Origin: Candidatus Poribacteria bacterium
GTDB lineage: Bacteria; Poribacteria; WGA-4E; WGA-3G
Reading direction: 5' to 3'
Assembly: GCA_964291315.2 (NCBI GenBank)
Contig: OZ219753.1
Coordinates: 1,856,001 to 1,920,000, forward strand
DNA length: 64,000 bases
The stretch's first letter is position 1. Every line of letters begins with the position of its first letter. A model generated the notes under the pieces. The model did no database searches and had not been told where the DNA came from. It worked only from the letters and a program-made list of their open reading frames with translations. Shown here piece by piece: positions 1 to 64,000 of the stretch. The position numbers were made by a program, and so were the translations under genes.

Positions 1-519
1 AAAAAATATCTGCAACAGAAACAACCTAAGACCCAACAAACCAAGCAACCGAAACTTAAAATCTCTGTCGGTGATAAAGTCCGAGTTAAAAAACTTGGAA
101 AATTTGGAGAAGTCACAGCGATAAAGTCGAACGGGAAAGCACCACTGCAGATCTTGATAGGAACGATGCAAATGCAAGCAGGATACTACGATGTCGACTC
201 CGTTCGACCCAAGCAAGAGATTTCGCGCCTCTCAACCTCCATACTTGATATTCAGTACAGCAAGGCAAACTCAATCAGCAGTGAGCTTAACATTCGCGGA
301 ATGCTCGTCAAGGAGGCACTAGATATCACCGATAAATACCTCGACGACGCTTACCTCGCAGGTATCCCGACGGTACGAATCCTACACGGTAAGGGGACAG
401 GCGCGCTACGTAACGCAGTTCACGCCGAATTGCGTGAAAACCCACACGTGACAAAGTATCAATTCGCACCCCAAAATCAAGGGGGCGAGGGGGTAACCCT
501 CGTTACATTTGAAGAGTAA
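1..519 (+). CDS. mutS2: Endonuclease MutS2, C-terminal part (KOW + Smr domains); runs off the left edge
   Basis: Frame open from base 1 (ISVGDKVRVKKLGKFGEV, KOW-like); Smr motifs ELNIRGM, LDDAYLAG, ILHGKGTGALR, GGEGVT. Confidence 0.9.
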   Translation, partial: KKYLQQKQPKTQQTKQPKLKISVGDKVRVKKLGKFGEVTAIKSNGKAPLQILIGTMQMQAGYYDVDSVRPKQEISRLSTSILDIQYSKANSISSELNIRGMLVKEALDITDKYLDDAYLAGIPTVRILHGKGTGALRNAVHAELRENPHVTKYQFAPQNQGGEGVTLVTFEE

Positions 520-610
520 TCTCAACGTATCTAGGACTAATAAACAAGATTTCCCTGAATCAGTAACCACGCTTGTAACTGACAACCAAACCCTATAAGG
601 CAGGTCCATA

Positions 611-2425
611 GTGAACACCGCTCACTCGAAAAATTACATACCGCCCGAAGTACTTGACGAAATTCGGAGCCGCACGGACATCGTTGAAGTCGTTTCCGAG
701 TGTGGTGTTGCCTTACGGCCCTCTGGACATAACTACAAAGGACTCTGTCCGTTTCATGATGAGAAAACACCCTCCTTTACCGTCTCAGCAGAAAAACAGA
801 TGTTCTACTGTTTCGGTTGTCAAACTGGCGGTAATGTTATCTCTTTTGTTCAAAAACATGAAGGCAAATCCTTCACGGAAACCGCAGAATGGCTAGCCGA
901 GCGCTTGAATATCGTAATCCGGAGTCAAGATGCCCGTGAAATTGCAAAGCAGAAACGATTCTCATCCCTGGAAGACCTCAACCGCTTCGCAGTCAAATAC
1001 TACCACCGTCAACTGCTCACCGAGGGAATTGGAGACGCAGCCAGGCAATACCTCAACCAGCGCGGCATCGAACCCAAAACAATTCAGCGCTTTCAATTGG
1101 GATACGCAAAAAGCAGCCGGCGCGACCTCCTGAAAACCGCTATACAAAACGAATTTACCAACCAGCAGCTCATTGATACCGGATTGATTAAGGATGAAGA
1201 TCACGGACCACAAGACCGGTTTTGGAAACGGATCCTTTTCCCAATTTACAATGAACGCGGGGTACCTGTCGCATTCGGCGGCCGTGCCCTTTCCGAATCG
1301 CAGCAACCCAAATATTTGAACTCGCCAGCGACTACTCTCTATGATAAAAGCAACCTACTTTACAACCTTGACAAAGCACGTCAGTCCATCTATAAACGCC
1401 AACAGGTAATTCTTGTTGAAGGGTACATGGACGCTTTGATGCTTTATCAATCAGGCATCGATTATGTAGTCGCCTCTTCCGGAACCTCCCTGAGTGAGAA
1501 CCACGCAAGTCTCTTAAAACGGTTCGCCCCCGAAGTCGTTATTGTCTATGACGGAGACGCCTCCGGCGTCCGAGCAGCACATCGCGGGTTGCACCGGATG
1601 CTTGCAAAGGGATTGCGCGTACGTATAGCACTCCTGCCAGCAGGAGAAGACCCAGATTCCTTTACACGACAGCACGGACCCGACGCGTTCACAGAACTCA
1701 CCGACAAAGCGGTAAATCTTATCGAATTTCAGATTCAAACCGCTATCCAACAACAGAACATCCACCGAGCCGATGTGAAATCACAGATTGCCAAAGAAAT
1801 TACCGAAACACTTCTAAACCTCACAAATCGAATGGAGCGCACTGAATACGTCAAATACGCCGCAACTGAACTACGTATGGACGCAAATTTGATTTGGCAA
1901 GAATTGCGAGACGCCGGGCTTAAAGAGAAGCAAACCCCTCAATACACAAGAAAAGGCAAGCGCACACCCGCAAAACTATCAACGCGCGCCCAAATCGAAA
2001 TTCAACTTATTGAGGCATTAATCCAAAATCCAACGTTAATCCCGCAAGTCAAATCCGAATTCCCTTATCAGAATTTCACAGAGCCACGTTTCGCTAAAAT
2101 CGCACAATTGCTCTGGCAGGCGTGTACAGACAACGAAACCGTTGAAATCCAGCTCCTTATCAGTGAGTGTTCTGATGACGAACTGAAATCTCTTATCTCA
2201 AACGCGCTGCTACGTAGAAACCCCCCTCCGAACTTAAAAGCAAGGGTTGACGGGTGTCTCCGTAAACTCCGAGATTTCCTCTTACAAGACTACGAACAGC
2301 GCGTGCGTTCCCACGGGATCGCCCAAGGAACAGACGAGAGGGAAATTCTCAAAGACCTCGTAGAACTTTCAAACCGGAGGCGCACCTTAGCTGCAAACAC
2401 CTCTGAGGAGCTAGACGCTGTATAG
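611..2425 (+). CDS. dnaG: DNA primase
   Basis: CHC2 zinc finger [11 protein letters not shown]...CFGC, PKYLNSP, TOPRIM VEGYMD/YDGD, GEDPDS. Confidence 0.97.
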
Positions 2426-2463
2426 CATTGCATCAAACATTTGAAATAAGGAGCACATTGATT

Positions 2464-3987
2464 ATGGATTTTAAAGACTATTCTACCGCCGATTATCTAG
2501 ACCCCGAACGCGACACTGATCTCGAATACAACGAAAGCACAGAATCGCCCGCGCACCGTAGCAATCACACAGATGATTCAGTGAAAGTTTATATGCGTGA
2601 GATGGGGAAATTTCAATTGCTTGATAGGGCCCAAGAGGTCGAACTCGCGAAACAGATTGAAGCAGGACATCGCGACGCACTTGAAGCTACCTTCGGAACC
2701 ACGCTCGCAATTACAGAAATCCGGAAGATGCTCTATAAGGTCGTTACCGCTAAAAAACGAGCCTCCGATATTATCGATATGCCCGTTAAGAGCAGCTCAA
2801 CTGTGGACAAAGAACGCAAACTCCGGGAAGAAGTAAAAAAGGTGTTAGAGATACTCGAAAAGCTCGAAATAGAACGTTTTGATGCCACCACTGAAAACGG
2901 AAACGAGGCCCCTGAAAAGTCGAAAACGCTCAAAAAATTGATCAGAACCCTCGAACAACTAAAGATCGACCGCGAAGAGATTAGCAAAATCTCCGACAGC
3001 GTCAAGCAGGCAGAATATCAGATTAGTCAGTGGGAAAACCAGATCCAGCACCTCCAGCAAACCCACAATATCCCCCACGAATGGTTCAACGGCCAGAACA
3101 GAACCCAACGAGAATGCGAAACCGCCACCCTAGAAAACGCCTACGTGGAAATTGTCCAATGCAAACGCAATATCCGACAGTCCATGAATGAAATTGGAGT
3201 CTCCCGTGAGCATCTGAAATCCCTCACACAACAGATTGACAAAGGCGAATCTGATGCACAGGCCGCAAAAATGGCCATCGTTGAAGCAAACCTCCGACTT
3301 GTAGTCAGCATCGCAAAGAAGCACCGACACCGTTCAGCAGGACTTGAATTCCTAGATCTAATCCAAGAAGGAAATATCGGCTTGATGCGAGCAGTTGACA
3401 AATTCGACTACCAGCGCGGCTATAAGTTCAGTACCTACGCAACATGGTGGATCCGACAAGGCATTACCCGCGCTATTGCTGATCAAGGACGCACAATCCG
3501 CATTCCAGTCCATATGCAAGAACGAATTAGCAAAATACGACGGGTCCAACGCTCACTGCTCCAAGAACTCGGCAGCGAACCAACTGCTGAACAAATCGCA
3601 CAAGATTTGAAAATCTCGACCACCAAAGTCAATGAAGCTTTAGCCGTTGCCCCGGAAACATCTTCCCTAGATATGCCAATTGGTGAAGAAGATGATAATC
3701 CACTCGGTGCTTTGGTTATGGATGTTAGGGTACCCTCGCCCGTTCAAGAAGCAGAATTGAACATCCTTAAAGAACAAATACAAGATGTACTTTCCGAACT
3801 AGACGACCGCGAAAGACAAGTTATTTCCCTCCGTTTCGGCATTGAAGACGGTTACCCTAGAACGCTTGAGGAAGTCGGCAAGCTATTCAACGTAACGCGC
3901 GAACGAATCCGACAAATCGAGGCAAAGGCACTCCGTAAATTGCGACACCCGCGCCGCAGCCACAAGCTACGCGATTTTGTTCCATAA
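2464..3987 (+). CDS. rpoD: RNA polymerase primary sigma-70 factor
   Basis: [69 protein letters not shown]; follows dnaG; ATG 2464 after AAGGAG. Confidence 0.95.
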
Positions 3988-4083
3988 TATACATTCGATC
4001 CTATAGAAACGCCTCTTATGCAGGTAGACCCAGCACCTATCCTATATACCCTGACGGCAGAGCACCCATAACTATTAAATAAT

Positions 4084-4112
4084 TTGATTTTTAATTAGAA
4101 ATATTGTATAAT
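4084..4112 (+). promoter_or_regulatory. Sigma-70 promoter for the tRNA pair
   Basis: TTGATT (4084-4089), 17 bp, TATAAT (4107-4112), ~20 bp upstream of the tRNA. Confidence 0.7.
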
Positions 4113-4133
4113 TTTTTATACCGAAATTAAAGC

Positions 4134-4206
4134 GGGCCCATAGCTCAGTGGTCAGAGCCGTCGGCTCATAACCGACTGGTCCTAGGTTCGAGTCCTAGTG
4201 GGCCCA
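4134..4206 (+). tRNA. tRNA with CAT anticodon, probably tRNA-Ile2 (lysidine-modified)
   Basis: Acceptor GGGCCCA/TGGGCCC, D arm TAGCTCAGTGG, anticodon arm GTCGG-CTCATAA-CCGAC, T loop GGTTCGAGTCC; CCA not encoded; position after rpoD is typical of Ile2. Confidence 0.9.
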
Positions 4207-4217
4207 TATCCCTACAT

Positions 4218-4290
4218 GGGGCGTTAGCTCAGGGGTACGAGCGCTACCTTCACACGGTAGAAGTCACTGGTTCAAATCCAGTACGCCCCA
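4218..4290 (+). tRNA. tRNA-Val(CAC)
   Basis: Acceptor GGGGCGT/ACGCCCC, anticodon arm CTACC-TTCACAC-GGTAG, T loop GGTTCAAATCC; CCA not encoded. Confidence 0.92.
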
Positions 4291-4597
4291 TTGTTGTCAG
4301 GTCAAGCACGTTCGGTTCTAGCGTAGGACAGATATACAAATTCCGACTGCTGCCATAGAACCCAACAAAGCTCAAAAACTAAATCGCCCTATCTCAAACC
4401 AAGGGCCGGTACATGGAAAGTAGGGATGCCCCACGCTTTGTCCAAACTAGCATCAAAGCGATCGATTGAGACAGCCACAACGAAGTCCCAACCTTACAGA
4501 TATTCTTCCCTGCTAATCACCCATGTAGACAGAATTTCCGAATCCCGACTGCTAACCGATGACGGCTGACAACCAGCCGCATTCTATTCACAACTAA

Positions 4598-5035
4598 ATG
4601 ACTAAATACGTAGTAGCAACAGCAGATGAAATCGAACCCGGCAAACGCAAAATCGTCGAAATCGGAGGACGGTCGATCGGGATTTTTAACATTGACGGCG
4701 AATATTTCGCCATCCGTAACAGCTGCCCGCATCAAGGCGGACCCTTATGCCGCGGCATGGTCACCGGCTTTTTAGAATCCTCTGCACCGGGCTCCTATAA
4801 CTATACCCGCAAAGGCGAGATCCTCCGGTGCCCATGGCACAGTTGGGAATTCGACATCAAAACCGGGCAATCCTGGTGGAACCCCGCACAGCGACGCGTT
4901 AAAAAATACAACGTCCACGTCGAGAGTGGCGAGGACATCGAGGCATCCAGCCCTCAACCGCAAAAGGGCCCTTATGTAGCCGATACCTTCCCCGTCACCA
5001 TCGAACAAAAATACATCGTCATTGATATTGCCTAA
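4598..5035 (+). CDS. Rieske [2Fe-2S] ferredoxin
   Basis: CPHQGGPL...CPWHSWEF Rieske ligands. Confidence 0.9.
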   Translation: MTKYVVATADEIEPGKRKIVEIGGRSIGIFNIDGEYFAIRNSCPHQGGPLCRGMVTGFLESSAPGSYNYTRKGEILRCPWHSWEFDIKTGQSWWNPAQRRVKKYNVHVESGEDIEASSPQPQKGPYVADTFPVTIEQKYIVIDIA

Positions 5036-5143
5036 CGGAAAATCTTAGATGCGTAAATCTAGCCTTGTGGAATTTGCTCTTTCAGAAAAAAAGATAATAC
5101 CGAATGTAAATACACAAAGGTACATTAGATACGGAGATTTTTA

Positions 5144-6280
5144 ATGCCCAATCCCCACACACTCCTCTGTACAATTGGAACAAGTCTGTTTTATCCCAAC
5201 CTGTCCAATCTTCTTAAGGAAGAGCAAACCGATCCCCGCCGCGCTGCTCTCGCCCGGGCATATTCCCAAAAAGATTGGCAGGCAGTAGCATTACAACTGC
5301 ATGAAGTAGATCCAACCAACCGTCTTTGTGGTGCAGAGATTAACTCTGTGACGGATCTCATCGAACATAACCATATTGAGATAGGCTATCTTCATCTGTT
5401 CCACTCTGATACAGACACCGGAAAATCGATCGCCGAAATTTTGAAAACCTACTTCACACAAGATCATTGGCGGGTGAAAGTTCATTGTGTAGAAGGCTTG
5501 CAAGATGATGACCCTAAGCTGTTTCGCACGCAGGGTTTGCGCAACCTTGTCAAACTCTTCGGCGAACAGGTACGTGAGTCAAGACAAAACTCTATTCCCT
5601 GTGCTATTAATGCAACCGGCGGATATAAAGCTCAGATTGCAATTGCAGTACTTATGGGGCAATCTCTTGACATCCCAGTCTATTACAAGCATGAACGTTT
5701 TAATGCGATTATCCCGTTTCCACCTATGCCTGTAGCTCTCGATGTTTCACTGTGGCAGCGTGCCAGCGGTATGTTTATGCTCCTGAGTCAGACTGACGCT
5801 TGTGAACCCGAAAAAAATTTCAGTGAGGACTGGGATGTGCGTTTTGAACCTTTAGTTGAGCGGGTGGTGATTGATGATGAGCCACATCTGTCACTCTCAG
5901 CCACTGGACAGATTTTTCATGAAACCTCCCACTCTCATTTTCAGGAATTGAAGACGAACAATCTTCCGCGGGCTGCATATCAGCATGAGAAAGAGCAACC
6001 GAGGCTCGGAGAACACGGCTACAACCAAGCCCTTAATCCCATCTTACATTTTTTGCAAACCCTCACCGACGCAAAAGACTACGTCCGATACTGTCATTCA
6101 ACGCGTTGGTATCCGAACCTGCCGGAAGCCACCCGATTTCGGTTATCACGTGGAGCTGTCGAAGGAGTATACTCAAACGGGACGTGGTGTGTGAAATTTA
6201 GGGTCATCACAACCGCAGAAGATGAAAGCCAATTAGCAGTCGTTGTGGCAGATCTCAATGACTGGTTGCACACACAATAA
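5144..6280 (+). CDS. CRISPR-associated CARF protein (APE2256-like) with wHTH and putative RelE/DUF2103-like C-terminal domain
   Basis: N-terminal LLCTIGTSL, GAEINS, HSDTDTG, INATGGYKAQ, VYYKHERF typical of the APE2256 CARF family; first gene of the cas operon. Confidence 0.85.
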   Translation: MPNPHTLLCTIGTSLFYPNLSNLLKEEQTDPRRAALARAYSQKDWQAVALQLHEVDPTNRLCGAEINSVTDLIEHNHIEIGYLHLFHSDTDTGKSIAEILKTYFTQDHWRVKVHCVEGLQDDDPKLFRTQGLRNLVKLFGEQVRESRQNSIPCAINATGGYKAQIAIAVLMGQSLDIPVYYKHERFNAIIPFPPMPVALDVSLWQRASGMFMLLSQTDACEPEKNFSEDWDVRFEPLVERVVIDDEPHLSLSATGQIFHETSHSHFQELKTNNLPRAAYQHEKEQPRLGEHGYNQALNPILHFLQTLTDAKDYVRYCHSTRWYPNLPEATRFRLSRGAVEGVYSNGTWCVKFRVITTAEDESQLAVVVADLNDWLHTQ

Positions 6281-6313
6281 TTTCAAGGCACACAAAAAGG
6301 AGGTCTTTAGATC

Positions 6314-7921
6314 ATGGCTGATGAATCTTTTGTAATTATAATCGATACCCCCTCAGTAAAAAAATATGTGTTCGGTAGCGATTCTTTGAGTGAAGTACGG
6401 GGCGGCAGCGCGCGACTAGATCGCTTAAACCGGCACGAAATGGAAAGCTGTTTAACGAAGCACCCTGACGTAGCAAACGTAGAACGGGTTTATGCCAATG
6501 GGGGTTCAGCACAGTTTTTGGTCCAGGCAGACAATGCTGCCAAGGTTAAAGCTGCCTGTGAAAGCATGCTGTACCAGATCCGCGCGCAAACAGGCGGGGA
6601 AGTGCGACTTGTCTACGGTATTGCCCCGCTTAAAGATGCGGGGGCCTACCCGGAGACTGTGCGCACCGCACATTTTCAACTTCGATGCCAACGCGAGTTT
6701 GCAACATGCCATCGGAGCGCTGCCTTAGCGCCTATTATATCGGAATGTACCTCTTCTTCGCACCTGCCCGCAGTTCACATAGATGATGACCAGATACTGT
6801 CCCAGGCAAGCTATGAAAAAGTGCATGAGCGACAGGGAACGCCGCATCACGGGCTCTGGCGTGGATGGATGCACCATTTAAATCACAAAGGAAATTGGCC
6901 AGAAAGCAAGCATTGGAATAAACTACGATGTGAGAACCTAACGGATATCGGCGATCGATCCTCATGGCGCAACTACATCGGGATAGTCTATGCCGATGGA
7001 AACGCCATGGGACAAATTGTCCAAGCCATGACATGCCCGGAGACATTTCGCCAATTTAGCAAAATTGTCGATAACAGTATTCAAGACGCATGTTTCACTG
7101 CACTTAGCGAAATTTCCGAGCGGGAAGTTAATAAAATTCGAAAAGATTATAAACAACAGAAGGGTTTTGACCCCCTCGCTGCTGATATCCTACTCCTTGG
7201 CGGCGACGACTTGCTAGTGGCACTGCCAGCCGACCGGGCACTCGATTTTTCCCTGAGAGTCACCGAAAAATTTGAAGCCTTGACAAAAAATAAAATTGAT
7301 GCCCTACAAAATGCAGAAACGCAGCAGTTTTTCCACGAGAAGCTCGGCGACCGAGGCTTCACAATTTCCTGCGGGGTTGCCATTGCAAAAAGCAGCTATC
7401 CGTTTTATCTCGCCCTAGACCTGGCAGAGCAGCTCTTGAAAAATGCCAAACGCCAAAATAGCCGTACTTCGCAAACCGAAACACAAAACAAGGCACGCGT
7501 TGACTTTCATGTCGTAGCAGGAGCAAATAGCCACACCCTTGGACAAGTGCGTGAGACGGACTATCAAGTATCGACTGATTCCACTGCGCAGCGAACGCTT
7601 CGCCCCTTGTCTTGTCCTGAATTGAAGACGCTCCGGACCGGTGTCGAGCGCCTGCAAGAGGCGAGATTTCCACATAGCAAGCTCTATGAGCTTCAAGAGG
7701 CAGCTCTGTTACCGAGCAAGATTCAATCTGACTGGCGCATTAAAGATATATTCGCTCGATGCCAGCATGGAAAAGGCCAATCGCAGCGACGCGCCTTATG
7801 GGAAGCCACAAGACATTTGTGCCCACAAGAATACAACTTTAACTTCCCGTGGTTCGAAAAAGACGGGCAACGCCTGCTGTGTGTAGCAGACCTCGTAGAA
7901 GCATACCGCCTATTTGCTTAG
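6314..7921 (+). CDS. cas10: Type III CRISPR Cas10 (compact, no HD domain)
   Basis: Palm1 DTPSVKKYVF...EVRGGS, YANGGS; Palm2 IVYADGNAMG and LLLGGDDLL; ISCGVAIA, AEQLLKNAK. Confidence 0.92.
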   Translation: MADESFVIIIDTPSVKKYVFGSDSLSEVRGGSARLDRLNRHEMESCLTKHPDVANVERVYANGGSAQFLVQADNAAKVKAACESMLYQIRAQTGGEVRLVYGIAPLKDAGAYPETVRTAHFQLRCQREFATCHRSAALAPIISECTSSSHLPAVHIDDDQILSQASYEKVHERQGTPHHGLWRGWMHHLNHKGNWPESKHWNKLRCENLTDIGDRSSWRNYIGIVYADGNAMGQIVQAMTCPETFRQFSKIVDNSIQDACFTALSEISEREVNKIRKDYKQQKGFDPLAADILLLGGDDLLVALPADRALDFSLRVTEKFEALTKNKIDALQNAETQQFFHEKLGDRGFTISCGVAIAKSSYPFYLALDLAEQLLKNAKRQNSRTSQTETQNKARVDFHVVAGANSHTLGQVRETDYQVSTDSTAQRTLRPLSCPELKTLRTGVERLQEARFPHSKLYELQEAALLPSKIQSDWRIKDIFARCQHGKGQSQRRALWEATRHLCPQEYNFNFPWFEKDGQRLLCVADLVEAYRLFA

Positions 7922-7939
7922 TAGAAAGGAGACTTATCT

Positions 7940-8683
7940 ATGAATCCTCAACGCTTAGACCTAGACTACCATATTATTTGGCAGGGACGTTGGCACGTCG
8001 GTAGCGGATATCAATCCGCAGCAGCAGATAGGTTACTCCGGCGCTTGGAAGGTGTTGACGGTGGCCCGTTTGTTCCCGGCTCTCAAATCAAGGGCGTTCT
8101 ACGTTACCAGTGCGAAAGATTAGCACTCGCGTTCGGGCTCGAAGCAGTCAACCCCCACGCCGGTATTAAAGAAGACAATCAGAATCTAATAAGACATTTT
8201 AAGCCGTTGAAGGAAACAACCTTGGTAGTAGATCGACTATTTGGCACCCGTTATCAAGGCGAATGTCTCTTTGTTACGAACGCAGTGCCTATGTTATTAC
8301 CCGAGGAGAAAACAGTTCCCTCCGTACAACCGCGTACAGCCTTGGACCGCCTTACAGGAACAGTAATGGAACACAATCTGTTCACAACCGAATTTTCGGA
8401 TCAGAAAACCTCGCTTCAAGGAACTATCCGCGCCCGTCATCCCGCCGGCGTTCTGACACCTTATGAAGAAGGGGTTCCTTATGAATATGCGCTCCTCCTA
8501 GTATCACTCCTTTCCATGGATACCTTGGGCGGAGACAAAAGCACCGGCTTAGGACGTTGCAGCCTTGAAATCGTAGAGGACTCCTTGCGTTGGAACTGCC
8601 AAGATATTTCATTGGATGCCGGTCTGCAAAGTTTCGAGGATTTAGCAGACGAATGGGCTGAGTGGTTAGAGGCAACACGTTAA
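7940..8683 (+). CDS. cas7: Cas7-group RAMP (Csm3-like)
   Basis: WHVGSG, PFVPGSQIKGVLR, LFG, RTALDR, G-loop LGGDKSTGLGR. Confidence 0.9.
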   Translation: MNPQRLDLDYHIIWQGRWHVGSGYQSAAADRLLRRLEGVDGGPFVPGSQIKGVLRYQCERLALAFGLEAVNPHAGIKEDNQNLIRHFKPLKETTLVVDRLFGTRYQGECLFVTNAVPMLLPEEKTVPSVQPRTALDRLTGTVMEHNLFTTEFSDQKTSLQGTIRARHPAGVLTPYEEGVPYEYALLLVSLLSMDTLGGDKSTGLGRCSLEIVEDSLRWNCQDISLDAGLQSFEDLADEWAEWLEATR

Positions 8684-8708
8684 TAACTGTAAATAAGGAT
8701 CGAACAGC

Positions 8709-9965
8709 ATGAAAACAATACCCATAACAGCAAAATTACTTTCACCCCTAGCACTTAGACGCGACCGCCAATCTGATCGCTCGCGGAGTGACCGATCTGT
8801 GACCGGCACAGCAGTCCGGGGCGCCTTGGCCGCTCTCTATTTGCAACACCACGGGCAAACAGATCATACCTTTAACCATCTGTTTCTAAATGAGGCTGCA
8901 TGCCGCTTTGGCCCACTGGATCCCGGACCTAAGCACTTCCCACTAACCACCGCCGCCTGCAAGCGCGAAGGACTAAAACACGCCCTTGTAGACCAATTGT
9001 GGTACCGTATCGCTCAACACTATACCGGAGGCCTTGTGGAAGAAAGCGCAGAATCCACATGGCGGCAATGCCAATACAAGCAGTGCGGAGCAGATTTGAA
9101 AGCACACGACGGCTTTTGGCAGAAACACAGCGATAATAGCTTGCACGAAATGAACGAAGACCGACAACACGTCGCCACCCACGTCGGCATCGATCGACAT
9201 ACTGCTACCACCGCCGAATCTATGTTCTACACCCTTGAAGCTATGCTGGCTTCTGGTAAAAAGAAAGACCTATACGGATGGTGTTCTGTAGACGAAGATG
9301 CCCTCAACGCCCTGAAAAAACTCTTGGAAACCGAGAAATACCGCATATCAGTCGGACACCATCGCACGCGCGGCTATGGAGATATACGTATACAATTGCA
9401 CAAAGCTGTTGAAGAGATGGACCAACAGACTTGTGTGGAAAATTGGGAACGTTGGAGTCAGGAACTAGCGGCGTTTCTGAATTCACCCCCACTCTCTGTT
9501 CGGGACATTAATACTGAACATTTCTATTTTTCGCTCTCCTTTCCCAACGGGGCTATATTCGTGGATAAATTTTTGCGCTACAGTCTGGATCCCGCTACCA
9601 TGCTTTCATGGCTACCCCCTATGCCTTCTGTAGATCAAGCTTTCCCTATAGAGAGCCGGCCTCCCTATAAACTCTCATCGGGAGGCACAATACAGTGGAT
9701 AACTGCGGTAACTAAACACGAACGACTCCGCGGCTGGAACGCAGCCCACGGCCTGCCCCGTCAAGATGAATGGAACGTCGCACGAGGCTCTATCTACGTC
9801 TACTCTTTTCAGGGCACTACGGCACAACGGGAAGCACTTATCCAACATCTCAGCAATTTGTGCAAAGCGGGGGTTGGATTACGACGCAATGAGGGATTCG
9901 GCACAGTCGTCATTTCCGATGAGTTCCATTACCAGTTTCGCAAACAACAAGAGGTCCAATCGTGA
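8709..9965 (+). CDS. csx10: Csx10 / Cas5-group RAMP with two RRM G-loops
   Basis: LLSPL, GTAVRGALA, HVGIDR, VGHHRTRGYG, GWN...LPR, GVGLRRNEGFG. Confidence 0.85.
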   Translation: MKTIPITAKLLSPLALRRDRQSDRSRSDRSVTGTAVRGALAALYLQHHGQTDHTFNHLFLNEAACRFGPLDPGPKHFPLTTAACKREGLKHALVDQLWYRIAQHYTGGLVEESAESTWRQCQYKQCGADLKAHDGFWQKHSDNSLHEMNEDRQHVATHVGIDRHTATTAESMFYTLEAMLASGKKKDLYGWCSVDEDALNALKKLLETEKYRISVGHHRTRGYGDIRIQLHKAVEEMDQQTCVENWERWSQELAAFLNSPPLSVRDINTEHFYFSLSFPNGAIFVDKFLRYSLDPATMLSWLPPMPSVDQAFPIESRPPYKLSSGGTIQWITAVTKHERLRGWNAAHGLPRQDEWNVARGSIYVYSFQGTTAQREALIQHLSNLCKAGVGLRRNEGFGTVVISDEFHYQFRKQQEVQS

Positions 9966-10402
9966 TTGTTTTGAATAACGAGTTAATCCAAAAAACCGAT
10001 TGCTATATTGACGAGCATCACGAAACTTTTTCCAAATTAGGTGAATCTTTCTTTGCTACATTCGGCTATGACCCACGAAACAATCGCATTAGCTCACAAG
10101 TTCGTAACCTTCAACAAATTGTCTGCTCTGCTACGCGTTTTGCGGACATTGAGGATTTTGTAAAAAACCAGATAGGAAAAGAAAGAAAGAACGCTCCAGA
10201 CAAAACAGAGTGGAGAGCATTAGGAGAGCAGGTTCTGAAGCAATTGAGGCAGCTGCGCGCCAAAAGTAAGGAATTGGACAGCGATCCCAATAATCAAATC
10301 GCTTTGCGCTTGCGTCTCGCTCGCGGCTGGGTGCGCGCTGTCGTCAGCTCCTACCTCTATCAGACAGCATTGGAACAAATGGAGCATAGAGGTGTACTAT
10401 GA
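9962..10402 (+). CDS. cas11: Cas11/Csm2-like small subunit (copy 1)
   Basis: Small helical protein after csx10; SQVRNL...FVKNQIGK...W...YLY pattern of III-D small subunits. Confidence 0.7.
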   Translation: MIVLNNELIQKTDCYIDEHHETFSKLGESFFATFGYDPRNNRISSQVRNLQQIVCSATRFADIEDFVKNQIGKERKNAPDKTEWRALGEQVLKQLRQLRAKSKELDSDPNNQIALRLRLARGWVRAVVSSYLYQTALEQMEHRGVL

Positions 10403-10920
10403 ATTATGTTGACCTACTGTCCGATACAATCTATTGTGAACAGGCTGTTAAACAATTAAATAAAATACTAGGGAATGCTAGCATATTTCCTGTGGCATAT
10501 TCACAGATTTACGGGCTGCGCCAAATCGCCAGACAACAGCCCCACAAGGTCCTGCCATTTGCCCAACATCAAAACGAGCGCGCCGAAAAGTTAAACAAGG
10601 CAGCCGAGGTCGACTTTTGGTCTCTGGTGGCAGAACTTTGTAAACCCTACAACCCTTCAGATGCTAACTGGTCTGTTTGTAGAGAAGGCACTAATTATCT
10701 GCCAGAAGGCATACGAGAACAAGATATTCCTCCAAAACGGAAAGGCATGCAGCAAAAAGAGCAAAGTGAGCGCAATCAACTCAGGAAAAAACAAAAAGAA
10801 TGGCTCAAGCAATGGGAAAAAGAACATATTCCAGCGTTTTTTGAACGTTTCTGTACAGAGTGTTTGTATCGGAAAACTATGATCGAAACAGCAGAGCTAA
10901 AAACAGAACACAATGGGTAA
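10399..10920 (+). CDS. Second small helical protein, probable divergent Cas11 paralogue
   Basis: 4-bp overlap (ATGA) with the previous gene; SQIYGLRQI...FAQHQ.ER...FW...CLY echoes the Cas11 pattern. Confidence 0.55.
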   Translation: MNYVDLLSDTIYCEQAVKQLNKILGNASIFPVAYSQIYGLRQIARQQPHKVLPFAQHQNERAEKLNKAAEVDFWSLVAELCKPYNPSDANWSVCREGTNYLPEGIREQDIPPKRKGMQQKEQSERNQLRKKQKEWLKQWEKEHIPAFFERFCTECLYRKTMIETAELKTEHNG

Positions 10921-11000
10921 AACGAAGCTATAGACAGCTGAGAAATGTAAATACGTTTGCATGCAAGACAGGTAAAATCGATAAAAGGAGTAATAATAAT

Positions 11001-11828
11001 ATGCTTCAATTAAAGCAGAAGATCCGCCTTACTGCTTGCTTAGGGTTCGACACCGCCTGGCGCATCGGTTCCGGCAAAGAGGGTGAAACTATGAGCGATT
11101 TGGGAGTAGTCCTTGATCCTAATGGCAGTCCGGTTCTGCCCGGTTCTTCACTCAAGGGAAAATTACGGAGCACTTGCGAAACGTTATCACATGCCCTCCA
11201 TCTGCAAGCCTGCATGTTAAATGAAGACGCAAGCGGGGTCCGCTGTGCCAGTGATGTGAATTATTATCACCGTGTGCGTGGTAATTATCAGAAAACCTAT
11301 CAGGAAGGGGTAAAAAGCCGCCTGCAATGGATTGACGACAACACCTGCGATGTTTGCAAACTCTTCGGTTCGCCAGTACAAGCCGGACGCTTGGCGGTAA
11401 GTGATGGCGAACTACAGGATTGGGCATCCCTTGTGCAGGTACGCGACGGCATTGTCATTGATCGTGATAGTCAAACAGCCGTCGATGGTCTCAAATACGA
11501 CTATGAAGTTATTCCATCAAGCAGCCGATTCCAGCTCTGTATTGACATTGAAAACCCAACTGATTCCGACCAGGCTCTACTCGGTGCTGCTCTGTTTGAT
11601 TGGCACGCCGGCAGCAGTATCGGCGGGTTTACAAGCCGAGGCCTCGGACGCTTCCATCTCAAAGATATCAAAATATTCAATGTCGACATGACAGACGCAC
11701 AGCAAAGAATCAAATTCTTAACGAAAAAAACAACCGAGGAACGTTTCAATCTCTTAGAAAATTGGGAATCTTATTTCACTCAATACATAGATAAGACGTG
11801 TCGGGTTCTAGAGAATGAGGAGGGTTAA
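11001..11828 (+). CDS. cas7: Cas7-group RAMP (Csx7/Csm3-like)
   Basis: WRIGSG, PVLPGSSLKGKLRS, CDVCKLFGS, VRDGIVIDR, IGGFTSRGLGR; ATG 11001 after AAGGAG. Confidence 0.92.
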   Translation: MLQLKQKIRLTACLGFDTAWRIGSGKEGETMSDLGVVLDPNGSPVLPGSSLKGKLRSTCETLSHALHLQACMLNEDASGVRCASDVNYYHRVRGNYQKTYQEGVKSRLQWIDDNTCDVCKLFGSPVQAGRLAVSDGELQDWASLVQVRDGIVIDRDSQTAVDGLKYDYEVIPSSSRFQLCIDIENPTDSDQALLGAALFDWHAGSSIGGFTSRGLGRFHLKDIKIFNVDMTDAQQRIKFLTKKTTEERFNLLENWESYFTQYIDKTCRVLENEEG

Positions 11829-11830
11829 CT

Positions 11831-12808
11831 GTGTTACGAAAATGGTTCTGTCAAGCGGATATAAAAATTATCATTGAACCGGTCGACCCTATACTGATTA
11901 AGAGTGGTTATGCTACTATAGACGGGACGGACATGGTGCCTGTATCAACGTTCAAAGACGGCGATCGCGTCTACTACTTTCCCGGGAGCTCACTCAAAGG
12001 CGTACTGCGCAGCCATCTAGAACGTATCGCTCGCACCCTGCATTCAGGCAGCGTCTGCATCCCTTACTATGACCCTAAGAAAAATATGACAATACCCGCC
12101 GCTGCAGAAGAGACCTCCCACGGCTGTGGATATCGCTCACGCAGCCCTCGGAGCAAGAAGACCTCTGCTACTGCGTACGCCGATTCGTGTGCTACATGCC
12201 GCCTGTTCGGCTCCTTGAAATTTGGCGGACGTTTCAGTATAAGTGATGCCTACCCTTTGTTAGAGCATAAGCCTTCTATTGAATCACGCAACGGAGTAAC
12301 AATAGACCGTTTTACAGGCGGAACTGTACCGGGAGCTCTGTTCGACCTGCAAGTACTTGTAGGCGGACAATTCGCCGCGAACCTCCGTTTGATTAACTTT
12401 GAATCCTGGCAACTTGCAGCGCTTAACCTGTTGTTATTAGATATGGCAGATGAAATGATTACCATCGGCTCCGGACGCAGTAGAGGACTTGGCCGCGTAC
12501 GAATCACCGTTCCTTCGTATTGTCTTTCCTACGTTCGAAATGTTAATAAACTTGTTGGGCTATACCACCTTGTCACCCCCCAGGAGCAAAATGCTTACAG
12601 CTTATACAATTGGACACCTGAAGACGATATCGCCCTACAAAGCCCGCATATACGCGGTCTGCGGCATCAGTACGATCTCAGTGACAATTGGGGTACACTG
12701 CTACAACCGCTCTTACCCGCCTTTGAAAAATTTCTGCAGTGGCACGGGGGCCCTCGCGGGCAAGCACCCCACACCGAGGCTGCCAATAAGAAGGAAATCA
12801 ACCCATGA
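11831..12808 (+). CDS. cas7: Cas7-group RAMP (Csm3-like)
   Basis: PILIKSG, FPGSSLKGVLRS, CATCRLFGS, RNGVTIDRFTGG, IGSGRSRGLGR. Confidence 0.92.
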   Translation: MLRKWFCQADIKIIIEPVDPILIKSGYATIDGTDMVPVSTFKDGDRVYYFPGSSLKGVLRSHLERIARTLHSGSVCIPYYDPKKNMTIPAAAEETSHGCGYRSRSPRSKKTSATAYADSCATCRLFGSLKFGGRFSISDAYPLLEHKPSIESRNGVTIDRFTGGTVPGALFDLQVLVGGQFAANLRLINFESWQLAALNLLLLDMADEMITIGSGRSRGLGRVRITVPSYCLSYVRNVNKLVGLYHLVTPQEQNAYSLYNWTPEDDIALQSPHIRGLRHQYDLSDNWGTLLQPLLPAFEKFLQWHGGPRGQAPHTEAANKKEINP

Positions 12809-13407
12809 CAGATTTTTTGAAAACCGCAGATCTAACACAGAATGTGTTTCTGAAGCTTATTGAAAACCTTCCACTCGATGCCCAAGTATCTACAGGTTAC
12901 ATCTGGCTAGAAGCCGCTGATGGATGGACACTGGACCGCTGGAATTGGGAAATCGGTATTGAAACGGAGATACGTTGGTACCGAGCACGACATGAGCCGG
13001 TAGAAAAATCCGCTAAAGACTGTCTGGCGAAATCCACCGCCGGTCGACTCTTTGCCATGGAGGGCGAGCTACGCTGGCGCACCATCCCCGCACTCGGAGA
13101 AGCATGCTGGCGCACAGTCTTCCTCGGAAATGTTGATTGGGCGGGGCCAACCTTGGAAAATCATTCCCAAGCTTTGAATAATTTGCGTTCACATCAGAAA
13201 AGCTTTTACTTATGGGGACAACAGACACAAGAGACACCCGATGAATGGATTGAACTGCGGATCCCACACCGTTTTCAGTATCCTATTGCAGGCAACCCGC
13301 ATAGAGTCAAAATCCTCACCGAACAATGGGACGATGCCACCGGCGAACCGCACTTCGTCCGACTCTGTACTCTTAAACCCGCAGAGGAGACAACATCATG
13401 CCAATAG
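12805..13407 (+). CDS. csx19: Csx19 (type III-D subunit)
   Basis: GRLFAMEGELRWR, YLWG, E.RIP..FQYP, terminal FVRLC; canonical position before the last RAMP. Confidence 0.8.
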   Translation: MTDFLKTADLTQNVFLKLIENLPLDAQVSTGYIWLEAADGWTLDRWNWEIGIETEIRWYRARHEPVEKSAKDCLAKSTAGRLFAMEGELRWRTIPALGEACWRTVFLGNVDWAGPTLENHSQALNNLRSHQKSFYLWGQQTQETPDEWIELRIPHRFQYPIAGNPHRVKILTEQWDDATGEPHFVRLCTLKPAEETTSCQ

Positions 13408-14477
13408 GAGAAAACTTCTGGAACCCATACCGCTGGGTCACCCTCAGTAATCGCCCCAGCACACACGATACGCCACACTATCATCATACCTTTAGCGCTC
13501 TTTCGGGGCAACTGTGGTGTGAGCTTGAGGCACTAACGCCTTTACTGATTGGGGACCGACGAGTACCCATCCAATTTGTCCGCCACGCTCACAATGGGCA
13601 ACCCTATATTCCAGGTACCTCACTTAAGGGGGCCATACGCTCTTTGGTCGAAGTCCTAGGAAATGGAACCACGCCCCCTGCTAATCATCAGCCGGGCGCT
13701 ACTAATCGTCAGCTGGACACTGCAAGCCGAACTTTCGGCTACTCGGACCGCAGTGACATCTTTACAGGATTGATCCGATTCAGCGATGCGGAAATCTCCG
13801 AGCCAATTACGCCTATGGACATGAGGCAATGGCAGGAGTGGACTGTAGTTGTCGGGGCACCAAAACGCACACACACCGCTTTTTATCCACAAGGCCGAAA
13901 GCACAAGTTTTACCACCATCACCCTGGCGCGATACAACTCGTTCCTCCACATCCGGGTGTTACTCAAACCACTATAGTCAGACCTGCCCCACCCAGGACA
14001 TCTTTCCATTTCACAGTGGACTTTACAAATCTACGCGAAGAAGAACTGAATGTCTTACTCTACAGCCTTGCCCTTGAAGAACAAGTTACTGTCCGGCTAA
14101 GTCCAGAAGCACTCGGTCGAAAGGAAGACAATGAAGGCGAGGAATTCTGCGGGCCCCTCCGCCATAAAATAGGCGGCGCCAAACCACACGGGGCCGGCTC
14201 CGTTCACATTCGGATAACCAAAATGCAATTGTGTCGGGACGCAGCAGCCCGTTACCGAGGCAATACGGCTACCGACATCTTGGAAAAAACAAGCCTCACC
14301 AACGAGATATACGAACGCACTGCAAGCTTTCAAAACCGCACAGACACAACAATGAGAGAACTACGGGCTATGTTGATTTATTCTACCGATGATCCCAGAA
14401 CACCTATTCATTATCCGACGTATAGATGGTTTAATACACAACAAGGCGCACAAACACAATTAAAACCGACCCTCTAA
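13398..14477 (+). CDS. cas7: III-D terminal Cas7-family RAMP (TIGR03986-like, short)
   Basis: FWNPYRWV, LEALTPLLIG, IPGTSLKGAIRS, KFYHH, FTNL...EL, HKIGGAKPHGAGSV. Confidence 0.85.
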   Translation: MPIGENFWNPYRWVTLSNRPSTHDTPHYHHTFSALSGQLWCELEALTPLLIGDRRVPIQFVRHAHNGQPYIPGTSLKGAIRSLVEVLGNGTTPPANHQPGATNRQLDTASRTFGYSDRSDIFTGLIRFSDAEISEPITPMDMRQWQEWTVVVGAPKRTHTAFYPQGRKHKFYHHHPGAIQLVPPHPGVTQTTIVRPAPPRTSFHFTVDFTNLREEELNVLLYSLALEEQVTVRLSPEALGRKEDNEGEEFCGPLRHKIGGAKPHGAGSVHIRITKMQLCRDAAARYRGNTATDILEKTSLTNEIYERTASFQNRTDTTMRELRAMLIYSTDDPRTPIHYPTYRWFNTQQGAQTQLKPTL

Positions 14478-14494
14478 CTAAATACGAACTTACC

Positions 14495-15454
14495 ATGATA
14501 TGCCAAAACTTTCGATTCGCACGCTACCGCTTCACATATACCGTCCAAGAACCCTTGAAAATGCCACAATACAAAGGCAATATCTTCCGCAGCCGATTCG
14601 GATACCTCCTGCGCGAAATCACATGCATCGGCGGTAAAGAACACTGTGTGAACCGTTGTCAGTTTCCAGAACGGTGTGTATATTCCAAATGCTTTGAAAC
14701 GCCAGTCCCAGAGGACAGCCCTATCCTCCGGGGGCAACCCTATGCACCACATCCGTTTATACTCGAACCACCGCTCACACCGAAATTAGACTATAGCCCC
14801 GGCGACATCTTCTCCTGCACGCTGACCCTCGTCGGTAACGCAATTAACCTGTTGGCTTGGCTGGTTTTCGCCTTCCGAGAGATAGGCAAACGACGGATCG
14901 GCATCCGCGGTAAACGCGGGCAATGCAAACTTAACAAAGTCGAAGCACTCCCCGCAAAAGATAACCAAAGCCACCGAACAATTTACACAGCAGAAACCGA
15001 GCTACTCACAGACAACGGGCTAGTGCTCCGACACAACGACGTGATACACCAGATACCTAATTCTGTTAATCAGATTCACCTAGAATTCCTTACGCCCGCG
15101 AGTATCAAAGTCAACGGGAAATGGACCAAAGAACTGACGTTCGAACATCTCATCCGCAATTTGCTCCGACGCATCCGGTTCTTGAGCTACTTTCACTGCG
15201 ACGAGGATTTGAATGTAGACGCTCGCGCGCTCATCGAGAAAGCCTGTCCCGTCATACACGAGTCTAATTTCCGTTGGATCCGAGCTGACCGATACTCCTA
15301 CCGCGCAGGGAGTTCTATACCCATGGGCGGGTTTACCGGTAAAATCCGATTTTCAGGCGAATTAGAACCCTTTCTGCCTTTTATCTATTTGGGGAAGTAT
15401 TTACACATCGGGCATCACACAGCTTTTGGACACGGGCAGTACGTCATTCGGTAA
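14495..15454 (+). CDS. cas6: CRISPR pre-crRNA endoribonuclease Cas6
   Basis: Cys cluster then APHPFILEP, LEFLTP, MGGFTG, C-terminal G-loop HIGHHTAFGHG. Confidence 0.9.
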   Translation: MICQNFRFARYRFTYTVQEPLKMPQYKGNIFRSRFGYLLREITCIGGKEHCVNRCQFPERCVYSKCFETPVPEDSPILRGQPYAPHPFILEPPLTPKLDYSPGDIFSCTLTLVGNAINLLAWLVFAFREIGKRRIGIRGKRGQCKLNKVEALPAKDNQSHRTIYTAETELLTDNGLVLRHNDVIHQIPNSVNQIHLEFLTPASIKVNGKWTKELTFEHLIRNLLRRIRFLSYFHCDEDLNVDARALIEKACPVIHESNFRWIRADRYSYRAGSSIPMGGFTGKIRFSGELEPFLPFIYLGKYLHIGHHTAFGHGQYVIR

Positions 15455-15688
15455 TTGCTAGTAAATCTAAAAAATTAATAAAGCAAGTTTGAAAAAACTT
15501 GGAGTTTAAGGGGACTGAGGCCCTCGTAGCCTTGGAGATATGGCCCCCACGTTCAAATTATAAAAGCCGTGAAATATCTATCAAACTCACGTTATAATAT
15601 ACCTACATCTTTGCGTTTTGTATCACCTAAAAAACGCACAATTTTATTACCAACCTAACCCTTGATTTTCCATAAATGAGGTCCCAGC

Positions 15689-18653
15689 ATGTCAAGAAAA
15701 AAACGCACCGCTAAGCCAAAAGAGGTCCGAGACTACCGACACGACACCGTTACCCGAAAAAATAATCCGCCCGCAGGCATCGCCGCACAAGGGAAGCTCC
15801 AAGAGCCCCCGAAACGGCAATACGCATACAACCCACACCTGCCACCCAACCTCCGAGCCGACCCAGACGCAGACGCAGATAAACTTCCCGAACTCCTCCA
15901 CACCGCACAACAGCGACCACTCTCCGCAGATGAGGCGAAGACGCTCGCCGAGGCACTCCGACACCACGCTCCCTGGCTTGAATGGGCAGGCAAGCAGGAG
16001 AACGCAACAACCTTCAGCGTCGACCCCGTGGCACTCCACATCCATGAGCGCGTCAGCAGCAAAGCGATCCTGAAAACCGCAAAGCGCCAAAACGTCCAAC
16101 GTGAACTCTTCGCCGATCCGCAGCAGGATTATAGCACAGCCGTTGACTTTTACCAGCACGATGTAGATTGGGCGAATCGCCTCATTCTTGGGGATAGTCT
16201 CACAGTGATGAGTTCCCTTGCACAACGTGAAAATCTCGGTGGCAAGGTGCAGATGATCTACATAGACCCGCCGTATGGTATCAAGTTTGCCTCTAACTTT
16301 CAACCGAGTACTTTTCAGCGGGACGTAAGAGAGCGTCCGCAGGACTTGACGCGTGAGCGTGAGCAGATCAAGGCGTATCGGGATACGTGGCGTTTGGGTA
16401 TCCACTCATATCTTGCGTATCTGCGGGATCGGTTGATTGTTGCGAAGGAATTGTTGACAGATAGCGGCAGTATTTTTGTGCAGATGGGGGATGAGAATGT
16501 CCATCGCGTCCGCTGTGTCATGGATGAGGTGTTCGGGAGTGAGAATTTTGTTTCTCAGATCACGTATAAAGTGACTAGCGGTTTTGAACGAAAGTTAGGG
16601 CCGCGCAGAATTCAAGCCCACATTATGTGGTATGCTAAAAAAAAGGAATCGTGTAAATTTCGAAGAATATTTAAGCCTAAAGATGTTGATGGTTTGAATC
16701 TTGATTTATATAGGTACGTTGAACAAGATGGTAATGTTAGAACATTGACGCGCGATGAACGCACAAATCCTGAACAAATTCCTGATGATGCCAGAGTCTT
16801 TAGATCCCTGCCACTCCACACTATGGGAACAGCGAAAAGAGAACCACGGGTGTTTGAAGGAGAGGTATATACGCCTCCGCCTAATACACAGTGGCGACAC
16901 ACAACAGCTGCGTTCGACGTTATGGTAAAATGCAATCGTATTATAAAAGAGGGGAATCGGATCAGGTCCAAATTTTACTTGGGAGATCTCGGTGCCGAAG
17001 AATATAATAATGTTTGGCTTGATACTGGGCCAGAACTCGCTAAATTCTATGTGGCTCAGACTTCATCCAAGGTCATTCAACGCTGTCTCTTAATGACCAC
17101 AGACCCAGGCGATTTGGTCCTTGATCCGACTTGTGGAAGTGGCACAACCGCCTATGTTGCCGAGCAGTGGGGCAGACGTTGGATTACGATTGATACGAGT
17201 CGAGTTGCTGTTACTTTGGCACGTCAACGCCTTTTAACAGGAAGCTTTAATTACTATAGACTCAAGGATGGACCTAAAAATATCACAGGCGGTTTTATAA
17301 ACAAAATCGTTCCACGAGTCACTCTCAAAGATATTGGGCAAAACACTGCCCTGGATCCGATATTTGCCAAGCATGAGCCGATATTGAAAGAGAAGTTGGA
17401 TGCTCTGAACAACAACTTATCACAGATTACCCCCCCCGCTTCGCATAAAACTCCTCGCAAAACTCACCGATAAGCAGAAAAAACACGGCAAAACTGCCAT
17501 CACAGACGCAGATAAACGCCGCTGGCAGCTACCAGATACACATTGGAACGACTGGCAAGTACCCTTCGATACAGACCCCGACTGGCCAAAACCACTACAA
17601 CACGCTCTCGTAGACTACCGCAAAGCGTGGAAAGCAAAGATGAACGATGTCAACGCATGCATCGCCGCAGCCGCCGAAACCGAAGAACTCGTCGATCAGC
17701 CACACATCAACAGAAAGCGAGTGCGTGTCACCGGACCCTTCACCGTAGAGGCAGTGCAACCCGCAGAAGAGTCTCTTCACCTTGATTCACCCATCGCAGC
17801 ACAACCCGAAGAAGTCGATACTACTTTTGATGCCGAGACCGACACGCACGAACCGATCAATGCCGAGGCATACCTCGAACAGATGATACATCACCTCCGA
17901 CACGACGGCGTCCGATTCCCTAATAACAACACATTGACATTCGACACCCTCGACCCCATCGAAGCCGATATCCTCCACGCAGAAGGCACTTGGAAACACT
18001 GCGATACTGAATCCTCCGTCGCCGTCGCATTTGGACCACAGCACGGCCCCATCACCGCAATGCAAGTCGAGGCGTGTCTACCCATCGCCTCCCGCCGCGG
18101 TTATGATGAACTCGTCTTCGCAGGGTTCAGTTTTGACGGCGCGGCACAAGCAGTTATCCAAGACGATCCGAACCCCAGGGTCCGTATCCATATGGCACAC
18201 ATCAACCCGGATGTCGCAATGGGCGGACTCCTCAAGCAGACACCCTCAACCCAGCTCTTTACCGTCTTCGGAATGCCCCGCACAACCCTTGAGGAAGCCG
18301 GCGAAGAGGAATATATTATCAAAATGGAAGGCGTGGACATCTACGACCCGTCAGACAACACCGTGCGCTCTGCGGGTGCGGATAAGGTGGCGGCGTGGTT
18401 TGTGGATACCGACTACGATGGGCGCACGTTCTGCATCACGCAAGCCTTCTTCCCGGACAAGACAGCATGGCAGAAGATCGCCCGTGCCTTGAAAGGCGTT
18501 ATTGATGAAGAGCAGTTTGAGCGGTTCAGTGGCACAACATCGTTTCCGTTCCGTTTTGGACCGCATAAACAGGTCGCAGTCAAAGTCATCGACCCGCGCG
18601 GAAATGAGGTGATGAGCCTGCATAGTTTGGCAGACCCAAGGTATTCCGTATAG
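15689..18653 (+). pseudogene. Type III Mod-like (beta-class) N6-adenine DNA methyltransferase, split by a +1 frameshift near the C8 tract at 17430-17437 (ORFs 15689-17473 and 17640-18653)
   Basis: NRLILGDSL, QMIYIDPPYG, VLDPTCGSGTT; removing one C gives a continuous 987-aa frame (ITPPLRIKLLAK...WQVPFDTDPDWP...RKAWKAKMNDV) ending AVKVIDPRGNE. Confidence 0.85.
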
Positions 18654-18819
18654 GCAGAGTGAACACAGAAGTATCTATCAAACCCACGCCAAATTAATGG
18701 AAAGAAAATAGAGTGCTGTTTCAAACCTACGATTTTCGGACGAAGGTGTTCACGAATTATTGAAATCTGTGTCACCCGGGATTCAGACAATATTTAGGGC
18801 AACTCTTAACTCGCGCTCC

Positions 18820-19023
18820 CTATTGACCTACCATTTTGCGCAGATTCTCAAGCCAATTCTGTATATCAGACTCTTCCACAATACCGAGCCAGAAGAGAAC
18901 CGCAACAATAACGACAACCAAAATTAAGAAACGCCATGTGTGCTTGATAATACCAATTATAAGAAATACAACGCCTATCCCCGCAATTATTAAAAAGAGT
19001 AGAGAGTTAGCTAATTCAGGCAT
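18820..19023 (-). CDS. Small membrane protein (2 TM)
   Basis: 67 aa with two hydrophobic helices; AAGGA RBS; TTGACT...TATACT-like promoter on the minus strand near 19140-19167. Confidence 0.65.
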   Translation of the reverse strand: MPELANSLLFLIIAGIGVVFLIIGIIKHTWRFLILVVVIVAVLFWLGIVEESDIQNWLENLRKMVGQ

Positions 19024-19225
19024 AATTGATTCGGATCCTTGGCGCACACCTTACGACACGCCGGCTTACTCTTCTATGAGGACTAGCGCTACTGTAGGGT
19101 AACAGAAATAGATGAAAGCCCTCAATGATATGCTATCGTAGTATACTAAATACGTAAAAAAAGTCAAGAAAGAGATTTTCACAATAACATTTCCCTTGTT
19201 ATCCTTTGGTTCCTTTGTAAAAAAC

Positions 19226-19254
19226 TTGACATTTCTTCACGTTTCGCGTATAAT
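19226..19254 (+). promoter_or_regulatory. Perfect-consensus sigma-70 promoter for the CRISPR array
   Basis: TTGACA (19226-19231), 17 bp, TATAAT (19249-19254). Confidence 0.85.
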
Positions 19255-19256
19255 TA

Positions 19257-19530
19257 CTTTCTACAACCTTTCCCGCTCGAAGGGAATCGAAACTACATTT
19301 AAGTTCTAAATTGTGTGAGTTGCGTGATATCTGGGTCATCGACTTTCCATAACCTTTCCCGCTCGAAGGGAATCGAAACAAGTAAAGTCAAATATTATGA
19401 ACGGCTCTCTGGATGTCTTTCCATAACCTTTCCCACTCGAAGGGAATCGAAACAATAAAAATAAAAAATATCCGCCAAGGCATGAAACACAAAATTTCCA
19501 CAGCCTTTCCCGCTCGAAGGGAATTAAAAT
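19257..19530 (+). CRISPR. CRISPR mini-array: 4 repeats (37 bp) and 3 spacers (49, 37, 40 bp)
   Basis: Repeat CTTTCCATAACCTTTCCCGCTCGAAGGGAATCGAAAC at 19257, 19343, 19417 and a degenerate terminal copy at 19494; TTCCC/GGGAA hairpin, GAAAC 3' end. Confidence 0.95.
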
Positions 19531-19899
19531 TAACAGGCAGCAATCAGTAAGCGGCAAAAGAGATGTGAGCCCCATACCCGCTTCTGATAGCTAACCTACT
19601 GACACCTTCCGTTTAATCAGAGCAGTCAATACGCACCCCTGAACCCCTCTTGACTCTCTTACCTTTGGCAGCCTGTCTGACATCTTCCACACTTCCGATA
19701 CATCCGAAAATTTAAATTAAAACAGATGACAAATAAATTCGTCTTAAGTAAAATAAATGAGGAATATTGAGTTCTTGTGTAGGTAGAACCTCCAAATTGT
19801 GCAAATAAAACGCAATTTGTCTCAGGCTCTTATTTCCTGACTACCGACCCTTAACCCATAACAACCGAAAACCGATGTTGAAAACAGGGAGATTTTACC

Positions 19900-21408
19900 A
19901 TGCAAACAAACCCACATTTAAGCAAGCACAGCAAACTGACCGACGCACAGATGCAGGATTTTATTGTAAATGGCTATCTTATAGTAAAAACCGATCTGCC
20001 GCGTAGTTTCCATGAAACCATCTATCGCAAAACACAAGAATACACGGAAAAAGAAGGAAATTTAGGCAACAATATCTTGCCACGCGTCCCCGAATTACAA
20101 GCTGTTTTCGAGGAACCCGCTGTCCGTGGCGCATTCGCTAGTATTCTAGGCGAGAATTACGCAATGCACTCACATCGACACCCACATCGCAACAACCCAC
20201 ACAGCAGCGGACAAGGATTCCATAAAGATAGCTATTGGGGATATCAGAAGGTGAGACACCACTGCCCACGATGGGCAATGGCGTTCTACTACCCGCAAGA
20301 CTCGCCCCTCGAAATCGGACCCTCGGCAGTCTTACCGGGCACACAGTACTACAACACGCGGATCACTAAAGATAACGACGGAGAACTGGGAATCAGCGGC
20401 GAAGCCGGGACAATAATCATTATTCATTTTGATCTCTGGCACCGCGCAATGGCGAACCAGACCGACAAAACCCGCTATATGATGAAATTTCAGTTCATTC
20501 GGATGGACGCACCACAAGCACCCGAATGGAACGTAATGGATCCACACTGGAAGCTAGAAGGCACGAATACGGCAACGCCCGCGCATCAAGGAACATGGCG
20601 GCACGTCTGGAATTGGATGGCAGGAAAACCCAACGCCGGTTCTGCACATCCAGCTAACGGACACCTGACCAAACACATCACAGCCCTGAACGATAATAAC
20701 GCGGATGTCCGCTCCCACGCCGCTGACGAATTGGGTATCTGCGGTGAAACCGCTGCAGAATCGATTCCACACCTCATCCACACACTCTCTGATGTTTATG
20801 AACCCGTCCGCCTGAATGCCGCGTACGCACTCGGGGCAATCGGCGCACCAGCTGTCCCCGCACTGATTGAGACACTCAAGGTTGAAGACCAAATCGTGCG
20901 ACGAATGGCCGCATACGCATTAGCAGCAGTTGGCGCGCCAGCTGTCCCCGCATTGAGTGAACATTTACAACACACCGAGGCTGCCGTTCGCGTCGAGGCC
21001 ACTTATGCTTTAGCACAAATAGGCAGCGCAGCCGAGCCTGCTGTTCCAACATTGATCGAGGGCATGAAAGATGAAGTCGTTGAAGTTCGCCGCTATATCG
21101 CGGAAGCTTTTGGCAGTCTCGGACCAGCAGCAGCACCTGCTGTCCCTGTCCTATGCGATATACTAGCTAGTGATGATGACGGACAAGCCCGCTTCGAAGC
21201 CGCATTAGCATTAGCACAGATCGGACCCGCGGCAAGCGACGCTGTGCCAATCCTAACTCGCGCTCTGACCGACGAAAACCGTTATGTCCGAGATAACGCC
21301 GTCCTTGCACTCAAACGGATTGATACACCAGAAGCCGAGGCCGCCCTGTTTGATTACCTACTCCTAGCTCGATGGTGTCCGATCACAAATCGAGAAAGCA
21401 CATTCTAA
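19900..21408 (+). CDS. PhyH-like Fe(II)/2OG dioxygenase fused to HEAT (PBS-lyase) repeats
   Basis: FIVNGYL, FHKDS, VLPGT, DLWHRA, R.MMKF; C-terminal repeats VR..AAYAL..IG..AVPAL. Confidence 0.88.
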   Translation: MQTNPHLSKHSKLTDAQMQDFIVNGYLIVKTDLPRSFHETIYRKTQEYTEKEGNLGNNILPRVPELQAVFEEPAVRGAFASILGENYAMHSHRHPHRNNPHSSGQGFHKDSYWGYQKVRHHCPRWAMAFYYPQDSPLEIGPSAVLPGTQYYNTRITKDNDGELGISGEAGTIIIIHFDLWHRAMANQTDKTRYMMKFQFIRMDAPQAPEWNVMDPHWKLEGTNTATPAHQGTWRHVWNWMAGKPNAGSAHPANGHLTKHITALNDNNADVRSHAADELGICGETAAESIPHLIHTLSDVYEPVRLNAAYALGAIGAPAVPALIETLKVEDQIVRRMAAYALAAVGAPAVPALSEHLQHTEAAVRVEATYALAQIGSAAEPAVPTLIEGMKDEVVEVRRYIAEAFGSLGPAAAPAVPVLCDILASDDDGQARFEAALALAQIGPAASDAVPILTRALTDENRYVRDNAVLALKRIDTPEAEAALFDYLLLARWCPITNRESTF

Positions 21409-21813
21409 CAAACCTATATCCTCGTTCGAAATTTTCCAAAATCCACGGAGCCGCGGTTTATATATGAAGTAGCACCTAATTACTTATGCAAAGCGAAGAA
21501 GGTGCTGGATGCAAGCCGATCTTTCAGCACCCCCGGCTCCACCGGCTTACACGCCCATGTTTTCTAAGAGGTAGGCTACTCCCGAATTGACCGTGAATTG
21601 CCATTATTTACTTGACATAACTGATTAACCGCCCCGGGCCCAGACGACGCTAACTGATAGACGCACGCAGTCAAGTCAGAATTCGCAAACAGAAATAGGA
21701 ACCTATAGTCATTGTCAAAGACGGACAAATATACCGCCAACCGCACATGCACCCCTAATATCACCAGGGGCGGTTTTCCAATTTTGCGGTTTCTATAACA
21801 AAATTTAAATATT

Positions 21814-23418
21814 CTAAGGGTGCCGTTCACCCGCCTTCGGTTTAGCCTTAAAGGCGTTGGAATCCGGTCCAAAACGGATGTGGCGCCCCGCACCAGAGGC
21901 ATGCGCACGCCCGAAGAGCACACGTTTGATAAGCCAGAAAAGAACCGTCGTCCCTACCAGCACAACTATCCCCCAGATAGATGCCCGCCAAATCCAATCA
22001 TTGAACGAAAAAGCACGCCCTACCTGTTTTGGTACCAACTTTGGACCCACTGCCATCAGCGCGGTACACATAATCGCGTTGAGCGCAATCACCCCTTCTG
22101 TTACCAAGCGATGCGGACTGAAACCGACCAAAGCTCGTTCAAAGTTAAAGATAACCATCCACCATAGAAACACAAAGTAGAAAAGTTGCCCTTTTCCCAG
22201 CCAATTGGTTGGAATAAAAGCGAGCGGTTCTCGGAAATGTACTGTTAGAAGCCATACACAGACGATGCCGATGCCGATATAGAAAAGTTCAAACCATCCG
22301 ATCCATCCCCTTGAATGCCGAAACCAACCGACGACAGGCAGCCCGAAGAATCGTGCGGGTAAGTCTTCAACCCGATCCACCCACGTTCCCGCGCTCTTTC
22401 TATAATTGAGATACGTTAAAACAATAAGCAGGCAAAATACAGCGAATATCTCTACCCACTGTGGAAAATTCGGATCGGTCTCTAAGGCAGGCGTCCGATG
22501 TATCAGAAGACCAAACGTCACCGCAATTCCGAGCCCGAAAAGCAACCCTTGTGTCTGCTCCATAATACTATGCCAATTCGTTTGGAGCCCTGTCCGGATA
22601 CAGATGAGTTTCAATAGCTGTCCCAAAGAAAACGCAACGCCCCCGGCGAAACCGGTCATCAAGGTTGCAAAAGCCACACCGCCCAGCTCGTAACGCCAAC
22701 AGTACCCCAAAACTCCGATGACCATGCCCACACAGCCCGACCAGTTATCTCCGCGCGGTGGAGTCATGCGGAGCTTGAAAACGTTCACCAATAGCAAAAA
22801 CCCGCCGAACCAGCCGACACCCATATAGATAACAAGCGAGGTAGCCATATCTAAACGCCCGCGGACAAGCGCTACAATAAGCGCAGCTACTATCGCTACC
22901 AATGCTGCTATCCAGTCCGTATCATACCAATAGATCGGGCTCTCGTGCCGCTGCATCTGTTTTGGTACAAGAACTCGATCGATAATCACCGCTTGGAGAG
23001 ACCATCCCGTGAACACAGCGGCAATCGGGACAAAAAATAGGGATAACTGCGTATCCGTCAAAAACGCCGGCAGCGCAGTGCCCGCACCACCGAGAGCTGC
23101 CCACAAAAAACCGATAGCAAATAGGTTCGCGAACCCGTAAAAAACAGTCAGCGAGTGCGGAGAGTGACTATACCCCACGACCATCATGTACGACATACTG
23201 CCACCAAAAGACCACCCTATCGCACCGAACAACGCAAAGTAGTGGACATGCCGCCACCAATCCTCTCGTCCAGAGAGCAAAACGATTGCCATCGCTGCGA
23301 GCGCACCCGGAAGAGCCGCCCCGTATTCATGCCCAAAGTTACCACGTATCCCCCAACCGACGCACACAGACAAACCACATAGAATCACCATCTCCCACGG
23401 AATAAGTGCTGTATCCAT
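21814..23418 (-). CDS. Polytopic membrane protein of unknown function
   Basis: Many TM helices; GWGIRGNFGHEYGAALPG, GGSMSY motifs; GGAGG RBS. Confidence 0.8.
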   Translation of the reverse strand: MDTALIPWEMVILCGLSVCVGWGIRGNFGHEYGAALPGALAAMAIVLLSGREDWWRHVHYFALFGAIGWSFGGSMSYMMVVGYSHSPHSLTVFYGFANLFAIGFLWAALGGAGTALPAFLTDTQLSLFFVPIAAVFTGWSLQAVIIDRVLVPKQMQRHESPIYWYDTDWIAALVAIVAALIVALVRGRLDMATSLVIYMGVGWFGGFLLLVNVFKLRMTPPRGDNWSGCVGMVIGVLGYCWRYELGGVAFATLMTGFAGGVAFSLGQLLKLICIRTGLQTNWHSIMEQTQGLLFGLGIAVTFGLLIHRTPALETDPNFPQWVEIFAVFCLLIVLTYLNYRKSAGTWVDRVEDLPARFFGLPVVGWFRHSRGWIGWFELFYIGIGIVCVWLLTVHFREPLAFIPTNWLGKGQLFYFVFLWWMVIFNFERALVGFSPHRLVTEGVIALNAIMCTALMAVGPKLVPKQVGRAFSFNDWIWRASIWGIVVLVGTTVLFWLIKRVLFGRAHASGAGRHIRFGPDSNAFKAKPKAGERHP

Positions 23419-23641
23419 TCCATAACCTCCACTTTAATGCCGATTTTGTTGCTCTATTATGCAGGTTTTCAGATGTATTGTCAAATTCTCACTACATAAA
23501 CCCTCTTGTAGGATAGAATCCTAAAATCCGGACCTTCGATCCCTGATTAATACCACCTACCTAAAACTACGCATTGCACCTATTTCCTGTCCATGATACG
23601 ATAAAGGCATATAGAAGTGTTATCAACTGGAGGCAGAACCC

Positions 23642-24739
23642 ATGAGTCGTATACGGATAGGTGTTATCGGGTGTGGTGCAATCGCCCAGGTACATCATCT
23701 CCCGAATCTGACCGCACTCCATCGGGAATTTGAAGTGCCGATCGTTTGTGACATCTCCCACAAGGCTGCAAAAGCCGCCGCAAAACGATTCCACGTCCCA
23801 CGCTTCGTTAAGGATTACACCGAGCTGCTGCACACAGATGTGGATGCCGTTCTCTTATGCCACAGTGACCCAAAAACAGAAGTCGCACTCGCTGCATTTG
23901 CAGCTCGGAAGCATGTCTTTATCGAAAAACCAGTCTGTTTTTCCCTTCAAGAAATAGACGCAATGTTAACTGCACAACGTAAAACCGGGACCGTCGCACA
24001 AGCCGGTTATATGAAGGTGCACGACCCCGCTTTCCAAATCGCCAAGCGCGAAGTCGACAGAATGGAAAGTTACCGCTTCGTCCAGATTAACCATCTCCAT
24101 CCAAATAATAGTCTGCACCTGAGCCAATTTGACGTCGAACGGTTTAACGACATACCCCCTGAAGCATTTAAGACAACAGCGAAGGCACGAAATAGAGCAC
24201 GCTCACAAGCAATAGGCAACGTCTCACCAGAAGCCCAAAGAGCCTTCTTCTTACTCTCAGGCAGCCTGATCCATGACATCTATAGTCTACGAGTGATGCT
24301 CGGCTCACCAAGCGAGGTAATTAGCGCAGAGGTCTGGTCGGAAGGGCGCGCAATGAGCATCGTGTTCGCTTACCCGAACGGAGCACGTTGCGTCGCTACA
24401 TGGGTGGACCTGCCTGATCTCTGGGATTTTAGAGAGACACTGGAAATCTACGGCGACAACAAGCGCGTCATAGTATCTTATCCAACAGGTTTTTCACGGG
24501 GGATCTTGTCAGAGGTAACAATACACGGCATAGATACCGACGGCACAACATATACGAAAACACCCGCAGTTGAATGGGAGAGCCCGTTTGTGCGCGAGCT
24601 GCGCCACTTCCATGCATGCATTACCCAAAATGAGACATGTTATACCTCACTCGAATCTGCACGCAACGATATTGCCTTAATTATTGATATTGTGCGGTGT
24701 TATGTGCGGCAGGAGTCCGTTGTCTGCACATCAGCATAG
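23642..24739 (+). CDS. Gfo/Idh/MocA family oxidoreductase
   Basis: IGVIGCGAIA, HVFIEKP, IHDI. Confidence 0.9.
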   Translation: MSRIRIGVIGCGAIAQVHHLPNLTALHREFEVPIVCDISHKAAKAAAKRFHVPRFVKDYTELLHTDVDAVLLCHSDPKTEVALAAFAARKHVFIEKPVCFSLQEIDAMLTAQRKTGTVAQAGYMKVHDPAFQIAKREVDRMESYRFVQINHLHPNNSLHLSQFDVERFNDIPPEAFKTTAKARNRARSQAIGNVSPEAQRAFFLLSGSLIHDIYSLRVMLGSPSEVISAEVWSEGRAMSIVFAYPNGARCVATWVDLPDLWDFRETLEIYGDNKRVIVSYPTGFSRGILSEVTIHGIDTDGTTYTKTPAVEWESPFVRELRHFHACITQNETCYTSLESARNDIALIIDIVRCYVRQESVVCTSA

Positions 24740-24762
24740 TCTGTTGTCCACACACACTGAAA

Positions 24763-24788
24763 AAGGGCAGGTCCAATGACCTGCCCTT
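24763..24788. terminator. Hairpin between convergent genes
   Basis: AAGGGCAGGTC-CAAT-GACCTGCCCTT, perfect 11-bp stem. Confidence 0.7.
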
Positions 24789-24804
24789 GTAACTGGACCC
24801 GGAA

Positions 24805-26772
24805 TTACTCTTCTTCCACGGGTTCTGCGGGCTCCATCGGGGCCTCACCCATCCCTTCACCTTTTATCATGACTGTGGTAGCTTTAGAACCCGTCACAAT
24901 AAAACCGTTAAGAGTGAGTTCTACTTCAACCGGTTCAGGTTGTTCAAACTCTTCCAGATCCCCTAATTCGGGTGGTGGACCCGCCGGCATCTCGCCATCC
25001 TCCTCACCCTCTCCGGGGGGCAGATCTAATGGGAATCCTGAGAAGTCGCCAAAGCCTGCAGGCGATAGGGTTACCGTGATTAGACCCGGATCTACCTGGC
25101 CTTCTTTCATCTGTTTGATGAGGTCATCCAACGTTTGTGGAACCTTCCTTTCCTCTTCTCCATCAAAGTCCTCGAAACCAAATTCAAAATCTTGAACAGC
25201 ATCAGACAGAAATCCGCCCAATCCTCCGCTGAATTCGTTTCCAGAAACATTAATAGCGGCTTCACCAATCGGGAAATCCTCTGGAACCTCAAGTATAACC
25301 TCTCTCCGAATCGTTCGATCAGTCCCAGCAACGCTCCAATGCGGGACTAAGACGATGGAAACAGATGTACTCTCACCCGGTAAGATCTCCTCAGAGACGA
25401 TAACCTCGGCGATTTCCGCTTGGGCAATCTGTGGTTTGTCCGTGATAACAATTGACACCCCTTTCAATGTGGCCTTGCCCGCACTGTTTGCAAGTGTATC
25501 AGTGAAGGAATTGACAATCTGAGATACACTCGTCAACACGTCAGAAGAGGCATCCGTCGTCGTTTGCCGAAACGATTCCGTATAGACCGTATCGGTTTCA
25601 TGGAATTGCAGCGTGACCGTTGCTTCTATCGTACTATTGCTGGTCTCCATCCGAAGAGCAGCCAACGTAGTTCCAGCAACCGTCGAAATGAACAATTCCT
25701 GACCGTAAGCCACCTGATGATGTTTTTCTATCGGTGCTTCACTGTTCGCCGGATGGTAAGAGACCTTGACAGGAATCATGGAGGGCGGGGCACCCAATTC
25801 ACCGACAGTCCCAGGGAGAAGATCTTTTGTTAGCCTTCCAATGGGTTTACCATAAATTGAGACAGATTTGTTGGACGCCGCATAGCTCGGAACAATGCCA
25901 TTAACGACCGCTCTATATACCGGTAACGAGGATTTACCATTGCCGAAAAGTGAATGCCCAAACGCTAAAAATGTATCACCAGATACCTGAGTCACAGTTC
26001 CAAAGCCTGTTGCGTTGACAATATCCCCTGTTACTAAGGCGACACCAATCATATCCCCGGGGGCAAGATCCGATGAAGTTCCCGGTGGAGGAGCAGCTGC
26101 CACACCGTTAATATCAGCGAACAATTCAACGAAATGATAACGAGAATCAGCGAAATATGACGACAGCTCTTGAATTCTGTGCGGCTGTACACCCGTAATC
26201 ATCACAGGCGTTTTTACCGGGGCGTAAGTCGCACGGAGACCCGGAGCAGCAGGTATCGTTCCTTCCACAAGCAGATCCCCAAGCGTCTGGTGGTTTACCA
26301 TCGCCTCCATCGCATCGATGGATGTTACCCAAAATCGTGTCGGGGCCTTCGAAAAATTGCTACCATAAGCAAGCGCACCCATAATACGGCCAGGCGGACC
26401 CACAGGGCTACCTGACATGCCTCCGGCAATGCCGCCCATCGCTTCAACCGATTCATCCATCAGCTCACATTCGTAAAGTGGAAAGCCGAAGCCGAAATCT
26501 CTAACCCCACGGAACCGGGCCTCAAGCACGACCCTGCTCGTTCCCTCAAGCACGGTGACTATTTGAACGGGTGTTTTATCTACCAGTTTTCGGGCTTCAT
26601 CTTCATACATATTTTCTAAGACCACACCACCCAGTAGAGGCGCAGCGTTTAACCCTGTTATAAGTTCTTCCGCAACAGGATTTTCAATCTCTGTCTGTTC
26701 TTCGTCAGGAGAGCAGCTCCATTGGCAGAAAGTAACAATAGCAAGACCTGCCAACACAAAAAAGAATCTCAT
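24805..26772 (-). CDS. SpoIVB peptidase S55-domain lipoprotein
   Basis: GGIAGGMSGSPV, GALAYG, GTVT...FLAFGH; lipoprotein-like signal; acidic Pro-rich tail; ATG 26772 after GGAGG. Confidence 0.8.
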   Translation of the reverse strand: MRFFFVLAGLAIVTFCQWSCSPDEEQTEIENPVAEELITGLNAAPLLGGVVLENMYEDEARKLVDKTPVQIVTVLEGTSRVVLEARFRGVRDFGFGFPLYECELMDESVEAMGGIAGGMSGSPVGPPGRIMGALAYGSNFSKAPTRFWVTSIDAMEAMVNHQTLGDLLVEGTIPAAPGLRATYAPVKTPVMITGVQPHRIQELSSYFADSRYHFVELFADINGVAAAPPPGTSSDLAPGDMIGVALVTGDIVNATGFGTVTQVSGDTFLAFGHSLFGNGKSSLPVYRAVVNGIVPSYAASNKSVSIYGKPIGRLTKDLLPGTVGELGAPPSMIPVKVSYHPANSEAPIEKHHQVAYGQELFISTVAGTTLAALRMETSNSTIEATVTLQFHETDTVYTESFRQTTTDASSDVLTSVSQIVNSFTDTLANSAGKATLKGVSIVITDKPQIAQAEIAEVIVSEEILPGESTSVSIVLVPHWSVAGTDRTIRREVILEVPEDFPIGEAAINVSGNEFSGGLGGFLSDAVQDFEFGFEDFDGEEERKVPQTLDDLIKQMKEGQVDPGLITVTLSPAGFGDFSGFPLDLPPGEGEEDGEMPAGPPPELGDLEEFEQPEPVEVELTLNGFIVTGSKATTVMIKGEGMGEAPMEPAEPVEEE

Positions 26773-27205
26773 TGGTGTTCCTCCAGAATAGAGTTGCATT
26801 TATCTGTTTTGTTATTTGTTATAGCGTTGCGATTTACACAACTTTCATAATAGGTTGTTTTGTGAAGATGACGGCGCGTGAAACATGTAAAAAGATCCGC
26901 CCATCATATACCCAACGACGCTATCTATTAGAATTAGACAGGTTCCACAAAGTATCGAGATGCTTTGTGAATCGCTGTCTTGAATTTGGGAGAAGTAACC
27001 CTATCGCAAAAATAACAGTGTACGCCACAAAGTGGACACCGTTTTATTCTTATGTCAAACCCACATGAATTAATGCAGGTCAACACAAGTCTGCTTGCAA
27101 ACTTAAAAAAACATCTACACTATGATAACGCTATTCAAAATTAAAAGATTACATTCAAAAAAAAGATCAAAAAATCTCACTTACAACCTAAAGAAATTGC
27201 TGGAA

Positions 27206-27970
27206 TTACCATGCAACCCAACCGCCATCGACTGCGATTGTTTGTCCGGTCACCCAATTCGCTGCATCTGAGGCCAAGAACAACACCGCACCAACAACCT
27301 CGTCTACTTCACCGACGCGGCCCATCGGAATGCGCCGGATAACTTCTTCATAGAATTCTTTGCGTTGTAAAAGCACATCCGCGAGCGGAGTGCGTGTAAA
27401 CGCCGGCGCAACAGCATTCACTGTGACGTTATGTGGAGCCCATTCAACAGCGAGCCCTTTCGTCAGCAACACGACACCCCCTTTGCTACCCGAGTACGCA
27501 GTCCGTAGGGGCCCACCAACCAATCCCATCGTCGAGGAAATATTGATAATCTTGCCGCTTTCCCGCTCTATCATCGGTTTGACAAGCGTCTGTGTCAGAA
27601 AGAACAACCCTTTCAGATTAAGATCGTAGATTGCATCCCAATCTTCTTCAGTCAGTTCAAGTGCGGGTTTCGGGCGGTTCGTGCCAGCATTATTTACAAG
27701 GACATCCACTCTGCCCCATACATCAAGCGCTTCTCGTGCACCGTTAGCAATCTGCGCCATATCACTCACATCAAATACGACAGCCTCTGCCTCACCGCCG
27801 TTGCTACGAATCTCGCTGGCAACCTCCTCAAGATCAGAAGGCGTGCGGCTGTTCAAAATGACTTTTGCCCCCATCTGTGCAGCCGCTATCGCTATGCCTC
27901 TACCGATACCTTTTCCGGAACCGGTCACCAACATCACTCTCTCTTTCAACTCAAAACCTGGAAACGCCAT
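27206..27970 (-). CDS. SDR family oxidoreductase (gluconate/2-deoxygluconate dehydrogenase-like)
   Basis: TGSGKGIG, NNAG, YSGSK, VDGG. Confidence 0.92.
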   Translation of the reverse strand: MAFPGFELKERVMLVTGSGKGIGRGIAIAAAQMGAKVILNSRTPSDLEEVASEIRSNGGEAEAVVFDVSDMAQIANGAREALDVWGRVDVLVNNAGTNRPKPALELTEEDWDAIYDLNLKGLFFLTQTLVKPMIERESGKIINISSTMGLVGGPLRTAYSGSKGGVVLLTKGLAVEWAPHNVTVNAVAPAFTRTPLADVLLQRKEFYEEVIRRIPMGRVGEVDEVVGAVLFLASDAANWVTGQTIAVDGGWVAW

Positions 27971-27973
27971 ATT

Positions 27974-28807
27974 TTAACCTCCAATCGCTAATTTCAAGGT
28001 ATTTGCTAATAACATTGCTCGCGTCATCGGGCCCACTCCTCCTGGAACAGGCGTGATAAACCCCGCGACCTCTTTAACTTCCTCAAATTTGACATCCCCC
28101 ACAGCGCGCCCATTCATATGGTTGGTGCCGACATCAATCACTATAGCCCCCGGTTTCACCATATCCGCAGTGATGAACTCAGCACTGCCGATAGCCACAA
28201 TCAGTAAGTCCGCCTTTCGCGTCTGTTCCGCGAGGTCCGGCGTTCGGGAGTGACAATAGGTAACAGTGGCGTTACGGTTCAGGAGCATTAAACCCACCGG
28301 TTTTCCAACGAGGGGACTCCTGCCGACACACACTGCGTACTTGCCCTCAATTCTCTCACCACTCAGATCAATTAGACGGATAATCCCAGTCGGCGTGCAA
28401 GGGGTTACACCCTCACGGTTGAGGAGGAGATTCCCTAAATTGACAGGATTCAGACCGTCTGCGTCCTTAACGGGACTGATCCTATCAATCACAATTTCCT
28501 TATCAATGCCGTCTGGCAGCGGGAGTTGCACCAGGATCCCGTGGATATCCGATCGCGCATTCAAGCTTTCAATGTGTTGGATGAGTGTGCTTTGACTCAC
28601 ATCTGCCGGTAGACAATGGACTTCGGAATGAAAATGGACCCGCTCACAATCCCGTTGTTTGTATTTGATATAGAGCGTGGACGCCGGGTCCGCCCCTACT
28701 TGGACAACAGCGAGCCCAGGCGTGAATGTCAAGCTCTTTAACTTCCTCCGGATCTGACTCCGGATCTGCTTCGCAAGACGAGTGCCATTAAGGAGTACGG
28801 CTGACAA
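27974..28807 (-). CDS. folD: Bifunctional methylene-THF dehydrogenase/cyclohydrolase
   Basis: PGLAVVQVG, GILVQLPLP, KDADG, PCTPTG, GRSPLVGKP, TPVPGGVGPMT. Confidence 0.96.
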   Translation of the reverse strand: MSAVLLNGTRLAKQIRSQIRRKLKSLTFTPGLAVVQVGADPASTLYIKYKQRDCERVHFHSEVHCLPADVSQSTLIQHIESLNARSDIHGILVQLPLPDGIDKEIVIDRISPVKDADGLNPVNLGNLLLNREGVTPCTPTGIIRLIDLSGERIEGKYAVCVGRSPLVGKPVGLMLLNRNATVTYCHSRTPDLAEQTRKADLLIVAIGSAEFITADMVKPGAIVIDVGTNHMNGRAVGDVKFEEVKEVAGFITPVPGGVGPMTRAMLLANTLKLAIGG

Positions 28808-29182
28808 ATCCGTTTCCCTCCAGTTTATAGGTCTTTACTAAATTGACTGAATTGCAGCACAAAGTAATCCGACGGACCTTTATACATTCAATTCCACATT
28901 TCATATTAGCTATTATAGCATACTATCCATGCCCGATGCACAGGTTTTTCTCGATAAATAGCTCAATGAACCTACCCGAATACCATCTCTCATTTGGTCA
29001 ACAACCCCGCGCGTCGATGTGAAATGATGTCAATTTTTTAAAAATTACACGATTTTTAACCCATCTGTGCTACAATGCCCCATATCCATTTCGACACAAA
29101 TTGGGGTTTTAATTGTTCATTGATGCGTTCTGAAATAACATCTCCGCATCCCTTTTTTCAACAAAAAACCTAAGGAGTAAAA

Positions 29183-30022
29183 ATGAACAAAGAAATTTTT
29201 GTCGCTCAAGAATTCACACCTGCTAACAGTTTTACCTCTGGCATCGAGGGACCCGCTTGTGATGCAGACGGGAATCTATACGCAGTCAATTACGCCAAAC
29301 AACACACTGTCGGCAAAGTCACACCGAACGGTACCGCAACCGTTTTCCTCGAACTACCAACCGGTAGCATCGGCAACGGCATCCGTTTTAACAGCAAAGG
29401 TTTCATGTTCATCGCTGATTACACCAATCATAACGTTTTAAAAGTGGACATGGACACGCGAGAAATAAACGTCCATGCACACAAACCAACAATGAATCAA
29501 CCGAATGATCTTGCTATCGGGGCAAATGATACCCTCTATGCAAGTGATCCGAATTGGGCAGAATCAACAGGCCAAATCTGGCGAGTGGATACAGATGGAA
29601 CAGTAACGCTCTTGGAAACAGACATGGGGACTACAAACGGAATAGAGGTAAGCCCTGACGAAAAAACCCTATACGTCAATGAATCCGCACAACGCAACAT
29701 CTGGGCTTATGATCTGTCGCCTAACGGTGAAATTAGCAATAAACGCTTGCTAATTCAGTTCCCCGATTTCAATATGGATGGAATGCGATGCGATATTCAA
29801 GGAAACCTCTATGTCACTCGACACGGCAAAGGTACAGTAGCGAAACTCTCATCAACAGGCGAAGTGTTATTGGAAGTTGAGTTGATTGGTAAGCTCTGTT
29901 CGAATATCGCCTTCGGCGGCCCAGATGGATGCACCTGTTATGTCACAATGGCCGACCGAGGCAATGTAGAAATATTCCGCACCGATGTCCCAGGCAGAAG
30001 CTGGCAACTCTTCCAACGCTAA
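29183..30022 (+). CDS. SMP-30/gluconolactonase/LRE family protein
   Basis: EGP, PND, NGIEVSPDEKTLYV, DGMRCD..GNLYV, NIAFGGPD. Confidence 0.9.
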   Translation: MNKEIFVAQEFTPANSFTSGIEGPACDADGNLYAVNYAKQHTVGKVTPNGTATVFLELPTGSIGNGIRFNSKGFMFIADYTNHNVLKVDMDTREINVHAHKPTMNQPNDLAIGANDTLYASDPNWAESTGQIWRVDTDGTVTLLETDMGTTNGIEVSPDEKTLYVNESAQRNIWAYDLSPNGEISNKRLLIQFPDFNMDGMRCDIQGNLYVTRHGKGTVAKLSSTGEVLLEVELIGKLCSNIAFGGPDGCTCYVTMADRGNVEIFRTDVPGRSWQLFQR

Positions 30023-30075
30023 ACCCCATTGAAGGATTAACCGATAGATCACTGCCAACAGCTAAACAAACGTAC

Positions 30076-30104
30076 TTGACACCTGTTACAATTTGTGCTA
30101 CTAT
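30076..30104 (+). promoter_or_regulatory. Sigma-70 promoter with extended -10
   Basis: TTGACA (30076), 17 bp, TGc-TACTAT (30099-30104). Confidence 0.7.
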
Positions 30105-30136
30105 GTGCACATATAATTATCTACATGGAGGTAACC

Positions 30137-30919
30137 ATGAAACAACTCTTTACTTTTTTGGTTCTCACCCTGGTATGTAGTCCTTTTGCAACAGCCGATT
30201 TACTCGAAGGGCTCGTTCTCTACATGCCACTTGACGAGGGAGCCGGAAATAAGACCGAAGACTTCTCGGAAAACGGCTTTGAAGGCGAATTTCAAGGCGG
30301 GGCCAAATGGGTCGACGGTAAATTCGGAAAAGCTGTTGAATTCGACGCATCCAGCGATTTTGTCGAAGTCGGAGACCACAAAGCGTTCCACATTGAAGAT
30401 GAAATCACACAAGCCGCATGGGTCAATCTCAACCGATTGCCCAGCGCACACGCAATTGTCTTCGGCACCCGTATGGGCGGCGGCGGAAGACATATTGGCT
30501 TCGGATACGGCATGAATCCCTCAAACGGGCTAAAGGTCTGGACGAACGCTGCCGGCGGCGGATTCCTCGACATCAACGATAACAAAACAGCCCTTGATAC
30601 CGGTAAATGGTATTACCTTTCCTATACCCATACCTCTGATAACAAAGGGAAGGTAAAAATTTACGTCGACGGCGAGGTCACACACGAACAAGATTCCAAC
30701 AATCCCGTTGCACCCGCAGGCGCTACAAGCCGTATCCAGATCGGCACATGGTCTGGTGAAGCCTGGCCCGGCATCGTTGACGAGGTCCGACTCTGGAACC
30801 GTGCGCTCTCTGACGACGAAATGAAACAGAGCATGGAACTGGGGGCGGAGGAATTCTTGGCTGTTAATCCCAAGGATAAACTCACCACATCCTGGGCTCA
30901 TATTAAGAGACTTCGCTAA
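30137..30919 (+). CDS. Secreted LamG/concanavalin A-like domain protein
   Basis: Signal peptide; WVDGKFGKAVEF, KWYY, KIYVDG, GIVDEVRLWNRALS; C-terminal VNPKDKLTTSWAHIK. Confidence 0.9.
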   Translation: MKQLFTFLVLTLVCSPFATADLLEGLVLYMPLDEGAGNKTEDFSENGFEGEFQGGAKWVDGKFGKAVEFDASSDFVEVGDHKAFHIEDEITQAAWVNLNRLPSAHAIVFGTRMGGGGRHIGFGYGMNPSNGLKVWTNAAGGGFLDINDNKTALDTGKWYYLSYTHTSDNKGKVKIYVDGEVTHEQDSNNPVAPAGATSRIQIGTWSGEAWPGIVDEVRLWNRALSDDEMKQSMELGAEEFLAVNPKDKLTTSWAHIKRLR

Positions 30920-30925
30920 CAGAAA

Positions 30926-30950
30926 TGAGGCGACAATTTTTGTCGCCTCA
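30926..30950 (+). terminator. Hairpin/terminator after the LamG gene
   Basis: TGAGGCGACAA-TTT-TTGTCGCCTCA, perfect 11-bp stem. Confidence 0.65.
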
Positions 30951-30985
30951 CCCTTTATAATAAGCCTCACTCAACATCAGACACT

Positions 30986-31537
30986 ATGAAAAAATACAAA
31001 CCCGTCTTAAAACGACTAGAAAAAACAGCAAAACAATATACCAATATCGCACCGGAGAATGGACAATTCCTCTCTATTCTCATCCAATCTATTAACGCAC
31101 AAAACGTGCTTGAAGTCGGAACCAGCAACGGTTACTCCGCTATCTGGCTTGCCGCCGCATTGAAGAAAACCGGCGGCAGACTGATCACGCTTGAGTTCGA
31201 TCCAACGCGAGCAGCAGAGGCAAAAAAACACCTTCGAGAAGTCGGACTTAATGACATCGTCGAAATCCGTGCAGGAAACGCCCTTGATGAAATACCGAAA
31301 TGCGTCGCACCCTTCGATCTTGTCTTCCTTGACGCAGAAAAAAATGAGTACCGACACTATCTTGAATTAATTTTGCCGAATGTCCGTTCAGGTGGTTTGA
31401 TCATCGCTGATGATACTGTAACTATGCGAGACGAAATGTCCGAGTACGTCGAATTCGTCTTCAATACACCCACACTAGACTCCGTTGATATCCCATTAGA
31501 CGACGGGGTTATTCTGAGTTATAAAACCGATATCTAA
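30986..31537 (+). CDS. SAM-dependent O-methyltransferase
   Basis: VLEVGTSNGYS, FDLVFLDAEK, GGLIIAD. Confidence 0.9.
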   Translation: MKKYKPVLKRLEKTAKQYTNIAPENGQFLSILIQSINAQNVLEVGTSNGYSAIWLAAALKKTGGRLITLEFDPTRAAEAKKHLREVGLNDIVEIRAGNALDEIPKCVAPFDLVFLDAEKNEYRHYLELILPNVRSGGLIIADDTVTMRDEMSEYVEFVFNTPTLDSVDIPLDDGVILSYKTDI

Positions 31538-31662
31538 ACGTCGCACACACTTAGGCGAGCGTCTCCGCCTAAACGATGCGATGTCTTAATCTTACTGAAC
31601 TTCGCAACTATCAAGAGAACATTTCCAACGCTAATTTCTACCGAAAATAGTAAGACTTTCTA

Positions 31663-32895
31663 ATGACTCAAGCTTGTGTTGCTATTAAGAGGATGCCCGA
31701 AATTTCCGCTCAATTTAAACTCTCAGACAAATCTACCCAATTTACCGAATCTGTTATCCGCGGGATGACGCAGCTCTGCTTGCGCTACAATGCAATCAAT
31801 TTATCCCAAGGCACACCCGCCTATCAACCGCCACCCGAGGTCAAAACCGCAGCAATCGAAGCAATTCGAGTAGGCTATAACCAGTATAGCATCACATGGG
31901 GCGCACCAGCATTTCGCGAGGCAATTGCACAGAAGATGACAGAATTTAACAACATCCCCACCGACCCAGACAAAAACGTTACCGTCACCTGTGGTTCAAC
32001 CGAAGGTATGATCTCCGCACTCCTCGCAATCATTAACCCCAGCGACGAAATTATCATCTTTGAACCTTTTTATGAAAACTACGGGCCAGATACAATTATC
32101 TCTGGGGCAACACCCGTCTATGTCGCATTGCAAGAAACAACCGCAGCTGATGGCACTATCCGTTTTACCTATGATGATGCCGAACTTCAAGCAGCTTTCT
32201 CTCCCAACACAAAGGCAATTGTCATAAACACGCCTAACAATCCACTCGGTAAGGTATTCACCATAGATGAACTTCAGCAAATCGCCGACCTCTGCTGTGA
32301 ATACGACTGCCTCGCTATAACTGACGAGATATACGAACACATGATCTATGATGAAAAACCGCATACCAGCATCGGGGCTCTCCCGCAAATGCAAGATCGC
32401 ACAATCACGGTGTCAGGTTTGAGCAAAGCCTATTCGATGACAGGATGGCGATTAGGATACGTCATCGCACCAGAAGTTTTAACCAACGGTATCCGTAAAA
32501 TGCATGACTTCCTCACTGTCGGAGCACCGCATCCACTCCAACACGCTGGAACCGTTGCACTTAATTTGCCAACAAGTTACCACCAAGATCTGGTCGCCAA
32601 ATATGACAAAAATCGCAAACGTCTCCTAGCGAGTCTCACGCAAGCAGGATTTCAATGCCACCAACCTGAAGGCGCTTATTATATCATGACAGATATTGCT
32701 GCCTTTGGCTTTTCGAATGATACAACCTTTGCACACTGGTTGGTGAAGGAAATTGGTGTAGGCGGCGTACCAGGATCCAGTTTCTATAGGCATTCACACC
32801 TCGGCAAAACAAAACTCCGATTTATGTTTAGCATAGCGGACAATATTCTCGAAGAAGCAGCAGAACGGTTGATACAGATCAAAACCAAAATCTAA
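31663..32895 (+). CDS. Class I/II PLP-dependent aminotransferase
   Basis: INLSQG, NTPNNPLG, DEIYEH, SKAYSMTGWRLG. Confidence 0.92.
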   Translation: MTQACVAIKRMPEISAQFKLSDKSTQFTESVIRGMTQLCLRYNAINLSQGTPAYQPPPEVKTAAIEAIRVGYNQYSITWGAPAFREAIAQKMTEFNNIPTDPDKNVTVTCGSTEGMISALLAIINPSDEIIIFEPFYENYGPDTIISGATPVYVALQETTAADGTIRFTYDDAELQAAFSPNTKAIVINTPNNPLGKVFTIDELQQIADLCCEYDCLAITDEIYEHMIYDEKPHTSIGALPQMQDRTITVSGLSKAYSMTGWRLGYVIAPEVLTNGIRKMHDFLTVGAPHPLQHAGTVALNLPTSYHQDLVAKYDKNRKRLLASLTQAGFQCHQPEGAYYIMTDIAAFGFSNDTTFAHWLVKEIGVGGVPGSSFYRHSHLGKTKLRFMFSIADNILEEAAERLIQIKTKI

Positions 32896-32960
32896 AAATA
32901 GGATGTATACAGCACCGGTTCCCCGTTCGCAATTTTTAGACACACTAGAGAGGCACTAAT

Positions 32961-33167
32961 ATGGATATTTCCCTTGAAAATGAGACACGAAACATCTACA
33001 GAAAAGAAATTCAGTCACTTATTCAGCAAGAAAAAAAGTATAGAACCCTCAATACTGACGACCTTGAGGCAATTGTGAAAACGTTCGAATTTACGCTAAC
33101 AAACGGGCGAGAGAAAGTTCGAGCCCAGATGATTCACGACCTCATTCACGAAAAGAGAGACACCTGA
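32961..33167 (+). CDS. Small hypothetical protein coupled to the SMC-like gene
   Basis: GAGG RBS, 68 aa, stop codon 1 bp before the next ATG. Confidence 0.6.
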   Translation: MDISLENETRNIYRKEIQSLIQQEKKYRTLNTDDLEAIVKTFEFTLTNGREKVRAQMIHDLIHEKRDT

Positions 33168-33168
33168 T

Positions 33169-35049
33169 ATGCAGTTAGAACGGATCCGCCTTAAAACTTT
33201 CGGATGCTTCCAACAACAAGATTTTGAACTTCATAACGGTGTTAATCTCATCTTTGGTCCCAATTTCAGCGGGAAAAGCACGCTCGTCAACGCGATTTTC
33301 TTCGCATTGACAGGAAAACCAATCGTGCCACGAGTAGATGCCTCAGCAATAAAAAACGCTAACGCTTATAGCGGCACCGCCGGACTTCAGTTCGTCGCTG
33401 CAGGAGAACGTTACCAGCTTTACCGGGCAACCGCTAAACGTACCCAACTTCGCTCTGAAAAAAATGGCATGTGGCATGTCCTTTTCGACGAAAAACGGAT
33501 CAAAGCAACCGAAGCAATGCTCAGAGAGCGATTCGGTATTATGCACGAGCAGCTCGCCCTGACGACCTTTCTCCGAGAAGGCGAGATATTTGAATTTCTC
33601 GCCCGTCAATCTACTAGCCGACGCGACATACTCCACACACTTCTCGGTATCGATAGGTTAATAGAAGTGCGGGAGCGGTTCATCGACGCACGCCGCATCG
33701 CAAAACGTGAACAAGGAAGAATACGGGCACATCAGAGCAGCTTACGTTTCAAAGCACAGAACGTTCACGAAACCGAAATCACACGAATTGAAGAGAAACT
33801 CAACCACTTGGAGGCAGCTTACGGCACTAACACTGGAGACGCTGAACTCATCGCAGAATGGACACACAACCGAAAGCGCCTGCAAAGCCATCTAGCGACC
33901 CTCAAACGCCAGCAGAGCGAAGCTTTAAATCGGGTCAATGATATCAACCATCTTCACGAGGTAATATCCAAAATTGAGACCACTATTCAGGAAGCCGCGG
34001 GGTTGGAAATGAAACGCGAGGAACTTATACAGCAAATCGGACGGCTCGAATCCCAAATTACCGCATTGACAAACGTCTGTAATACCCTCCGATCCCTTAT
34101 TGAAAGCGAAGATCAGCACTGCCCAACCTGTTACCAACACGTTGAAAAAGGGATCGTCCAACACATTATTGATGAAAAAGAACAAGAAAAATCGAAAATC
34201 TGCGATGAACTTGAAAGGTATAAGAAATCCCTAGAGGCGGAAACCCAAAATTTGAAGAGCAGGCAGGCCCTCGAACAACGCCTTGAGATCTTGCATGCAC
34301 GCGCCACTCAATTTCAGCAAAGCACACAGGAAATTGAGATCGCTCAAAACGAACTTACCACACTCGCAGCACGGTTGAAGGAGAAAGGTATCCAACAAAA
34401 CCAACCACAGAACCCAAAAACCCTTGCAACCCATGACAAATCTAAATTGAAAACCCAAATCGATCACGAACGGAAGCGACTCGACAGACTCAAGCAAGAG
34501 GAGGCTGTTCGATTAGATAGGATCGCCTCTCTCCATCGCGTAAACACGGACGCAGCACGCAGCGAAAAGACGCTGCTTAGTTTAGAACTTGCCTGTGCAG
34601 GAGTTGACAAGACCATCGCAACCCTCCAAAAACAAATTCTCAGACCTGCCGAAGAAGAACTCCATCGCTGGCTTGAAAAAATGCAACTCTTCTCTAATTC
34701 TCACGGCGTTAGTGGAGCAACTCGCGTTGACTTACAACGACAATACCTACTTCCCGCACTTACTATAGACGGCGTAGACCGAAGCTTAATGCTGCTGAGT
34801 GGCAGCGAGAAGATGTTCCTCTACCTCTGCTTCAAAGTCGCTCTCGCTAATGTATTGGGCAACCCCGGCTTCTTTGTATTTGATGATCCAACGCTTCATT
34901 TAGATGGCGAACGAAAAGCTTTGATGGTCGATTTTATCCATCAACTCGCTGAAGAGCATCAGGTAGTCGTGACGAGTTATGATGAAGGAGTGCGCACAGG
35001 ATTAGAAGGCGCACATCTCATTGAAATGAAGCGACACGTCGATGAATGA
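33169..35049 (+). CDS. Rad50/SbcC-like SMC ATPase
   Basis: Walker A GPNFSGKS, coiled coils with central CPTC zinc hook, signature LSGSEK, Walker B FVFDDP. Confidence 0.88.
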   Translation: MQLERIRLKTFGCFQQQDFELHNGVNLIFGPNFSGKSTLVNAIFFALTGKPIVPRVDASAIKNANAYSGTAGLQFVAAGERYQLYRATAKRTQLRSEKNGMWHVLFDEKRIKATEAMLRERFGIMHEQLALTTFLREGEIFEFLARQSTSRRDILHTLLGIDRLIEVRERFIDARRIAKREQGRIRAHQSSLRFKAQNVHETEITRIEEKLNHLEAAYGTNTGDAELIAEWTHNRKRLQSHLATLKRQQSEALNRVNDINHLHEVISKIETTIQEAAGLEMKREELIQQIGRLESQITALTNVCNTLRSLIESEDQHCPTCYQHVEKGIVQHIIDEKEQEKSKICDELERYKKSLEAETQNLKSRQALEQRLEILHARATQFQQSTQEIEIAQNELTTLAARLKEKGIQQNQPQNPKTLATHDKSKLKTQIDHERKRLDRLKQEEAVRLDRIASLHRVNTDAARSEKTLLSLELACAGVDKTIATLQKQILRPAEEELHRWLEKMQLFSNSHGVSGATRVDLQRQYLLPALTIDGVDRSLMLLSGSEKMFLYLCFKVALANVLGNPGFFVFDDPTLHLDGERKALMVDFIHQLAEEHQVVVTSYDEGVRTGLEGAHLIEMKRHVDE

Positions 35050-35195
35050 TTGTAACAATGACCACAAAACTGTTTTGATAGAGTTCTCACGGCAACGCCG
35101 AATATGCTTATTGTGAAGCAGGCTTTTCGGTAGTTCCTATCGAACACACCCGCTATATCTCGCCCTTCTCCCGCACTAAGCAAAAGGATAGCTTT

Positions 35196-36641
35196 CTAAA
35201 ACCGCTCCAGATAGATATCACCCTTATCTTCTTGCATATTGCTCCATACCACAGCCCACGCTCCATTTCCAATAGATACCACAAACGGTGGATGATGCAT
35301 CCCTTCGCTAGTAGAGATAGGAACACCGGTGTCTTCCCATAGCAACGTACCCGATAAGTCAATTTGCTGTCCGTAGATAGCATCTCTACTCTCTTCACCG
35401 AAGTCTTCTCGGTAGTCTACCCACGCCATAAAAAAACGATCTTTCCCGGTTCGTACGATAAACGGCTTGTCTTGATGACCCCCCGCTGTGCAGATAGGGA
35501 TACCATCCGCTTCCCAGGCGAATGTACCATCACCATGAACACGCTGGGCATATAGATCAGAATACACATCGCGCTCATCACGCCAGACAGCAATAAATCC
35601 ACCGCTACCATCGCTGACAACCGAGGCATGTTTCTGAATGCCATGGGCAACACATACCGGGATACCTTCTTCATGCCACATCTTGCTTCCGTCAGGCGCA
35701 ATCCGTTGTGCATAGAGCTGATCATTGATGAAATTGTCGTAGACCTGCCATAAGACAATGATGCCGCCTTCCCCATCCGCAACTACACGCGGTTCACCTT
35801 GCATGCCTTCCCTGGGGGTGACAAAAATCGGAGACTCCCACAACGGCTCAGCCTCAAGACTTAACCGATATGCCTTTAAATGCCATGCCTCATAGCCGAT
35901 AACGTCCCACCAAACGATGTAAAACCCGTTCGCCTCATCTCTAACCAGAATCGGGGCGCTCTGCAACGATTCTGATGGAAAAACAGGAATACCATCCGCC
36001 TTCCACATCAGTTCACCCGCTGCGCTAACCCGCTGGATATATAAGTCCTGAAATTCAGAGCTACGACGTTCATCTTCCCAAACGCAAATCGCACCACCTT
36101 GACCATCACTCATAATTGCTTGAGTGGATTGATCGGCTGTATCTACACAGATAGGGATACCATCCGTTTGCCAGAGGATGTCACCATTCAAATTCACTGC
36201 TTGCGCGTAAATGTCCCAATTGCTTCTATCTCGCCTATCGTTCCACACAACAATGGCGTGTTTATTGTATCGAATCATTCGCAAGCGACGTTGATTCCTA
36301 TCAGCGGTGCATATTGCCAATCCATCTAATTTCCAACGTGTTTTTTCACCACTATCAACGCGTTGGGCGTAGACATCCCAATCTTTCCCCGTACGATAAT
36401 CTTCCCACATGACAATAACCCCGCCCTCCCCGTCGTCCACAACCCACGGTAGAAATTGTCCATCTGCAGCAGTCGAAACCGCAATTTCTGCCGATGCAAC
36501 GCCATACAACGCACAAAAACCGGCAAGCCAAAAAAGTATTAATCCTACGATTGGTTTTGTTGGATACCTTTCTCCTTCAACCGTGCTGCGAGTGTGGTAA
36601 GACGGTCTAACTAGATCCTGAAAATTGTTTTGGGAGTCCAT
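35196..36641 (-). CDS. Secreted repeat protein, probable beta-propeller (true start probably downstream)
   Basis: About 8 repeats of DG.GG.I..W.D.R...D.YAQR...G...W..DG.P.C; signal-like segment. Confidence 0.8.
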   Translation of the reverse strand: MDSQNNFQDLVRPSYHTRSTVEGERYPTKPIVGLILFWLAGFCALYGVASAEIAVSTAADGQFLPWVVDDGEGGVIVMWEDYRTGKDWDVYAQRVDSGEKTRWKLDGLAICTADRNQRRLRMIRYNKHAIVVWNDRRDRSNWDIYAQAVNLNGDILWQTDGIPICVDTADQSTQAIMSDGQGGAICVWEDERRSSEFQDLYIQRVSAAGELMWKADGIPVFPSESLQSAPILVRDEANGFYIVWWDVIGYEAWHLKAYRLSLEAEPLWESPIFVTPREGMQGEPRVVADGEGGIIVLWQVYDNFINDQLYAQRIAPDGSKMWHEEGIPVCVAHGIQKHASVVSDGSGGFIAVWRDERDVYSDLYAQRVHGDGTFAWEADGIPICTAGGHQDKPFIVRTGKDRFFMAWVDYREDFGEESRDAIYGQQIDLSGTLLWEDTGVPISTSEGMHHPPFVVSIGNGAWAVVWSNMQEDKGDIYLERF

Positions 36642-37108
36642 AAGTTGACTAAGATCCCCTCTGTGTACAAATCAAGTGCTTCCCAACTTTCGATAGGAAG
36701 CTCAATGTGAACAAGTGCCGCTGTTGGCATCCGTTGAATATGGCCTGTTAGATGATTCACAAGCTGCTCCATTGTCGGGTTATGTCCAACCACCAAGACG
36801 CGCCGGTATTTCTCAGAAAGCGATTGTAGGACTTCAAAGTAAACCCCTGAAACAGTATCGTAAAGCACTTCCAGTTTCTTCACTTTTCCAGTGTAACCGG
36901 ACGCTTTTGCGACTTTAACTGCTGTTTTTCGAGCACGCCTTGCCGATGAGGTAAGAATCCGGTCGGGAACCAGACCCGCCTGACGCAAGTGCTCCCCGAG
37001 GCGAGGAGCATCTCGTTTACCGCGGGCATTAAGAGGACGATCGTAATCTGCAAGCCCTGGGTGATTCCAACTCGATTTTGCATGTCTCATAATTAAAAGT
37101 GTTTTCAT
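36611..37108 (-). CDS. sixA: Histidine phosphatase, SixA family
   Basis: MRHAKS, DRPLNARG, SSARRA..T, VGHNP. Confidence 0.88.
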   Translation of the reverse strand: MKTLLIMRHAKSSWNHPGLADYDRPLNARGKRDAPRLGEHLRQAGLVPDRILTSSARRARKTAVKVAKASGYTGKVKKLEVLYDTVSGVYFEVLQSLSEKYRRVLVVGHNPTMEQLVNHLTGHIQRMPTAALVHIELPIESWEALDLYTEGILVNLWTPKTIFRI

Positions 37109-37379
37109 AGGGTCTCCAGTTAATATAGCTGTCCAACCTTTTGCGTATTGTATCACAATAGCATCTACATGTCAACCCGGATCGCGGCAACCTTGATTCA
37201 GATCAATAAACCACTTAACTTCCGTACCTGAGAATATTTTGTCTTGCATTCCTAACCGTTTTGTGATATTATTTAATGATAATGAGAAGTCTGTCAACGT
37301 TTTCAGCCATATATCCGTTACAGTGTTCAGATCAAATATAAAGTTCAAATCTAATACAAACTCTGGAGGATATAAACCC

Positions 37380-38168
37380 ATGTTGTTCAAAATTAACAGC
37401 ATCCGCTCTATACTACTTCTCACGATCCTATCTGCCACTGTCAGTGGATGTTACGTTGATACCGATGATGAACCACCCGCTACGCCCCGCGGTGTCCGAA
37501 CTATCACAGGCGACGAGGAAGTCCTTGTTAAATGGTATCCTAATAGAGAGCGTGACTTAGGGGGCTATAAGGTCTGGCGTAGTAAAGACGGTGTCAATTT
37601 TAACGATCTATTGATAGAAGTCCCGGAATATACCAAGTCCTACACAGATACAAATGTGCAAAATGGGAAAACTTATTACTATGCTGTTTCTGCTTATGAT
37701 GGTGATGGAAATGAGAGCGATTTGAGCCCAGAAAATGCGTGGGATACCCCACGGCCAGAAGGACGAAATATTGCCCTTGATGATTATATTCTTTTTCCAG
37801 AGAGGAGTGGTTTTGACTTTTCGCAGCCACACAAAGGAAGTATCCCATGGGACGCGCCCGAAACCGACATCTATTTCGGACTTGATGACGCAATCGGCGT
37901 TACCTACCTCTATTCAGACAATGAAACCCTCATGCAAGATTTAGGGTATCATGAAGACTTCGAAGCCGTTGATGTCGTTCCAGAATATGGGTATACAACG
38001 CTATTTGTCGAACTCATTGAAGGGCATATCTATGCTATCTACACACCTGACAGAAATTTTGCGAAACTTCAGGTGCGCGAGCTTTTTGATGACGGAGTCA
38101 TTTTCGATTGGGCATACCAGACCGACCCTGATAACGTCCAATTAGCTCCACCCCTCAACAGACCTTGA
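37380..38168 (+). CDS. Fibronectin type III domain lipoprotein
   Basis: Lipobox VSGC; PPATP...W...DL.GYKVWRS...YTD...YYYAVSAYD..GNES. Confidence 0.8.
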   Translation: MLFKINSIRSILLLTILSATVSGCYVDTDDEPPATPRGVRTITGDEEVLVKWYPNRERDLGGYKVWRSKDGVNFNDLLIEVPEYTKSYTDTNVQNGKTYYYAVSAYDGDGNESDLSPENAWDTPRPEGRNIALDDYILFPERSGFDFSQPHKGSIPWDAPETDIYFGLDDAIGVTYLYSDNETLMQDLGYHEDFEAVDVVPEYGYTTLFVELIEGHIYAIYTPDRNFAKLQVRELFDDGVIFDWAYQTDPDNVQLAPPLNRP

Positions 38169-38183
38169 TAAGGAGTACATTTT

Positions 38184-38822
38184 ATGAAAAAAAATCGCGG
38201 GACAGCGCAGATGGCACCTCTATATCTAACCCTCCCGTTTCTACTCTTTTTCACCACCGCACAAATTGAGGCGGATACCCGCAAAACGGAGTCTAACACT
38301 GACACTCAGAGAATGTCACCTTTTATCCAGTATGACATGCCGGAAACCAAAGCCGAGCAGGAAGCTGATTACCCGCTGTTCCGTGACCATTCAGAGCGTT
38401 ACTACCCCCAACTCGATGTTAAAAAAGCGACTCGACTATCAACTTTTATGCCCGGTCTAGGGCAAGCCTACGCCGGTAATTATGCAAAAGCGACGCTTTT
38501 CCTCAGCACTGAATTGGGCACTTTCGCACTCGCCGGCTACAATATTGCACGCGCTTTGCATTACAACAAACAAAACGTCTTTGAGACAGGGTTCCTCGAC
38601 TCACGCACCGGCGAATTTTTAACATACGAGCAAGGACAAGCACGCATGCGGAATCACACCTTTTTCAGTGGCATATTTCTTGCAGCCGGTATCGGATTGC
38701 ATATATGGAATATCCTCGATGCACCAAAGACAGCCGAGGCGTATAATGACCGAAGATTTTCTGTACAGACGCAACAAACCGGGAACGGCAGCCAATCTCT
38801 GACTGTTACCCATAGATTTTAA
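38184..38822 (+). CDS. Hypothetical envelope protein (PG.GQ.Y motif)
   Basis: LSTFMPGLGQAYAG, TM segments, WNILDA. Confidence 0.7.
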   Translation: MKKNRGTAQMAPLYLTLPFLLFFTTAQIEADTRKTESNTDTQRMSPFIQYDMPETKAEQEADYPLFRDHSERYYPQLDVKKATRLSTFMPGLGQAYAGNYAKATLFLSTELGTFALAGYNIARALHYNKQNVFETGFLDSRTGEFLTYEQGQARMRNHTFFSGIFLAAGIGLHIWNILDAPKTAEAYNDRRFSVQTQQTGNGSQSLTVTHRF

Positions 38823-38873
38823 TTCAGGAGATATCAGATTTGGCTACCTAGTGAACCGGCGGCGAACAGAAAA

Positions 38874-39641
38874 ATGGATTACCTCAAACATTTAACCCTC
38901 CTCTTTTTTTTCATAGGATGCCTTGGCGCAAATGGAGAGGCCACTTCTCTTGTTGAGAGCAGCCGAACCTCTCCGCAACCCTTACGCCTTGGTGAAAAAT
39001 TAACCTATAATATTAGTTGGAAAAAATTACCCGCAGGAAAAAGAACAGATTGGATCGCTGAAACATTGACGCTCAACGGCGAGTCTGTCTATCATATCCG
39101 ATCTGAAATGAAGACACGCGCACTCTTCAGATTCTATAGCTTCCAAAGCCAGCAAGAAACATATTTTAATCCTACTACTCTCGCCCCCATCCAATTTCGG
39201 AATCATCTACAAGATCGCAAATTTCGCGCCACCGTCGCAATCGACTTCCGAGACGGTGAAGCACAATACAAAAGAATTTCACAGCAAAATCCGAAATCAA
39301 TTCAAAAACGCGAGGCGAAAACACTTAACATACCAATCGGGGCACAAGATGAACTATCAACCATCTACTTTCTACGTTCTAAACAACTTGTGATCGGTAA
39401 GACCTATTTCTTTCCTGTCGTCGTGAAAGGAAACGTCCAAAAAGTTACACTCACCGTCGAACGCAAAGAGGTTATTAAGACCAAGACATTAGGAACTATC
39501 AGAACGCTCGTTCTGCGCACCTCACAAGGCGACCTTTTCTGGCTTACAGATGATGAACGGCGGTTACCTGTCAAAATGGAAGCCAAAAGCAAAATCGGAA
39601 GGTTCAAAGCCACATTAGCAGATATCGAATTCGAAAATTAA
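38874..39641 (+). CDS. DUF3108-like exported protein
   Basis: GEKLTYNISW, D.LS.IYFLR, WLTDDERRLPVK. Confidence 0.75.
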   Translation: MDYLKHLTLLFFFIGCLGANGEATSLVESSRTSPQPLRLGEKLTYNISWKKLPAGKRTDWIAETLTLNGESVYHIRSEMKTRALFRFYSFQSQQETYFNPTTLAPIQFRNHLQDRKFRATVAIDFRDGEAQYKRISQQNPKSIQKREAKTLNIPIGAQDELSTIYFLRSKQLVIGKTYFFPVVVKGNVQKVTLTVERKEVIKTKTLGTIRTLVLRTSQGDLFWLTDDERRLPVKMEAKSKIGRFKATLADIEFEN

Positions 39642-39645
39642 GGAA

Positions 39646-39734
39646 TAGCGATTGCCAATTAGCCAGCGGTAAAAGCAGTTTGATGAAGCCGAACACCTCT
39701 TTACCGACCCCCAGCAGCTAAACGTCATTCGCCA
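39646..39734. repeat. Palindromic intergenic (MITE/REP-like) element
   Basis: TAGCGATTGCCAATTAGC...CGGTAAA/TTTACCG...GCTAAACGTCATTCGCCA; related to the 45464-45573 element. Confidence 0.5.
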
Positions 39735-39750
39735 ACAGCAGCAATATACC

Positions 39751-42700
39751 GTGATAGACCTTTTACGCAATATAGATAATTATCAAATACTTGTATCACG
39801 CCTCAAAGAGGGTAAAAAACTCCCATGGATCAGAGGACTGGTGAACGCATCTACTGCCTACCTTCTAGCAACATTGATTGACGATTTTCCAGAAAGATCC
39901 TTCCTAATTTTGCTCCCCTCACAGCGTGAAGCCGAACAAATACTCGAAGAAATCTGTACATATCGCGCATATCCCACGCTAGAGAGCACCCCCACACCTA
40001 ACGCCTATCCTGAACTTAATTTCTTTCCAGGATGGCACCGCAAATTCGTTGAAGGGGTCGCACCCTCCAAAAACATCACCACCGACAGAATGCGATGCCT
40101 CGACCGTTTGCTGCGTCAAGAACGGACCGTTATTGTCACAACAAGTCAAGCCCTACTCTATAAGCTGCCCTCACGCAAGCACCTCGCCGCCGCCTGCCGC
40201 ATCCTTAAACTCGGGGATGAAACCGATCCCGACACCATCGCCCTTGCCCTCAGGCGCGGCGGATACCAGAACGTTGAACTTGTAGAAGTCAAAGGACAAT
40301 TCGCACGCAGAACAGATATCTTGGACGTGTTTCCACTCACCGCGGACGCACCTGTACGGATCGACTTTTTCGGCGATGAAGTTGATGCTATCCGCACTTT
40401 TGACCCTATGTCGCAACGTTCAACAGAACCTCTCGAATCCGTCACACTCACACCGATCCGAGAAATCTTTGCAGTTGATCCATCAATAGATTATTGGCAG
40501 GCACAAACCGACACCGTCATTCAGCAACACCCCAACCCCAAACTCCTAAACACCGTCCGAGAGATCACAAAACATCTAACGGAAAGCATATCGTCCGGTT
40601 ATGGTCTCGCTGCCGGAGGATTAAACACTGAACTCGGCACGTTCTTACCGATGCTCACCCCGGAAGTCGATAGCCTCACAGACTACCTACACGACGATAC
40701 AATCATTTGCACGATCGAACCACAGTGGCAGAAACGGGATGCAATGCAACTTCACGAAAAAACACAAGAAGTGGTTCAACAAAAACTTGAGGAATCTCAT
40801 TTTGTCGCGCCAGCAGACAAACTCTTAATCCCATTTGAAACGATCGCAGCACAAATAGAAGACTATCCTGTTATCTCCTTCTCTTTAGCACCTCCGCGTG
40901 AGATCTCACACAATGAATTGGCACCGCTGCCTTTTGAAATGAAACCACTCGCCCTGCCATCAGGAAACTATCAAACCGTTATCAATCAAATCAAAACCTG
41001 GAGACAAGAACAAAATAGAGTCCATCTTTTCTGCGAAACACCGCAGCAGTCTAAGCGGGTCTCTGAAATCCTAGCCGAACGCGGATTATTAGATATTAAC
41101 ATCAGTATAGGAGCAATTAGCCAAGGCTTTCTCCACGAATCATTAAACCTCGTCGTTATCTCCGAAGATGAGCTCTTCGGAAATCGACACCACCGTTCAA
41201 TCCGGCGGCGTCCACCAGCAGATGGAACACCCTTACTGAGCCTAATGGACCTAAAGGCTGGAGACTATGTGGTCCACGTCTCTCACGGTATCGCTGTTTA
41301 TGACGGTATCCGCCGATTGGATATTGACGGTAAATCACAGGATTTCCTGGTTCTCAAATACAGTGCAGACGATATTCTCTATGTCCCTACCTATCAGGTT
41401 GATCTGGTTCAGAAGTATATCGGTAGCAAGGAGGAAACATATAAACCGCGCCTTGACCGCCTCGGTGTCCCCGCATGGCACCGCCGAAAAGAACGAGTCA
41501 AAGCCTCAATACAAGAAATGGCCGATGAACTCCTCAACTTGTACGCACTCCGACAAGCACGCAAAGGATATCCTTTCCCATCTGAAGTCCCGTGGCAAAC
41601 CGAGTTCGAAGCCCTCTTTCCATATCAAGAAACCGACGATCAACTCCAAGCCATCGAGGACGTTAAAGCAGACATGGAAAGTGAACAACCAATGGATAGA
41701 CTCGTCTGTGGTGACGTCGGATATGGGAAAACTGAAGTCGCTCTCCGAGCTGCCTTCAAAGCCGTTATGTCAGAAAAACAGGTTGCCGTTCTGGTTCCAA
41801 CAACCATTCTCGCACTTCAACACTACGATACCTTTGAAAAACGTTTCCAGGCTTTTCCTGTCCATGTTGAAATGCTAAACCGTTTTCGAACACCGAAGGA
41901 AATAAAGCAGATTAAGGAAAGATTGGCAAAAGGCACTGTTGATGTCGTGATCGGAACCCATAGCTTGCTCTCAAAAACCGTAACGTTTGACAACCTCGGC
42001 CTCCTAATCGTTGACGAAGAACACCGTTTTGGCGTTAAACACAAGGAAAAAATCAAACAATTTAAAGAGACCATTGACGTACTTACATTGACAGCTACAC
42101 CGATCCCACGAACGCTCCACATGTCGCTTGTCGGTATCCGGGATTTCAGTGTTATCAATACCCCACCCGCAGACCGCTTACCAATTCAAACCTATGTGAT
42201 GCCCTACGACACCGAGATCATCCGGGAAGCTGTCACCGCGGAATTAAGCCGCGGCGGACAAGTGTTTTTTGTTCACAATCGCGTGCAGGATATCCAAAGC
42301 ATTGCCCTAACCGTACAGCAACTCGTTCCTGAAGCACGGGTTGCTGTCGCACACGGACAAATGCCAGAACGTGAACTAGAAAACGTTATGCTTGAGTTTG
42401 TCCGACACAAACACGACATCCTCGTCTGCACTATGATTATTGAATCTGGGCTCGATATACCCAACGTTAACACAATCCTGATTAACCGAGCAGATGCCCT
42501 CGGTTTGGCACAACTCTATCAGCTACGAGGACGTGTTGGCAGGGCAACCGCACAAGCTTACGGCTATCTGTTTTACCCACAGAACCACGCAATTACCGAA
42601 GAAGCAGAAAGAAGACTACGAGTCATCGAAGAATTCACTGACCTCGGCTCAGGCTTTAAAATAGCTCTCCGCGACCTTGAAATTCGCGGCACAGGAAATA

Positions 42701-43251
42701 TCCTCGGAGCAGAACAACACGGGCATATTGTTACCATCGGTTATGAACTTTATTGCAAGCTCCTCGAAGAAGCTGTCATGGAACTCAAGGGCGAAAAAAT
42801 TGAGAAGACTCTCGAAACACGAATCACTTTGCCCATCGAAGCCTATCTGCCCGATAATTATGTGCCAGATAGCCGGCAGAAAGTCTCTATCTACAAAAAA
42901 ATCGCTAGATTGAAAAACGATGAAGGCCTCCAAGAACTCCGCGCAGAACTGCAAGACCGCTACGGCTCTATCCCTGAACCGGTTGAAATGTTGCTTGAAA
43001 TCGCCGACCTGAAGAAAATCAGCAACTGCCTCGGTATTACCGCCATTGTTGCTGGACGCGAACAGGTAAAAGTCACCTTTGATGAGAAAAACCCCAAAAT
43101 TAATCTGAAGAAATTCATTGAAACTGTACACAAAAATAAGAACCTTCAGCTGCAACCGCCAGCACAACTCAAAATCCGGATGCACGGAATGACTGGGGCA
43201 AATATGTTAACTGAATTGCAGCAAACCCTGAAATTGTTTGTGGATATGTAA
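39751..43251 (+). CDS. mfd: Transcription-repair coupling factor
   Basis: GDYVVHVSHGI, CGDVGYGKTEVA, DEEHRFG, TATPIPRTL, QLRGRVGR, DLEIRGTGN. Confidence 0.97.
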   Translation: MIDLLRNIDNYQILVSRLKEGKKLPWIRGLVNASTAYLLATLIDDFPERSFLILLPSQREAEQILEEICTYRAYPTLESTPTPNAYPELNFFPGWHRKFVEGVAPSKNITTDRMRCLDRLLRQERTVIVTTSQALLYKLPSRKHLAAACRILKLGDETDPDTIALALRRGGYQNVELVEVKGQFARRTDILDVFPLTADAPVRIDFFGDEVDAIRTFDPMSQRSTEPLESVTLTPIREIFAVDPSIDYWQAQTDTVIQQHPNPKLLNTVREITKHLTESISSGYGLAAGGLNTELGTFLPMLTPEVDSLTDYLHDDTIICTIEPQWQKRDAMQLHEKTQEVVQQKLEESHFVAPADKLLIPFETIAAQIEDYPVISFSLAPPREISHNELAPLPFEMKPLALPSGNYQTVINQIKTWRQEQNRVHLFCETPQQSKRVSEILAERGLLDINISIGAISQGFLHESLNLVVISEDELFGNRHHRSIRRRPPADGTPLLSLMDLKAGDYVVHVSHGIAVYDGIRRLDIDGKSQDFLVLKYSADDILYVPTYQVDLVQKYIGSKEETYKPRLDRLGVPAWHRRKERVKASIQEMADELLNLYALRQARKGYPFPSEVPWQTEFEALFPYQETDDQLQAIEDVKADMESEQPMDRLVCGDVGYGKTEVALRAAFKAVMSEKQVAVLVPTTILALQHYDTFEKRFQAFPVHVEMLNRFRTPKEIKQIKERLAKGTVDVVIGTHSLLSKTVTFDNLGLLIVDEEHRFGVKHKEKIKQFKETIDVLTLTATPIPRTLHMSLVGIRDFSVINTPPADRLPIQTYVMPYDTEIIREAVTAELSRGGQVFFVHNRVQDIQSIALTVQQLVPEARVAVAHGQMPERELENVMLEFVRHKHDILVCTMIIESGLDIPNVNTILINRADALGLAQLYQLRGRVGRATAQAYGYLFYPQNHAITEEAERRLRVIEEFTDLGSGFKIALRDLEIRGTGNILGAEQHGHIVTIGYELYCKLLEEAVMELKGEKIEKTLETRITLPIEAYLPDNYVPDSRQKVSIYKKIARLKNDEGLQELRAELQDRYGSIPEPVEMLLEIADLKKISNCLGITAIVAGREQVKVTFDEKNPKINLKKFIETVHKNKNLQLQPPAQLKIRMHGMTGANMLTELQQTLKLFVDM

Positions 43252-43353
43252 CCAAAGATCTTCGACCACCGGTTAAAGAGGCTTTTGATGATCACAAGCC
43301 CCTTAACTGATAACCGATAAACAATAGCTGATAACTGAAAGGAAAATTATCAC

Positions 43354-44325
43354 ATGAAAAAAACGATTACTGTTTTTGTAATTGTTGCTGTGACATGCCT
43401 ACTCACATGGCGATACGTTCAGTCTGACGGCCAGGAACAATCCATGGCCGCTGTGGATGAAAGCCACCTGATTTTGGCAACATACACATGGAACGGTGAA
43501 ATGTATCAAATCTCACTGGCACAACTAAACGCCGCAATCGCAGAATTACCCACTTACCGGCAGCGGAACTATCAAAACCGAGCGGACAAAGCCGAGTATC
43601 TTGAGGAATTAATAGATGAACGCCTCAAAATCCACCGCGCTACCGACGACAATTTCGATGTGCTTCCCGAGCACCTTCAGAAACTCGAAGATTACACACA
43701 CCAACTCATGGTTGAAAAATTAACCGAGACTGAAGTCGATGCCAAAGTTGTCTATACTGACGAAGAACTCATGGCACATTATCAAGCAAACCTCAGCGAG
43801 TACGTTGAGGACGCAAAGGCCCGCGCAACTTGTATCTCACTCGATGATGAGACGCTTGCCTACGAAACGCTCGATGCTATTAAGGCAGGAAAAGACATCA
43901 TCGAGATGGCCAAAGAGCTCTCCGAAGCAGGGAAACTTGCCCCCGGCCCCGGCAGCACCGACTCCGAGGACCCCGGCAATACTTACTTTTTCACGAAAAC
44001 CGCTTCTGCACGCTGGTCCGAATTCATTGACGCTGTTTTCGCTCAAGAAGTCGGCGAAATGACAGACACTATCTTTGAAACCGAAGTTAACGATACAGTC
44101 TTCTACCTCATATTCCGGAAAGAGGAGTATCAACCGCAACGTCAGAAGGAATTTGACGAGGTTAAAGATGATGTCCAACGCACCGTTGAACGCGAAAAGA
44201 AACGAGCACGCATCAATCAATGGGTCACAGAAATCTCTGAAAAAGGTAAGTTGAAAACCTATCCTGAAAACATTCCAGAACCACCGCAACCTCAGGAAGC
44301 GGAAACCCAGGAGTCAGACGAGTAG
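43354..44325 (+). CDS. PrsA/PpiC-like chaperone with parvulin domain
   Basis: N-terminal TM, SurA_N-like helices, degenerate parvulin (GKD..EMAKELS...DAVF...GE), KEFDEVK. Confidence 0.75.
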   Translation: MKKTITVFVIVAVTCLLTWRYVQSDGQEQSMAAVDESHLILATYTWNGEMYQISLAQLNAAIAELPTYRQRNYQNRADKAEYLEELIDERLKIHRATDDNFDVLPEHLQKLEDYTHQLMVEKLTETEVDAKVVYTDEELMAHYQANLSEYVEDAKARATCISLDDETLAYETLDAIKAGKDIIEMAKELSEAGKLAPGPGSTDSEDPGNTYFFTKTASARWSEFIDAVFAQEVGEMTDTIFETEVNDTVFYLIFRKEEYQPQRQKEFDEVKDDVQRTVEREKKRARINQWVTEISEKGKLKTYPENIPEPPQPQEAETQESDE

Positions 44326-44394
44326 CCATTCCCATTTTGTGGAAGCAACCCCTTAGCCATAGTACTAAGTGGATAAAAGGAGCTAGAATTAAAA

Positions 44395-45456
44395 ATGTTC
44401 ACAGAAATTATCTCTCCTATCAACAAGAGGGAGGGCCGGAATCTCCATAGCGATCGACGTATCGGGCAAAAACGACTTCCGGTTATCCCCCTACTTTTAA
44501 TCGCGGTCATTGCTATACACCCCGTCTTCTATAGCTGTGGAGACAAAGCAATCGGAGCAGACGGCACGGTCATCGCAGAGTTCGAATGGAACGGCAAACA
44601 GCGCATCACTCTCGAAGAAATGATGCAGGAAATTAGCGAACTCCCAGAATATAAACAACGCCAATATCAGGACAAAGAGGGACTCGAAACTTACATGCTC
44701 CTCATGGCAGAAAGCCGCCTGATTCTAAACCTCGCTCGCGACCAAAAACTCAACGAAGACACCGAAATTCTCAAAAAGGTCCAAGATTATCTTCATGAGC
44801 TAATGGTTAAGAAAATTACCGCACAAGAAGTTGATGATAAACTCGTCTTAACTGAAGAAGACTACCTCCAGTACTACGAGGCGAATAAGGCAGAACACGT
44901 CCGCCCAGCACAAGTCAGACTCATGTGCATCACACTTACAAATAAAGAACGGGCAGACGAAACTTATGCCCAAATTAAAGAAGGCGGAGACATCGCAGTA
45001 CTTGCACAAGAACTATCTGATAAGGGCGAACTCGTCGGGCCCGGCGCGAACCCAGCCAGTCCCGGGGACACCGACTACATTAGCAGGGAATCCTTTCCAT
45101 CCGGCACTGAACCTTTTTTGGATGCTGCTTTCTCTGCAGAAATCGGAGCACTACATGAAGGTGTTATCGAAGTTGATGTCCAAGGACAAAAATACTATAT
45201 GATGTTCCGGAAAGATGAAGCTCGGGATGCTTACCAGAAGCCTTTTGAGGATGAAGACGTCCGTAGAAATGTAGTGCGGAAAGTTGAACGCGAGAAGCGA
45301 GAGGCACTCATGGAAGAATGGATCCACCAGCTCCGCAATCGCGCCGAAGTTAAAACCTACATCGAGCGCATCCCAGAAGCCCCCGCTGAAGAGGAAGCAA
45401 CCGAGGAACCACCTGAAACCGAGGAAACCCCCACTGAGGGCCAACCTGAAGAATAG
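44395..45456 (+). CDS. PrsA/PpiC-like chaperone, paralogue of the previous gene
   Basis: Same architecture (QVRLMCI...GGDIAVLAQELS...DAAF); lipobox-like YSC. Confidence 0.75.
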   Translation: MFTEIISPINKREGRNLHSDRRIGQKRLPVIPLLLIAVIAIHPVFYSCGDKAIGADGTVIAEFEWNGKQRITLEEMMQEISELPEYKQRQYQDKEGLETYMLLMAESRLILNLARDQKLNEDTEILKKVQDYLHELMVKKITAQEVDDKLVLTEEDYLQYYEANKAEHVRPAQVRLMCITLTNKERADETYAQIKEGGDIAVLAQELSDKGELVGPGANPASPGDTDYISRESFPSGTEPFLDAAFSAEIGALHEGVIEVDVQGQKYYMMFRKDEARDAYQKPFEDEDVRRNVVRKVEREKREALMEEWIHQLRNRAEVKTYIERIPEAPAEEEATEEPPETEETPTEGQPEE

Positions 45457-45463
45457 CAATTCA

Positions 45464-45573
45464 TGGCGATTGGCAGTTCGCTACTACAGATTGGAAACCA
45501 CCAGGCCGTAAGAGAAGGCTATTTATCAGAAATCTCTTTAACCAATACTCATTTTGCTAATTGCCAATCGCTA
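45464..45573. repeat. Palindromic intergenic (MITE/REP-like) element
   Basis: 18-bp imperfect terminal inverted repeats TGGCGATTGGCAGTTCGC / GCTAATTGCCAATCGCTA with inner AAGAGA/TCTCTT stem. Confidence 0.55.
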
Positions 45574-45598
45574 TTTATCCCAAATAGGAAGTGTAGAC

Positions 45599-46903
45599 AT
45601 GATTCACCGTATACCTGTCTATCCCTTTATCTGTCTCTTACTTATTGTCAGCGGATTCACCCCGGCTACTGCTCGTACCTTCGATAAAATCATCGCTTAT
45701 GTCAATGACGATATTGTAACCAAGCGAGAAATTGATACCCTAGTCAACCAACGCGCAATAGAGCTCCAGCAGGTTTACCGTTTCACCGAACGCGAGGCAC
45801 GCACCGAAGCCGAACGACAACGCGCTGAACTCCTCGACCGCCTTATCCGTCAAATGCTGCTTTTAGAAGCCGCATTAACACTGCAACTCACTGTCAGTGA
45901 CGCAGAAGTAGAACAATACGTACAAGAATTTAAAAAGAGATACCAGATTGAAACTGACGAAGCGTTTAAGGAGCAGCTAAATAGAGAAGGAATGACTATC
46001 ATCGCTTTTCGTGAACAAGCAGAACGGAACCTTAAAGCCGAAAAACTTGTTATGGGACGAATTGTCCCCCGATTGCAGGTCCGAGAAAGTGAAATACAAC
46101 AATTTTTTGAGGAAAATCGGGATCAATTACCAGTTAAAGCAGACAAAATCCATCTGCGACACATCTTTATCGCATTTCAACCAACCGACGCTGACCGAAA
46201 TGCCGCTAACGCTAAAGTCAGCAAAGCCCGCAATGAAATATCAGCAGACAACGCTAATTTCGAGGAAATAGCAAAACGTTATACCGCAAAGCAAAACTCA
46301 ACCTCCCAAGCCGGAATCCTCATCGAAGCCACAACGGAAGAACTAAGTAAGTTTCCACAGATATTTCAGAACGTGCTGACGAATTTAGAGGCAGGCGAAA
46401 TCAGTGAACCAATTGAAGGTAATGAAGGACTCTACCTTTTTAAAGTCGAAACAAAGCATAAGCAGATGATTAGCTTCCGCTACCTCATTGTACCGCTTGA
46501 AATTAGCACGGAAGCGATACAGGCAGCGCGCGAACGGAGTGTCGAGGTTTTCAAAAAATTGGAAAACGAGGAAGACTTTAATACACTCGTTGTAACCTAC
46601 TCTGACGACGCAGAAACGCGCGGAAACGCAGGGGACCTTGGAGTCCGATCCCTTACCGAACTCAATCCAAAAACCCGTAAAATCGTTGAACCACTCGCAT
46701 CCGGGGCACATAGCAGTCCACATGAAACCGACTCCGGACTCCACATCTTCAAGGTTGATGAACGAAATACACCCGAGCTCAGCGAAGCCGAAAAGCAACA
46801 GATCACTGCTATCCTCCGACAGCAACGTTTTCAAGAAGAATGGGACGCATACACCGACAGCCTCATCGGGAACGCTTATATCCAAATTAAATTGAAAGAG
46901 TAA
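45599..46903 (+). CDS. surA: SurA-like periplasmic chaperone with two parvulin domains
   Basis: DKIIAYVNDDIVT, IHLRHI, GEISEP, YSDD...GDLG, GLHIFKV; directly upstream of lptD. Confidence 0.85.
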   Translation: MIHRIPVYPFICLLLIVSGFTPATARTFDKIIAYVNDDIVTKREIDTLVNQRAIELQQVYRFTEREARTEAERQRAELLDRLIRQMLLLEAALTLQLTVSDAEVEQYVQEFKKRYQIETDEAFKEQLNREGMTIIAFREQAERNLKAEKLVMGRIVPRLQVRESEIQQFFEENRDQLPVKADKIHLRHIFIAFQPTDADRNAANAKVSKARNEISADNANFEEIAKRYTAKQNSTSQAGILIEATTEELSKFPQIFQNVLTNLEAGEISEPIEGNEGLYLFKVETKHKQMISFRYLIVPLEISTEAIQAARERSVEVFKKLENEEDFNTLVVTYSDDAETRGNAGDLGVRSLTELNPKTRKIVEPLASGAHSSPHETDSGLHIFKVDERNTPELSEAEKQQITAILRQQRFQEEWDAYTDSLIGNAYIQIKLKE

Positions 46904-46910
46904 GAAATAC

Positions 46911-49900
46911 GTGAAAAAAAGCCAGTCCGATCTGTCTACCTATTACCAACAGCCCTCTCGAAAAAAAAGGCACGCAGGGACAGGAAACAAGGCATCGCGC
47001 CGACTTCTCACGCTTGCTAACCCGCCCTCAATCGCCGTCATAGCATTCGGCATTTTTACCATTTTTTTATACCTCCTTTGGCCCTTACAACCGCTGGGCG
47101 CCCAAGACACACCACCACAAGAACAAGTACCTGCTGATGCAAAAACACCGAATGCTCCAGATAGCGAGCCAGACGAAGATACCCCCACTGAACGCCTGAA
47201 CCCAGAAACAGATGTTCCTGAAGAAGGAACCGTAATCGGTGACGGGGACAATGTATCAATGCTAGATAATTTTGTTCAAATTCACGGCAACGCCCTCGTC
47301 AAATATGGAGACGTCATTCTGCAAGCCGACCACATCTGGGCCGACTTCGACGATAACTTGATGCGCGCCTCAGGCAACGTTCGCCTCAAAATCGGTGACG
47401 AAGAAACCTACTCCGATGAACTCGTCTTCAATCTCGAAACAAAAAAAGGAATCGCCAGAAATGGATTTACCTACAGCGACCCTTGGTACTTTGGCGGCAG
47501 CGAAATCTTTAAAATAGAAGAAGATAAATCTTACGTCCGCGGAGCAACACTCACAACCTGTTCACTCGAACACCCGCACTACTACTTCAGCGTTTCCGAA
47601 GTGATCGTCCGAGTCAATCAAGAGTTGATTGCTAAGAACATTGTGCTACGCATTGGCGGATTTCCGCTCTTCTATTTTCCAGCTATTCGCCGGGACCTAC
47701 GAAAAGGAAAAATTGCCAAGATTATCGTCAAAGTCGGCACAGATAGTTACCAGGGCCCCTACATCAGTATTATCCAGCCGCTTGCCCGCAAACGGCGCTA
47801 TGATGCAGCACTCCTTTACGATAGAAGCGCACGACGCGGGCAAGGTTTCGGGATCGAGGGAAAGTACCGCTTTCGAGACACCCAATTTAAAGAGATACAT
47901 ATCCCTATCCCGCCCGATGCAACACCAAACCAACGCACTAAATTAGAAGAGAAAGCAAACGAATTACAAGACCGACTTGACGGTAAATATGATCGCTATT
48001 GGCTGAAGCAGCTCTTCCTCGAATATAAAATCACCGATGCCGACATTGATAGCGCCAGAAAGCGCGCCGAAGAAATCCATACACAGACCTTAGCGGAGAA
48101 CTCAAACTTTCCACAACTCGCCCAAAGCAATTCCGACCACTCCGAAACCCGTTACGAAGGCGGAGACATCGGGTTCCTCGTGCCCGGAGAAACCGATAAA
48201 GATGGCAACCCCAAACTTAACGCTGCCCTAGAGACAGCCGCATTCACATTGCAAGAAGGTGAAATTAGCCCCGTTATACAAACAGAATCGGCTTTCCATA
48301 TCCTCAAAGCCGATCAGGTGGTTGACATTTACGGCGAACGTGAGGTTAGACTTCGCCGCATTGACATCAATATTACCGCAAGCAACGAAACCAAAACGAT
48401 GCTCCGTGAACTAGCAGATGACCTGCTACAACGTGCTCACGAAGGCCAACCCTTTGAGGAACTTCTGCAACGCGCTAATACCCTCTCTGATTTTGTTCAA
48501 GCCACCTTGTCTGAGGTCAATCAAAAACAAGGACTGCCCCTAAATGAGATGGATTCCTCTTGGCAGTACTCCATCAGACGTATGGAAAACCCCGGCGATG
48601 TTACTGAACGCCGCCCCGTTTCCACACCTGAAGGACTGTACATCTTCCAATTAATTAAGAAAGAGGAAACACCCACTTTTGAAATCCTCGCCGAGGAATT
48701 TCAAGCAGAATGGCAGACGTTTTACGAAAACATTATGAATCCAGTCCCAGAGGACGATGAAAAAAATACCGATACACAAAAATCCGAGGATGGAGATGCA
48801 GAAGAAGCCGATGTGACACCCGATGAACCGGAACAAGGACATGTATCTGACACCGCGCAGGCAACTGAAAATGCAAAAAAAACAGAGGCAACTGCACCGG
48901 AAAGTGAGGCCAACGAAAAGAGACAACCCACAAAAACGACTATGCTAGAAAATAATCCAGAACCGGAGACAGAAAACGAAAATGTCATTTCTGCCGACGC
49001 AAACAAGAAAGAGACAGAAACCGAAGAACAGGTCTACAGACAACACGACTTTCGTGGAAGATGGGAAGACCCAAGCCCCGTGGCATCCGAAGCACAAACT
49101 TTATATACGGGGGAACACAGCCGCCGCCCAATTAAAACAAAAAGAGCGTTTCGTCTTATCAAAGTCGATAAAAAACGAGCATACCGCGGGGATCTCTACC
49201 TTTACGGCGCAGACCGCTATTCTTACGAACGGCAGAACGCCACACGAATCGGCAGAAGCTGGATTATGCGATGGGCCCATACCCAATCCTTCTTTACACC
49301 ATGGGATAGCCGAGAAGCCGGCAGACGACCCATTAGCTTCAACGGACGCACAGAATTACGAGCCCTAAATTATAAAGAAGAACTACAACTCCCCGGCGAA
49401 TCTACGCTCAACTCGTTCGGCATACTTACCTACGGCACCGCCTTCTCCGCCTACAGTCCAAACGACCTTGACGATAATGGCAATCTCAGGTTTTCGCGGG
49501 AAACCATCGGAGATTTCACAGGCAGAATCGAAGCTCGACACATTCACGACTTCACGGGCGAAGGCACAGTCTCATTGCAGAAACTCCCACAACTTACTTT
49601 AAACTTCTCGCGAGTGCGGCTAAGCGCCTTCCCGCTCTTTGAAACCCTTAACGACACTATGGTTTCTGCCGCAGAAAAACTCAAAACTGACACCCCATTT
49701 CTCTCAATGTTTACAGTACCAACCCTCGAAAGCACCAGCCTCGATTTAGATATTGAGCTCGGAAACTTCTTTAGAGAAGTCTTTAACGGTAAAGCCGGCG
49801 AAGAAAGAGATGTATTTCTGCAAACAATGGACCTCGGGTTTGATGTACGCAAACAGTCAACCCTCCTTATCGCCCCGCTCCGTGAACTCCAGCTCAGCCT

Positions 49901-50861
49901 CTACTTCAACACAAACGCCATTTGGCACGACCGAGATCAAGACCAAAATAGAAACATTCTCCGCGGCGTTTATAGCATCAACGGAACCCTTACCAACACC
50001 CTCTTTCGCATCTTCAACATAAGCTATCTCCCCGGGTTGACGAAACTGCGCCACGAAATGCAATCATCGCTCCGATTTGATTATCAACCCCCGGTGGATG
50101 AGAATGATAACCTCTACCCCTTCGGACCCAGCACCTATTTCTTTGAAAGAAAGAGACTAACTTATAACTTCAACACAAGTATCGAAATTAAAACCCGACG
50201 GAGCCAGTCGCCGCACAGAGTCTTATATTTTGATACACGCCTTACCGCCGATTTTACTGACTTTGATCCATTATATAGACGCAAGTACGAACCCATCGAG
50301 AGTGACTTTACTTTTATACCACTCCCCAGTCGAAATCTGAACGTCACTATCCGATTTACACATGATCCAAACCCACATCCCGTGGACCAAAAGACCTTCA
50401 AAATGGTCGGGTTCCGTTCCAATATACGCTATACGCGCCAGGCCTGGAACGTAAGCCTCGGAAGCTCTTTTAGTAAACGGCATACCTCAAGGCAAGCCTC
50501 CCGTTCTATTACCGCTAACGGACGTTATCGCGTCAATCGGAACCTTGAATTTGATGTCAATCTCATCTACTACCCGCTTGAAAGACAGTTTTATTCACAA
50601 CGCATTATGATGACACGGAATCTTCACGATTGGAATTTACGAATATCATGGAACCGCATCGGCCTTAAACGCGAAGACTCACCTTACAACAACGTCCGTC
50701 AGGATTTCACATTTCAAGTTAGCCTGATTCAGGAACCCGCGATCTCGATGGGCGCAGGGTACGATGCCACCACCGAAACCTGGGGCATCCGCACCTTGCC
50801 CGCAGGCATGCCCTACAACGCCTTCGGCGTCGGCAACTCGCTCGGCAGATCCTATTTCTAA
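46911..50861 (+). CDS. lptD: LPS-assembly protein LptD with internal parvulin PPIase insert
   Basis: OstA/jellyroll (GNALVKY...LQAD...ASGNV...TTC...PHY...GFPLFYFP), barrel strands, C-terminal RNLHDW; insert with GGDIGF...AAFTL..GEISPVIQT..AFHILK. Confidence 0.8.
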   Translation: MKKSQSDLSTYYQQPSRKKRHAGTGNKASRRLLTLANPPSIAVIAFGIFTIFLYLLWPLQPLGAQDTPPQEQVPADAKTPNAPDSEPDEDTPTERLNPETDVPEEGTVIGDGDNVSMLDNFVQIHGNALVKYGDVILQADHIWADFDDNLMRASGNVRLKIGDEETYSDELVFNLETKKGIARNGFTYSDPWYFGGSEIFKIEEDKSYVRGATLTTCSLEHPHYYFSVSEVIVRVNQELIAKNIVLRIGGFPLFYFPAIRRDLRKGKIAKIIVKVGTDSYQGPYISIIQPLARKRRYDAALLYDRSARRGQGFGIEGKYRFRDTQFKEIHIPIPPDATPNQRTKLEEKANELQDRLDGKYDRYWLKQLFLEYKITDADIDSARKRAEEIHTQTLAENSNFPQLAQSNSDHSETRYEGGDIGFLVPGETDKDGNPKLNAALETAAFTLQEGEISPVIQTESAFHILKADQVVDIYGEREVRLRRIDINITASNETKTMLRELADDLLQRAHEGQPFEELLQRANTLSDFVQATLSEVNQKQGLPLNEMDSSWQYSIRRMENPGDVTERRPVSTPEGLYIFQLIKKEETPTFEILAEEFQAEWQTFYENIMNPVPEDDEKNTDTQKSEDGDAEEADVTPDEPEQGHVSDTAQATENAKKTEATAPESEANEKRQPTKTTMLENNPEPETENENVISADANKKETETEEQVYRQHDFRGRWEDPSPVASEAQTLYTGEHSRRPIKTKRAFRLIKVDKKRAYRGDLYLYGADRYSYERQNATRIGRSWIMRWAHTQSFFTPWDSREAGRRPISFNGRTELRALNYKEELQLPGESTLNSFGILTYGTAFSAYSPNDLDDNGNLRFSRETIGDFTGRIEARHIHDFTGEGTVSLQKLPQLTLNFSRVRLSAFPLFETLNDTMVSAAEKLKTDTPFLSMFTVPTLESTSLDLDIELGNFFREVFNGKAGEERDVFLQTMDLGFDVRKQSTLLIAPLRELQLSLYFNTNAIWHDRDQDQNRNILRGVYSINGTLTNTLFRIFNISYLPGLTKLRHEMQSSLRFDYQPPVDENDNLYPFGPSTYFFERKRLTYNFNTSIEIKTRRSQSPHRVLYFDTRLTADFTDFDPLYRRKYEPIESDFTFIPLPSRNLNVTIRFTHDPNPHPVDQKTFKMVGFRSNIRYTRQAWNVSLGSSFSKRHTSRQASRSITANGRYRVNRNLEFDVNLIYYPLERQFYSQRIMMTRNLHDWNLRISWNRIGLKREDSPYNNVRQDFTFQVSLIQEPAISMGAGYDATTETWGIRTLPAGMPYNAFGVGNSLGRSYF

Positions 50862-50927
50862 TAGAACCGCACCCAACCCCTACATAGGTATGAATAGAGA
50901 AAACTTGGATACCAAATTCTCTGATTA

Positions 50928-52130
50928 TTACCCAATCTCATTGATCGTAATCAGTTGATCGTCCAAGCTCCTATCCGGGCGCGGCAAGTCCCCAAACAAC
51001 GGACGGAAGTAACCCGCACCTGCCGGCGAAATCTGATAGCGTCCAGCATCGTAGAACCGCAGATCTAAACTTCTCCGAATGACATGTCCAGACGTATCAC
51101 GCTTCAACACCTGTCCCAACGGCAGCAAAGTCGGCTCAATGCCAGTATCCGTCCGCGTAATAGTCGCAACCCCGTTGAACATGCCATCTGAGAGCGCCTG
51201 CACCGCAAGAGCACCAGCTTTCATCGCAGCGTCCCTATCTAGCGGAATCGGACTACCGCACCGTTGCAGATAACCCAGAATCAACGCACGGAACGCTGAA
51301 CTCGAAATTCCGGGCAGACGTTTTTTCATCGCCTCAACGATAATCTCGGAACATCCACCCGGTTTTGTATGGCCAAAAGCATCGAGCTCCGCTTGCGAAC
51401 TAATCATCAATTCCCCCGCATCGTTCCGAATACCTTCCGATACAACAACAATCACGTTGCCCCGCTCAGCGTGTTTCTCGCGAATAGCTTCCGCTAACCT
51501 ATCCGGCTGATACGGTATCTCCGGCACAACAATCAAGTCCGCCTGACCGTAGGCTGCAGATAACGTCAACCAACCAGCATCACGTCCCATCGCCTCAACA
51601 ACAATCACTCGATCGTGAGAGTAGGTAGTCGTCCGTAAGTCGCGAACCGCATTGATAACGCTCTGCGCCGATGATGGAAAACCAGGACAGAAATAGTTGA
51701 CCATCTTAGAGTAATCAACCGCATCCCCCTCCGGCGGATTTATACCCACATCGTTGTCAATCGTTTTGGTTACAAAGGTGGTCGTAAATTGATCCGACAG
51801 AGCCGTCCCAACTGTTAAAGTATCATCGCCCCCGATTGGAATAAGACCACTGATGCCCAATTTTTTCAGGTTGCTCACTGCTTCATCTAACTTATTATCT
51901 TTAATTAGATTCGTGCGAGAGCTCTTCAGCAGCGTCCCGCCACGGTTTTCATCAATCAGATCCGGAGACAACGTAAAGTAGCGGCCACCTTTCAGAACGC
52001 CGCGCCACCCCTCCATGAATCCAACCAATTCAAAACCGAGTTCTTCCGCTTTTAAGGCAATACCTTTAAGTGTAGCGTTCAACGCACTCGTATCACCTCC
52101 GCCCGTTAAAACCCCGATCTTTTTGAGCAT
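50928..52130 (-). CDS. pfkA: 6-phosphofructokinase, probably PPi-dependent
   Basis: LTGGGD, GGTLL.SSR, GGDDT, KTIDND, EAMGRDAGW, LGYLQR; Asp/Lys at the donor-specificity positions. Confidence 0.88.
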   Translation of the reverse strand: MLKKIGVLTGGGDTSALNATLKGIALKAEELGFELVGFMEGWRGVLKGGRYFTLSPDLIDENRGGTLLKSSRTNLIKDNKLDEAVSNLKKLGISGLIPIGGDDTLTVGTALSDQFTTTFVTKTIDNDVGINPPEGDAVDYSKMVNYFCPGFPSSAQSVINAVRDLRTTTYSHDRVIVVEAMGRDAGWLTLSAAYGQADLIVVPEIPYQPDRLAEAIREKHAERGNVIVVVSEGIRNDAGELMISSQAELDAFGHTKPGGCSEIIVEAMKKRLPGISSSAFRALILGYLQRCGSPIPLDRDAAMKAGALAVQALSDGMFNGVATITRTDTGIEPTLLPLGQVLKRDTSGHVIRRSLDLRFYDAGRYQISPAGAGYFRPLFGDLPRPDRSLDDQLITINEIG

Positions 52131-52300
52131 GTTACAACTCCTTTATTTTATACATATTTTTATTCCTACATCTAACGCTGCAATCATCTCTAGCAAGGAT
52201 TCTCTACCCTGACGTTTGGATCGGTTTCTCAACCCTATCCTTCTTTATCTTACCGAAGATTCCAGAATCCTGAACTTCTAAGGGACCTAACTCTCAGAAA

Positions 52301-53860
52301 CTACTTCACAACTTCGACAAGTACCGGTTTATCTAAGGCGAGCGCCTTTTCAAAAGTCGGCTTGAAATCGTTCAGATCCTCAACACGTAACCCAATCGCC
52401 CCGAATGACTCAGCAAATTGCACAAAATCCGGGTTAGCGAGCTCAACTCCGATCCGTTTACCAAAACGCCGAAGTTGGCCACGTTCAATCGAGGTATACC
52501 GATTATCGTTCATCACAAGCGTTACAACCGGCAGTTCATATAGCACAGCCGTGGCGAGGTCTGGAGACGACATCAAGAAACCGCCATCACCACTAAGTGC
52601 AACGACTTTGCGCTCCGGGTAAGCAACTTGGGCACCAATAGCCCCGGTCAATCCGATCCCCATCGCAACAGAAACACCCGAAAAAATATAGCTCCCAGGA
52701 TAATAACACGGAAAATGATGCAGCGCGCCATATCCAGTGATATTAACATCAACCGATAAGATAGCATCGCGAGGCATCACATCACGCATCTCCTTGAGAA
52801 TTCGAGGCGACTCAATTGCGGTGAATCGACGGCGTAATTCGCGTAAACCCTCACCCCAGCCCCCTATTCGTTTTTCATCGCGCAGTGCCGCGTTCAACTG
52901 GCGCAAAACCAGTTTCGGATTCGCACCAATGCCGACAGTAGCAGGATATTCCTTGTGAATCTCCGCTGTGTCTGCCTCGATGTGTAGCAGCGGCTGCGGA
53001 ATCTTGAGACTCCAGTTTCCCGTATCACGATAGTTGAACCGCGTACCAACAGCAACCAGAAGATCAGAGGCCTCCATCGCCGCTTGGGCAACACCATCAC
53101 GAAAGATACCGATCACATTCGGTGAGTCTTCAGGCACAGAACCCTTCCCAAAACCTGTCATCACAATCGGCGCATCTAATAATTCCGCGAACGCCAACAT
53201 CTCCGCAGTTGCCCGTGTATGATTGATACCACCACCAGAGATAAGTAACGGACGCTCAGATACACTTAGGAGCGCCAAAGCCGCATCTATATCTTCTGAG
53301 CTCGCTGGCATCTGGATACCGACGTTACGAGATAGGATTGGTGGATCGATCTCTGTGTCCAATGCATCTTTAGCCAGCTCAATCAACACCGGGCCCGGCC
53401 TACCTGAGCGAAGGGCACCGAAACTCCGATGGATTGCACCCGGAATCTGATCAACACGATGCACAATCTCCAAGTGTTTCGTCATCGGAGCAAAGGCAGC
53501 CTGCTGATCCAAACCGTGGAAACTCTTCCTTGGATCACGCGAGGCCAAATAAGACGGATTCTGACCTGTAATCCACAGAACCGGCGAAGACGCAGTATTC
53601 GCCTCACCAATGCCGATGGAGGCATTATTAGAACCCGGCCCCGGGACAGTCATGCAGACCCCGACATCACCAGTCGCACGCGCATAACCGTCTGCCATAA
53701 ACGACGCACCGCCCTCATGACGCGTAACGTAGTGCCGAATGCTAGCTCGATTGTTATATAATGCTTCATAGACGGTGTCCAGATGGTTACCCGGCAAACC
53801 GAAAATGACGCTAACACCTTGTGCCTTCAAACCTTCAACAAAAAGATCTCCACCCGTCAT
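52301..53860 (-). CDS. Thiamine-diphosphate-binding enzyme (acetolactate synthase-like)
   Basis: FGLPG, RHE..A.FMADGYAR, GRPGPV, GDGGF...N. Confidence 0.9.
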   Translation of the reverse strand: MTGGDLFVEGLKAQGVSVIFGLPGNHLDTVYEALYNNRASIRHYVTRHEGGASFMADGYARATGDVGVCMTVPGPGSNNASIGIGEANTASSPVLWITGQNPSYLASRDPRKSFHGLDQQAAFAPMTKHLEIVHRVDQIPGAIHRSFGALRSGRPGPVLIELAKDALDTEIDPPILSRNVGIQMPASSEDIDAALALLSVSERPLLISGGGINHTRATAEMLAFAELLDAPIVMTGFGKGSVPEDSPNVIGIFRDGVAQAAMEASDLLVAVGTRFNYRDTGNWSLKIPQPLLHIEADTAEIHKEYPATVGIGANPKLVLRQLNAALRDEKRIGGWGEGLRELRRRFTAIESPRILKEMRDVMPRDAILSVDVNITGYGALHHFPCYYPGSYIFSGVSVAMGIGLTGAIGAQVAYPERKVVALSGDGGFLMSSPDLATAVLYELPVVTLVMNDNRYTSIERGQLRRFGKRIGVELANPDFVQFAESFGAIGLRVEDLNDFKPTFEKALALDKPVLVEVVK

Positions 53861-55742
53861 AGTTGCCTCCTTTCATATCGCGTGATTTCGATCTCAAACT
53901 TGACAAAACCTCAAAAAGGTGACCCTGCTTAGGGACAAACACACTATTTAAATACGTCTTTCCGTCAGCCTCCCAAAAATCAACATCTTTCTTTCTGCCC
54001 TCAAATATATCCCACTCCACAATACTCGTAGTCTCTCGCCGTAATTCAATCAACGTATCAAGGGTTAAATTGTCTCTGTTGAATAGGTAGAAAAGTTCGG
54101 ACGCTCCTGTGTCTCTATGGTGAACCTGAACGGCACCCGTCTCTTGATTTTCCGGTTTTATGTACACTGACACGGTCGGCTGCACCCATTTTCGCAGACA
54201 TCTCTCAAGTTTTACCGCTTTTTCATCGGAGGGGCCCCGGAGAATAGTCGCACGGCGTCCGTAGATCAGCCGTTCCAACGGATACGGTTCAAGTCCAATC
54301 TTGCCGTTGAGTAGATACGGCGTTGGTTCATCTGCGATCAATCGCCCCTTCGCCCTTGTGAAAGCTTTCAGGCACTGCACTGTCTCCTCCTGAAGCGATA
54401 CACAACTCGGAAGTAGAACTATGCCGTAGGCCTCTTTAGCACCGAAGCGCTTATTGTTTAGGCAGAGAACACCATTTCCAGGACCACGTCTTCCCTTGCG
54501 CAAAGAACCACCTATAATCTCTGCTGAAGCCAGTTCCCGTTCAGAAACAATCCTGAAATCGTAACCTAATTCCCAGATCCTTTGGCAGAGCCACCCCCAC
54601 GCTTTCGTTACTTGCCCCCATGATTTTCTATCCGGCTTTGTCCAAAGACTTTGTGTCGGTGCCACCATCAAAAGCGGTCTCCTCGGGTAGCCCGACGCTA
54701 ACAATTGTGATAATTTTGATAGCCGCATATCAGATCTTCCCGATCTACCTCCATTTCTGTGTATCCAGAGGTTAAAACCGAGACTCGCGTCTCTTTTCAG
54801 CGTCTGCAGATCTGTCTGCTGTGTATCCTTGCGTGAAATTCCAACGTGCCGTGTGTTGCTGCAGATCCATTTGGCAACCACAAACCGTTTTGCAGTATCT
54901 ATTTCAGTCACATTTAGAATAGGACAATCCACCTGCGCCAACATCGATCCCAATTCAAACTCCAGCGCCTGGGCACTCGCCGGCAGGCTTAAGGCAAACC
55001 GGAGTCCCTCCTGATGACAAAAATCATGTAAGCCACACAGAAAATGAGTCGCGAATCGCTCCGTTAATTCACACCAAACCTTATTCCTGACAGCCGCTGA
55101 GTTGTATGTCTCATAAAACACCAGAGGCAAATAGGCAGCGACTGTCTCTTCCGCTGTTTCCAACAACACCGGACTCCACGGGATTGAAGACGTTCCTGCT
55201 TCTAAAACGCTCATTAACGACAAAAACTTGGGTAATTCGCAACTAAAACCCACAAGATTTTGCTTTCCATAAGTCGCTAAATATCCTTTCAGCATGGATT
55301 CCACAAATCTTGAAACGCCGCTGGCGCTTAAAAGGTCTGCTATCGGTTCCTCGGTCTGGTAGAGCGTGATTAATGTCCTCCCGCGAAGCCGCTCAGCAAT
55401 TTCGAGATCCCCCGCTAGACATCTCCGAATGTAATCGCTGATATGATAGCACGGGGCATCAGCTTGTGGTTGCGCAATGAGATAGTGCCGATATACGTCT
55501 GCTTCCTGCGTCTGAGACCACTGCCGAAGTACAGATTGGATTACCGTCGTTTCCTCCGTATCTCCGAAGGTGTGTTCCAACGCATTCAAGCGATAACGGG
55601 TTTTCAATAAAGTAGACGGCAACTGAATCCACACACTTTCACCGAGTTGCCTGAGCCGCATTAATTCTGCCCTGTGTGCCGTGGGCGCCTGTCTCTTATT
55701 CCACAACAGCACGCTACTTGTATTAAAAGAATCCATCTGCAC
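53835..55742 (-). CDS. Hypothetical protein resembling degenerate GH106/GH2-associated domains
   Basis: YLPLVF, W..L...L...GYDF.IVSE, IVLLP, V.VHHR...ELFYLFN; no intact catalytic motif recognised. Confidence 0.6.
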   Translation of the reverse strand: MQMDSFNTSSVLLWNKRQAPTAHRAELMRLRQLGESVWIQLPSTLLKTRYRLNALEHTFGDTEETTVIQSVLRQWSQTQEADVYRHYLIAQPQADAPCYHISDYIRRCLAGDLEIAERLRGRTLITLYQTEEPIADLLSASGVSRFVESMLKGYLATYGKQNLVGFSCELPKFLSLMSVLEAGTSSIPWSPVLLETAEETVAAYLPLVFYETYNSAAVRNKVWCELTERFATHFLCGLHDFCHQEGLRFALSLPASAQALEFELGSMLAQVDCPILNVTEIDTAKRFVVAKWICSNTRHVGISRKDTQQTDLQTLKRDASLGFNLWIHRNGGRSGRSDMRLSKLSQLLASGYPRRPLLMVAPTQSLWTKPDRKSWGQVTKAWGWLCQRIWELGYDFRIVSERELASAEIIGGSLRKGRRGPGNGVLCLNNKRFGAKEAYGIVLLPSCVSLQEETVQCLKAFTRAKGRLIADEPTPYLLNGKIGLEPYPLERLIYGRRATILRGPSDEKAVKLERCLRKWVQPTVSVYIKPENQETGAVQVHHRDTGASELFYLFNRDNLTLDTLIELRRETTSIVEWDIFEGRKKDVDFWEADGKTYLNSVFVPKQGHLFEVLSSLRSKSRDMKGGNYDGWRSFC

Positions 55743-56051
55743 AAGTGTCTACTCCTGATATAAAGCCCAGAAAATTTGCAATCCTTGAAGTTTCTATGAT
55801 ATACTTTATGATATTATGACATTGAGGTGTGCTATAGTGGATCCGCTTTCTCTTCTTAGATCGATCTCTTATCTATTAATCAGTTTAGCACACGCTTTAG
55901 AATTCATGCAATCAAAACTTTTAGGAGTCGAGAATCGGAGATCCCTCCGACAGAGGACATCGTCGCTATTTCCAAACGCTGCCTCTTGATTGACGTTACT
56001 GATAGGCGTGGTTCCCTAACCCTACTGCTTCATCTATAAAAAAGGAAAAAC

Positions 56052-57302
56052 ATGAAAACCCTCGAAAATCTGATCTCAGCGTTTTCCATCTTCCGCGCGA
56101 GTAAACTCCGCACAATTCTCACACTTTTAGCCATTACCATCGGGATAGCTGGGGTGATTGCTATGATGTCTTTTGGTGCAGGTGCCGAGAAACTGCTCAT
56201 GATGGAGATTGACAAAATCGGTGGACCCAGTATGTTTGGCGTTTATCGACCGGGGTATATCCATAAAAACGGACGCTGGCAACGCAACAACAGTCCACAC
56301 TACTTGGAAATGGACGACCTCCGTGATGTCCTAACAGACTGCCCATCTGTTGAAGTCGCTACTGTGGAAGGAAGCTACTACATCGCCCTGGGGGTTGACG
56401 GCAAATTCCAGCCGACGTATCTCCGGGCAACAACAAATGAATATCAAGCCGTTCGCGACTGGCACACACAATACGGCAGATTCCTTGCTGACACCGACAT
56501 GGACACTTGGACCAAGGTCTGTGTGATCGGCTCCAAAATCTGGAAAGAGCAATTTAAAGGACAAGACCCCATCGGCAAAGAAGTTATAATCAACAATCAT
56601 GGAAAACACAACCGTTTTACTGTCATCGGGATCATGCAGAGCCGAGGGGATGGACTAGAACCCGGAAAAAGTGACGATAACATGATCTTCATACCCATCA
56701 CAACCGCACAGAAACGGTTTTGGGGACACGATCACGTCGGACATATCATGGTCCGCGCCAAGAGCCCGCTTTTAGTCGAGCAAGCCCTCAAAGAGGTAAA
56801 GATGACTATCATGCGCAACCACGGCGGAGATGAAACCTTCTTCCGAACGTGGTCAGCGAAAAAAGGAATCGAACAATCCAAAAAAATGATCTTTATCATA
56901 GAGACGGTGCTCGTCGTCATCGCATCCATCTCTCTCATTGTAGCGGGAATCGGCATCCTTAATATTATGCTCGTCTCAGTGACAGAACGCATTCCAGAAA
57001 TCGGGCTGCGAAAAGCAGTAGGCGCAAAAAGTCTCGACATCCGACTACAGTTCCTCACAGAGTCCGTACTCTTATGCCTGATCGGCAGCCTGTTAGGGAT
57101 CGCTCTCGGCGCAGTCGTCGGCAAAGGTTTCGTGTGGATAGTCGGCCGGCTCCTACAAGATATATCCTGGCCCTCTGTGATCACACCCGAAGCTGTGCTA
57201 CTCTCTGTCTGCGCAGGCGCAGCCGTCGGCATTTTTTTCGGGTACTATCCGGCGAGCCAAGCCGCTAAAATGACCCCCATTGATGCCATTCGGCACACAT
57301 AG
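56052..57302 (+). CDS. MacB/FtsX-family ABC transporter permease
   Basis: KLRTILTLLAITIGI, GIGILNIMLVSVTER..EIGLRKAVGA, FFGYYPA..AA...PIDAIR. Confidence 0.92.
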   Translation: MKTLENLISAFSIFRASKLRTILTLLAITIGIAGVIAMMSFGAGAEKLLMMEIDKIGGPSMFGVYRPGYIHKNGRWQRNNSPHYLEMDDLRDVLTDCPSVEVATVEGSYYIALGVDGKFQPTYLRATTNEYQAVRDWHTQYGRFLADTDMDTWTKVCVIGSKIWKEQFKGQDPIGKEVIINNHGKHNRFTVIGIMQSRGDGLEPGKSDDNMIFIPITTAQKRFWGHDHVGHIMVRAKSPLLVEQALKEVKMTIMRNHGGDETFFRTWSAKKGIEQSKKMIFIIETVLVVIASISLIVAGIGILNIMLVSVTERIPEIGLRKAVGAKSLDIRLQFLTESVLLCLIGSLLGIALGAVVGKGFVWIVGRLLQDISWPSVITPEAVLLSVCAGAAVGIFFGYYPASQAAKMTPIDAIRHT

Positions 57303-57489
57303 GTTCGAAATCCCGCTGTAGTAACAACATCCAGAACAAAACCAAAAATGTGTAGACATTCCGAGAACCAGCGCACAATCTGTTCGCTTAGGTTTTCATA
57401 AATCTTGCAAGGCTCATAAGGAGTGCATCGCGTCTCTTTTAGAAGACCGCCCGCACAATCCTGAAAAAGACGAAGTGCAACAGGATAAA

Positions 57490-58620
57490 ATGAGTAACAG
57501 TACTGCACGCCCCCCGTTTCCGCATACACCCACCACACAAAGCATTAAATACATCGGTTCCAAGCTGAAGCTGATTCCCCACATCCTCCAACTCCTCAAA
57601 AAGGTGGATGCCAAAACAGTGCTCGACGGATTCTCAGGAACAACCCGCGTCTCACAAGCACTCGCTAAACTCGGGTATACTGTCATCTGCAACGATGTCG
57701 CCCCCTGGTCCAAAATCTTTGGAACTTGCTACCTCCTCAACACGAAACCGAGCGAAACCTATCAACCCCTGATCGATCACCTCAACGCCTTGGCACCTGT
57801 TAATGGATGGTTCACAGAACACTACGGAGGATACGCCAACGACGGTCACGCTGTCCAAGCCGACGGCCTAAAAAAACCGTGGCAGCTCCACAACACCCGA
57901 AAACTTGATGCAATCCGACAAGAAATCGAAAATCTTAACCTCGACCCGGTTCACAAAGCCGTTGCACTCACAAGCTTAATCCTCGCACTCGACCGGGTCG
58001 ATAGCACCCTCGGGCACTTTGCCGCCTATCTTAAAAATTGGGCACCCCGCGCCTATAGAAAACTCGTACTTAAGGTTCCAAACATCTTCACTTCAAAAAG
58101 AAACCACCAAGTTTATCAAACCGACATTTTTAAACTCGCACCACGTGTTACCGTGGACCTCGCCTACTTCGACCCACCTTACGGTTCAAACAACGAAAAA
58201 ATGCCCGCCTCCCGTGTCAGATACGCAGCATACTACCACCTCTGGAAAAGCGTCGTCTGCTTCGACAAACCCGCTCTCTTCGGCAAAGCAAAACGCAGAG
58301 AAGATACATCAGACCCCCGCGCCGCGTCTATCTTCGAAGAATTCCGACGAAATGATAACGGACGTTTCATCGCTGTTGAAGCCATTGCAACCCTCATTCA
58401 AAGGACGCAAGCACGCTGGATACTCCTATCCTACAATTCCGGCAGACGCGCTATTGCTGAACAACTCAACGCAGTCATGCAACATAGTGGAAACCTCCGC
58501 GCCGTCCTCGAACTTGACTACAAAAAAAACGCCATGGCAAATATGAAATGGACATATGAATGGACAAATACAGATGAAGAACCCAACCGAGAATACCTAT
58601 TCTTACTCGAGAAAAACTAA
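57490..58620 (+). CDS. Orphan alpha-class (D12/FokI-like) DNA adenine methyltransferase
   Basis: KYIGSKLKL, LDGFSGT, ND, YFDPPY, LLSYN, EYLF. Confidence 0.88.
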   Translation: MSNSTARPPFPHTPTTQSIKYIGSKLKLIPHILQLLKKVDAKTVLDGFSGTTRVSQALAKLGYTVICNDVAPWSKIFGTCYLLNTKPSETYQPLIDHLNALAPVNGWFTEHYGGYANDGHAVQADGLKKPWQLHNTRKLDAIRQEIENLNLDPVHKAVALTSLILALDRVDSTLGHFAAYLKNWAPRAYRKLVLKVPNIFTSKRNHQVYQTDIFKLAPRVTVDLAYFDPPYGSNNEKMPASRVRYAAYYHLWKSVVCFDKPALFGKAKRREDTSDPRAASIFEEFRRNDNGRFIAVEAIATLIQRTQARWILLSYNSGRRAIAEQLNAVMQHSGNLRAVLELDYKKNAMANMKWTYEWTNTDEEPNREYLFLLEKN

Positions 58621-58708
58621 GCCGTGACCCGCTGCATTGAGAACATATATTGCAGCAAACCCTTGAATAGCATCTTTAACTTGTACAATTTTCCCAAGCT
58701 TTGCCCGC

Positions 58709-59752
58709 TTAGCGACTGATACGCACACTTCCAGCCTGCAACGCTTTTTCTGCCTCTTCTGCTGTCGCCCAATTGAAGTCGCCCGGGAAGGTGTGTGCCA
58801 GCGCCGAGTAACCCCCAGCGAAATCCACCGCCTCCTGCGTCGATCTTCCGTTCAGTAGACTATAGATCAATCCCGACGAGAAACTATCACCGCCACCCAC
58901 CCGATCCACAAGTTCCAAATCTTCATAGATACGAGACAGATAGAACTCTTCACCATCAAACAGGAGCGTCCGCCAATCGTTGAGCCAACCGGTCTTCGCA
59001 TCGCGGAGAGTTGTCCCAATCATCTCAATATTCGGGAAAGCCTCCTTGACTCGCTTCGCCATCTCTTTGTAACTGTCAGGTTCAAGCTTGCTATACGACT
59101 CGGTTGTCCCTTCCGCCGCAAAACCGAGGGATTTCTCAAAGTCTTCCTCGTTACCGATGAGAACCGAAACATATTCCATCATCGGCCGGTTCACCGCTTG
59201 CGCTTCTTCCGCACGCCAGAGTTTGGAACGAAAGTTCAAATCGTAGCTGGTTTTGAGCCCCGCCGCGCGCGCCGCCCGTAGCGCCTCTGCTGAAACAGCC
59301 GCCGCAGACACCGATAACGCAGGCGTAATGCCGCTAAGATGAAACCAGCGCGCCTCACTGAATATAGACCCCCAATCAATCTCTCCAACCTGCACATTGC
59401 AGATCGCTGAATAGCCGCGATCATAAGTGACACTACTCGCTCGCGGCCCCGCACCTAACTCAAGATGATAAAAACCGTTCCGCTCCAAGCCGATCCCATC
59501 AAAATCCACCCAAACGACGTTTGACATATCCACACCGAGCTCACGCCCTTTGTTACGGATATAGCGACCAGACCAATTATCCACAAGGCGCGATACCCAA
59601 GCAGTCCGCAAGCCAAGTTGCGAAGCGTTAACTGCAACATTCATCTCCGCACCCCCCGCCGTCATTGACAACGTGGCTGCGTTCTCAAGACGCATAAATT
59701 CAGGCGAGGTCAGACGAATCATCGCTTCCCCAAATGTGACCAAATCGTACAT
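58709..59752 (-). CDS. kdgK: PfkB sugar kinase, 2-keto-3-deoxygluconate kinase-like
   Basis: FGEAMIRL, GGAEMNVA, HLSGITPA, SYDLNFR.KLW, DRVGGGDSF. Confidence 0.85.
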   Translation of the reverse strand: MYDLVTFGEAMIRLTSPEFMRLENAATLSMTAGGAEMNVAVNASQLGLRTAWVSRLVDNWSGRYIRNKGRELGVDMSNVVWVDFDGIGLERNGFYHLELGAGPRASSVTYDRGYSAICNVQVGEIDWGSIFSEARWFHLSGITPALSVSAAAVSAEALRAARAAGLKTSYDLNFRSKLWRAEEAQAVNRPMMEYVSVLIGNEEDFEKSLGFAAEGTTESYSKLEPDSYKEMAKRVKEAFPNIEMIGTTLRDAKTGWLNDWRTLLFDGEEFYLSRIYEDLELVDRVGGGDSFSSGLIYSLLNGRSTQEAVDFAGGYSALAHTFPGDFNWATAEEAEKALQAGSVRISR

Positions 59753-59755
59753 AGC

Positions 59756-60025
59756 TCATTCTCCTGTTACGATGTCCGTTTTATTCTCGTATTCGTGATA
59801 GAGGTCTTTTATACACGCCCCACAAAAGCAGTAGACCCGACCGTAGCCACCAACCTCTTTTTCAAGCAATTCTGTCAGCGGAAAGTCATGCTGACACATC
59901 GCACAAACTTCTATCGGGGCTTCCGGCTCAGACGCTCCTGAACCCGATTCCTGCCGAGTGGACACAAAATACAAGATTAACCAAACGGTGATAGGTATGA
60001 GAATTACAAAAATAACAAAGAGCAC
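59756..60025 (-). CDS. Small membrane-anchored zinc-ribbon protein
   Basis: N-terminal TM; CAMC...FCGAC. Confidence 0.65.
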   Translation of the reverse strand: MLFVIFVILIPITVWLILYFVSTRQESGSGASEPEAPIEVCAMCQHDFPLTELLEKEVGGYGRVYCFCGACIKDLYHEYENKTDIVTGE

Positions 60026-60214
60026 ACACTGCCCCCTTCATGACAACGGACAGACACTCGTATTTCCGTTACTATAGTGGATAACCGCAAACATGTCAAC
60101 AGAATTATTTTGGCTAATTTGGAGGGATTATGCTAAAATGTTGTCAACGTTCCAAGCAGATCCACACCATAGAAATTCAACAATAAAAAACATTAACGAA
60201 TACCGAATTCACAG

Positions 60215-61354
60215 ATGCATAGAATAGCACACATAAACGTTTATCCGACTGCTGTCGGAATGAAAGATGTCTTTAATATCGGCACCGGTTTCGTCGGGAA
60301 TACCGACTCCGCAGGCGATCACGTCTTCGTCAAAATCACAACAGACGACGGCTACGTCGGATGGGGCGAACAACGCGCTCTCCCTTCATGGAGCTACGAA
60401 ACAATCCACTCCATCACAACCACTATCCGCTATCACATCGCACCACTGCTGCTCGGACGTGATCCCCTCAATCTCAACGAAATCCACCACGCCATCTATA
60501 ACGCTTTGAAGCCAGCCGTCAGCAACGGGCATCCGTTCGCCAAAGCCGCAGTAGACATCGCTTTGCAAGACCTCCGCGGACGAATCCTCGAGGTACCACT
60601 ACACGCCCTCTTCGGCGGAAAACGACACAACACACTACCGCTTTGCTACGCCCTGAGTATAGATAAACCAGAAATCATGGGCTTAAAGGCGAAAGCATTG
60701 TCACCATGCTCCTGCTTCAAAGTAAAAGTTGCAGGAAACCCGCCACAAGATGAAGAACGACTACGCGCTGTGCATGAAGCCATGCCAAATGCTAAACTCT
60801 GGATAGACGCGAATCAATCCTATACCCCCTCCAATGCACTTGAATTACTCAAGCGAGTCGCCGACATCCGCCAAATTTACTGTATGGAGCAACCCGTCGC
60901 AAGCCAGGATTGGTTCGGTATGAAGCGAGTCCGAGCGGATGCACCACTTCCAATTGCTATCGACGAAGGATGCTTCACACACTTCGACCTGGCGAAAATC
61001 GCTCATCTAGCATGTGCAGACGCTGTCGTTCTCAAACTCTGTAAATCTGGCGGTTTAGCGGACTGCCTCAAAAGCGTCCATGTCGCTGAAGCCAATGCCA
61101 TAGAACTCCTCGGCAGCGGGCTAACCGAAGCCGGAATAGGCTTTATCGCCAGTGTCCACCTCTTTTCAACGCTCAATCTGGCTCTCCCCGCCGAACTTAA
61201 CGCCCCCGCTTTTCTGGAGACCTTGGCAGTGCACGGCATCGAAATCCGTGATCACGTCGTGACAGTACCAGACGGCCCCGGACTCGGGGTTACGCCGGAT
61301 GAAGACTATATTAAAGCGAACCTCCTGAAGACTGGTGACCCCTCAGAAGGATAA
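60215..61354 (+). CDS. Mandelate racemase/muconate cycloisomerase (enolase superfamily) protein
   Basis: GWGE, AKAAVDIAL.D, FKVKV, IDANQ, EQP, IDE, KLCKSGG, GPGLGV. Confidence 0.9.
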   Translation: MHRIAHINVYPTAVGMKDVFNIGTGFVGNTDSAGDHVFVKITTDDGYVGWGEQRALPSWSYETIHSITTTIRYHIAPLLLGRDPLNLNEIHHAIYNALKPAVSNGHPFAKAAVDIALQDLRGRILEVPLHALFGGKRHNTLPLCYALSIDKPEIMGLKAKALSPCSCFKVKVAGNPPQDEERLRAVHEAMPNAKLWIDANQSYTPSNALELLKRVADIRQIYCMEQPVASQDWFGMKRVRADAPLPIAIDEGCFTHFDLAKIAHLACADAVVLKLCKSGGLADCLKSVHVAEANAIELLGSGLTEAGIGFIASVHLFSTLNLALPAELNAPAFLETLAVHGIEIRDHVVTVPDGPGLGVTPDEDYIKANLLKTGDPSEG

Positions 61355-62510
61355 ACACCTCTACCAGAATCGCAAACGCAACTCCCACCGCACAGAGCAG
61401 ATACGGACTCTGCACACCGAACCGTGAATCCGCTAATATACCACCGAAGAGCGGGCCCAACAGAATCCCGACACCCAAGATCGCTTCGTGCCACCCGCTC
61501 TTGTTCCCTTTGTCCGAATGCCGATCCAATCCGTAGTAGAGGCTGCTGAAGTAGGTGAAAGCGACAGAAACACCGATACTTCCAAACGCGAAGCTCCAGA
61601 GAAGTGTATGTTGAACGTGCCATATGCCGAGAAAGCTCACGATCGCTAACAATTGAACCACAAGGAACGGGGCAAAGCGATAGTGCCACCGAGTCGAGTA
61701 GCCCGTACCCAAAACCACAAACGCCAACGTCTGCACACCACCGAGCATCAACATCAAATTGCCAAACGTCGTTGGAAGCATTCCCGCCTCTTTGGTAAGC
61801 TTCGGAGCAAGCCGCCTTAACACACCCAGCACAAACCAAGAGGCGAAATTCGCACACCGCGCCAAGTTAAGATAAACACTCCGAACAGATGAAGACGGAT
61901 ACAACGTTTCCGGAGATTCCGATACAGCTGTCTTAGCGATACCAGAGGCACCAAAATTGCCGCTAAATATCGCCACCAACGTGAAAAGAACCGAAATCCC
62001 CGCAAGATAGAAAGGTATAAACGGATTTGTATCGCTATACAGATAACCTGATATCGCCGGACCTAAGGTAACACCGCTGCTCCAGAACAGGTTAAAGAGC
62101 ATCACCCGTTCGACCAGATGCCCCTCGCCTTCGCGCTCAGCAAGCCACGCTTCATACGCCGGCCAAAACAGCGCCATACTGATGCCAAGCGCCGGGAAAA
62201 CCATCAGGAGATGTACACTGCTTCGACACCTCGGCAGCCCGATACTCGCAACCCCTAATACCAGACACGCCGCATAAAGAACATGAGACCGTTCTATGCT
62301 ATCCGACAACCGACCGAACGGAATCGCAAACGCAGCAAAGAAGCCGGTCGTGACCGCCATCAACATACCCAAAAAGGTTGAGGAAAGCCCTAAACGACTT
62401 GTGTAAAAGGCGGCGTTCGTTAAAACACTGCTAAACGCGAAATCGATGAGCAGCACCGGAAAATAGACCGTAAACAGCTGCTTCAACTTTAGGTTTAGGT
62501 TAAGGTGCAT
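61311..62510 (-). CDS. MFS transporter
   Basis: About 12 TM helices; GRLSDSIER, LGPLFGG. Confidence 0.88.
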   Translation of the reverse strand: MHLNLNLKLKQLFTVYFPVLLIDFAFSSVLTNAAFYTSRLGLSSTFLGMLMAVTTGFFAAFAIPFGRLSDSIERSHVLYAACLVLGVASIGLPRCRSSVHLLMVFPALGISMALFWPAYEAWLAEREGEGHLVERVMLFNLFWSSGVTLGPAISGYLYSDTNPFIPFYLAGISVLFTLVAIFSGNFGASGIAKTAVSESPETLYPSSSVRSVYLNLARCANFASWFVLGVLRRLAPKLTKEAGMLPTTFGNLMLMLGGVQTLAFVVLGTGYSTRWHYRFAPFLVVQLLAIVSFLGIWHVQHTLLWSFAFGSIGVSVAFTYFSSLYYGLDRHSDKGNKSGWHEAILGVGILLGPLFGGILADSRFGVQSPYLLCAVGVAFAILVEVFILLRGHQSSGGSL

Positions 62511-62534
62511 ATCTTAGCGTCCCGCACCTGACCC

Positions 62535-63527
62535 TTACGGCGTTACAATCGCTGCATCAATCATGTGATAGCCTGCTGCACCAACCGGGGCTATCTCAAG
62601 TCCAATCTCATCTTGCGTGACACCGCTCTGACCCGTCGCCCGCGCATAGATTTCGACAGGCCCAGCTTCTACGGGTACCTGCCAATCCCATTTCCAGAGC
62701 ACCCACGCGAGCGGCGTATCCTTCGCCCAAATCTCCGCCTCCTCCCACGTTTGACCGTAGTCAATGCTCACCTCGACTTTCCGGATACCACCGTGGTTCC
62801 CTGCATCGAAGGCTGCACCACTGACGGTATACACCGCACCACCGGGAATCTTTTCACCCTCGCTCGGGGTCCCAATCATCGTGGCAAGCTTCACTTGTGC
62901 GATCGGATCCCACCCCCGTTTTTCCCAATAGCTTTCATGCTCCGCTGCCAATTGAATATTGATTATCCACTTCGGGTTTTTCGTACCGTAGTTACCAGGG
63001 TTTAACAACCGAATGGGGAAGCCATGCTCTGTCGGAAGCGTGACACCGTTCATCTCATAAGCAAGCAACGTCTCTTCCTGCATCGCCTCTTCCAAGGGAA
63101 TTGCCGTATGATAGCCGTCGGCGCAACGGAAAACAACAACTTCCGCTTCAGGTTTTGGACCAGCTTTCTCAAGCAGATCACGGAGACGAACCCCCTTCCA
63201 TACCGCATTGCTCATCTGCTCCGTCCCGATGGGGTCCCCGATACACTTCAACGTCCGCATTGCCGTAACCGGCTCCATCGCTGTGAGCTCCTCAAGCCCC
63301 AACGGGCGCATCGGTTTTTCAATCAACCCCGTGATTGCCATGCGCCACGTCACACCGTCAAGCACAGCAGGATCCCCGATTTGTAGAACATAGAAGTCCC
63401 CATTCGGTGTTATAAGGGCACCCGGTTTCAGAAGCGGCATCGCCTCTGTTTCTCCCTCAACTTGAATCGGCAAAACCAACCCCGCAGCACTAATCGCGCT
63501 CAGTTTTATGAACCTTCGTCTTTTCAT
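62535..63527 (-). CDS. Tat-exported molybdopterin oxidoreductase (sulfite oxidase family)
   Basis: KRRRFIK Tat signal; ITPN..FY, TLKC, W.GV.L, EHGFPIR, G.K..KWI. Confidence 0.9.
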   Translation of the reverse strand: MKRRRFIKLSAISAAGLVLPIQVEGETEAMPLLKPGALITPNGDFYVLQIGDPAVLDGVTWRMAITGLIEKPMRPLGLEELTAMEPVTAMRTLKCIGDPIGTEQMSNAVWKGVRLRDLLEKAGPKPEAEVVVFRCADGYHTAIPLEEAMQEETLLAYEMNGVTLPTEHGFPIRLLNPGNYGTKNPKWIINIQLAAEHESYWEKRGWDPIAQVKLATMIGTPSEGEKIPGGAVYTVSGAAFDAGNHGGIRKVEVSIDYGQTWEEAEIWAKDTPLAWVLWKWDWQVPVEAGPVEIYARATGQSGVTQDEIGLEIAPVGAAGYHMIDAAIVTP

Positions 63528-63714
63528 CTCTTCTCCTATGCGCTTGCATTCGCATCGTAATCTTTACAACACCTCGCACCATGATCACCGTACCACCACC
63601 CAAAAACAGGGGCAGCCCCCATACCCAACCCAAGAAAAAGTAGGCAATGAAGCTCACACACGTTAAAGCAATGAAGGTGTTTAGGAATCCTTTATTCTCG
63701 TACCATTTCTGCAT
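63490..63714 (-). CDS. Small membrane protein
   Basis: Two hydrophobic segments; overlaps the start of the downstream gene. Confidence 0.5.
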   Translation of the reverse strand: MQKWYENKGFLNTFIALTCVSFIAYFFLGWVWGLPLFLGGGTVIMVRGVVKITMRMQAHRRRDEKTKVHKTERD

Positions 63715-63945
63715 CTGTTTAGATATCTATTCTCTCTAATCACTATCCCGCTTTCTAGAGGAAACCAGCCTCGACTATTGCCTAAATGATACTATATCCA
63801 CGCCGGAATGTCAACAAAAACAGACTACTGATGCTTGACAATCGCGCGCGCAAAGACCCATTGTATTTTTTTTCAATATCTGGTATGTTACGCCTAACAG
63901 ATCTAAAACTGAATAAATTATGCCATCTGAAAGGACAGAACCGCC

Positions 63946-64000
63946 ATGCCACAACAGCCGAATATCCTCTTTCTTATGACCGACCAGCAACGTTTTGACA
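63946..64000 (+). CDS. Sulfatase, N-terminus (runs off the right edge)
   Basis: AAGGA RBS then MPQQPNILFLMTDQQRFD. Confidence 0.8.
   Translation, partial: MPQQPNILFLMTDQQRFD

Follow-up and report, generated by a model that had tools for sequence, protein, structure and literature searches.

A type III-D CRISPR array of Candidatus Poribacteria with a consensus promoter against its first repeat: the probable remnant of an ordinary array

In a Candidatus Poribacteria genome, downstream of a type III-D operon (5144-15454), lies a CRISPR array of 4 repeats and 3 spacers in which a perfect consensus promoter stops just short of the first repeat, leaving no room for a leader. This arrangement raises the question of whether the locus is a distinct kind of element, hard-wired for a purpose of its own, or an ordinary array that has been shortened. 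Our comparisons suggest the latter, and we consider it probable that the array is the remnant of an ordinary III-D array from which a deletion of about 240 bp removed the leader, and that it is decayed and no longer self-adapting but still expressed. This reading is the likeliest because the repeat hairpins are kept, the tags of repeats 1 to 3 (R1-R3) are kept and the effector genes are full length. Positions are those of the window, by which we mean the whole stretch of 64,000 nucleotides that was analysed.

The array and its promoter

The array and the promoter in front of it consist of the following features.

19219-19254, plus strand: retained leader promoter, with an A-tract at 19219-19224, a -35 element TTGACA at 19226-19231, a 17-nt spacer and a -10 element TATAAT at 19249-19254
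19255-19257, plus strand: putative deletion junction, at the place where relatives carry, from TATAATTA up to repeat 1, a conserved leader of about 240 nt
19260-19263, plus strand: predicted transcription start, at repeat 1 positions 4-7
19257-19293, plus strand: repeat 1 (R1), 37 nt, with 2 substitutions in its 5' part and an intact hairpin and ATCGAAAC tag
19294-19342, plus strand: spacer 1, 49 nt, which appears to be replaced in the strain of sequencing run X3
19343-19379, plus strand: repeat 2 (R2), 37 nt
19380-19416, plus strand: spacer 2, 37 nt, for which no match was found
19417-19453, plus strand: repeat 3 (R3), 37 nt, with a single substitution in the hairpin loop
19454-19493, plus strand: spacer 3, 40 nt, of which nt 16-37 are partly antisense to the mRNAs of FGE-sulfatase-domain paralogs
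19494-19530, plus strand: repeat 4 (R4), the degenerate terminal repeat, 37 nt, with 5' changes and the tag ATTAAAAT instead of ATCGAAAC

The initial annotation had ended TTGACA-17-TATAAT at 19254 and begun repeat 1 at 19257, and both coordinates are exact, so that 2 nt (TA) separate the -10 element from the array. It had also spoken of a promoter inside the first repeat, which is right for the start site, predicted at about 19260-19263 from the usual 6-9 nt between a -10 element and the start, but not for the promoter itself, which ends 2 nt upstream. With its at least three repeats in the range of 23-50 nt and its unique spacers of similar length the locus is a CRISPR array, and its repeat, with a ...GAAAC tag after a short hairpin, belongs to the family of the III-D relatives. 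The ...GAAAC at the 3' end, the degeneracy of the last repeat and the place of the promoter settle its orientation. What it does not have is a leader of 100-500 bp between promoter and repeat, with integration signals at repeat 1.

As the initial annotation had noticed, R1 departs from the internal repeats near its 5' end and keeps both hairpin and tag; the differences between R1 and R2 are confined to repeat positions 6 and 8 (CTTTCTACAACC versus CTTTCCATAACC). The 5-bp UUCCC/GGGAA hairpin is kept by 4 of 4 repeats, and it is weak (-6.5 kcal/mol, no better than shuffles), while the 8-nt tag is kept in R1-R3. These 4 repeats are the only copies of the III-D repeat in the 4.40-Mb genome. An Rfam scan of 18600-20000 at E<=1 returned no family.

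The description of the promoter as perfect holds, since its -35 and -10 hexamers together score 12 of 12 against the consensus in a promoter scan. Sites of the form TTGACA-N16-18-TATAAT occur 123 times in the genome where about 2.2 are expected from composition (an excess of about 56-fold), which indicates that consensus sites are a real, selected class in this genome. Four of these 123 perfect promoters sit 13-59 nt before tRNA genes, and from the count of 123 the chance of finding one in the right orientation whose end is at most 30 nt ahead of a given position is about 4e-4, so that the arrangement exceeds chance. Because this class of promoter is enriched, is used and is placed close to processed stable RNAs, the array promoter is, judged from its sequence, likely to be active.

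The leader of related arrays and its absence here

In arrays of the same repeat family across the genus, a conserved leader of about 240 nt stands between the promoter and repeat 1, the leader promoter having the form AAAAAATTTGACATTTTT-N-TATACT/TATAAT. Of the 64 other genus genomes, 22 have the pattern of promoter, 230-260 nt and repeat core, with 29 instances in all; the match that this search returned in our own window is spurious, as it runs from the promoter to repeat 4. In 26 of 41 loci, the array beside the Cas6 homologue has the same core, TTCCCGCTCGAAGGGAAT. In 16 of 33 Cas6-adjacent arrays a strict promoter lies 246-260 nt before the repeat core, and no shorter distance was seen, the remaining 17 having no strict match, for example because the locus end cuts them or because their hexamers are degenerate. 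Among 65 genomes the present one alone was found to have a promoter 0-30 nt from the repeat core, and a partly truncated leader was seen in one instance (G009). The initial annotation had proposed a search for further promoter-fused copies of the repeat: none was found in these 65 genomes, the repeat occurring in the present genome only at this array and the fusion in the present genome alone, but the abutment of promoter and repeat as such turns out to be common in the type I-B arrays of the genus.

The promoter itself appears to be inherited from this arrangement. It is identical at 28 of 31 positions to the leader promoter of G074:C129, with the non-consensus spacer included, and among the genome's 88 perfect promoters with 17-nt spacing its spacer ranks first in likeness to the leader promoters of relatives (14 of 17 positions at best, where the next-best promoter in the genome reaches 12 of 17). 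At the level of sequence, the window promoter is thus shown to be orthologous to the leader promoter of the relatives. In alignment A1 the window matches through GTATAATTA, is then interrupted by a gap of 239 columns and resumes at the first base of repeat 1. Taken with the leader architecture of the relatives, this gap indicates a clean deletion of the leader body, and we read the leaderless state from these alignments as derived and specific to this lineage, not as the mark of a distinct kind of element.

The leaders of relatives also indicate what would have gone with the deletion. The 29 leaders are 76% identical on average, and RNAalifold predicts within them a long-range helix of 9 bp, in which CAAACGCGA near the 5' end pairs with TCGCGTTTG, some 170 nt further downstream. 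Four of the 9 pairs show changes on both sides with pairing kept, for example to CAAACGAGA/TCTCGTTTG in three arrays, and a third copy of the 3' arm lies in the middle of the leader. On this model these features could represent an RNA structure or, alternatively, three protein sites. It is likely that the structured leader RNA of the relatives is a regulatory handle, one that is gone from the array in the window. Integrases normally use the repeat-proximal bases of a leader, which the array in the window has lost too.

The cas operon, its surroundings and the order of decay

The array stands between an effector operon and a syntenic border, with the following features around it.

5144-15454, plus strand: type III-D cas operon of 11 genes, from Pfam/NCBIfam matches
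5144-6280, plus strand: CARF protein gene
6314-7921, plus strand: short Cas10 with GGDD, which is seen in the translation
7940-8683, plus strand: RAMP
8709-9965, plus strand: Csx10
9962-10920, plus strand: two small ORFs
10860-12808, plus strand: two Csx7
12805-13407, plus strand: Csx19
13398-14477, plus strand: TIGR03986 RAMP
14495-15454, plus strand: Cas6, the last gene of the operon
15585-18665, plus strand: multi-copy unit of 3.1 kb inserted in the interval between cas6 and the array, with approximate boundaries
15689-17473, plus strand: N6/N4 DNA methyltransferase (PF01555), part of the inserted unit
17640-18653, plus strand: 337-aa ORF, part of the inserted unit
18820-19047, minus strand: conserved 75-aa ORF, the syntenic neighbour of cas6 in relatives, with matches in many genus genomes
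19718-19783, plus strand: conserved promoter-like element ATGACA-17-TAAAAT of the HEAT/PhyH gene, the downstream border of synteny
19900-21408, plus strand: syntenic gene with HEAT/PhyH domains

Genes for Cas6, Cas10 and Csx10/Csx19 are thus near the array, with the end of the operon 3.8 kb upstream of it. Each of the 11 genes has a counterpart in the orthologous operon of G016/L073 with which it can be aligned along most or the whole of its length, at 60-76% identity, and the effector therefore looks intact; the CARF gene aligns over its last 84 residues only, as the G016/L073 locus ends there. The 75-aa ORF has a promoter-like site of its own at 19167-19140 on the minus strand. The element at 19718-19783 was considered as a repeated RNA gene and rejected, being single-copy here and preceding the HEAT/PhyH gene in relatives.

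In the 64-kb window no cas1 or cas2 was found, and the array accordingly has no adaptation module beside it. The nearest pair (C4:1948425-1949767) belongs to a type I-B locus about 73 kb downstream, in agreement with the original description of a small array (3 spacers) with neither a transcribed leader nor cas1/2 nearby. Cas1 together with Cas2 occurs at two other loci only, of type I-B (34 repeats) and type I-D (64 repeats), both of which are complete adaptation modules, and a cas1 fragment lies elsewhere in the genome. At 4.4 Mb the genome is at the lower end of the range for the genus (4.3-6.7 Mb).

Relatives illustrate what such a site may have held before. In G032 it consists of the III-D genes, cas6, the small ORF, a decarboxylase, two ORFs, Cas1, a reverse transcriptase, the leader, an array of 41 repeats and the HEAT/PhyH gene; these syntenic reverse transcriptase and Cas1 adaptation genes are absent from the window. 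The loci with the most similar Cas6 (L070 at 82%, L071 at 78% and L073 at 76%) also lack the adaptation genes and have very small arrays, of 5, 6 and 2 repeats, with the full leader present. Between the window and these three loci the small ORF has 60-77% amino-acid identity, and the HEAT gene is 82-85% identical to that of relatives. L070 and L071 have their cas6 in common with the window, but the identity of their effector genes is no more than 24-41%, a sign that the module upstream of cas6 was swapped. The methylase unit, which L070, L071 and L073 lack in the interval from cas6 to the small ORF, is present in 6 copies in the genome, about 90-93% identical and with a variable middle, and its depth in sequencing runs X1-X3 is 10-25x higher. 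The likely order of events is that the adaptation genes were lost and the array shrank, and that in this lineage alone the methylase unit was then inserted and the leader deleted.

Measured against the III-D arrays of the genus (G032/L031, G076/L070, G077/L071 and G016/L073), the array in the window has the same repeat family, the same leader promoter and the same chromosomal site, from the pair of cas6 and the small ORF to the HEAT/PhyH gene, and the smallness of its closest relatives, which are also without adjacent cas1, is shared as well. It differs in that the leader of about 240 nt, kept by all of them, is deleted, and in that its tag is ATCGAAAC where nearly all III-D relatives in the genus have ATTGAAAC.

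What the array may still do

If the array is a decayed but expressed remnant, a single deletion, from 2 nt past the -10 element to the first base of repeat 1, would have removed the whole transcribed leader and thereby fused the array directly to the conserved leader promoter with its consensus sequence. RNA polymerase would then start at about repeat positions 4-7, and the III-D Cas6 (14495-15454) would cut out three crRNAs, which is still possible because the truncated first repeat retains the hairpin and the cleavage site. These crRNAs would load a complex of Csx10, Csx7 and Cas10, and on meeting a matching transcript the GGDD Cas10 would make cyclic oligoadenylate for the CARF protein (5144-6280). 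With the structured leader RNA of the relatives gone, expression would probably be constitutive. Through its own system the array presumably cannot add spacers, as it has lost both the leader sequences adjoining repeat 1 and its cognate integrase. The methylase insertion, the small genome and the cas1 fragment elsewhere fit a general decay, and the locus could be on its way to loss.

Spacers might nonetheless be gained in trans, through the Cas1-Cas2 of the I-B or I-D system in the same genome, in which case the array would be leaderless without being frozen. In favour of this, the genome has complete adaptation modules of both types, the tag ATCGAAAC is common to its III-D and I-B repeats, and in the genus spacer acquisition by I-B arrays proceeds with only 21-22 nt between promoter and repeat 1. 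Evidence from strains also bears on it. The X3 strain is about 97% identical to the window in the flanks, and its contig, covering 19115-19372, crosses the promoter-repeat junction with no insertion reported. Its alignment with the window spans 258 nt and contains 28 mismatches as well as 10 gap positions; every one of the 7 gapped bases listed is located between 19298 and 19327, in spacer 1, a region that looks unrelated in this strain. The X3 strain has kept the fusion and, from these alignment differences, probably carries a different spacer 1, which weakens the word frozen that the initial annotation had used for the cassette. A contig of run X4 (19423-19673) has 7 differences and keeps spacer 3 and R4. 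The difference in spacer 1 may reflect acquisition in trans or, equally, differential loss of spacers from a longer ancestor, as recombination between repeats would explain it with no acquisition at all. Acquisition is disfavoured for the time since the substitutions of R1 arose, because these two private changes were not copied into R2 or R3, which speaks against a duplication of R1 since then; furthermore, the sequence upstream of R1 is unlike the conserved end of the I-B leader. We regard gain in trans as unlikely.

The array might instead be a dead relic, unused, in which the junction of promoter and repeat is an accidental by-product of decay that awaits loss. The loss of the adaptation genes and the leader, the reduction to only 3 spacers, the multi-copy unit inserted between cas6 and the array, the small size of the genome for its genus and the failure to find protospacers would all be expected of such a relic. 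The state of what remains argues against it: the deletion stops exactly short of both the promoter and the first repeat, the promoter matches the consensus perfectly where that of a relative with 1 spacer (G016) has a degraded -10 element (TAACAT), hairpin and tag are kept in R1-R3 with the terminal repeat alone being degenerate, 11 of 11 effector genes are open and align with those of G016 over most or all of their length, and the fusion persists in the X3 strain. On balance a dead relic appears to be an unlikely reading.

Searches for what the spacers recognize were largely negative. None of spacers 1-3 has a near-full match in the host genome, and for spacers 1 and 2 the host matches are at chance level, their best scores being reached by 27 of 300 and 139 of 300 shuffles, respectively. 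The whole array has no match among phage records and only chance matches among plasmid records (E>=0.8), and when a 1201-nt query of the array region was compared with 61 relatives no match was confined to a spacer. Spacer 3 was absent at up to 3 mismatches from the 64 other genus genomes and, as an exact match, from IMG/VR viral contigs, and no copy of repeat plus tag was found in JGI metagenome contigs. There is thus no convincing target for any spacer in the host genome or in phage and plasmid records, nor for spacer 3 in the genus genomes and viral contigs, and since no protospacer was found for any of the spacers, current immune use cannot be shown.

The exception at a lower level is spacer 3, of which nt 16-37 match seven copies of one element over 19-22 nt with 1 mismatch; over the whole spacer, six copies agree with it at 24-25 of 40 positions and the seventh at 22 of 40. 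The best host score of 36.2 bits is reached by 1 of 300 spacer 3 shuffles. The element is a family of proteins of about 626 aa with a C-terminal FGE-sulfatase domain (PF03781, E 5.5e-64). In the single copy that was annotated, at C4:2155131, the gene lies on the opposite strand, so that a spacer 3 crRNA would be antisense to its mRNA, an outcome with a 50% prior.

This match counts in favour of the proposal, made by the initial annotation, that the array is a hard-wired guide cassette, in which removal of the leader serves the constitutive production of a few fixed crRNAs that steer III-D to transcripts of the host or of resident elements, in regulation, addiction or conflict between elements. 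A strong retained promoter and an intact effector would suit such a cassette, as would an antisense match to a paralog family of 7 copies at a level that shuffles seldom reach, and when spacer 3 is translated from its reverse complement, the resulting peptide is similar to the motif that the protein has where the match lies. Type III systems, however, need tag-proximal pairing for Cas10 activation, and the 15 tag-proximal nt of spacer 3 are unpaired with the FGE-family target, with which no more than 24-25 of its 40 positions match. For spacers 1 and 2 there is nothing beyond chance-level host matches, spacer 1 appears to differ between strains, which means that the guides are not fixed, and relatives carry unrelated spacers at the same site. 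The suggestion in the initial annotation that the guides point at fixed or host transcripts is therefore not borne out, as no spacer has a near-full host match and the partial antisense match of 19-22 nt in spacer 3 stands by itself; judged by its sequence, this match is possibly a trace of the spacer's origin rather than a working target. We consider a hard-wired cassette improbable.

A more specific form of this idea would be that the leader deletion was selected, in that it stripped off a possibly regulatory leader RNA and left a constitutive three-guide cassette whose spacer 3 crRNA tunes FGE-sulfatase-domain mRNAs through about 22 nt of pairing. We think this quite improbable as well. Were it true, the pairing of spacer 3 would suffice for binding or local cleavage by the III-D backbone without Cas10 signalling, and an uncultured sponge symbiont would have domesticated CRISPR guides for the tuning of host genes. 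Finally, repeat-rich regions are prone to assembly error, but the notion that a leader was collapsed or lost in assembly is scarcely credible, given that contigs from X1 (18654-19493) and X2 (18791-19293), which may stem from the source sample, cross the junction with 0 differences and that the contig from X3, a different strain, crosses it with no insertion reported.

The decayed remnant that we favour can be set beside several known systems. CreTA-type crRNA-like regulators, in which a guide partly complementary to a nearby host promoter or toxin gene exerts a repression that safeguards the cas genes, have very few spacers and no adjacent adaptation genes, as does the array studied here. The analogy to CreTA and to conflict between elements, raised by the initial annotation, finds nothing pointing to it, as no spacer has a match in the window beyond itself, and hence none at a nearby promoter or toxin, the single partial match above chance, that of spacer 3, being to distant paralogs, and the array occupies the syntenic chromosomal position of ordinary III-D arrays, with the inserted multi-copy unit not containing it. 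Virus-borne mini-CRISPR arrays (PMC6858448) share the very few spacers and the lack of adjacent adaptation genes, but the window array stands at an ancestral chromosomal site beside its own effector operon and has spacers of normal length. In searches of an open-access collection of papers, no title pointed to a type III array with a deleted leader, and no paper on a leaderless CRISPR mini-array was returned.

In type II-C arrays of Neisseria and Campylobacter, every repeat carries a -10 element, and the 5' ends of crRNAs are made by initiation. The present array resembles these in that its predicted start lies inside repeat sequence and needs no leader transcript. It differs in that between 19200 and 19560 on the plus strand the external promoter at 19226-19254 is the only promoter-like site, and its 5' ends would be made by Cas6.

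Another comparison is CRISPR2 of Synechocystis sp. PCC 6803, a type III-Dv array which (bioRxiv 10.1101/2023.12.07.570523) has a strong dedicated promoter, is processed by Cas6 and has a transcribed leader of 125 nt that is bound by the helicase CrhR, linking expression to redox state. In contrast to CRISPR2 as described there, the array in the window has no transcribed leader and so no such handle. Together with its relatives it amounts to a natural experiment, in which the same array family occurs with a full leader (29 instances), a partly truncated one (G009) or none (this genome). Should crRNAs still be made here, expression and processing can do without the 240-nt leader, which must then be conserved for the sake of adaptation or regulation; the main value of the locus is that it tests, in nature, what purpose a CRISPR leader transcript serves. 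It may also illustrate how type III systems decay in a shrinking symbiont genome, with the adaptation genes going first and then the leader, while promoter, repeats and effector stay.

The nearest likeness in layout is within the genus itself. In its I-B arrays, TTGACA-18-TATAAT lies 21-22 nt before repeat 1 in 25 instances from 22 of the 64 other genomes, and also in this genome, so that contact between a consensus promoter and repeat 1 is the usual state of I-B arrays in this phylum and being leaderless is, alone, no sign of a non-immune function. Both these arrays, including the genome's own at C4:1950189-1952430, and the III-D array have a consensus promoter that almost abuts repeat 1 and, within this genome, the same ATCGAAAC tag. 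A near-leaderless transcript, with a transcribed leader of about 15 nt, is a conserved native design for I-B, whereas the III-D array has come to a similar layout by deletion; the I-B arrays coexist with cas4-cas1-cas2 and are long (34 repeats here), and the III-D fusion is a one-off with a gap of 2 nt and no integrase. By inspection, the 5' end of the III-D repeat (CTTTCCATAACC) resembles the end of the I-B leader (CTTCCATAAAGC), a likeness from which we draw no claim.

Leaders, promoters and repeat tags of the III-D and I-B arrays

In relatives of the same genus, the III-D leader of ~240 nt is 76% conserved, as judged from an alignment (A2) of the leaders of loci L040-L069. The alignment also yields a predicted long-range helix of 9 bp in which 4 pairs show compensatory changes, and one arm of this helix recurs as a third copy in the middle of the leader. 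From these sequence features, the leader may be either a structured RNA with a regulatory role or a threefold protein site. One array in another genome of the genus (L063, G009:C124:36003-36282) has a leader that is ~85 nt shorter, with the loss at the repeat-proximal end; partial leader deletions thus occur in the genus too.

At the type I-B arrays, a TTGACA-18-TATAAT promoter is conserved and ends 21-22 nt upstream of repeat 1, both in the source genome, G000, and in 22 of the 64 other genomes (25 instances). The source-genome example, alongside those at I-B loci L112-L121, is:

G000:C4:1950137-1950202 (outside the window), I-B promoter-to-repeat-1 region

By the position of this promoter, the transcribed I-B leader in the genus would be only ~15 nt long. 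A decayed duplicate of the I-B promoter and first-repeat unit lies ~130 nt upstream of the working unit, at G000:C4:~1949975-1950060, also outside the window.

The repeat tag of the III-D array in the window (19286-19293) is ATCGAAAC, the same as the I-B tag of G000, and ATTGAAAC is the tag of nearly all III-D arrays in relatives. The I-B tags are split across the genus, with ATCGAAAC present in 6 and ATTGAAAC in 4 of the 10 I-B arrays examined (L112-L121).

Gene exchange and insertion around cas6, and a probable remnant of an adaptation module elsewhere

The most similar Cas6 proteins (78-82%) are encoded at loci L070 and L071, which also carry the most similar small ORF and HEAT gene, but their effector genes are only 24-41% identical to those of the window (5144-15454). 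This pattern of identities indicates that the type III effector module has been swapped upstream of cas6. Elsewhere in the source genome, outside the window, a fragment of Cas1 with an internal TGA stop (G000:C4:724731-724986) is probably left over from an adaptation module that has been lost.

A further unit is inserted in the interval that separates cas6 from the array:

15585-18665, 3.1-kb unit encoding an N6/N4 DNA methyltransferase and an unknown 337-aa ORF

This unit is present in 6 copies genome-wide with ~90-93% identity and a variable middle (16550-17050), and it is 10-25x over-represented in sequencing runs X1-X3.

Spacer 3 and promoters genome-wide

Over 19-22 nt, spacer 3 (19454-19493) matches, in antisense orientation, a multi-copy family of proteins with an FGE-sulfatase domain, and the peptide translated from the spacer's reverse complement resembles the motif of these proteins at the matched site. 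The matched copies are:

G000:C1:561169-561190
G000:C4:2155131
further copies

Across the whole of G000, 123 perfect TTGACA-N16-18-TATAAT promoters were observed against ~2.2 expected; many are preceded by an A-tract, and four have tRNA genes 13-59 nt downstream. One promoter-like element stands before the HEAT/PhyH gene:

19718-19783, ATGACA-17-TAAAAT element, 82-100% identical in many genomes of the genus

It occurs in 2-3 copies in some of the genus genomes and as a single copy in G000.
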